Notes under the pieces: generated by a model
The model's input: the letters and a program-made list of their open reading frames with translations, nothing else
Databases searched by the model: none
Told to the model about the DNA's origin: nothing
From: Promethearchaeota archaeon
Lineage (GTDB): Archaea > Asgardarchaeota > Lokiarchaeia > Sigyniarchaeales > SOKP01
Reading direction: 5' to 3'
DNA: 36,282 nt
Assembly (NCBI GenBank): GCA_030610785.1
Contig: JAUWRB010000003.1
Coordinates: 1-36,282, forward strand
Position numbers and translations under genes: made by a program
Shown: piece by piece, positions 1 to 36,282 of the stretch
Position numbering within the stretch: the first letter of the stretch is position 1
How the letters are laid out: the number at the start of each line of letters is the position of its first letter

Positions 1-1662
1 AAAATCAAATACACTAATCTCATAAGAAGCAGAAAAATCACTAAATTTAGCTCTACCTTTAATAATAATATCTTTTCCTATGAGTTCAGTAGATTTTTCT
101 TCTAAGAATTTTTCAAAATCAGGTGTTTCTTTTAATTGTGAAATGATATCCGTTTTTTCTCCAATAAATTTTTCTGCAATATCTCCAAAAAAAGTTGTTC
201 TGATTGTTCCACTTTCATCATCGATTATAAGATTGAAAATCATTCGATTTTGAGAGTCAACTTTCTCATTACAAGTACAATTATCAACTTTTTTGGAACA
301 AATAGGGCAGGCCGCATATATTATAATATTTTTTATTCCTGTAGCAACAAATCCTTTAATTTCTACAACGCTGGACGAATTAATAGAACTTATTTTAGAA
401 TAAGTTCCTTTAAAATTGGATTCTCTATCTTTCTTTATTGGTTTTATTTCTTTAATGTCTTTTATTTTTAAATCTATAATTTCAATAATAGAATCATTTA
501 TAAGAGAAATTTCTTTTCGACCTGAAAAGTTATTATGTTTAACTAAAACATTTTTTAATGATACCCCCATTCCCATTTCTAAAATCTCTGAAAATTCATC
601 TGCTTTATCCCCCCAAATAGTTACTCTAATACCATCTGAATCATCACTTAGAATAAATCCTAATAATGAGATATCTTCTCCTGACTTTAATGAAATGTTC
701 TTTAAATTATCAATTGAAGATATAACTCCTTGAAACGAGACTAAATCTTTTTCATTTTGAAGATCTTTAATTTTGTCAATTAAATTCTCTTCGATTTTAA
801 TCTTTTTATCTTGTTTTGTTATAGAAGTATAATTATTCGCATGTAAATCAATTATTTTAGAATCGAGATAATTTAATCTCGGATTTAGGTTAGTAATAGA
901 CACATAATCATTTATTCTAACATCTTTTATTTTTTCAGTATCTTCATTCCAAAAAGTTATTCTTATAGTTGATGCTGAAGAATCCATCAAAAATAAAGAA
1001 CTTATCCTCCCTTTTTCATCATTTTTTTTTGTAAATTCTTTAATTGGAAAATGCTGCAGTATTTTACCTTCAATAGATATAGATTTCATATTTAAATTTA
1101 TATTTCTTATTGTAACTATTTTGCTTTTTATTTTTTCATATTTTTTATAATCTACATCTTCAGGCGCTAAAATAATTTTTGAATTCCTTCCAATATGAAT
1201 TTCGATATCTCCTAACCTTCCTTTTTTAGCATATCCATTTATAATTTTTATTAATTCATTTAAATTAAAAATAGGATTTTCAAAAATTTTAATATGGTCG
1301 TCCCACAATACTATTCTTATATCACCAGTTTTGTCGTTTAATAAAAAAGATCCAACATTTCCTGAACCCCCCTCCTTCCTGTTAAAATTGTGCACCTTAT
1401 AAATTTCCTTAATTCTACCAGTTAAAGTAATATTTTTCATATTTTGAGTAATATCATTAACATTAATTTCAATCTCTTTCAATAATTCTTTACTCCCCTC
1501 TTTCACATCCACACCTAACTCTTTTGCTATAATAAATAAGGCACCTTCGTCAGATATTAACCCTTTTAATTCTTCTTTTTTTTCTTCGACTAAATTTTGA
1601 ATTTCCTTTCTTGTTAATCCTGTATCTTCAATAATTTTATTAACATAAAGATCAATTTTCAT
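1..1662 (-). CDS. rpa1: Replication protein A large subunit (RPA1/RPA70-like multi-OB-fold ssDNA-binding protein); 3' end runs off the window
   Basis: Not in ORF track (no stop in window). Manual translation from ATG at 1662: MKIDLYVNKIIEDTGLTRKEIQNLVEEKKEELKGLISDEGALFIIAKELGVDV. Four OB-fold signatures follow (DKTGDIRIVLWD, DSSASTIRITFWN, DDSDGIRVTIWG, DDESGTIRTTFFG). The last OB fold carries a Zn finger (YAACPICSKKVDNCTC). Confidence 0.9.
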   Translation of the reverse strand, partial: MKIDLYVNKIIEDTGLTRKEIQNLVEEKKEELKGLISDEGALFIIAKELGVDVKEGSKELLKEIEINVNDITQNMKNITLTGRIKEIYKVHNFNRKEGGSGNVGSFLLNDKTGDIRIVLWDDHIKIFENPIFNLNELIKIINGYAKKGRLGDIEIHIGRNSKIILAPEDVDYKKYEKIKSKIVTIRNINLNMKSISIEGKILQHFPIKEFTKKNDEKGRISSLFLMDSSASTIRITFWNEDTEKIKDVRINDYVSITNLNPRLNYLDSKIIDLHANNYTSITKQDKKIKIEENLIDKIKDLQNEKDLVSFQGVISSIDNLKNISLKSGEDISLLGFILSDDSDGIRVTIWGDKADEFSEILEMGMGVSLKNVLVKHNNFSGRKEISLINDSIIEIIDLKIKDIKEIKPIKKDRESNFKGTYSKISSINSSSVVEIKGFVATGIKNIIIYAACPICSKKVDNCTCNEKVDSQNRMIFNLIIDDESGTIRTTFFGDIAEKFIGEKTDIISQLKETPDFEKFLEEKSTELIGKDIIIKGRAKFSDFSASYEISVFDF

Positions 1663-1853
1663 AATTATCACTATTAAAATATTTTTAATTAACTTTTAAG
1701 ACTTATTTTAGAAACTATTACTTAAAAATAAATTTATTTAATTATTAATTAAATTGAATGCTTTTAAAAATAAAGAGTATTCAATATTGGTAATTTTTTA
1801 AGTTAAAATCTTCATATATTATTAAAGAGATTAAAAATTTTATTCAGAAAAAG

Positions 1854-2591
1854 ATGTCTAATTTTAAAATTATTCCAGTAATCGATATATTAAATTCTGA
1901 AGCCGTTCACGCAATTAAAGGAGAAAGGAAGAAATATAAACCATTAAATTCTCCTTTAATTAATACTTCTAATCCTATAGAACTTATTCAATTTCTTAAT
2001 AAGGAATTAGATTTTGATGAGTTTTATATAGCAGATTTGGATTCAATTATTAATAGAAATCCAAATATTCAGATATTATCAGAAATTTTAAAGATACCTC
2101 TAATTAAGATAATGTTAGATCCTGGAATTGAAAATACTACTGATATTAATATGTATTCTGAATTTAAGTTAAATAAGATTATTTTAGGACTAGAAACTAT
2201 TAATGAAATCGAAGTTATTAAGAATAGTTTAAAAATTTTGGGAGCAGAGAGAGTAATAGTTAGCATTGATATGTACAAGGGAAAGATTATATCAAAAATA
2301 AAAAAATGGCAATATAAAAAACCAGCAAAAATTATTACCGAATTAGAAAATTTAGGTATAAAAGAATTAATCCTTTTGGATTTGTTTAGGGTTGGACAAA
2401 AAATAGGGGGAATTCCTCCTTTATATCTTAAAATTCGTGAAATATTTAATGGTGATATTTTAGTGGGAGGTGGTATAAAAGATTTAACAGATATAACATT
2501 ATATAAAGAAAAGAGGTTCTCTGGAATATTGATTGCTACAGCGCTTTATGATGGAACATTAAATCTTGAAAAATTAATAAATAATCATTAA
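1854..2591 (+). CDS. HisA/HisF-related TIM-barrel protein (type associated with methanofuran/methanopterin C1 gene clusters)
   Basis: IIPVIDILNSEAVHA N-terminus, YIADLD, LLDL..VG and LVGGGI motifs; close to mfnB. Confidence 0.8.
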   Translation: MSNFKIIPVIDILNSEAVHAIKGERKKYKPLNSPLINTSNPIELIQFLNKELDFDEFYIADLDSIINRNPNIQILSEILKIPLIKIMLDPGIENTTDINMYSEFKLNKIILGLETINEIEVIKNSLKILGAERVIVSIDMYKGKIISKIKKWQYKKPAKIITELENLGIKELILLDLFRVGQKIGGIPPLYLKIREIFNGDILVGGGIKDLTDITLYKEKRFSGILIATALYDGTLNLEKLINNH

Positions 2592-3115
2592 TCAATAAAA
2601 ATTACACCTGTACTTGAAACATTTAAAGATTTTTTACAAACCGGACAAGACTTTTTCATTCTAACCCAATCTATTAGATGTTCCTTATGTGCTTTTATTT
2701 CGCACAAAGGACACCCTGAAACTTCGTCAAAAATTTCGATACTTTTTCCGCATACTGCACATTTTGTTTTTGATTCTGTATATACTCTAATTAAATTTTT
2801 TTTTAAATCCAATATTACTTTTTCTGTATTCTCAGCAGTTGGATTTATTTGCTTTAATTCAGTTCTTGAATCAACACAAAAAATTGTCCCTTCAGTATCA
2901 TCTTTTTTATTTCCAATCCAAACAATATTACCTCTAAAAAAGCTAGATCCTTGTTTTTCTACTGATAAATCTAAATTTCGATCTTCCATGACATAGGTCT
3001 GAATTACTTTAGTATAATCTAAATCCATATTTGATGTTAATTTATTAATCACTTCGATTGGTTCTTTAAATACCTCGTTAGTTATCTCTAATTTTGTAAT
3101 TTCTTTTGGTGACAT
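2588..3115 (-). CDS. Protein with C-terminal RING-like zinc finger (putative E3 ubiquitin ligase)
   Basis: CAVC-x12-CPLC-x4-H-x2-H-x3-W-x6-CPVC at the C-terminus; W and CPxC spacing typical of RING domains. Confidence 0.7.
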   Translation of the reverse strand: MSPKEITKLEITNEVFKEPIEVINKLTSNMDLDYTKVIQTYVMEDRNLDLSVEKQGSSFFRGNIVWIGNKKDDTEGTIFCVDSRTELKQINPTAENTEKVILDLKKNLIRVYTESKTKCAVCGKSIEIFDEVSGCPLCEIKAHKEHLIDWVRMKKSCPVCKKSLNVSSTGVIFID

Positions 3116-3133
3116 GATAATAACTTTTTTTTT

Positions 3134-3163
3134 TAATATGTAATAATATAATATGTAATAATA
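3134..3163. repeat. 15-bp tandem duplication (TAATATGTAATAATA x2) in a divergent intergenic region
   Basis: Two adjacent identical copies; low complexity. Confidence 0.6.
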
Positions 3164-3313
3164 TTATATATTTATTTAAATAAAAAAACATTAATAACAC
3201 TCATCTTATTGTTAATTACTATCGATCTTTTATTCTTTTTAGACATATATTAACTAACTAAGAAATGTATCAATAAAAATGATTTTTAAAAATAATTAAT
3301 TAATAGTAATAAG

Positions 3314-4051
3314 ATGACTCCTAAAAAAATCGACTTATTAATAAGTCCTAAAAACATAGAAGAAGCTAAAACAATTATTAAAGTTGGTGGAGTTAAATAC
3401 ATCGACTGCAAAAACCCTAAAGAAGGATCTCTTGGCGCAAATTTCCCTTGGATTATTAGAAAAATGAAACAACTCATTCCTCTTAATAGTTCTCAATTTT
3501 TAAGCGCAACTATTGGCGATTTTCCAAATCTTCCTGGATCGGCATCTTTAGCGGCTTTAGGAGCAGCAGTTTCAGGCGCGGATATTATAAAAGTGGGACT
3601 AAAAGGCCCTAAAAATGAAGAACAAGGAATTGAGTTAATGAAAAAAGTTGTAAAGGCAGTAAAAGATTATAATAAAAAAATCTTGATTGTAGTAGCAGGA
3701 TATGCCGATCGTGAACGAATGGAAACATCACCCGATTTTTTATCAATACCTACAATAGCAGCGGAATCAGGATCCGATATTGCGATGCTTGACACATTTA
3801 TTAAGGATGGAAAAAATTTATTTGATTTTTTAAAAGTAAGTCAATTAATCGCATTTAGAGATAAAGCTAAAGAATTAAACCTTAAAGTCGCCTTAGCAGG
3901 AAATATAATGAAAAAATCGCTTCCTAAAATTAAAAAAATTTCACCTGATTTAATTGGAGTTAGAAGCGTTGTTTGTGATGGTTATGATAGAAATAATGGA
4001 ATGATTAAGGCCGATCTTATTGAAGAATTAAAAGCAGAATTATATAAGTAA
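3314..4051 (+). CDS. mfnB: (5-formylfuran-3-yl)methyl phosphate synthase, methanofuran biosynthesis (DUF556)
   Basis: LLISPKNIEEA, IDCKNPKEGSLGANFPW, SATIGD, IKVGL, MLDTFIKDG, ALAG and GVRSVVC motifs. Confidence 0.92.
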   Translation: MTPKKIDLLISPKNIEEAKTIIKVGGVKYIDCKNPKEGSLGANFPWIIRKMKQLIPLNSSQFLSATIGDFPNLPGSASLAALGAAVSGADIIKVGLKGPKNEEQGIELMKKVVKAVKDYNKKILIVVAGYADRERMETSPDFLSIPTIAAESGSDIAMLDTFIKDGKNLFDFLKVSQLIAFRDKAKELNLKVALAGNIMKKSLPKIKKISPDLIGVRSVVCDGYDRNNGMIKADLIEELKAELYK

Positions 4052-4059
4052 GTAGAGAG

Positions 4060-4584
4060 ATGACGAACGCTCAAGAGAATAATCCAAATATCAAAATAAA
4101 AATTGTTAAAGATGAAAATTTATTTGATTTAAATTTATGTGCTAAAGATTTTATAGATCTAATAGATAATTTTGAAAAAAAATTTTATAATAAGAAATTT
4201 TTCGTTTTAACCGCTTACTATAACAAGGTTTTGGCCGGAATTTTGGTCGCTGAAGATAAAAGTCAAAAGGTCGATTCATTAGAAAAAATTCTTCCTACAA
4301 TGTGTTTACAACTATTATTCGTGAATTCTAATTTTAGAAGTAGGACTCTTGGAAAAAAATTATTAAAAGCGTTCTTAAATATTCAAAAAGAAAAGGGGGT
4401 AGCCATTATTTACATAAAATTACCACAAAAATACAAAAAAGGCATTATTTTTTTCCAAAAAAATAATTTTCATCAAGTAGGGATGGTTAGAAATAAAATT
4501 ATTTTAGAACGATATTTGTGGAACGATTATGGCATAAGAGATTGCCAATTAATAGGAAATAATTTTAATAACATGTTTGGTTAG
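4060..4584 (+). CDS. GNAT-family N-acetyltransferase
   Basis: LFVNSNFRSRTLGKKLL acetyl-CoA motif A; FFQKNNF motif B. Confidence 0.75.
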   Translation: MTNAQENNPNIKIKIVKDENLFDLNLCAKDFIDLIDNFEKKFYNKKFFVLTAYYNKVLAGILVAEDKSQKVDSLEKILPTMCLQLLFVNSNFRSRTLGKKLLKAFLNIQKEKGVAIIYIKLPQKYKKGIIFFQKNNFHQVGMVRNKIILERYLWNDYGIRDCQLIGNNFNNMFG

Positions 4585-4854
4585 ACTGATACTTAAAATT
4601 GATAAACGATTATCTTTTGGATTTTTTCGAACTCTTTTCTGATAATGGAGCTTACCGTCCTCTAAGTTAAAGGTTGTGTCAAAAAATTATCTTAGCCCGA
4701 GGAAATGTCGTCCTACTTCGATATACTGTCTCTTATCCCATATGTTAATGCTCGCAAAACATTTTAACCCGAAATCTAGTAGATGTTTAATATAGCGGGC
4801 GCCATTCCAAAAGATTTTGAATAATAAAAATTTTATTTTACAAACAACTTAACA

Positions 4855-4896
4855 TGTAATCCAGTATTCAAAAGTTGTAATCCAGTATTCAAAAGT
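4855..4896. repeat. Perfect 21-bp tandem duplication (TGTAATCCAGTATTCAAAAGT x2)
   Basis: Two identical adjacent copies at 4855-4875 and 4876-4896, with no spacer. Confidence 0.9.
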
Positions 4897-5100
4897 TATT
4901 ATCGTTAATTTTCTTGTTTTTTCTTTAAAGCATAAAGAAGGATCTTAAATTAATATCTATTATTTGAAATTAATAATTAACGTAATATCACAATATGAAA
5001 AATGATTATTTATAATCACTATATATCAAATCTATTCACGTAATATATTATAATAATAATTAATAAAAGGAAATTAATTTAACAAATATCATTTTTAAAA

Positions 5101-5925
5101 ATGGTACATAAAATGAATAATGGTATACAAATAATTAAATACATGGATTATAATAAAAGCGATTTTAGAAATCCTATTGCTTTTATTGGCTGTCCTGGAA
5201 TTGCCGATGTCGGAAAATTTGCGTTAGATTCATTAATAGGTCAACTTAATGCTAAAAATTTTATGGATATTATTTTTGACGATTATCCTGCAGGAGCTAT
5301 AGTTGATAATAGTATATTATCTGCTCCTAAAGCTGAAATTTTATTTTGGAAAGATCCTAGTAAATTACGGGATATCTTATTAATAACGGCTGATTCTCAA
5401 AGTTTAACTCCGAAAGGGATTTATAAAATATCTAATTTTCTTACTGAAATATTGTATCAATGTGGGGTAAAATTGATTATTGCTGTAGGGGCTTATCCTG
5501 TAAGTAATCGAAAAATCAATAATAGACTTCCAAAAATATATATCAGCTCTACAAATGGGGAACTATTAGATAATTTTTTAATAAAAAATAGATGCGAAAA
5601 AATTCAAAAAGGTGTAATTATTGGCGCTAATGGTTTGATTCCTACTTTAGCTAAAGCTCGATTTGATATTGAGGGCTTAGTCTTTCTTGCTGAAACTGAT
5701 AATATGGCAATTGTAAATGATGATATCACGGATTTAAGGGCATCTATCACGCTTTTAGAAATGCTTAAAAAATCGTTTACATTACCTATAAAAAAAAAAT
5801 ATTCCCTAGAAAATATTGATAATATCACTAAGAATCTCCAAATTAAAAGAGACCAATTAGAAAAAGATCTTGACGCCTTTAAACTGGTTGAGACTGATGA
5901 TAAGCGTAAATCATTATATATTTAA
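5101..5925 (+). CDS. PAC2-family proteasome assembly chaperone (PbaA/PbaB-like) with C-terminal HbYX motif
   Basis: GCPGIADVG, ITADSQ, IAVGAY and IIGANGLI motifs of the PAC2 family; ends in LYI. Confidence 0.88.
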   Translation: MVHKMNNGIQIIKYMDYNKSDFRNPIAFIGCPGIADVGKFALDSLIGQLNAKNFMDIIFDDYPAGAIVDNSILSAPKAEILFWKDPSKLRDILLITADSQSLTPKGIYKISNFLTEILYQCGVKLIIAVGAYPVSNRKINNRLPKIYISSTNGELLDNFLIKNRCEKIQKGVIIGANGLIPTLAKARFDIEGLVFLAETDNMAIVNDDITDLRASITLLEMLKKSFTLPIKKKYSLENIDNITKNLQIKRDQLEKDLDAFKLVETDDKRKSLYI

Positions 5926-5997
5926 AATTTAAAAATTTTTAATTCTATTCTTTTTTTGAGCAAAAAATATTTTAATTATGTTTAATTTTAAAATAAT

Positions 5998-6147
5998 ATG
6001 AATTATATCTGCGCTAGGAATAACTGTGGGAAAGAAGTAAGCAAAAAAGAATTGAATGCCCTACCAGGAATAAAGTGTAGTCATTGTGGGTTTCGTATTC
6101 TTTATAAGAAGCGCCCAGATATTATTAAACGCATCAAAGTGCTGTAA
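5998..6147 (+). CDS. rpoP: DNA-directed RNA polymerase subunit Rpo12 (P)
   Basis: Not in ORF track (49 aa): MNYICARNNCGKEVSKKELNALPGIKCSHCGFRILYKKRPDIIKRIKVL. Zn ribbon plus the RILYKKR signature. Confidence 0.93.
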   Translation: MNYICARNNCGKEVSKKELNALPGIKCSHCGFRILYKKRPDIIKRIKVL

Positions 6148-6232
6148 AAAAACTTTTTTTAAATCCTTACAATATCTTGTTTTTCAAGTTAAATAAATAA
6201 AATTTCATGTAATAGTTAAATTGAATTACCTA

Positions 6233-7162
6233 TTAAAGATTTATTTCAAATCTTAATGAATTCATAATTTCTTTATATCGATTACGTATAGTAGCTTCAG
6301 TAACACCTGCCGCAATGGAAATTTCTTTCTGGGTTCTACGTTCACCTTCCTGTATGGCAGCAACATATAATGCCGCACCAGCAAGCCCCGTAGGTGCTTT
6401 TCCTACTGTTATTCGATATTTTTTCGCTAAATTTAAAATTAAAGCTGCCCGATTTTGAGTCCTTCCAGAAAGCTTTAACTCCGCACAAAATCTCGGAACG
6501 AAATTTATCGGAGAAGAGACTTCTATGTTTATTTTAAGTTCTCTTAGAATCAAACGATAACATCGAGCAATTTTTTTTTTATCCACGGAAGCAAATTCAA
6601 TAAAATCATCTATAGTTTTTGGAATATTGTTAATTCTACAAGATAAATATACGGAAGCGATCAACATTGCTTCAATGGATCTCCCCCTAATAAGATTTTT
6701 ATGTGCCATTTTTCTATATATATAAGCTGCGGATTCTTTTAGTTCTTTAGATAAATTTAATTGAGAAGAAAATCTATCTAATTCGTTCATTGCGTATGCT
6801 AAATTTCGATCTATTGATCTATTTGTTCTGGTTCTAACATTCCATTTCTTTAAACGATATACTTCCGCTTTCATTTTTGGACTAATTTGTTTTCCATAAG
6901 CGTCTTTATTTCTCCATCCTATCATCGTGCTTAATCCTTTATCGTGCAATGTAAGAGTTGTAGGAGCCCCTACTCTAACTTTTTTTCTTGCTTCTTCTGA
7001 TGAAAAGGCACGCCATTCAGGTCCAGAATCTATAACTCTTTGCTTTAAAACCAATCCACATTCATTGCAAATAATTTCTCCACGAGATTCATCTAAAATT
7101 AAATTTTCATTGTTACATTCTGGACATAAATTCAAGTTTTTCTGATTATTTGAATGATTCAA
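6233..7162 (-). CDS. tfb: Transcription initiation factor IIB (TFB)
   Basis: CPEC...CNECG Zn ribbon, IDSGPEWRAF B-reader, LHDKGLST, two cyclin repeats (LIRGRSIE; TQKEIS...VTEATIRNRYKE); TTG start. Confidence 0.97.
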   Translation of the reverse strand: MNHSNNQKNLNLCPECNNENLILDESRGEIICNECGLVLKQRVIDSGPEWRAFSSEEARKKVRVGAPTTLTLHDKGLSTMIGWRNKDAYGKQISPKMKAEVYRLKKWNVRTRTNRSIDRNLAYAMNELDRFSSQLNLSKELKESAAYIYRKMAHKNLIRGRSIEAMLIASVYLSCRINNIPKTIDDFIEFASVDKKKIARCYRLILRELKINIEVSSPINFVPRFCAELKLSGRTQNRAALILNLAKKYRITVGKAPTGLAGAALYVAAIQEGERRTQKEISIAAGVTEATIRNRYKEIMNSLRFEINL

Positions 7163-7327
7163 ATATGTTTAACACTTTAAAAATTCAATTCTTTAATTTC
7201 TATAATTTAATTCGTAAATTTAAATATTTGCGTTTTATAGATTTATCAGTTAATAAAAAAAATATTTTTCTTTTTTGGATTTGCGAAAAAATCTAAAAAT
7301 TTTAATAAACTTTTTCTTTCAATTAAT

Positions 7328-7771
7328 ATGATGCGACATTTTTATAAAGCTCACGGAAAACATTGTTATCTCCGTTCTTTTCAAACAAAATGCCCAAGAT
7401 GTGGAACAGCTGTTTTATATTGGGAATGTACTCACGGGTGTAAAATTTTTTTTGAATATCCCCCTTATGGAAAGCTAATAAAACATATTTGTCGGCAATA
7501 TATAGAAAAAAATAGAAAAAATAAGTATCCAATTCTAATAAAAAAACCGAGAAGCTTATTGGAAGAGGCTTCACCAAGTTGTCCTGTGTGCGGAAAATTG
7601 TTTAAAAATGAAACGAATTTAAAAGAGCATTTAAAGGCTTCAAGGCAGAACGATTACAGACACATTTTGTTTAATGATAAAAAAATTAAAATTGAAACTC
7701 AATATAAACCAAAATTTGGAGGAATTAATATAAAGAAAAGAAAAAATAACAATGAATCGATAAATTTTTAA
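7328..7771 (+). CDS. Cys/His-rich zinc-binding protein with a C2H2-like finger
   Basis: N-terminal HxxHC...CPRC...CxHxC...HxC; CPVCGKLFKNETNLKEH. Confidence 0.6.
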   Translation: MMRHFYKAHGKHCYLRSFQTKCPRCGTAVLYWECTHGCKIFFEYPPYGKLIKHICRQYIEKNRKNKYPILIKKPRSLLEEASPSCPVCGKLFKNETNLKEHLKASRQNDYRHILFNDKKIKIETQYKPKFGGINIKKRKNNNESINF

Positions 7772-7864
7772 TAATTTAGTATATAATTATTTTATAATAA
7801 ATTTTAATATCATTTAATTATACTATTAAAAATAGAGAATTTACAAAGTAGGGGAAATAATAGA

Positions 7865-8491
7865 ATGCCAATAGATCCCGAAACAGCAGTTAATAATTTA
7901 ATACAAAAAGAACCCAGTATTATAGCAGTTGCTGTACTAAAAGGCAAAAATCTCGTCTATACAACCGATAATTGGGATATCAGTGGTGATCTCGGGAGAG
8001 TAATATCTAGCTGGAATTCAATGAATGCCCAATTTGTCATGATCTCGGGAGTGAAATATTCTATGTTGCAATGTACTTTTGAAAGATTAACCGCTACTTC
8101 GATCCGCGGAGAGGGACATATTGTTGGAGCAAAAGACGATGAACATACAATCCTTGGGTATATTGAACCTGATGGGGATATGAGATCTGCTTATCCCGAG
8201 GCAGCGAGAGCTTTAGCAACATTGAGTTCCAAATCGGCTTATATTGCGGAAAATGCACAACTAGGGACTCAAACAGCTCAAATAGGTGGAGATAGTTCGG
8301 CAATTGGAGCAGGTGCTGGTGTAAGCGTAGACCCTCAACTAAAAAGTGAAATTCAAGCATTTTTAAATTGGATTAAAGATGGTGAGGGTTTATCAGGTTA
8401 TATTAAATATTATCTTCAACAAAATAATACACAAATAATTTCAGAACTCTCAAAAATTTATGCTGAGCTAAGACAAATCTTCAATGTCTAA
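7865..8491 (+). CDS. Asgard (Loki-type) profilin with Gly/Ala linker and extra C-terminal helical domain
   Basis: Residues ~1-120 follow the recalled Lokiarchaeal profilin pattern (IAVAVL..., TDNWDI, ISGVKYSMLQCTFERLTATSIRGEGHIV, GYIEPDG). An ~85-aa extension follows. Confidence 0.8.
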   Translation: MPIDPETAVNNLIQKEPSIIAVAVLKGKNLVYTTDNWDISGDLGRVISSWNSMNAQFVMISGVKYSMLQCTFERLTATSIRGEGHIVGAKDDEHTILGYIEPDGDMRSAYPEAARALATLSSKSAYIAENAQLGTQTAQIGGDSSAIGAGAGVSVDPQLKSEIQAFLNWIKDGEGLSGYIKYYLQQNNTQIISELSKIYAELRQIFNV

Positions 8492-8734
8492 AATTATTAA
8501 TATTTAGAAAGACGATTGATATCAAAAAAACATTGAAAGTTTGGTTACTTCTATATTTTTATTATAAATTGAAAGTTAAAAATTTTTTATAAAAAAAATC
8601 TAAAACAATTTATTACGAATTTAGAATTTCTTTTAAGATATTAAATATCTGGTTTAATTAAATTCCACTTAATAATAAATTCTTTATATGTCTTTTACAA
8701 TAAATTTATAATTTCTTTAAAATTATTGAAAAAC

Positions 8735-9817
8735 ATGGATATAAATGTAGGAGTAATTGCTGCAAGTGGATATGCTGGCGGAGAGACTGTTAGAATATTA
8801 AGTTTTCATCCTCGGGTTAATTTAAATTATATTACATCTCGAAAATTAATTGCAAAATATTTTCATTTTGTTTATCCAAATCTTAGAAATATTTCTAACC
8901 TTAAATTTGAAGAATATAGCGTGGAAGAGGCAAAAAAAAAGTGTGATATTGTTTTTTTAGCTGTCCCTCACGGAATATCACAGAAAATGGTTCCTGAGTT
9001 ATTAGAAGTCGGTTTGAAAGTTATAGATCTTAGCGCTGATTTTAGGATAAAAAATGAAAGAATTTATCAGAAATATTATAAAAAGAAGCATGTTATTCCA
9101 GAATTATTAAAAACAGCAGTTTATGGATTACCTGAATTGCATCGCAATGAAATTAAGAGTACAAATTTAGTAGCAGTCGCAGGTTGTCAGGCTTCAAGTG
9201 CAATTTATGGATTATATCCATTGATCAAAGAAGGTTTAATTCAAGTTTCTAATATAATCGTTGATTCTAAGACAGGTTCATCTGGAGCCGGAACTATCTT
9301 TAACGAATCTTCCCACCATCCTATTAGAGCCAATAGTATTCGTCCATATAAAATGACGGAACATCGTCATACAGCAGAAATCGAACAGGAGTTTTCTTTA
9401 ATTTTAAAATCTATTGGTCAAGAAAATAAAGAAGTGAAAGTAGGGTTTTCCGCTCATGCTGTTAATTTAGTAAGAGGGATTTTATCCACATCTCATGTTT
9501 TTTTTGATGAATCAATGGAAATAAATGAAAGAATTTTATTTAAAGCATATAGAACAGCATATAAAAATGAACCATTTATGCGTTTAATTATTCAAAAAAC
9601 AGGGATATTTAGATTACCAGATCCAAAAATAATTATTGGTACAAATTATTGTGATGTGGGGTTTAAATTAGATAATCATATGAACCGAATTGTTGTTTTG
9701 TGTGCTCTTGATAATCTAATAAAAGGAACCGCCGGTAATGCAGTACAATGCATGAATATAATGTGTGATTTTCCTGAAACAACTGGACTTGAATTTCCCG
9801 GTTATTTTCCCTCGTAA
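8735..9817 (+). CDS. argC: N-acetyl-gamma-glutamyl-phosphate reductase (ArgC/LysY family)
   Basis: ASGYAGGE, VIDLSADFR, VYGLPE, catalytic AGC, GSSGAG, HRH and DNLIKGTAG motifs. ATG at 8735 preferred over TTG at 8726. Confidence 0.93.
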   Translation: MDINVGVIAASGYAGGETVRILSFHPRVNLNYITSRKLIAKYFHFVYPNLRNISNLKFEEYSVEEAKKKCDIVFLAVPHGISQKMVPELLEVGLKVIDLSADFRIKNERIYQKYYKKKHVIPELLKTAVYGLPELHRNEIKSTNLVAVAGCQASSAIYGLYPLIKEGLIQVSNIIVDSKTGSSGAGTIFNESSHHPIRANSIRPYKMTEHRHTAEIEQEFSLILKSIGQENKEVKVGFSAHAVNLVRGILSTSHVFFDESMEINERILFKAYRTAYKNEPFMRLIIQKTGIFRLPDPKIIIGTNYCDVGFKLDNHMNRIVVLCALDNLIKGTAGNAVQCMNIMCDFPETTGLEFPGYFPS

Positions 9818-9870
9818 TTCAAATAAACAAGTTATTAAGTTAATAATCTCTGGTAAGAAGAGTTTTAAAT

Positions 9871-10101
9871 CTAAAATGAAGAAAAAAGTATAAGCAAAAT
9901 AGTAATAAAAATAGGAATTAAACAAATTAAACATAGACAGCTGTAGAAAGACCGCGCCCATTTAATGTAATTGTTTGGGTCTAATATTATATGACAATTT
10001 GGGCAATTTTTTTGTTTTATATCAGTGATTTTAATCCCACAATTATAACACTTCAAAGAATTAAAATTGGTTTTTTTTTTAATTGATTTTATTTTTGACA
10101 T
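9871..10101 (-). CDS. Small zinc-ribbon protein with C-terminal transmembrane helix
   Basis: CYNCG...CPNC followed by a hydrophobic C-terminal segment. Confidence 0.65.
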   Translation of the reverse strand: MSKIKSIKKKTNFNSLKCYNCGIKITDIKQKNCPNCHIILDPNNYIKWARSFYSCLCLICLIPIFITILLILFSSF

Positions 10102-10224
10102 GATTTAAAACCCTAAGATAAGATATTAGATAGATTTAAAAAATTACCATGACCTTTATTTCATATAATATTTAAATAAAAAAAGTATTATAAGCATTGT
10201 TAAAAATAAGGTGTAATTTTAAAA

Positions 10225-11031
10225 ATGTCTGGATATATCGGTAAAAAAATCAGATTAGAAAGAATTATTAATAGAGAGACAAAAAAGACGATTATAGTTC
10301 CCATGGATCACGGATTGACTGTAGGACCTATCAAAGGTATAGAAAAAGATTTAGGAGAAATGGTAAATAAAATAGCCTTAGGAGGTGCCAATGCGGTTTT
10401 AGGACATATCGGAATCCCTTTATACGCTCATAGAGGCTATGGACCAGATATTGGCTTAATTTTACATTTGTCAGGCTCAACTTCTATAAGCCCCGAATCA
10501 AATTATAAAGTTTTGGTCAATAATGTTTTAGAGGCGGTTAAATTAGGTGCTGATGGAGTATCACTTCATATAAACATCGGAACAAAATCAGACCCAGAAA
10601 TGTTAGAGACGCTAGGAACTGTTTCAAGAGAATGTAGAGAATTGGGGATGCCGCTTCTTGCCATGATGTATCCAAGAGGGGAAAATATAGAAGATGAGTA
10701 TGATGTCGAAGTTGTAAAAATAGCTGCCAGGGTAGCGGCGGAACTAGGTGCTGATATCGTGAAAACAAACTGGACAGGCGATCCTGATTCTTTTAAAGAA
10801 GTTGTTGATGGGTGTATGGCACCTGTAATTATTGCTGGAGGAGAAAAAGCAGGAATAAAAGAGATTTTAGAAATTACAAAACAATCAATAGAAGTTGGAA
10901 GTGCTGGCGTTGCATTTGGGAGAAATGTCTTCCAAGCACAAGATCCAACAAAACTTGTAAGAGCTTTATATTTAATTGTTAATAAAAAATATGATGTGAA
11001 TGAAGCTATAAAAGAAGTAAAGCTATTATGA
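10225..11031 (+). CDS. DhnA-family class I aldolase (2-amino-3,7-dideoxy-D-threo-hept-6-ulosonate synthase / fructose-bisphosphate aldolase)
   Basis: IVPMDHG, LLAMMYPRG, AAELGADIVKT (Schiff-base Lys), IAGG and GRNVFQ motifs. Confidence 0.9.
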   Translation: MSGYIGKKIRLERIINRETKKTIIVPMDHGLTVGPIKGIEKDLGEMVNKIALGGANAVLGHIGIPLYAHRGYGPDIGLILHLSGSTSISPESNYKVLVNNVLEAVKLGADGVSLHINIGTKSDPEMLETLGTVSRECRELGMPLLAMMYPRGENIEDEYDVEVVKIAARVAAELGADIVKTNWTGDPDSFKEVVDGCMAPVIIAGGEKAGIKEILEITKQSIEVGSAGVAFGRNVFQAQDPTKLVRALYLIVNKKYDVNEAIKEVKLL

Positions 11032-11065
11032 GAATTAAGATTATATACAATAAAATCCTTAAAAA

Positions 11066-11425
11066 ATGAAGCTTTTAGCAGAAAAATGTAAAGATTTTGA
11101 TGATTTTTCTATTTATATAACTCTCTTTAAATTATATAAAAGCTATCTCTTATTGATTTCAGACCAAAAGGAAATGGGCCTTGGAAATGTCTCTTTAGGG
11201 AATCCCCCTATAATTAACGGATTGAAATCGTTGTCAGCGTCTTATAAATTATTTGGTATTAATAAGAAATTATTAAGTACAATTATCGTTGAAAGAGCCT
11301 CATATCTTCTTAAAGCACCTGTATTACTTCTATTATTTATAAAAATGAAAAAAAAAGAAGAAGATATCGTAAAATTTATAGTAACTTTTTTAAACGATAT
11401 TTTAACAAAATTAGAAAATAATTAA
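11066..11425 (+). CDS. Putative PAC4/PSMG4-like proteasome assembly chaperone
   Basis: 119 aa with the pattern strand-strand-LGxxxLxxP...SxxLFG...helix-PVLL, resembling the PAC3/PAC4 fold; recognised by eye only. Confidence 0.5.
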   Translation: MKLLAEKCKDFDDFSIYITLFKLYKSYLLLISDQKEMGLGNVSLGNPPIINGLKSLSASYKLFGINKKLLSTIIVERASYLLKAPVLLLLFIKMKKKEEDIVKFIVTFLNDILTKLENN

Positions 11426-11452
11426 TGATTTTAGGAAATGATTTTAGGAAAT
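11424..11452. repeat. 13-bp tandem duplication (AATGATTTTAGGA x2) just downstream of tRNA-Leu
   Basis: Copies at 11424-11436 and 11437-11449, plus a partial third copy. Confidence 0.8.
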
Positions 11453-11469
11453 CATCAAGATTATAAAAA

Positions 11470-11644
11470 TGCAGAGAGTGGGAATTTCGAATATTCGAAT
11501 ATTCGAATAATTTTTCGAACCCACGAAGAACTAATCACCGGATATCTTATTCATTTAAGGATCTTGAGTCCGGCACCGGTAATCGTGCGTTTCTCACGCA
11601 AGTATATGTTTACTAACACATTGACCAGGCTTGGTTATCTCTGC
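11470..11644 (-). tRNA. tRNA-Leu(CAA) with three introns (21/22: 11579-11620; 37/38: 11544-11562; 59/60: 11484-11513)
   Basis: Spliced 84-nt product: GCAGAGATAACCAAGCCTGGTCAACGGTGCCGGACTCAAGATCCGGTGATTAGTTCTTCGTGGGTTCGAATCCCACTCTCTGCA. Perfect acceptor stem, anticodon stem CCGGA/TCCGG, T stem GTGGG/CCCAC, Leu-type D-loop and variable arm, A73. Junctions fit BHB motifs. Confidence 0.92.
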
Positions 11645-11664
11645 AGGGGATACAATTATAGTTA

Positions 11665-11892
11665 TTAATTTAAAAACATCATTACGATAAACATTACTCC
11701 CATCATTCCAAAAAGGAATATCATTTGTATTCTACTTCTTTTTTTTTGCTTTTTTTCTTTTCCGAGATATTGATCTCGACATGTTTGACTACAAAATTTT
11801 TTTTCTGCGGACATGGCTTTTCCACATATAGGACAATGTAAATGCGGACCCCATTTCTTTTTTATTTGGTCTTTCCATGAAGATTGAGACAT
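11665..11892 (-). CDS. DUF2116-like zinc-ribbon protein with C-terminal transmembrane helix
   Basis: PHLHCPICGKAM...FCSQTC, a basic stretch, then a hydrophobic C-terminus. Confidence 0.8.
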   Translation of the reverse strand: MSQSSWKDQIKKKWGPHLHCPICGKAMSAEKKFCSQTCRDQYLGKEKKQKKRSRIQMIFLFGMMGVMFIVMMFLN

Positions 11893-12019
11893 TTTTTATT
11901 TCGTTATTAATTTTTATAAGCTATTTTTAATAAGACGATTGAATATAAAAAATTAAAATAATTTATATTTCCTCCTATTTTTAATGAAGTATAAAATATA
12001 TTTTAAGTAGTGATTTAGG

Positions 12020-14221
12020 ATGATTTTAGCAGAAAAAAAATATAATTTTAGGAAAATTGAAAAAGGTTATGCTAATCGAACGTTATATATAAATTTATCA
12101 AAAAATGAAATCGTTATTAAGCAAGTCACAAAAGAGATGAAAAATATATTCATAGGGGGTAAGGGTTTTGATCTATGGTTGATGTGGAATAGCTTGCCAA
12201 AGGATAAAATTATAAGGTGGGACGACCCAGAAAACGAGATATGCATTGCAAATGGTCCGCTAGGGGCTAGTACCTATTATCCTGGTGCGGGTAAATCAAT
12301 AGTTACAACGATTTCGCCCTTAACTGGAATTGTTATAGATAGTAATGTAGGTGGTTATTTTGGTTCTTACCTAAAAATGTCCGGCTTCGATGCCATTGAA
12401 ATTCAAGGTAAAGCAGAAAAAGAAGTTATTATATTCATTAATGGAGAAGATCACCTAATCCGTATTGAGGAAATTGAAGATTTGGAAAGGATTTCAGAAT
12501 ATTCGCATCTAAAGACTCAAAAATTGACTAAAAATTTTGCTAAAGATTCAAGCGAAAAAGAAAAGCAAAAAGTATCCGTTGTTAGTACTGGTCCTGCATC
12601 AAAACATTCAAAATGGGGGATGCTTAATTTTTCGTGGTATAATCGAAAAAGAAAGTGGGCATCATATAAACAAGCGGGTCGCGGTGGCATAGGGACTGTA
12701 TTTGCTAACAAAAAAATCGAGGCTCTTATTTGTCGCTCTCCACAATATGAGGCAAAAATGAATAATCCCGCTGATATTGACACCTTACTTAAAATAGGAA
12801 AAAAACACAAAAAAGAGATTATTGAACTCGATCCGACTCATAATCAAATGCGTTATGTTGGAACTGGATATCTACCAGATATAATGAACGCCACAGACTT
12901 GCTTCCTACTGAAAACTTTCGTTTTGGACATCACCCCGAAATAGCGGATAAAGAAATACCATACAAACGGCAAGTTTGGCACGACCTTATCGAAAAACCG
13001 GGCACTGGCGCCGATGGTTGTTGGTTTGGTTGTACGATTAGCTGTTCACATCATGTCAAGGATTATAAAGTTAAAACAGGCCCATTTAAAGGGCAAAAAG
13101 TAATTATAGATGGTCCAGAATACGAAACTATTGCTGGATGTGGCTCAAATTGGGGCGTGTGGGATCCATATTGGGTTCTCGAAGCAAACTTTTATTGTGA
13201 TACTTATGGACTTGATACGATTTCAGTGGGAACGGGGATCGCTTTTGTAATGGAGTGTTACGAAGAAGGAATTGTAAATAAGGAAATAACTGGAGGGTTA
13301 GAACTAAATTTTGGAAATGCAGAAGCTGCTTTAGAATTAATTCATCAAATAGCAAGGGGAGAAGGATTTGGAAAAATAGTGGGTCAAGGCATCAAAGAAA
13401 TGAAAAAATATTTTGCTGAAAATTATGGCGGTGAATCACAATTTCTTCAAGATATTGGTATGGAGCATAAGGGATTGGAATTTTCAGAATATGTTACAAA
13501 AGAATCGTTAACACAACAAGGCGGATATGGTTTTACAAATAAAGGTCCTCAACACGATGAGGCTTGGCTCATATTTGAAGATGTTGTCAGAGGATCTATT
13601 CCATCCTTCGAAGATAAGGCAGCAGCACTCACATGGTTCCCTTATTTCCGTACATGGTTTTCTCTACAAGGTTTGTGTAAGCTCCCCTGGAATGATGTCG
13701 TGTCGGAGAAGAACTACGAGCTTCCAATAAAGGATCCCGAGACGGGAGAGCTCGTTCAAGCAAAAATTCTTTATCATGTTGAATGGTACGCAAAATATTT
13801 TACGGCCATGACAGGAAAACATTCAACTATAGATGATTTGATCAAGGATTCTGAAAGGGTATATAACTTCCAACGTATCTTTAATATCCGACAAGGTAAA
13901 GGGTTACGGGAACACGATTCTAATCTACCTTTTAGAGCCATGGGGCCTGTTACAAAATTAGAATACAAGAGTAGACAAGAAAGATATGACAACCAACTTA
14001 AAGATATATTAGGCGTAGATCCCACCGGAAAATCCACTAAAGAAAAAATAAAAATCTTAAGAAGATATAGAGAAGATCAATACACCACGCTCCAAGATGC
14101 TGTATATAAAAAACGAGGTTGGACTCAAGGCGGCTGTCCTACTATTGAGCTCATAAGGGAACTCGGAATAGATTATGAAGATGTAATCAATATAATTACG
14201 CCTCATCAAGAATTTACTTAG
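12020..14221 (+). CDS. aor: Aldehyde:ferredoxin oxidoreductase (tungsten AOR family)
   Basis: SPLTG..DSNVGGYFG, AGRGGIG, CWFGCTISC Fe-S motif, GPEYET and CDTYGLDTIS motifs. Confidence 0.93.
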   Translation: MILAEKKYNFRKIEKGYANRTLYINLSKNEIVIKQVTKEMKNIFIGGKGFDLWLMWNSLPKDKIIRWDDPENEICIANGPLGASTYYPGAGKSIVTTISPLTGIVIDSNVGGYFGSYLKMSGFDAIEIQGKAEKEVIIFINGEDHLIRIEEIEDLERISEYSHLKTQKLTKNFAKDSSEKEKQKVSVVSTGPASKHSKWGMLNFSWYNRKRKWASYKQAGRGGIGTVFANKKIEALICRSPQYEAKMNNPADIDTLLKIGKKHKKEIIELDPTHNQMRYVGTGYLPDIMNATDLLPTENFRFGHHPEIADKEIPYKRQVWHDLIEKPGTGADGCWFGCTISCSHHVKDYKVKTGPFKGQKVIIDGPEYETIAGCGSNWGVWDPYWVLEANFYCDTYGLDTISVGTGIAFVMECYEEGIVNKEITGGLELNFGNAEAALELIHQIARGEGFGKIVGQGIKEMKKYFAENYGGESQFLQDIGMEHKGLEFSEYVTKESLTQQGGYGFTNKGPQHDEAWLIFEDVVRGSIPSFEDKAAALTWFPYFRTWFSLQGLCKLPWNDVVSEKNYELPIKDPETGELVQAKILYHVEWYAKYFTAMTGKHSTIDDLIKDSERVYNFQRIFNIRQGKGLREHDSNLPFRAMGPVTKLEYKSRQERYDNQLKDILGVDPTGKSTKEKIKILRRYREDQYTTLQDAVYKKRGWTQGGCPTIELIRELGIDYEDVINIITPHQEFT

Positions 14222-14927
14222 TTCGAAATGATAGTACCAATAATATCTCTTTCTCCGTTCCAAATTTTTTTAAATTCGGATAAATTTTTCCAGATGTTAT
14301 GAATGCTTTAATCTTACTTCTTTTTAATATTTGTAAAGAAACAGCGTCGAACATGCGATATTCCCCGGCGGCAGCTTGATTATCTCCTGAAAGATTTAAA
14401 AATAATTCTTGTAATTCTTTATAAGTTAATTTTTTAAATAATTTCGCGTCCTCAAATTTCCTTGGATCTTTATCGTAAATACCGTCAACATCTGTAAGAA
14501 TAATTAAATCTTTCGCATTAATATATTCCGCTACTTCAATAGTTACAGATGTTGTTGATTGTCCGGGTTGCAAGCCCCCCATTACAATAATTTTTTTGAA
14601 AAGTTGGGCGATGGATAATTCTTCAATTGATTTTGGAACTTGAGGATATGCGAAATTGCCTAAACTTGCAATTATTAATTTAGAATTAATCCGAGAGATC
14701 TCAATTCCAAAAGCATCACATAACGCTTCATTTCCACCAATTGCCCTTACATAATCGATGTATTTCCTAGCCAGCACACCTCCTCCACATACAATAACAA
14801 AAGTATCAAAATTAATCTTTTCCTTTATAATATTACAAAATTCAGCTATTTTTTTGTAATTTATCTCTATATTTCTAGTAAATAATAAGGAGCCACCGAT
14901 TTTTATTACTATATTCTTTCCCATCAT
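14214..14927 (-). CDS. pyrH: Uridylate kinase; C-terminus apparently frameshifted near 14285
   Basis: VIKIGGS, VCGGG..AR, MGGLQPGQSTT, TDVDGIYDKDP and AG....FD motifs. The canonical ...GTII end lies in another frame (stop at 14218). Confidence 0.92.
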   Translation of the reverse strand: MMGKNIVIKIGGSLLFTRNIEINYKKIAEFCNIIKEKINFDTFVIVCGGGVLARKYIDYVRAIGGNEALCDAFGIEISRINSKLIIASLGNFAYPQVPKSIEELSIAQLFKKIIVMGGLQPGQSTTSVTIEVAEYINAKDLIILTDVDGIYDKDPRKFEDAKLFKKLTYKELQELFLNLSGDNQAAAGEYRMFDAVSLQILKRSKIKAFITSGKIYPNLKKFGTEKEILLVLSFRTK

Positions 14928-14995
14928 AGATTATATATAATTTTTATTTTTAATTATATTATCGTTGATTAGATAAATTAAGCTTTACAAAATTT

Positions 14996-15958
14996 ATGAG
15001 TATAAACAAAAAAAAAATAACAGTTGAAGTGCCTCATAGAATATCTGGATTTTTTGAAATTGTGGATAAAATTAATGGTATTAAAATAATTAATCCTGAA
15101 AGAATAGGCAGCAGAGGTGCGGGCTTTAATCTTAATGCTATTGGAAGAACAACGATTGAAATTGAAAAACTTAGGAAATCTAAAAATTCTAAATGCATAA
15201 TTTATATTAATAATCATGAATTGACTCAAAAAGCGGAAACTACATATTTTATATTTAAACATATTAAAAAATACATTATTAACCCTATTAAAATAAAGAT
15301 TTTCCATTCTTTTGATTTACCCGTTGGATGTGGTTATGGTGCTAGTGGCTGTGGTGCAATAGGCACGATTATTGGTCTGAATAATCTGTTAAATCTAAAC
15401 TTAAGCAATTTTGAAAAAGGAAAAATTGCTCATGTAGCTGAAGTTGTGAATAAAACTGGTTTAGGCACTGTATGCGGTCAATTAGGTGGAGGTTTATGTA
15501 TTTTAAAAGAACCCGGTTATCCTTGCGTTTCTGAGCGAATAAAGGTTCCAACAGACCTTAAAATAATATGTGGTTCTTTTGGAACGATTCAAACAAAATT
15601 AGTTTTAAGTTCTCCCTCTTTAAGTTTAAAAATAAAAAAAGCCGGTAAGATTGCTTTACAAAAATTAATGCTAGAACCAAATATTAGGACTTTCATTAAC
15701 GCATCAATTGAATTTGTTAAAGAAACGGATATTCTAAATATCCTCAATTTAACAAAAACTAAGGAATTAATGAACGATTTAAATAAAATAAATATTATAG
15801 GTGCAAGTATGAACCAATTAGGTCGCTCTGTTTACGCAATTTGTAAAAATAAAGAAGTAAAAAAAGTAATTGAAGTATTTAAATCATATAAACCAGAAAT
15901 AAAGATATATCAATCTTCAATTAATAATCATAGCTCTCGGGTTTTAAACAATAATTAA
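14996..15958 (+). CDS. pok: Pantoate kinase (GHMP family), archaeal CoA pathway
   Basis: VPHRISGFF, GSRGAG, PVGCGYGASG, AHVAEVVNKTGLG and SMNQLG motifs. Confidence 0.9.
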   Translation: MSINKKKITVEVPHRISGFFEIVDKINGIKIINPERIGSRGAGFNLNAIGRTTIEIEKLRKSKNSKCIIYINNHELTQKAETTYFIFKHIKKYIINPIKIKIFHSFDLPVGCGYGASGCGAIGTIIGLNNLLNLNLSNFEKGKIAHVAEVVNKTGLGTVCGQLGGGLCILKEPGYPCVSERIKVPTDLKIICGSFGTIQTKLVLSSPSLSLKIKKAGKIALQKLMLEPNIRTFINASIEFVKETDILNILNLTKTKELMNDLNKINIIGASMNQLGRSVYAICKNKEVKKVIEVFKSYKPEIKIYQSSINNHSSRVLNNN

Positions 15959-15964
15959 AAATGA

Positions 15965-16789
15965 TTATTTACTAATAATTTCATTCATCGACTTTGATTT
16001 TAGAGTAGCCGCTTCTACTGCTCTTATTAATGTGGATCTTAATTTTGCTTTTTCAATTTCGTGTATAGCAGTAATAGTCGTACCTCCTGGAGTTGCTACC
16101 ATATCTTTTAGCTCCCCTGGGTGTTTTCCAGTTTCTAATACTAATTTAGCTGCGCCCAAAACAGTTTGCGCTGCTAATTTTATAGAAATATCCCGAGGAA
16201 GTCCCATTTTTACACCTCCGTCCGCTAATGCTTCAATTATGATGAATATATAGGCAGGCCCACTTCCAGATAATCCAGTAACCGCATCAATATGTTTTTC
16301 TTCCAATTCCACTATAATACCGACAGCTTTAAAAATATTTTTAGCAAACTCCAAAGCACTTTCGCTAACATTTTCATTGTGAGAGATGGCAGAAGCGCCT
16401 AATCCAATTAAAGCAGGAGTATTTGTCATTATCCTTATTAATCCAACTTTTTTATCAATAAATTTATTAATATGATTAAATGAAATACCTGCCGCAATTG
16501 AAATTATTGTTTGATTTTCTGATATTATTGGACCGATCTCTTCCAATACTTTATCTATCACCTGTGGTATAACAGCTATTAAGATATACTTAGATTTTTT
16601 AGCTAATTCCAAGTTATTGTTAGCACATTCTATATTAAATTCCATGGATCGCTCATTTAGTAGATTATCGTTAATATCGTAAATAAGAATATCTTTTTTC
16701 TCGATTAATTTAGAATTAATTATTCTTTTTAATAACATGGAACCTATTTTCCCGATTCCAATAATCCCCAATTTTCCGATTTCGGTCAT
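15965..16789 (-). CDS. proC: Pyrroline-5-carboxylate reductase
   Basis: GIGKIG, SIAAG, RIMTNTP, TGLSGSGPAY and HPGELKDMVATPGGTT motifs. Confidence 0.96.
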   Translation of the reverse strand: MTEIGKLGIIGIGKIGSMLLKRIINSKLIEKKDILIYDINDNLLNERSMEFNIECANNNLELAKKSKYILIAVIPQVIDKVLEEIGPIISENQTIISIAAGISFNHINKFIDKKVGLIRIMTNTPALIGLGASAISHNENVSESALEFAKNIFKAVGIIVELEEKHIDAVTGLSGSGPAYIFIIIEALADGGVKMGLPRDISIKLAAQTVLGAAKLVLETGKHPGELKDMVATPGGTTITAIHEIEKAKLRSTLIRAVEAATLKSKSMNEIISK

Positions 16790-16944
16790 TTTTTTGTCCC
16801 TAACATTATTTTTATAGTTTTCTTAATTTTTTCCATTATAGATCCTTATTATTTATATTGATCTAATTCATCACTTATTCTAAAATAAATTTTTTATTAT
16901 AAGAATTTCTTGTATAAAATTATAAATTAAAAAAAATTGATTTA

Positions 16945-17547
16945 ATGACAAGTTTAACATATAAATGCATGAAATGTGGTACTTGTTGTTTTGAGATCGA
17001 AGGACAACCGGGCTCAAAGCGAATCCCTTTATATCCCGAAGAAGTTGATGTATTGATAGAAATTGCAAAAGAACGAGGTGTTGAATTTAATGTAATTGAA
17101 GATCTGGTGTTTCCAGATGTTTTAAATCAAAAATTATTAGTTGTAACATATAAAATTCGCTTAAATAATCCTAAAACTTGCTGTCCTTTCTATAGTCTTA
17201 AAAAAGGTTGCACAATTCACCAGATTAAACCTTTTGCGTGTCAAGCATATCCGTTATCATTAATTCAATTGGATGCTTTTAACTTTCAGATAAGTATAGA
17301 CTCGTCATGCCCCTATGTGATAAAATATCACGAAATATTGAATAATTGTGGTTTAGATGAAATAAAAGAGATTTTTAAAGATGAATATCCTAAAGCTGAA
17401 AGATTTTATCGAAAAAACAAGAAAATCATGTTAAAAATACATCGCCTTGAATATAAGAAAAAGATAAAGATCCCACGAAATATCTCTATAAAAGAATTTA
17501 ATAATGCTTTAGAAAAATGGGATCGTGTTGAGCTTCGAGTAAAATAA
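16945..17547 (+). CDS. YkgJ-family cysteine cluster protein (CxxCxxCC)
   Basis: CMKCGTCC...CPF...CTIHQIKPFACQAYP...CP. Confidence 0.88.
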   Translation: MTSLTYKCMKCGTCCFEIEGQPGSKRIPLYPEEVDVLIEIAKERGVEFNVIEDLVFPDVLNQKLLVVTYKIRLNNPKTCCPFYSLKKGCTIHQIKPFACQAYPLSLIQLDAFNFQISIDSSCPYVIKYHEILNNCGLDEIKEIFKDEYPKAERFYRKNKKIMLKIHRLEYKKKIKIPRNISIKEFNNALEKWDRVELRVK

Positions 17548-17644
17548 ATTATAAAAATTAAAGATAAATGATTTAAGCTTAAAAGGTAAAATAAAAATTT
17601 TATAAAAATTTTATAAAAATATAAAATATAATTGAAAAATATAA

Positions 17645-18280
17645 ATGAAAAAATTCATATCGCTGCTTTCAGGAGGTTTAGATAGTCCCGTAGCCTCATA
17701 TTTAATGATTAAAAAAAACTTTAAGCCAGTTTTTCTTTCTTTTCTAACTTCTGACGATTTTGAACATACAATGAAAAATAAAGTTGTTCTTATAGTTCAA
17801 AAGCTTAAGAAGTTTGTAAATGATAATGTTAAATTATATCTTATCAATCACGATTTAAATTTAGAAGTTTTTAAAAAAAATTGTGATCGAAAATTGACAT
17901 GTGTTCTATGTAAAAGAATGATGATAAGAATAGCAAAAAAAATTGGACAAAAAGAAAATATTAACATCTTAATAACAGGTGATATTTTAGGAGAACAAGC
18001 TAGTCAAACTCTCGATAATTTATATGCCTACAACGATTTAATAAAGGACATTGTAATATTAAGACCTCTAATTGGATGCAATAAGTTAGAAGTTATAAGC
18101 ATGAATAAAAAGATTGGTTTATATGAAATATGTTCTCAAAATTCAGCATTTTGTCAATACTATCCTCAATTTCCAGAAACTCATGCCAAATCGTTAGAAG
18201 TTATAAACGCCGAATCTAATGTTAAATTGGAGGTTTTAATAAATGAATCCATAAAAAACGCAGAAATTTTAGAATTTTAA
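17645..18280 (+). CDS. thiI: ThiI-like PP-loop tRNA sulfurtransferase, catalytic domain only (no THUMP domain)
   Basis: LLSGGLDSPVA at the very N-terminus, CVLCKRMM, TGDILGEQASQT, RPLIG..K and a third Cys (AFCQ). Confidence 0.8.
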   Translation: MKKFISLLSGGLDSPVASYLMIKKNFKPVFLSFLTSDDFEHTMKNKVVLIVQKLKKFVNDNVKLYLINHDLNLEVFKKNCDRKLTCVLCKRMMIRIAKKIGQKENINILITGDILGEQASQTLDNLYAYNDLIKDIVILRPLIGCNKLEVISMNKKIGLYEICSQNSAFCQYYPQFPETHAKSLEVINAESNVKLEVLINESIKNAEILEF

Positions 18281-18664
18281 TTTTAATTCTCTAATAATGT
18301 TTCTAAATTTATGATCTTCCAATTCTCTTTCTTGATATTTGTTTAAAGCTTCGCAAATAATTTGGGCTATTATGTGTTTGCAAGCATTTTTTTTTCCGTT
18401 TAAGACTTTCTTATAAAAATCAATACAAGAACAATATAATTTAGGATATATTAAATATTCGCCATTTTTTCCCATAGCAATCCATACAACTCTATTAGAT
18501 GGCTTATAAGTGATTTTAGTAATTCCTCTATTAATTACTTCAATAATTTTTACAGATTTATTTGGAAAAATATCTTCTAATTCTTGAATAAGATCCTCGT
18601 CAATTTTTCCCTTTTTTTTAGCTTTTTTATATATCTTTAATAGCAAATCTTTAGACATTAACAT
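18269..18664 (-). CDS. SWIM zinc-finger protein
   Basis: YCSCIDF...ACKHIIA. Confidence 0.85.
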   Translation of the reverse strand: MLMSKDLLLKIYKKAKKKGKIDEDLIQELEDIFPNKSVKIIEVINRGITKITYKPSNRVVWIAMGKNGEYLIYPKLYCSCIDFYKKVLNGKKNACKHIIAQIICEALNKYQERELEDHKFRNIIRELKLKF

Positions 18665-18700
18665 TCAATATTATATTATAATAGATATATAAAAAGGATC

Positions 18701-20008
18701 ATGGATTTGAATAACATTTTATATATACCTACAAGATATTTTCCTTCAATATCTGGTGCCGAATTTTATTTCCAAAGAATGGCTGAGATTTTAAAAGCAA
18801 AATTTGAATATAATATTGATATATATACTTCAAATGCTATAGATTTTAAAGCTTTAAGGGATCCAAAAGGAAAAATTATTGAAGAAAATTCTAAATTCTT
18901 TAATACAGTAAATAATTTGAGAGTAAATAGATCTCCAATTAATTATAGACTATCGTTCCAGGAAAAATTAGATTTTATTAAAAATATTGATTCTTATAAA
19001 TCACTTCACTTATCTGATGATTGTTTAAAAAAATTATTAAAAAATGGTCCTTATTTGGATGGTTTAATTAAGTTGATTTTAAATTCGGATGAAAATGATT
19101 ATGATTTAGTGCATGCGACCTTTTTTCCATATTTTAACTTAATAATAAGTTTAATCATTGCTAGATTTCTAAATAAACCATCTGTTTGTACGCCTTTCTT
19201 TCATTTTTCAAATCCTCGATATTTAGAACCCAATTTAAATGAAGTACTATCCAAATTTGATTTATTGATTGCATGTACTAATATTGAAAAAAAAAAATTA
19301 TTAGAAAAATTAAATATTTCTGAAGAAAAAGTTAAAGTAATTCCAATGGGCGTTGATTATAATATCTTTGAGAGCATTCATAAAACACAGTTCAAGGATT
19401 TTTATTTCAAACAAAAATTTTTCAAGCAAAAAGAGAAAAAGTATAAATTAGTGTTATTTTGTGGATATAAGAATTATGAAAAGGGTTCAATTTCAATATT
19501 AAAAGCAATTCCTTTTATTTTAAAGAAAATAAAAAAGGTTTATTTTGTTTTTATTGGGCCTTCAACAATGGCTTTTAATAGAGAATTATCGAAAATTCAA
19601 AAAATAAAAAATGTTAGAATTATTAATTTTACTCCTGATAACTTGACTGGTTATTTTGACAAGAAAAAATTAACCGCGTTTGAAGAAGCGGATTTATTTT
19701 TAATGCCAAGTCGAAGTGATGCTTTCGGTATTGCTTTTTTAGAGGCTTGGGCTGTAGGAAAACCCGTAATTGGTTGTAATATTGGTGCAACACCTGAAGT
19801 GATACAAAACGATGTAGATGGTTTTTTAGTAGAATTTGATAATCCACGGGATATTGCAGAAAAAGTTGTTAAACTTTTAAAGAGTAAAAAATTAAGAAAC
19901 AGAATTGGTTTGGCTGGCAAAAAAAAGGTTGCTAACAATTATACTTGGGAAATAGTTGCAAATGAAACCCATAAAATATATCAAAATTTAATAAAAAAAG
20001 ATTATTGA
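18701..20008 (+). CDS. Glycosyltransferase family 4
   Basis: PSISGAE, IPMGVD, PSRSDAFGIAFLEAWAVGKPVI and YTWE motifs. Confidence 0.92.
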   Translation: MDLNNILYIPTRYFPSISGAEFYFQRMAEILKAKFEYNIDIYTSNAIDFKALRDPKGKIIEENSKFFNTVNNLRVNRSPINYRLSFQEKLDFIKNIDSYKSLHLSDDCLKKLLKNGPYLDGLIKLILNSDENDYDLVHATFFPYFNLIISLIIARFLNKPSVCTPFFHFSNPRYLEPNLNEVLSKFDLLIACTNIEKKKLLEKLNISEEKVKVIPMGVDYNIFESIHKTQFKDFYFKQKFFKQKEKKYKLVLFCGYKNYEKGSISILKAIPFILKKIKKVYFVFIGPSTMAFNRELSKIQKIKNVRIINFTPDNLTGYFDKKKLTAFEEADLFLMPSRSDAFGIAFLEAWAVGKPVIGCNIGATPEVIQNDVDGFLVEFDNPRDIAEKVVKLLKSKKLRNRIGLAGKKKVANNYTWEIVANETHKIYQNLIKKDY

Positions 20009-20014
20009 TAAAAA

Positions 20015-21235
20015 ATGAAAAAGATCTCTGGAAATTCATATCTAAAAAAAGAAAATGGTATTGTCAAAATTGATTCTATAGTTCTCGATGAATTAATAAA
20101 TAAATTTAAAACTCCTTTTCTAATTTTTATAGAAAATAGGATAAGAGATAATATTAATTCATTCAAAAATATATTTAATTCAATATTTGAAAATTTCCAT
20201 TGTTTTTATTCTTTTAAAGCAAATTTTCTTCCCGATATTTGTAAAATTATAGAATCCGAGGGAATTGGTGCTGAAGTAATAGGATTGCCTGAGCTTAATT
20301 TATCATTAAAAATTGGATTCGATCCTGATAAAATAATTGTTGGAGGCCCGTATCTTCCAATTGAATTGATCGAAAAGAGTATAATAAATAATGTAAGAGA
20401 AATAATAGTTTATAATTTAAATGATTTAAAACGGATTGATGTGATTGCTCAAAAATATGGAAAAGTGCAAAATATCTGTATTAGAATAAATTCCCAAAAA
20501 TATAAAAGTAAATTAGGAATCATTTTTAGCGAAAAGAATTTAACGATTTTAAAAAATATAATTAAAACATCTAAAAACATCAAAATCACTACGATTTTAT
20601 CTCATTATAGCACACAAATGAATAACATTGAACAATTTAAAAATAATATAAAAGCCATCGCAAAAAGTGTAAAAAAAATAAAATCCATTGGGTTAAATAT
20701 TGAAAATTTAAATTTAGGTGGAGGTTTTCCAGAAGCATCAGTAATGCCAATTGCTCAATTAAAAAAAATCGCTTCTGAAATAAATGCAATAATCAATGAA
20801 TTTAATATCAATTATAAAAATATATATTTTGAACCCGGTCGATATTTCGTTGGAGATGCTGGTTTATTTATTTCAGAAATTATTAAAGTTAGTGAAGAGC
20901 GCTGGATATTTTTAAATATTGGAAATCATATTTGCCCAAAATTCGCTAGATGTTCTTTAAGATTTTATAATATATCTCAGATTGACAGAGCTCATAAGTA
21001 TAAGACTTCATTTGCAGGAATTGTTCCTACAGATCAAGATGTTTTGGCTAAGAATTATTTCTTTACTGAGAATTTAACAGAAGGGGATAAAGTCATGGTT
21101 ACAAATGTGGGGGCTTACACGCTAACGTTTTCCAATCGTTTTCCTTATACTTTACCTGAAATCTTTCTCGTTAATGGAAGTAGTCTTAAAAAAATTTTTG
21201 ACCCTTTTAAAAATAATGACTTTTCCTTACAATAA
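20015..21235 (+). CDS. PLP-dependent decarboxylase of the LysA/ornithine decarboxylase (fold III) family, divergent
   Basis: YSFKAN (PLP Lys), SKLG, NLGGGF, EPGRY and GAY motifs; the usual GPxC motif reads GIVP. Confidence 0.8.
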   Translation: MKKISGNSYLKKENGIVKIDSIVLDELINKFKTPFLIFIENRIRDNINSFKNIFNSIFENFHCFYSFKANFLPDICKIIESEGIGAEVIGLPELNLSLKIGFDPDKIIVGGPYLPIELIEKSIINNVREIIVYNLNDLKRIDVIAQKYGKVQNICIRINSQKYKSKLGIIFSEKNLTILKNIIKTSKNIKITTILSHYSTQMNNIEQFKNNIKAIAKSVKKIKSIGLNIENLNLGGGFPEASVMPIAQLKKIASEINAIINEFNINYKNIYFEPGRYFVGDAGLFISEIIKVSEERWIFLNIGNHICPKFARCSLRFYNISQIDRAHKYKTSFAGIVPTDQDVLAKNYFFTENLTEGDKVMVTNVGAYTLTFSNRFPYTLPEIFLVNGSSLKKIFDPFKNNDFSLQ

Positions 21236-21347
21236 TTTAAAAAAAAGTTTCTATTAAGAAATAATATCTGGATATCACATTAATTCTAATTTTAATTTAA
21301 TGATTATTCTAATAAGAAAAGATAATAAAAAAAAAGTGATATTGAGA

Positions 21348-22469
21348 ATGGAATCGTTAATTAGAAACGCCCGTAAGAGAGAAATTATAAGACCTCAGAT
21401 TGAAAAATTTGGCACTGCTAATATTAAGATCATGGGATGTGGTGGAGCAGGCTGCAATACAGTTAATCGCCTAATGAATATCGGAATTAAAGGCGCTAAA
21501 TGCGTTGCGTTAAATACAGATCAGCAGCACCTTAATATGATTGATTCTCACATTAAAATTTTAATTGGAAAGAGTTTAACAAAAGGGTTAGGGGCAGGAG
21601 GCAACCCCGAAATTGGTAGAGACGCCGCAGAAGAATCTCGGGATGAATTAACTAAACTTTTAAGAGAAACTGATTTAGTTTTTATTACTTGTGGAGAAGG
21701 TGGTGGAACTGGAACAGGAAGCGCCCCTATCGTGGCAGAAATTGCTAAATTCGAAGGTGCTATTGTAGTAGGAGTAGTAACTCTCCCTTTTGAGACAGAA
21801 ATAGGTCGTATCGAAATCGCAAAAAATGGTTTAACTCTTTTGAAAAGATTTGTTGATACTTTAATTGTAATTGATAATAATCGTTTATTAGAAATCGCTC
21901 CTGACTTACCAATTAGGGAAGCATTTAGTGTTGCCGATGAGGTTTTAGCGACCATGGTAAAAGGTATTACGGAAACGATTTCTCTACCCTCCTTAATAAA
22001 TTTAGATTTCGCTGATGTAAGGACTATATTAAGTACTGGTGGAGTTGCTATTGTTGGTATTGGAGAATCTAATGGAAAAGAAAATAGAGTAGAAGATGCT
22101 ATTATTGATGCTCTGAATTCACCATTACTCGATGTAGATATTACTGGTGCTAAGGGTGCATTGATTCATATTTGTGGAGGAAATGATATGACATTAGCGG
22201 AAGCTAATTCGGTAGCCAAAAATATCTATAAAAAAATGGATGTGAATAATTCCATGGTAATATGGGGTGCTCGAGTTTCCGACGAATTTGATGGTTATTT
22301 AAGAGTAATGCTTCTTATAACAGGTATTAAATCTCCTCAAATTTTTGGTAATGCTTGTTCAATAAATCAACCGATAAATAACCATGCTTTTAAAAACGCA
22401 AATATTGAACTTAATCCAAGAAAGCTATCAGATGACATTTTTAATATAAAAGAAATTGTTTTTGATTAA
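21348..22469 (+). CDS. ftsZ: Cell division protein FtsZ
   Basis: GCGGAGCN, NTD, GLGAGGNP, GGGTGTG tubulin signature and INLDFAD T7 loop. ATG at 21348 preferred over 21300. Confidence 0.96.
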   Translation: MESLIRNARKREIIRPQIEKFGTANIKIMGCGGAGCNTVNRLMNIGIKGAKCVALNTDQQHLNMIDSHIKILIGKSLTKGLGAGGNPEIGRDAAEESRDELTKLLRETDLVFITCGEGGGTGTGSAPIVAEIAKFEGAIVVGVVTLPFETEIGRIEIAKNGLTLLKRFVDTLIVIDNNRLLEIAPDLPIREAFSVADEVLATMVKGITETISLPSLINLDFADVRTILSTGGVAIVGIGESNGKENRVEDAIIDALNSPLLDVDITGAKGALIHICGGNDMTLAEANSVAKNIYKKMDVNNSMVIWGARVSDEFDGYLRVMLLITGIKSPQIFGNACSINQPINNHAFKNANIELNPRKLSDDIFNIKEIVFD

Positions 22470-22523
22470 TTTATTTTAAATTTTTTTTTATGAGTTTTAA
22501 TACATATTTTTCTAATCACATTT

Positions 22524-22895
22524 ATGGAAAATAAGTATTCTTTAGAAATTCAAAAAGAAATAGACGACATTTTAAATAATATAGATGCTTGGAAAGATTT
22601 ATTTTTCATTAATTATGAATTTTATTACGACGGGTGGGCAATTTTTTTGAAGGAAAAAAATATTTATCCTAGAAAAATTGTGATTTTTAAGTCTTATAGC
22701 AAAAATTCTTATTCAATTAAAAGTTTCGAAATTCATTTTAATAACAATATCAAAAAAGAAAAATTTAAAGAATTATACTCTAAAAAAAATATTGAAAATA
22801 AAATAAAATTATTAAATGAATTAAAAGAAATAATTTATGGAAAAGATTTATTATTTTTGGCTTCAAAGATATATTATAATCAAATCTTGGAGTAA
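22524..22895 (+). CDS. Hypothetical protein
   Basis: 123-aa ORF filling the gap between ftsZ and a convergent gene; no recognised motif. Confidence 0.6.
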   Translation: MENKYSLEIQKEIDDILNNIDAWKDLFFINYEFYYDGWAIFLKEKNIYPRKIVIFKSYSKNSYSIKSFEIHFNNNIKKEKFKELYSKKNIENKIKLLNELKEIIYGKDLLFLASKIYYNQILE

Positions 22896-22899
22896 CGTT

Positions 22900-23457
22900 T
22901 TAAAATTCAGGCTTATAAAACTTCCGAAATTGTTCTCTCTTTTTTTCATTATATTTATTCTCCAGAAATCTTAATACCATATGGTGGGGCATCCCATTTA
23001 ACAACATGCTTACTGCTTTTCGAGCAATTTGTAAATTTTCATAATCTGCGATAATTGAAACCGTTTTCCCATGAACAGAAATAAAGCATCCGGCAAATCT
23101 TTCGATTGCATTCCTCATTTCTCCATTTCTTCCAATAATACGTCCTTTCATCCTTTTTATTCTTTTATCTGATTTTCCTAATATTAATAAAAGGTTAAAA
23201 ATTTCAAGGTCATAAGTCTCTTCTAACAATTTTATGGCTTTTTTTGGATTAAAACCTCTATTAATTGCGTTAATTACTTTTTTAGCAGTTAAAATATTCA
23301 ATGGATTATAATCGGGAGAATCGATAATCGGAGAGATTTCACAATCACCCGTTTTACTATTCAGATCAATTTTAACGCCCAATTTTTTCTCAATTTCTTC
23401 TTTTATCTCTCCATTTTTACCAATAACGACCCCAATTCTGGCTTTTGACACTTTCAT
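22900..23457 (-). CDS. KH-domain pre-rRNA processing protein (Dim2/Pno1 family)
   Basis: Two KH GxxG loops (IGKNG, IGRNG), AINRGF and G..H..V motifs; downstream of rio1. Confidence 0.92.
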   Translation of the reverse strand: MKVSKARIGVVIGKNGEIKEEIEKKLGVKIDLNSKTGDCEISPIIDSPDYNPLNILTAKKVINAINRGFNPKKAIKLLEETYDLEIFNLLLILGKSDKRIKRMKGRIIGRNGEMRNAIERFAGCFISVHGKTVSIIADYENLQIARKAVSMLLNGMPHHMVLRFLENKYNEKKREQFRKFYKPEF

Positions 23458-23503
23458 GGTTTAACAGTATTTTTTTATACTTTTAAGATGATTTATTGTT
23501 TCT

Positions 23504-24352
23504 TTATCTATCAAAATTAATAATGTCATAGTAATAACTTTTAGGATCGGGAGTTACAACTCCTAATTTTTTAAAAAAATTGAAAATATTTTTAATATCT
23601 CTTACCAAATATATTTCTGCTTTTGGATGTTGAATTGAAACTGCTTGAGAAATATCAATCACAATTGGCTTTTGATTATGATACAAAATGTTAAACTCGC
23701 TTAAATCTCCATGAACCAATTTTGCTTTTTGATATAAAATTTTTATAAAAGATAATATTTCCTTAAATAAGTTAATTTTATCTTTTGGATTTTTAATATC
23801 TTTTAGTTTTGGTGCGGGAATTGCTTCAAAACCAATATATTCCATTATTAATATATTACTTTTAATATGTAAAGGCTCTGGGACTCTTAACCCTGCTTTA
23901 TATGCTCTTTTAAGATTTTTATATTCTTTTTTTGCCCATAAATAAATAATCTTTGAAATATTACGGGGAAGCTTCTTAAATCTTGGATCTCCTATGATAT
24001 AATTCCGCATCCATTTTGAAGTGTTACTATCTATTTTATAAATTTTTATTGCGACTTCTTTTCCTTTTTGATCGTACGCTAAATAAACATTGGCTTCTTT
24101 TCCGGCTGAAATAATTCCTTCAATTTTTCCTAAAGGACCATTCACTAATAATTTATTTAATTGAAAAATTGTTCGTTCGTCAAAAACAGATTCTATAGTA
24201 GCACGTTTTTTTGACTGATCAATTTTCCTAATCCTTTTATTATCAATATTTTTTTTTTCTAAATTATCTACATTATAATCTATATTGTCATTTAAATCAA
24301 TATCTAAAAAATCCTCATATTCATCGTCATTATCATCGTTATTTTTTTCCAA
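23504..24352 (-). CDS. rio1: RIO1 atypical Ser/Thr kinase
   Basis: ISAGKEANVY, AIKIYK, WAKKEYKNL, LVHGDLSEFNIL and IDISQAV motifs; acidic N-terminus, TTG start. Confidence 0.95.
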   Translation of the reverse strand: MEKNNDDNDDEYEDFLDIDLNDNIDYNVDNLEKKNIDNKRIRKIDQSKKRATIESVFDERTIFQLNKLLVNGPLGKIEGIISAGKEANVYLAYDQKGKEVAIKIYKIDSNTSKWMRNYIIGDPRFKKLPRNISKIIYLWAKKEYKNLKRAYKAGLRVPEPLHIKSNILIMEYIGFEAIPAPKLKDIKNPKDKINLFKEILSFIKILYQKAKLVHGDLSEFNILYHNQKPIVIDISQAVSIQHPKAEIYLVRDIKNIFNFFKKLGVVTPDPKSYYYDIINFDR

Positions 24353-25282
24353 TTAGACATCCTCAAGGTTTTTTTTTAAAAAATAATTCTTATTATTAAA
24401 AAAATAAGAGTAATCTTTTATCAATTTAGTGTTCTTTTTATTTCTTAATACAATCTTATTTCTAGTTATGTTCTCAACAATGTAATTATTATTTTCTATT
24501 GAAACTATATCTTTTTTTTTAATAGGCAAAAATTTTATAAGCGTCTTTAATCTATAAATTCCCCTCCCTTTTTGAGTATCTCTTCCTACTAACTTTTTTG
24601 ATCTTTTTAAAATAAAATGATAGTTAGTTCTTAAAAAAGAAATGATATAATTCATTAATTCATTTGTACTTAAATAAAGATCTACACCATTCTTTTGATC
24701 TTCTATTTTAACTATGTATTGCTTACTATCTTTTTCAAATATTTTTTCCACAAGTTCATTGGTACCATCTAATATTTTTTTTATTAAATCAAATTGAGTC
24801 TTGTCTTTAACTCTTAGTTGCATGATCGATAAAAAGTAAGTACCTCCTCTCAGATTAGAACAATTCTTACATAATTCATAATTCAGATTTATTTTTATTG
24901 TTTGTTGATGTTTAATCTTTATATCATTTTTCAGAGTTCCGTGGATCGTCAAATCACAAGATATTAATAAATCTTTTGAGGAATATATGAAACTACTTTC
25001 GTTAGGTAATAGGAAAAAATCAATATTATTTTCTTTTAAATAGGATTTTAATAAAAATCTATAGATTGCTTCTTCGATAATTGAAAAAATCTGATTTTTT
25101 TTGGGTTCAATCCATTCTTCTTTCCTTGTATAACTACCGCAATCAAGACAAACTTTAAAAGAAATTTTATCAATCAGTTCAAATAATGGGTGTTCCTTCA
25201 AATAACAATTAAGACACATTCCAAAATGAGGATCATTATCATCTAAAATTTTACCGCATATTGCGCAAAACCTACGAGGCAT
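24353..25282 (-). CDS. nmd3: NMD3-family ribosome biogenesis protein
   Basis: Four CxxC pairs, YFLSIMQLR, GVDLYLS and KLVGRD motifs. Confidence 0.9.
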   Translation of the reverse strand: MPRRFCAICGKILDDNDPHFGMCLNCYLKEHPLFELIDKISFKVCLDCGSYTRKEEWIEPKKNQIFSIIEEAIYRFLLKSYLKENNIDFFLLPNESSFIYSSKDLLISCDLTIHGTLKNDIKIKHQQTIKINLNYELCKNCSNLRGGTYFLSIMQLRVKDKTQFDLIKKILDGTNELVEKIFEKDSKQYIVKIEDQKNGVDLYLSTNELMNYIISFLRTNYHFILKRSKKLVGRDTQKGRGIYRLKTLIKFLPIKKKDIVSIENNNYIVENITRNKIVLRNKKNTKLIKDYSYFFNNKNYFLKKNLEDV

Positions 25283-25578
25283 TAAAACACCATCTTTAAA
25301 GCCATTGGAATACCATTTATGTATTGAAAGCCATTTTTAGAAAGGATTTTATAGTCTATTGCTTTTTTAATTATATTTTCTCCCACGATATTGAAGAATG
25401 ACGCTTCCTTTAGAATTTCAATTGCTTCCTCTAATTTTATTACGTTTCCACCAAAAAATTGATTCGATATTTCAATTCTTAAATTTCCTTCCTTAAAAAC
25501 TTGGTTGAGTAATTCTTCATCGCAACATGCAACAGTTTCCGTGGAATTAAAGTGATGAATTTTAAGGTAAACTTTCAT
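25282..25578 (-). CDS. DUF424 family protein
   Basis: MKVYLKIH...VACCDEELL...FFGG...NIVG...INGIP. ATG at 25578 preferred over 25656. Confidence 0.88.
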   Translation of the reverse strand: MKVYLKIHHFNSTETVACCDEELLNQVFKEGNLRIEISNQFFGGNVIKLEEAIEILKEASFFNIVGENIIKKAIDYKILSKNGFQYINGIPMALKMVF

Positions 25579-25624
25579 TATTTTGTTGCTATTCTTTTTT
25601 AAATTTTCAATAATAATTGTAAAA

Positions 25625-26038
25625 TTATTTCTCTTTAATTTCTTCCCTAACACCACAAGCTGCGCATTTAAGAAACAATTTTTTACTTTCTCTTTGAATT
25701 ACCGTATCAGGTTTATTACAAACGCTACATAATACGTATGTTTTGGTGTAAATTTCAATTAATCGATTTAATACTTGCTCTTTGTAACGACCCTTTAGAA
25801 ATAATTGATTCCCACGAATTTCTCCCATTGTTCCTGCTTTTTGTAAAAATATTCTAAAAAAATGCTTTTTATCTCTATTAAGTGTATTTATAATCTTATT
25901 AAAATTTGTTATATAAGTATTTTTACTTTCGAGATGAAGGATAACTTTAGGAATTTCAAATCTATTCGATTGTTTTATGTTTTCTGGAATTCTTTCGTAT
26001 GCACTTTCTAATAATTTTTCATAATTGTTTAAATCCAT
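25625..26038 (-). CDS. eif2b: Translation initiation factor 2 subunit beta
   Basis: YEKLLESAY, RFEIP, T.ITNF, LNRD and YVLCSVCNKPDT...CAACG motifs. Confidence 0.95.
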   Translation of the reverse strand: MDLNNYEKLLESAYERIPENIKQSNRFEIPKVILHLESKNTYITNFNKIINTLNRDKKHFFRIFLQKAGTMGEIRGNQLFLKGRYKEQVLNRLIEIYTKTYVLCSVCNKPDTVIQRESKKLFLKCAACGVREEIKEK

Positions 26039-26247
26039 ATTAAACTTCTTTTTTTATTTTTCTTATTAAATTAATAAAATAATTTATAGAAAAAGAATTT
26101 TGCAATTTTAAAAGTAAAAATGATTATTTTTGATTAAAAATATTGATATCGTTTAATAAACAATTTAAAATGTCTTATAATGTCGTTGTCTTTTTTCGTT
26201 TTAATAATTAGTTGAGAGGTTACTTATTAGATCTCCAGTTAAAAACG

Positions 26248-26994
26248 CTAATATATTTGGAAAACATTTTCTTCTGATTGATATATTCTTGACTCCATTT
26301 CTAAATCTCTAATATGGCTCCTTAAATCATCTTCGGAAATTTGTGTTATTTTTTTTAATTCTTGAAAACTTATTCCATTTCCATCTAAAGAATTGTCTTC
26401 GATTAAAGTATATATTTTTTCCTTAAGATCATTTAAATTATTACCTTGTTCTTCTTCAAATAGATCTTTTACGTCAATTTCGGCTGAAATTTCATCTATA
26501 ACGATTTCTTCATTCAATATCTCAGGTATTTTTTGGGTCTCACCTGATTTTATCTTTTTTATTATTTCAGCATTTCTTAGCAAAATTAAATTAGGATCTT
26601 CAATTTTTTTTATAATTTCAGGAGATATTGAGATATATTCTTTCCAATGCCGGATTAAACCAATTACATCAATAATATCTCCTTTTTTAAAATTCTTATA
26701 TTTTTCGGGATTTGCGCTCCAAAAAATTGCGCGAATCAAACCAGTACCATCATCTAAATCAAACTCAATCCTAAGATTCGAAGTATCGTCATCTTCTGAA
26801 TATATATCTTCTCTATTAGCTTGAGTGTTAGTAATTTCTCTCTTATCGACTATCGTAGCTATATTCCGAATTCTTTTTAATTTTCCAAAAATTGTAAATA
26901 AAATTTTTTCTTCGCTCAAATATCGCCCTTCTAAAAGATGCTTTATCCAACAACAAATTGCCGAATATCTTTTAAAACTTTTTGTCTCATTCAT
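26248..26994 (-). CDS. RPA2/RPA32-like OB-fold protein with C-terminal winged helix
   Basis: OB fold (LDDGTGLIRAIFW...IDVIGLIR), acidic linker, then winged helix (GISFQEL...IRDLEMESRIYQ). Confidence 0.82.
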   Translation of the reverse strand: MNETKSFKRYSAICCWIKHLLEGRYLSEEKILFTIFGKLKRIRNIATIVDKREITNTQANREDIYSEDDDTSNLRIEFDLDDGTGLIRAIFWSANPEKYKNFKKGDIIDVIGLIRHWKEYISISPEIIKKIEDPNLILLRNAEIIKKIKSGETQKIPEILNEEIVIDEISAEIDVKDLFEEEQGNNLNDLKEKIYTLIEDNSLDGNGISFQELKKITQISEDDLRSHIRDLEMESRIYQSEENVFQIY

Positions 26995-27175
26995 AAAAAA
27001 TTAAACTATTTCATTTCTTTTATATTAATTAATATTAATATTGCATTTTATAAAAAAATTTTAGGTTAAATTTAAATTCTTTAAAAAATTATTTTACTAA
27101 GTAAAGCTTGCCTAGACGGGTTCTTTTAAGAAGATTCCGAATAGTAAATTAAAAATATAGGTTTTTAGATGCTGA

Positions 27176-27280
27176 AGCGGGGTGGGCTAGACAAATATTT
27201 ATCTCAAATATCGGGCAAACCTGGTTTATGCCGCAGGGCTCATAACCCTGAGATCGTTCGTTCAAATCGAACCCCCGCTA
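27176..27280 (+). tRNA. Initiator tRNA-Met(CAT) with a 29-nt D-loop intron (about position 15/16; 27191-27219)
   Basis: AGCGGGG/CCCCGCT acceptor stem with A1-U72; anticodon arm CAGGG-CTCATAA-CCCTG with three G-C pairs; T arm GTTCG-TTCAAAT-CGAAC. Removing the insert restores the D arm GGCTAGCCTGGTTTATGCC (76 nt mature, no encoded CCA). Confidence 0.92.
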
Positions 27281-27449
27281 TATTTCTCTTTTTTAAAATT
27301 TGCTTTATTTAATATAAGCACGAAGAAAATTATTATTTTTAAAAACTAGTTATTTCCCTAATTATTGAGATTAATAAAATTTAAACAATAGCCTTAATTT
27401 TAATTTTTAAATATTTTAATATAGAATAAAAGATAGATTATTAAATTAA

Positions 27450-29042
27450 ATGGAAATTGCTGATATATTACTAGGTATCTTTCTAAATCCGTGGTTTCTC
27501 ATATCCCTCGCATTTTGGTTGATCATCCTTGCTATAGTTTATATATTTCGAAATAAAAAGGATGCCATTTATGTTTTCTTTCCACTTATCGTTATGTTGA
27601 AAACGAAAAAACTAAATAACTTTTTAAAGAAGATATCGAGAAAAGCTCCCAAATTTTGGAGATTCTTTTTTACAATCGGGATATTTATCAGCTTTTCTTT
27701 CATGATTTTTGCGTTCTTTTTCTTTTTTATAAACCTAATCGCTTTAATTATTAATCCTCAGCCTATAAACGCCATAACGCCTCTTATTCCTGGGGTTACC
27801 ATTGATCTGCCTCTATTTGCTTATTTAATCCTGCCAATTCTTTTTGTCATGACGACCCATGAATTAGCCCATGGAATTGCCGCTAGTATTGATAATATAG
27901 ATGTTAAATCAACAGGAATTCTGGGTGGTGGTTTTTTCTATTTAATCGGAATTGGTGCTTTCGTTGAAGTTGAAGAAAGAGAATTGAATTCAACCAAACA
28001 TACCAAAAATACAAGATTGAGGATTGCTGCTGCTGGAACTCATGTAAATGCAATCACAGCAGGAGTTGCTTTTATTATTTTATTACTTTTTCCAATTCTT
28101 ATAGCCCCTTTTTATGGAAATCACGTTGTTCAAGTGGACTCCGTATTAACTGAAAAAGAAGGAGGTTATAATTATGGGGCCCTCTCAAGTGGAGATGTCA
28201 TTGTTGCCCTAAAAAAGAAAGGTTCTAATGATGACAATTACATTTATCTTGATGGAAATGAAGGAATTACCCTTACAGCCATCTTAAATAATAAAATTAA
28301 CAAAATAAAATGTTCCGTAGGTGACTATTTAACTTTAAAGATATATGATCCGGCTCTTGATAGTTGGTCGGAAAAAGAAATCGTTTTAGGTCCGCGTTAT
28401 GACGAAAATAATAAACTCGTGGGAGTTTTTATAGGGATATTAAGTCACTCTTATTATTTACCGTTAAATCCTATAAGCAAATTTTTTACTGGAAATTGGC
28501 CTATTTTCGTACTTAGGGAGTTCATATGGCTCTGGATAATATCTTTCAGTATAACTTTATTTAACATGCTACCCTTGCCTATCTTCGATGGATTTCGAAT
28601 GGTTAAAGAATTGGTGAATTGGGCTATCGGAGAGGATTATTCGTCGAAAAAGAAGAAGAAAGACAAACTTTTTTTCAAGAAGGACGAAAAAAACTATGGT
28701 TTATCGGAATATCGCGCGGAAAAAATAGATTCAATAAAAATTATCATGAAAAACCAATCTAGAACGGAGGAGGAAACGGAAATTATTTTAGGAGAAGAAA
28801 ATTACGAGCTAATTGATAAGATCGGAGATGGATTCAAATCAACTGTTTTATTTGATTTACCTGAACAAACAAAATTAAAAGATGATTCAATTATTGAAGT
28901 TTCATACGAATATTGGCACGATAATAAAAAACGCATGAAGAATAATATATTGTACATCATAAGCTTATTTACTTTATTTATTGTCGCGGGTAATTTCTTA
29001 TTGTCCTTTATTAAATTTGGTAATATAACTTTCTGGGTTTAA
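27450..29042 (+). CDS. Site-2 protease (M50 intramembrane metalloprotease) with PDZ-like domain
   Basis: HELAHG zinc motif, GAFVE, RIAAAG..VN, GDVIVAL (PDZ) and FNMLPLPIFDG; multiple TM helices. Confidence 0.92.
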   Translation: MEIADILLGIFLNPWFLISLAFWLIILAIVYIFRNKKDAIYVFFPLIVMLKTKKLNNFLKKISRKAPKFWRFFFTIGIFISFSFMIFAFFFFFINLIALIINPQPINAITPLIPGVTIDLPLFAYLILPILFVMTTHELAHGIAASIDNIDVKSTGILGGGFFYLIGIGAFVEVEERELNSTKHTKNTRLRIAAAGTHVNAITAGVAFIILLLFPILIAPFYGNHVVQVDSVLTEKEGGYNYGALSSGDVIVALKKKGSNDDNYIYLDGNEGITLTAILNNKINKIKCSVGDYLTLKIYDPALDSWSEKEIVLGPRYDENNKLVGVFIGILSHSYYLPLNPISKFFTGNWPIFVLREFIWLWIISFSITLFNMLPLPIFDGFRMVKELVNWAIGEDYSSKKKKKDKLFFKKDEKNYGLSEYRAEKIDSIKIIMKNQSRTEEETEIILGEENYELIDKIGDGFKSTVLFDLPEQTKLKDDSIIEVSYEYWHDNKKRMKNNILYIISLFTLFIVAGNFLLSFIKFGNITFWV

Positions 29043-29051
29043 TAAAAACAC

Positions 29052-30011
29052 ATGAGTGATCTAGATCAACAATGCTCATATTGTAATAACTCAAGTGTAA
29101 TTCAAAGAAAGCATTCAGGGGATTATTTATGTCCTAAGTGTTTTGAAAAGAGTATCGAGAAAATAATATATAAAACAATTTCAAAATATAAAATGCTCAG
29201 ACCTCAAGATAAAGTTATAGTTGCCCTATCCGGAGGAAAAGATTCGATTACGCTTTTATATAATTTAATGAAAATTCAAGAAAGAACTTATCGTTCTGAG
29301 ACCTTAATTGCGTTAACAATCGACGAAGGAATAAAAGATTATAGTCAAAACAATATCAAATTAGCAAAACGATTCTGTAAGAAATATAATATTAACCATG
29401 AAATCATATCCTTCAAAGAAAAATTAGGAAAAACGCTAGATGAGATTATTCATTTCAAAAACCAGTCAGGAGACTATAAATATGCCTGCAATTATTGTGC
29501 CACTATAAAAAGAAGATTGTTGAACGAAGGAGCAAGCGAATTAGGAGGAACAATTGTAGCTAAAGGACATAATCTTACTGATATGGCAGAAACTTTTTTA
29601 ATGAATATTTTATATAAAAGATTCCATTTAATTTCGAATCAATTTTTTTTTAAACCTGAAAAGAAACAAATTTTAGTAAAAAAAATAACGCCTTTAATGA
29701 GAATTCCTGAAGATGAAATTTTATTATATGTAAACATGAAAAAATTTGATTATTATTCTACAATTTGCCCATATAGAGAAAAAGACCCGATTATAAGAAA
29801 GCGTTTACTAGATTTTATCGAGGAGTGCAAAACTTATAGCCCAGAAATAGAATTTAATTTGTTTAAAGGATTTTTAGAGCTCTCAAGGATTTTATATAAA
29901 CTACATAATAATAAATCATATAATTCTTGTAAAACATGCGGTTATCCAAGTGGAAATAAAAAGACTTGTTCTTATTGCGACCTAGTAAAAGAATTTACTA
30001 ATAAGACCTAA
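29052..30011 (+). CDS. tRNA 2-thiolation enzyme (Ncs6/CTU1/TtuA family)
   Basis: N- and C-terminal Zn fingers, SGGKDS PP-loop, CNYC, GHNLTD and CPY motifs. Confidence 0.88.
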   Translation: MSDLDQQCSYCNNSSVIQRKHSGDYLCPKCFEKSIEKIIYKTISKYKMLRPQDKVIVALSGGKDSITLLYNLMKIQERTYRSETLIALTIDEGIKDYSQNNIKLAKRFCKKYNINHEIISFKEKLGKTLDEIIHFKNQSGDYKYACNYCATIKRRLLNEGASELGGTIVAKGHNLTDMAETFLMNILYKRFHLISNQFFFKPEKKQILVKKITPLMRIPEDEILLYVNMKKFDYYSTICPYREKDPIIRKRLLDFIEECKTYSPEIEFNLFKGFLELSRILYKLHNNKSYNSCKTCGYPSGNKKTCSYCDLVKEFTNKT

Positions 30012-30988
30012 TTTAATAAAAATTCTCCCATTTCTTTTAATTTAACATATTCTCTTATTTCATCTTTAAATAATGGTATTTCAATTAAGTTTTTTCCCAA
30101 TCCTTCTCTAAATATTTCTCTTATCTTAAATAAATTTTTTTGTTGCATTTTTCGCCGAGCTTTACAAAAATCACACAACTCTGTACTGTCTGCGTATAAT
30201 TGATTCACAACGATATTTGAAACGGGAATATTATATTTAATTAGTTCATTTAACAATCTACCAGTTTCTGAAATAGCCATTTCTTCTGAAATCATTACAA
30301 TAACAAATGAATTCAAGTTTGGATTCATGAGATCTTCCCTCGCATTTAAAATAGACTTGTTTAATTTTTCTAATAGTTCTAAAGAATTATCATCGTTCTT
30401 TTCTTCTTTAGTAAACATTTTTTTAAACGTTCCAAATATTTTTCCAAATCTCATTTTTAACTTTAATATTTTACCTATCCACCCAGATAATGTTTCTGGA
30501 AGGCTTAAAAATCTAAGAGTGTGTCCAGTGGGGGCAGTATCAAAAATAATTAAATCGTAATCGTGCTCAGTCTCAATAAATTCCAAAACTTTTCCAAACG
30601 CTAAAGCCTCATCAATTCCAGGAGGGGTCATTGAAGTTAATTCTTCCAGATCTCCCATCATCGGTAAACCTTCCATCATTCCAGACATGTCCATATTGGG
30701 CACCGGATTCATTGATAATTCTTTGAAATCAGCCATATTCACCTTTGGATTAATCTCCAAGGCAGTTAAATTATTTACACCTATCACAGGAGTAGGTTCT
30801 CCAGGAGGTAATTTCATTCCTAAACTATCACCTAAAGAATGTGCAGGGTCAGTACTAATAATTAGAGTCTTTCGACCATGTTCAGCAGCCCAAATTGCAG
30901 AGCTTGAGGCACATGTGCTCTTTCCCACGCCCCCCTTCCCCCCGAACATTATCATTTTCAAATTTAATAATTGATCTTTTAATTCCAT
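30008..30988 (-). CDS. Get3/TRC40 (ArsA-family) ATPase
   Basis: GGKGGVGKST, STDPAHSL, PGIDE, DTAPTGHTLRFL, Met-rich insert and C-terminal CDFC motif; single ATPase domain. Confidence 0.9.
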   Translation of the reverse strand: MELKDQLLNLKMIMFGGKGGVGKSTCASSSAIWAAEHGRKTLIISTDPAHSLGDSLGMKLPPGEPTPVIGVNNLTALEINPKVNMADFKELSMNPVPNMDMSGMMEGLPMMGDLEELTSMTPPGIDEALAFGKVLEFIETEHDYDLIIFDTAPTGHTLRFLSLPETLSGWIGKILKLKMRFGKIFGTFKKMFTKEEKNDDNSLELLEKLNKSILNAREDLMNPNLNSFVIVMISEEMAISETGRLLNELIKYNIPVSNIVVNQLYADSTELCDFCKARRKMQQKNLFKIREIFREGLGKNLIEIPLFKDEIREYVKLKEMGEFLLN

Positions 30989-31049
30989 TTTTAATTCAAT
31001 AAAATTTTATATTATTTTTATAAATATGTTTAAAAACTAATTCATTATT

Positions 31050-32330
31050 TTAGTAATTAAGTTTAAAACGTAAAATAGCAACAATCCCACCAAATGTGCT
31101 ATACAACATTTCTCCTTCTTCGGTTTCAGAAGATATTATTTCAATTTTCGTTCCAGTTGTTTCAGCAATACTCCCAAGATATTCTATAATGGAATTTTTC
31201 GTAACAATTTTAAAAGTGTTTGAATTACATTTCGGACATACTTCTTCCATTATTGATTTTTCTAATCGCCCTAAATTTTGTTCCTTTATTGTCTGATTTT
31301 CAAAATAGTCACAATTAAAACATTCTACTTTAACCATGTATAAATCCAATTTCTCAGAAAGCATTAAAATATCAACAGCAGAGTAATTTAAAGCTTTTTG
31401 AACTTCATCAAGACCATAAATTGCAAAACCAGTATCATTTGAAACTTCTTTCATAAATTTTTGCATTACTTGTTTTTCTCGAATATATTTTACATTTTTA
31501 ATTTGGTCCTTAACTTTTTCAATTAACGCTCGGATTCCTTCTACTCCACCATAACCAAGGTCAACAACATCTAAAATTTTATCTCGTAATCTGTAGTCTA
31601 AATGTTCATCGTTGACAAATTTTTCTTTTGATTGTCCGGGACCACCTATAAATATACCCCCCAGATCTTCCATTTCTAAAAATAAAATATTTATTTCGCT
31701 TGAGATTCTGCGGTAAAATCTTTTTTCTCCTTCTTCGATTAGTCTTTCAAATCTTTTCTGTGATTGACCTCCCGCTTTATGTTTTCCGTGTATCCCTGAA
31801 GTAAATTCTCTTACCACTTCCACATGATTTCCTCTAAGATACCCCGCAGCAGATTCCTTTCTTCCAATAACCAATAAACCATATGTTTCTTTTGGTGTAA
31901 GCATTTCTTCTAAAGGCCATAATAAAAATTCGTTAGCACAATGATATCTAAAAGTTTTTACTTTCTCATTTGGGTTAATTATATATAATTCATTTTTTTC
32001 CGTGCCAGGCGTATCATTCTGCGGAATAGCTCCAGAAAACATGACTAATCCATTTTCAGGAACGCTTTTAATATTTTTTAATTGTCCTAAAAGAGTAGAT
32101 ATGCCATCTAGTACATTTTTACGAGTTAATTTTGATTTAATATTCTGACTTTCACTTATTTCGTTTTTAAGATGATTTGTAATATCAGAAAGCTTACGAT
32201 CATGTGGGATGTATAATGAGATTAATTCCGTATGAAAGCCTTTCTTATTCTTTAGATATTTTAATAGTTTCTTGATTTTATAAATTTTTAAATCTTCGCT
32301 TTTATTTTTTTCTATGCTACTCATGACCAT
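31050..32330 (-). CDS. prf1: Peptide chain release factor aRF1
   Basis: NIKS, YHC and GGQS motifs, C-terminal FGGIVAILRF; Zn-ribbon insert (CFNC...CPKC). Confidence 0.97.
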   Translation of the reverse strand: MVMSSIEKNKSEDLKIYKIKKLLKYLKNKKGFHTELISLYIPHDRKLSDITNHLKNEISESQNIKSKLTRKNVLDGISTLLGQLKNIKSVPENGLVMFSGAIPQNDTPGTEKNELYIINPNEKVKTFRYHCANEFLLWPLEEMLTPKETYGLLVIGRKESAAGYLRGNHVEVVREFTSGIHGKHKAGGQSQKRFERLIEEGEKRFYRRISSEINILFLEMEDLGGIFIGGPGQSKEKFVNDEHLDYRLRDKILDVVDLGYGGVEGIRALIEKVKDQIKNVKYIREKQVMQKFMKEVSNDTGFAIYGLDEVQKALNYSAVDILMLSEKLDLYMVKVECFNCDYFENQTIKEQNLGRLEKSIMEEVCPKCNSNTFKIVTKNSIIEYLGSIAETTGTKIEIISSETEEGEMLYSTFGGIVAILRFKLNY

Positions 32331-32422
32331 CTACAAGAATAATAGATGATAAAAAAGATTAATAGTTTTCCTTTATTTTAAATCTATATTAATAAAGAAT
32401 TAACTTTTGGAATTGTTAAAGC

Positions 32423-33232
32423 ATGACAGAGAATAAAAATCAAAATTCAGTAGTTCCAGAAAATCATCCCCGTTTCCAAAGTCTAAAATATCGACATAAA
32501 ATAATAGAAGGCATGAAAAATCTTGTTGTGGCAGAAGCGGGCTTGATTGCACATGGAAGAGGAGAATGTTTTGACTATATTTTAGGAGAAAAAACCAATA
32601 AAGCTGCAAAAAAAGCGATAAAGGCAGCAGTAGCAATGCTTCTGCTTGCAAATCATCCAGTGATTAGTGTCAATGGGAATACTGCGGCATTAGTCCCAAA
32701 AGAATTAGTTAATTTATCTGAAGTTCTTAATATCCCTCTGGAAATCAATCTATTTTATAGAAAAAAAGGGCGTGTCGAAGCAATAAAAAAAGTATTAGAA
32801 AATGCAGGTGCAATTAATATCCTTGGAATTGATGAGGATGATATGGTTACTCTTGATGGACTTGAAAGCAATCGCCGTCTCGTAGATAAACTAGGAATAT
32901 ATCAAGGGGATTGTATTTTAGTAATGCTAGAAGATGGCGATAGGACAGAAGCGCTTAAAAAATTGAATAAAAAAGTTATCACAGTTGATTTAAATCCAAT
33001 AAGTAGAACTGCAATATGGGGAGATATTACAATAGTAGATAATATTATAAGGGCGTTACCAGAAATGTTAGCTATTATAGAAGAATTAAAAGATTTAAAG
33101 AAAGAAAAATTAAGGAAAATAGTCCAAGATTTTAAAAATAAAAAAAATATTCAAGATGCTCTTAATTTAATAAAAGATTATATTGATACTCAGAAAAAGG
33201 ACGCGTTTAAAATTTTAGAAATTAAAAATTAA
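32423..33232 (+). CDS. pps: 4-phosphopantoate--beta-alanine ligase (phosphopantothenate synthetase)
   Basis: HPR..SL..R, GLIAHGRGE.FDYILGE, SVNGN, LEDGDR and DLNP.SRT motifs. Confidence 0.95.
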   Translation: MTENKNQNSVVPENHPRFQSLKYRHKIIEGMKNLVVAEAGLIAHGRGECFDYILGEKTNKAAKKAIKAAVAMLLLANHPVISVNGNTAALVPKELVNLSEVLNIPLEINLFYRKKGRVEAIKKVLENAGAINILGIDEDDMVTLDGLESNRRLVDKLGIYQGDCILVMLEDGDRTEALKKLNKKVITVDLNPISRTAIWGDITIVDNIIRALPEMLAIIEELKDLKKEKLRKIVQDFKNKKNIQDALNLIKDYIDTQKKDAFKILEIKN

Positions 33233-33310
33233 AAATAATTATTGATTCAAAAAAACTTAAAAGTTTTTAATATTATAAAAAGTATAATAAAAATTTTAAA
33301 AACGATAATA

Positions 33311-33847
33311 ATGGGTACTAAAGATAAAGATACACAAATCAACTATTTTGTTAATAGTAATAATAAAAATTCCTTTTTTATAAGACAATGCACATTAGAG
33401 GATCTAGAAGGCGTGATAACTGTAAATGAAAAAGAACTTCCCGAAGATTATCCTTATTTTTTTTATAAAAGCATACTTAACAATTTTCCTAAGGCGTTTT
33501 TGGTTGCTTGTTCTAAAAATGAAAAAATTATTGGATATGTTATGTGGAGGGTTGAAAGAACGCCTTCTATAAATAATTTAAGGTTAATCAATAAAGGTCA
33601 TTTAGTATCAATAGCCGTATCTAGCACCTATAAAAGAAAAGGAATCGCGATGGCATTATTATTGAATTCAATGCAGGCGATCAAAACATTTAAAATTATC
33701 GAATATGTCTTAGAAGTACGAGTCTCGAATTATAGCGCAATAAATTTGTATAAGAAACTTAATTTTAAAATTGAAAGTATAAAAAAAAAGTACTACCGTG
33801 ACTCGGAAGACGCCTATTATATGACTTTTAAAAATATCAATATTTAA
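33311..33847 (+). CDS. N-terminal acetyltransferase, Ard1/Naa10-RimI family
   Basis: LPEDY, GHLVSIAV, KRKGIA, LEVRVSN..AI.LY and YYRDSEDAY motifs. ATG at 33311 preferred. Confidence 0.92.
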   Translation: MGTKDKDTQINYFVNSNNKNSFFIRQCTLEDLEGVITVNEKELPEDYPYFFYKSILNNFPKAFLVACSKNEKIIGYVMWRVERTPSINNLRLINKGHLVSIAVSSTYKRKGIAMALLLNSMQAIKTFKIIEYVLEVRVSNYSAINLYKKLNFKIESIKKKYYRDSEDAYYMTFKNINI

Positions 33848-33851
33848 TTTT

Positions 33852-34858
33852 TTAAGAATTCTCTAATCCTTTTACTAAACATGTTAGTAGTTCATTAATT
33901 GGAACTTTTAGGTTTAAATTTTTTGCATATTTTACAATCCTACCATTTATAAAATCAATCTCAGTAGGATTTCCATTTAATATATCTTGAAGCATTGAAT
34001 TCTTATTTTCTGATGTCTTTTCTGCAACATCATATGTTAAAGCTATAAAGTCCTTTTTTAGGAGATGTATTCCTATTTTTTCTGCAATATTTATTGCTTC
34101 TTTAACCGCCTCTCCCATGAGCCGCTTTATACTTTTATTTTTTAATAAATCCCCATTTCTCAATCGAGTTAAAGCAGCAAAAGGGTTAATACCAATATTT
34201 ACAAAGATCTTTTCCCAACAGTCTTTAATTATATCTTCCGAAATAATCGTCTCTATTCCTGATGAAGAAAGAAGGTCTTTTAATAAAATCAGATCTTCTT
34301 TAGCTATTGCTTTTTGAGATGCTTCTATTTTTGAATCATTTAAAAAAGGATAACCAATTTTAGTATTACCAAAACCAGTATGATATACGTGACCAGGCTC
34401 CTTTAAAAATGCCCCGTTGGTTGTCACGATTCTAATTATTTTCTCTTCAGAACAGTATTTCTTAATAATATCTTCATTTCCAATTCCATTCTGTAAAATA
34501 ACTAATCTCTTACTTGATCCTATTAATTTTGTATACTGGTGTAACGCAGATTCAATATCATAAGTTTTTGTGGTAAGAAATAAATAATCTAACTGCTCAT
34601 GAGTATTCCTCGAATTTTCTGACTCAAATTCTTCATAGTTTTCATAAGCTTTAATATTATTAACTTTTTCAACTCCTTGATTTTTATGCAATGTTAAACC
34701 ATTATTATTAATAAAATCAGCATGTTCTCTCCAACAGAAAAATGTCATTTCAATTATATATTGATTTAGTTGTAAAGAAGATAAATAGCCCCCAAATAAA
34801 CTACCTATTGAACCTGCTCCCAAAAAATCAATTCGGATTTTTTTTTTTTTTTCTCCAC
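33852..34858 (-). CDS. panE: 2-dehydropantoate 2-reductase; 5' end ambiguous across an A15 tract
   Basis: IRIDFLGAGSIG, TKTYD, LQNGIG, WEKIFVN..INP and SMLQD....PTEIDFING motifs. Candidate GTG at 34858 is out of frame by one base. Confidence 0.92.
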
Positions 34859-34886
34859 TTAAAATAATAAATACCTCTTTATAATC

Positions 34887-35762
34887 CTAAAAAAATTTAT
34901 CTAAACTTGTCTGACCTTTTGAAACAATACCTGATTTTTTTTGAATGTCTAACAGCTTTACTGAATTAGGATTAGTTCTAGGGCTTAATTCTAACTTATT
35001 TATCATCATTAAAGAATTTTTAGTAGCATAACCAGAAAAATGATTGTTAAAATATATACCCACTTTCTCAGCTTTTTGAATTACTTCTTTTACTTGAATT
35101 GCCCATTTCTCTATTTCAGCTTCGTTAAAACAATAATTAAACCAGATTTTTCGCCCATACCCATGAAATCGAATATACGCAAATTTCGAATTTGTAACAT
35201 CCATTCTCGGGGGCAATAATGGCTCGATAACGGCACAATAAGATAAATTTTGGTCTGATAAATAACTGAATACATCATCACTCATCCATGATTTATTTCG
35301 AAACTCAACAGCTACATGATAATTTGTCTCCTTAAGCTCATCAGGCCAATTGCTAATAAATTCTCTTAGATTACTAAAATGCTCCCTCTTTTTGAAGGAG
35401 GGTGGTAATTGAATTAAGAACGCCAATAATTTTCCCGAATCTATTAATGGTTGCATTACATTTAAATATATGTTTAAATCGTCCATGCATGTATCAACAT
35501 CCAATTTGCTATCATGAGTTATCGTTTGTGGAAGCTTCGCTGTGAAAAAGAAATCTTCTGGTGTGCGCTTTACCCAATTCTTTACAACCCAAGGATTAGG
35601 AATATTATAAAATGTCGTATTTATCTCATTTGTGTAAAAAATTTGTGAATAATATGAAAGATAATCCTCCTTTCTCAAGCTTTTTGGATAAAAAACCCCA
35701 ATCCACTCGTCGTAGCCCCATCCTGATGTGCCGATTAATATTTTTTTTTCCATTAGGCTCAT
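34887..35762 (-). CDS. DUF72 (YecE-like) TIM-barrel protein with C-terminal PIP box
   Basis: IGTSGW.Y..W...FYP, EINTTFY, QLPPSF, EFR..SW, YIRFHG and YFNN motifs; ends in QTSLDKFF. Confidence 0.92.
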   Translation of the reverse strand: MSLMEKKILIGTSGWGYDEWIGVFYPKSLRKEDYLSYYSQIFYTNEINTTFYNIPNPWVVKNWVKRTPEDFFFTAKLPQTITHDSKLDVDTCMDDLNIYLNVMQPLIDSGKLLAFLIQLPPSFKKREHFSNLREFISNWPDELKETNYHVAVEFRNKSWMSDDVFSYLSDQNLSYCAVIEPLLPPRMDVTNSKFAYIRFHGYGRKIWFNYCFNEAEIEKWAIQVKEVIQKAEKVGIYFNNHFSGYATKNSLMMINKLELSPRTNPNSVKLLDIQKKSGIVSKGQTSLDKFF

Positions 35763-35824
35763 GTTAATTTAATTAAATATTATCATCATTTTTAAATTAT
35801 GAGAGTTTATTAGATTAGCTGTAT

Positions 35825-36282
35825 ATGTATCACTTAAGGAATAAATATTTAGCTTCTTTTGCCGACTTTATATATTTTGTGAATTTGGATCGAAAAATTT
35901 TTAATTTAATAATTACTGTAATATTTTATCGATGGTATTTAATAAATAATAATTTTATTGCCATTGATAAGTTATTGGTTGATACAATTATTTCATCTAA
36001 ATATGATGTCATAACACCGATAACTGGTAGTGGTCTCGCGGAAGTACCCCATTTTATATCTTTGACATTCGGTCAAGGAAATGGTGATATCAAGCAGGAT
36101 ATTTGAAAATATTAACGGATCTATTAGTATTCTTAATAATTCCGTTAAAAATACAGGAAACGAGATACCATGCCAAGCATATAACATTATGCTCATAGGA
36201 ACAACTCCTCATAATATAAAAGTCTTCAATTTTTATCGTCTCAAATCGTTATATATATTATCGTCTCCGAATACACAAGCCT
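35825..36282 (+). other. Unresolved region: possible degraded or partial ORFs at the window end
   Basis: ORF 35825-36106 overlaps a second frame open from ATG 36081 to the window end; no recognisable motifs. Confidence 0.2.

Follow-up and report, generated by a model that had tools for sequence, protein, structure and literature searches.

The window analysed here, a stretch of 36,282 nucleotides, is contig C126 of a MAG of 2.97 Mb in 271 contigs, which is 78.7% complete with 4% contamination. The host is an AT-rich, Loki-type Asgard archaeon from marine sediment and belongs to Promethearchaeota, the NCBI phylum in the Asgard kingdom Promethearchaeati. The aldolase gene next to the locus is 82-91% identical to genes of MAGs mostly labelled Promethearchaeota or Promethearchaeia, including a 'Loki' bin. 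The locus itself holds a tRNA-Leu(CAA) gene, and our analysis confirmed that this gene is cut into four exons by three small introns (Table 1). A 76-aa ORF covers it in antisense. Just upstream of the tRNA gene and on the same strand lies another ORF (11665-11892, minus strand), and its 75-aa product matches DUF2116, a treble-clef zinc finger, with 61.1 bits against a cut-off of 26.8.

Table 1. Features at the tRNA-Leu(CAA) locus, in positions of the window.
Feature	Position	Strand	Description
tRNA-Leu(CAA) gene	11470..11644	-	Whole gene, 175-nt precursor body; ARAGORN call after in-silico splicing
Exon 1	11621..11644	-	24 nt; acceptor 5' strand, D stem 5' strand, D loop to position 21
Intron 1	11579..11620 (precursor 25-66)	-	42 nt; position 21/22 (D loop); relaxed to near-canonical BHB
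Exon 2	11563..11578	-	16 nt; position 22, D stem 3' strand, anticodon stem 5' strand, anticodon CAA, G37
Intron 2	11544..11562 (precursor 83-101)	-	19 nt; canonical position 37/38; relaxed hBH-like motif
Exon 3	11514..11543	-	30 nt; position 38, anticodon stem 3' strand, short variable arm, T stem 5' strand, T loop to position 59
Intron 3	11484..11513 (precursor 132-161)	-	30 nt; position 59/60 (T loop); canonical hBHBh'
Exon 4	11470..11483	-	14 nt; position 60, T stem 3' strand, acceptor 3' strand, discriminator A
T run	11465..11469	-	Five T right after the discriminator; likely archaeal terminator
TATA-like stretch	11661..11676	-	A/T-rich, ~18-33 nt upstream; possible promoter
76-aa ORF	11438..11668	+	Open reading frame antisense to the tRNA gene

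An earlier note, made from the sequence alone, had proposed that 175 nt of the minus strand reduce to an 84-nt Leu cloverleaf after removal of 42, 19 and 30 nt. ARAGORN calls the product spliced in this way as Leu(caa), and the proposal holds. The acceptor stem is a perfect 7 bp. The anticodon CAA, the discriminator A, a 3-bp D stem and a variable region of 11 nt are all traits of tRNA-Leu. The variable arm of a class II tRNA-Leu is present in a weak form, because the variable stem consists of two pairs and a T-T mismatch. It is one base shorter than in most orthologues described below, and among these L025 alone has a similarly weak arm. The exons contain 53.6% G+C, compared with 28.6% in the introns and 28.5% in the contig. 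The T run opens the 3' flank in most orthologues too, and the TATA-like stretch is not conserved in the contigs X6 and X7 of other studies, which diverge upstream of 11644. The terminator and promoter readings of these two stretches are weak; A/T runs do not stand out at 28% G+C.

The unspliced gene escapes tRNA finders. ARAGORN made no call for it in the window, nor in 11440-11680 with intron options. The Rfam tRNA model RF00005 did not match the unspliced gene at its 29-bit gathering threshold, and it gave no match there in the genome-wide search at E<=10 or when 321 nt around the gene were searched with permissive settings. This miss is expected because the model lacks these insertions. The suspicion that standard annotation would probably miss the gene is therefore correct for ARAGORN and Infernal/Rfam, which were the tools tested, even at E<=10. 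ARAGORN was also run on the eight subsets of intron removal. With all three introns removed it returned Leu(caa) of 84 nt, and with introns 1 and 3 alone removed it returned Leu(caa) with a 19-nt anticodon-loop intron; the remaining six subsets gave no call.

A blind solver, which enumerates BHB-like deletions and tests each with ARAGORN, was applied to the gene without the coordinates of the earlier note. It found five valid solutions among 685 combinations. All five were Leu(caa), and the best consisted of the same introns as those in the earlier note. The solver found no solution in 300 random 175-nt windows of the genome and none in 300 interior shuffles in which the acceptor ends were kept. 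ARAGORN is tolerant in the D arm, as deletions of ~29 nt almost anywhere in the Met gene of the window gave calls. For this reason, the borders of intron 1 rest on orthologues that have no intron 1 and not on ARAGORN.

Junctions were classified as BHB-type when two 3-nt bulges were split by a 4-bp helix, or when a relaxed form (hBH, HBh' or BHL) was present. All three introns of the Leu(CAA) gene have such a junction. In intron 1, the central helix GGTC/GATT forms 4/4 pairs, two of which are G-U, and is bordered by two 3-nt bulges. Its flanking helices are 4 bp on the intron side (h') and 2 bp on the exon side (h), and its register is unique. Intron 3 has the central helix TTCG/CGAA with 4/4 pairs, the 5-bp T stem as h and an h' of 3 bp, which is a canonical BHB. 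Intron 2 can be placed in five sequence-equivalent registers because ATCC is repeated. The 37/38 register is the only one of the five that gives a BHB-like motif (CTCA/TAAG with 3/4 pairs, h 7 bp, h' 1 bp). These results agree with what had been described from the sequence, namely introns at 21/22, 37/38 and 59/60 with two near-canonical motifs and a relaxed one at 37/38 whose register is ambiguous. As a background, 400,000 random sites of the same lengths were drawn from the genome. Motifs as good as those of introns 1 and 3 occurred there at a frequency of 2.9e-4, and motifs as good as that of intron 2 at 1.9e-3.

The whole precursor folds with -54.5 kcal/mol (z -5.1). In the folding ensemble, support is confined to the acceptor and T stems and to the central helix of intron 3, with probabilities of 0.92-1.0. 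The central helix has an ensemble probability of 0.001 in intron 1 and 0.004 in intron 2. Forcing the central helix of intron 1 costs 4.4 kcal/mol, and 7.4 kcal/mol when both bulges are kept open. The cost rises to ~12 kcal/mol when the motif is forced together with the GTG/CAC outer helix of the earlier note. The 2-bp exon-side helix of intron 1 is in competition with the D stem.

Orthologues were sought beside the aldolase gene in 68 related loci, by a search for exon 1 with at most four changes and exon 4 with at most three changes within 450 nt. A syntenic orthologue of the Leu(CAA) gene lies beside the same aldolase gene in 22 of the 68 loci; the other 46, some of which have a short flank, gave no match under these search criteria. 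Introns were placed in the orthologues by a degenerate template with BHB refinement, and all 23 genes, the 22 orthologues and that of the window, splice in silico to a tRNA that ARAGORN calls Leu(caa). One intron is present in four genes, two in 17 and three in two (the window and L017), and none of the genes is intronless. Position 21/22 is occupied in 16 genes, 32/33 in 12 and 37/38 in 11. Introns at 58/59 or 59/60 occur in four genes, and the variable region is interrupted in one, L031, where 28-29 nt are inserted between positions 40 and 48.

The structure of the tRNA is maintained across these genes. When the 14 different sequences that result from splicing are compared, pairing is kept in 319 of 322 stem cells, and compensatory changes are found at 9 of the 23 stem pairs. 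The spliced sequences are 80-92% identical to that of the window, and the D-loop introns are 50-64% identical. All 16 D-loop introns pair with the invariant GGTC, eight with 4/4 pairs and eight with 3/4. Seven orthologues have no D-loop intron, and their exons 1 and 2 run on without a break, so that intron 1 can be delimited with no recourse to ARAGORN. Its limits, when set to give back this unbroken sequence, fall together with the 4-bp helix and its two 3-nt bulges. The Rfam tRNA model matches three of the six orthologous loci tried (L018, L061 and L031) over its full length with 41.8-50.9 bits. These three are single-intron genes without a D-loop intron, and the ends of the matches agree with the coordinates of the spliced models. 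The model did not match L036, L017 and L025, which have D-loop or multiple introns.

Contigs assembled from sequencing runs of four other studies show where the locus varies. Along the gene, the X5 contig has the same sequence as the window. In X6 and in X7, 13 letters are changed over 11300-11644; 11 of the differences are in the 3' flank (11369-11459), two are in intron 1 (11593 and 11612), and there is none in the exons. X9 spans 11378-11598 only. It has the change at 11593 in common with X6 and X7, its other listed changes are in the 3' flank, and its exons are unchanged. The contigs of X6 and X7 cease to resemble the window at precisely the first base of the gene (11644), which implies a rearrangement with its break at this base and a different upstream neighbour of the gene in these relatives. 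In both cases, the contig of the gene runs into unrelated sequence upstream of 11644, and a different contig matches the window from 11652. The compared contigs are DNA, and the listed sequencing runs that contain this stretch include no RNA run on record.

The enzymes required for splicing are encoded in the same MAG. Two EndA paralogues exceed the Pfam cut-off, on contigs C135 and C83, which are of matching composition. The C135 protein (201 aa) is closest to the alpha subunit of Aeropyrum pernix EndA (3p1z_B, E 2.5e-35). Their alignment passes without gaps through the crenarchaeal-specific loop, where the counterparts of K44 and R46 are conserved, and it also shows counterparts of Y125, H133, K164, R157 and W183. 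In Aeropyrum EndA, Y125, H133 and K164 are the catalytic residues, and K44 is needed for cutting D-loop and relaxed introns (PMC3241643). In the C83 paralogue (215 aa), the segment that corresponds to the catalytic His lacks this residue, as would be expected for a structural beta subunit. An (alpha-beta)2 EndA with an L1 loop has been reported for Asgard archaea (PMC5829648). The two proteins may assemble into an (alpha-beta)2 heterotetramer of broad specificity. The earlier note had argued that such a gene needs a broad-specificity endonuclease, and relaxed or non-canonical motifs can be cut by the (alpha-beta)2 type with the L1/crenarchaeal loop or by the epsilon2 type. The EndA here has two paralogues, and one of them carries the loop lysine to which the Aeropyrum enzyme owes its broad specificity. 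RtcB is present on contig C222 (PF01139, 476.6 bits). Its match is split into C222:4087-4233 and 4260-5423 (plus strand), corresponding to profile positions 1-47 and 47-426, and a frameshift, a misassembly or an insertion may account for the split.

The gene, its cloverleaf, the motifs at its junctions, the conservation of its exons and the presence of the enzyme genes are observed. Our data indicate that this is very probably a functional Leu(CAA) gene, the precursor of which would be spliced by EndA at three BHB-type introns and joined by RtcB. According to this model, the gene would be transcribed as a ~175-nt precursor. EndA would then cut inside both 3-nt bulges of the BHB motif at each of the three introns, namely the relaxed D-loop motif at 21/22, the relaxed motif at 37/38 and the canonical T-loop motif at 59/60. 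RtcB would join the four exons, and CCA would be added after splicing, because it is not encoded at the 3' end of the gene. We infer that the gene is transcribed, that its precursor is cut at just these bonds and that the tRNA is aminoacylated, and any order of splicing is likewise inferred.

The gene might instead be a tRNA pseudogene, that is, a former Leu(CAA) gene with at least one insertion that can no longer be removed, most plausibly the one in the D loop. Its function would then be supplied by another gene or by wobble reading of tRNA-Leu(UAA). The BHB of intron 1 is thermodynamically disfavoured and the variable arm is degenerate, as a pseudogene would allow. The MAG is also incomplete, and a second, intronless Leu(CAA) copy could be located in its missing part. 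The earlier note had advised a check for another Leu(CAA) gene; the 78.7%-complete MAG showed neither a second copy nor a further intact anticodon arm with CAA in tRNA-like surroundings. Contig C73 breaks off inside a Leu-type tRNA gene, whose 5' end makes up its last 29 nt (plus strand). The acceptor and D arm of this gene are like those of Leu(CAG) on C220, and it may be another Leu isoacceptor. Two further 'Leu(caa)' calls by ARAGORN were rejected after inspection of the anticodon arms and of G3-U70 by eye, and read as Ala(CGC) and Arg(GCG) with D-region insertions. The pattern of conservation speaks against a pseudogene. The exons are unchanged in X6, X7 and X9 while the flanks and intron 1 vary, and the stems covary across 23 orthologous genes of which none is intronless. 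The D-loop intron is present in 16 of the 23 and keeps its pairing with GGTC despite the low identity of its sequence. The exons hold their G+C content in a contig of far lower G+C. No other Leu(CAA) gene was found in the MAG, and together these results make a pseudogene improbable.

A functional gene could also handle one or more of its insertions in another way. EndA may cut at other bonds, the introns may be removed in a fixed or chaperoned order, or the D-loop insertion may be kept in a fraction of the molecules. The low predicted probabilities of the motifs of introns 1 and 2 would be in accordance with this. A recent preprint also describes a substantial minority of Asgard D-arm insertions without a canonical motif, and notes that splicing had been demonstrated for none (10.64898/2026.10.13.758758). 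On the other hand, the borders that restore the contiguity seen in the orthologues are exactly those marked by the 4-bp helix and two 3-nt bulges, which speaks against cutting at other bonds. Folding gave no support for a rescue of the intron-1 motif by an ordered removal. When introns 2 and 3 were removed first, the probability of the intron-1 motif was still 0.001, and splicing order alone therefore brings no rescue in silico. We consider such other handling very improbable and retain splicing at the three BHB-type junctions.

The 76-aa ORF over the tRNA gene is most likely a spurious gene call, as the earlier note had assumed. Its exact product is found in a public protein collection, in a cluster of two members without a name. 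Pfam gave no family for it at the cut-off, the best score being 17.5 bits against 22.9. Thirteen of the 22 orthologous loci have an antisense frame that stays open through the whole gene, and in the other nine it is broken by stops. Although the open frame and the database entry are what a plus-strand protein-coding gene would show, it is scarcely credible that the ORF is such a gene and that the tRNA-like features are incidental, since conservation tracks the exons and stems of the tRNA and not the reading frame, the lengths of the introns differ by non-multiples of three, and a chance cloverleaf was obtained in 0/300 controls.

The Leu(CAA) gene is one of many interrupted tRNA genes in this genome. 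Standard tools find 14-15 tRNA genes in the ~3-Mb genome. An anchor scan, based on the T arm and acceptor closure, gave 31 candidates. Eight that were not tRNA-like were dropped by eye and two alternative starts of one gene were merged, which left 22 anchored candidates, and three genes from other tools brought the census to 25. Five of the 25 candidates are 71-73 nt long, and 20 are 99-224 nt long. Nine of the 22 anchored candidates have a T-loop insertion of 28-33 nt at about positions 58-60, each with an internal hairpin (contigs C33, C41, C44, C86, C126, C199, C222, C231 and C270). The census is limited to precursor lengths and T-loop insertions, because ARAGORN is permissive and the genome-wide intron solver left the isotypes of most other genes ambiguous. 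The extensive non-canonical interruption of tRNA genes that had been predicted for this lineage is apparent from these counts.

Several of the other genes have features of their own. An initiator-type tRNA-Met(CAT) gene of 105 nt is located in the window at 27176-27280 (plus strand), with A as its first base and T as its last acceptor base. It has an insertion of ~28-29 nt in the D arm, for which the best BHB-like option among several registers has a central helix of 4/4 pairs and weak flanks. ARAGORN missed this gene, and Rfam matched it at model positions 9-63 only. The candidate tRNA gene at C33:2042-2265 (plus strand) has a precursor of 224 nt, which implies ~150 nt of intervening sequence; it has a tRNA-like 5' end and a T arm with a 33-nt insertion. 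The T-loop insertions on C86 and C199 are in different tRNAs and have a motif of ~15 nt in common, which hints at a common origin.

These observations have consequences for the annotation of related genomes. Neither ARAGORN nor the Rfam tRNA model detects the apparently sole Leu(CAA) gene of this MAG, which is covered by the gene call of a hypothetical protein. Many tRNA genes of Loki-type genomes are likely to have been overlooked in the same way. The absence of tRNAs from such MAGs should not be taken as gene loss or as incompleteness.

The gene fits a pattern that is already published for Asgard archaea, in which heavily interrupted tRNA genes are known. In complete genomes of Atabeyarchaeia and Freyarchaeia, 92-95% of the tRNA genes are interrupted and more than half have several introns (2024, PMC11291895). 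The preprint of Goswami et al. (2026) covers 90 Asgard genomes and reports up to five insertions per gene, with an average of 0.91 insertions per gene in other Asgard families (10.64898/2026.10.13.758758). The Leu(CAA) gene resembles the tRNA genes of Atabeyarchaeia and Freyarchaeia in that it comes from the same superphylum, has several BHB-type introns and is accompanied by a two-paralogue EndA. It also resembles the published Asgard genes in general, as far as these sources describe them. Positions in the D arm and T arm are frequent there, D-arm insertions are missed by annotators, and splicing is deduced from sequence. The published Asgard work, in the parts drawn on here, centres on Atabeyarchaeia and Jordiarchaeia/Freyarchaeia, whereas the present gene is from a Loki-type MAG of marine sediment. 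The words 'Loki' and 'Prometh' are absent from the main text of the preprint. Literature searches for Loki-specific reports turned up none that describes tRNA genes with several introns in Loki-type genomes.

The earlier note had regarded triple-intron tRNA genes as best described in Thermoproteales. This view is out of date, given the up to five introns per gene in Asgard archaea (PMC11291895; 10.64898/2026.10.13.758758). In Thermoproteales, three introns are the recorded maximum per tRNA gene (PMC4033280, reviewing Sugahara et al. 2007, 2008). Their genes are similar to the present one in having up to three BHB introns, non-canonical intron positions and an (alpha-beta)2 EndA with the crenarchaeal loop (PMC4033280, PMC3241643). 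They differ in that they belong to another phylum, and to hyperthermophiles with G+C-rich genomes. The introns of Thermoproteales form sequence families across tRNA genes ('transposition'), whereas in this MAG one possible shared motif was noticed, that between the T-loop insertions of C86 and C199. Another similar case is the tRNA-Sec of Lokiarchaeota, which has a 31-nt T-loop intron (Mariotti et al. 2016, PMC4989117). It is alike in lineage, in the use of the T loop and in size class, compared with the 30 nt of intron 3 and the 28-33 nt of the insertions in the MAG. It differs in that it has a single intron and is another tRNA, and D-loop or multiple introns are not described in the passages of that article drawn on here (PMC4989117). 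With the Leu(CAA) gene, a trait already documented for Asgard tRNA genes, the presence of several introns, is extended to a marine lineage of the Loki type, and the current understanding of the splicing mechanism is left unchanged.

The 23 orthologous genes with their differing intron sets are a small natural series for the gain and loss of introns at one locus. The Leu(CAA) locus might represent ongoing intron turnover within Loki-type Asgard archaea, with some introns born from local copies of the gene, although we regard this as rather unlikely. The idea is based on five intron positions with one to three introns per gene among the 23 genes, on a clear case in L025 and on a borderline one in intron 3 of the window. 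If it is true, local copying would be one route by which intron DNA arrives, a question that the preprint raises as open (10.64898/2026.10.13.758758). Copying of a gene's own exons was rejected as a general rule for these introns, because only one of 37 distinct introns, that of L025, beats shuffles at p<=0.05. The gene of L025 (4214-4352, minus strand) has a 32/33 intron (precursor 64-90) in which 12 nt of the gene's D-loop exon recur exactly, a length reached by 0/500 shuffles. Inspection by eye lengthens the copied stretch to 17 nt, so that it runs into the first bases of intron 1, and by its sequence the 32/33 intron looks like the product of an intragenic duplication. In intron 3 of the window, at most 7 nt in a row match the exons of the same gene (shuffle p 0.052). 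This intron consists largely of three tandem 8-nt units that repeat the palindromic TTCGAA of the T loop. The last copy of TTCGAA provides the 3' strand of the BHB central helix, and the palindromic T-loop hexamer alone supplies the central helix of this intron.
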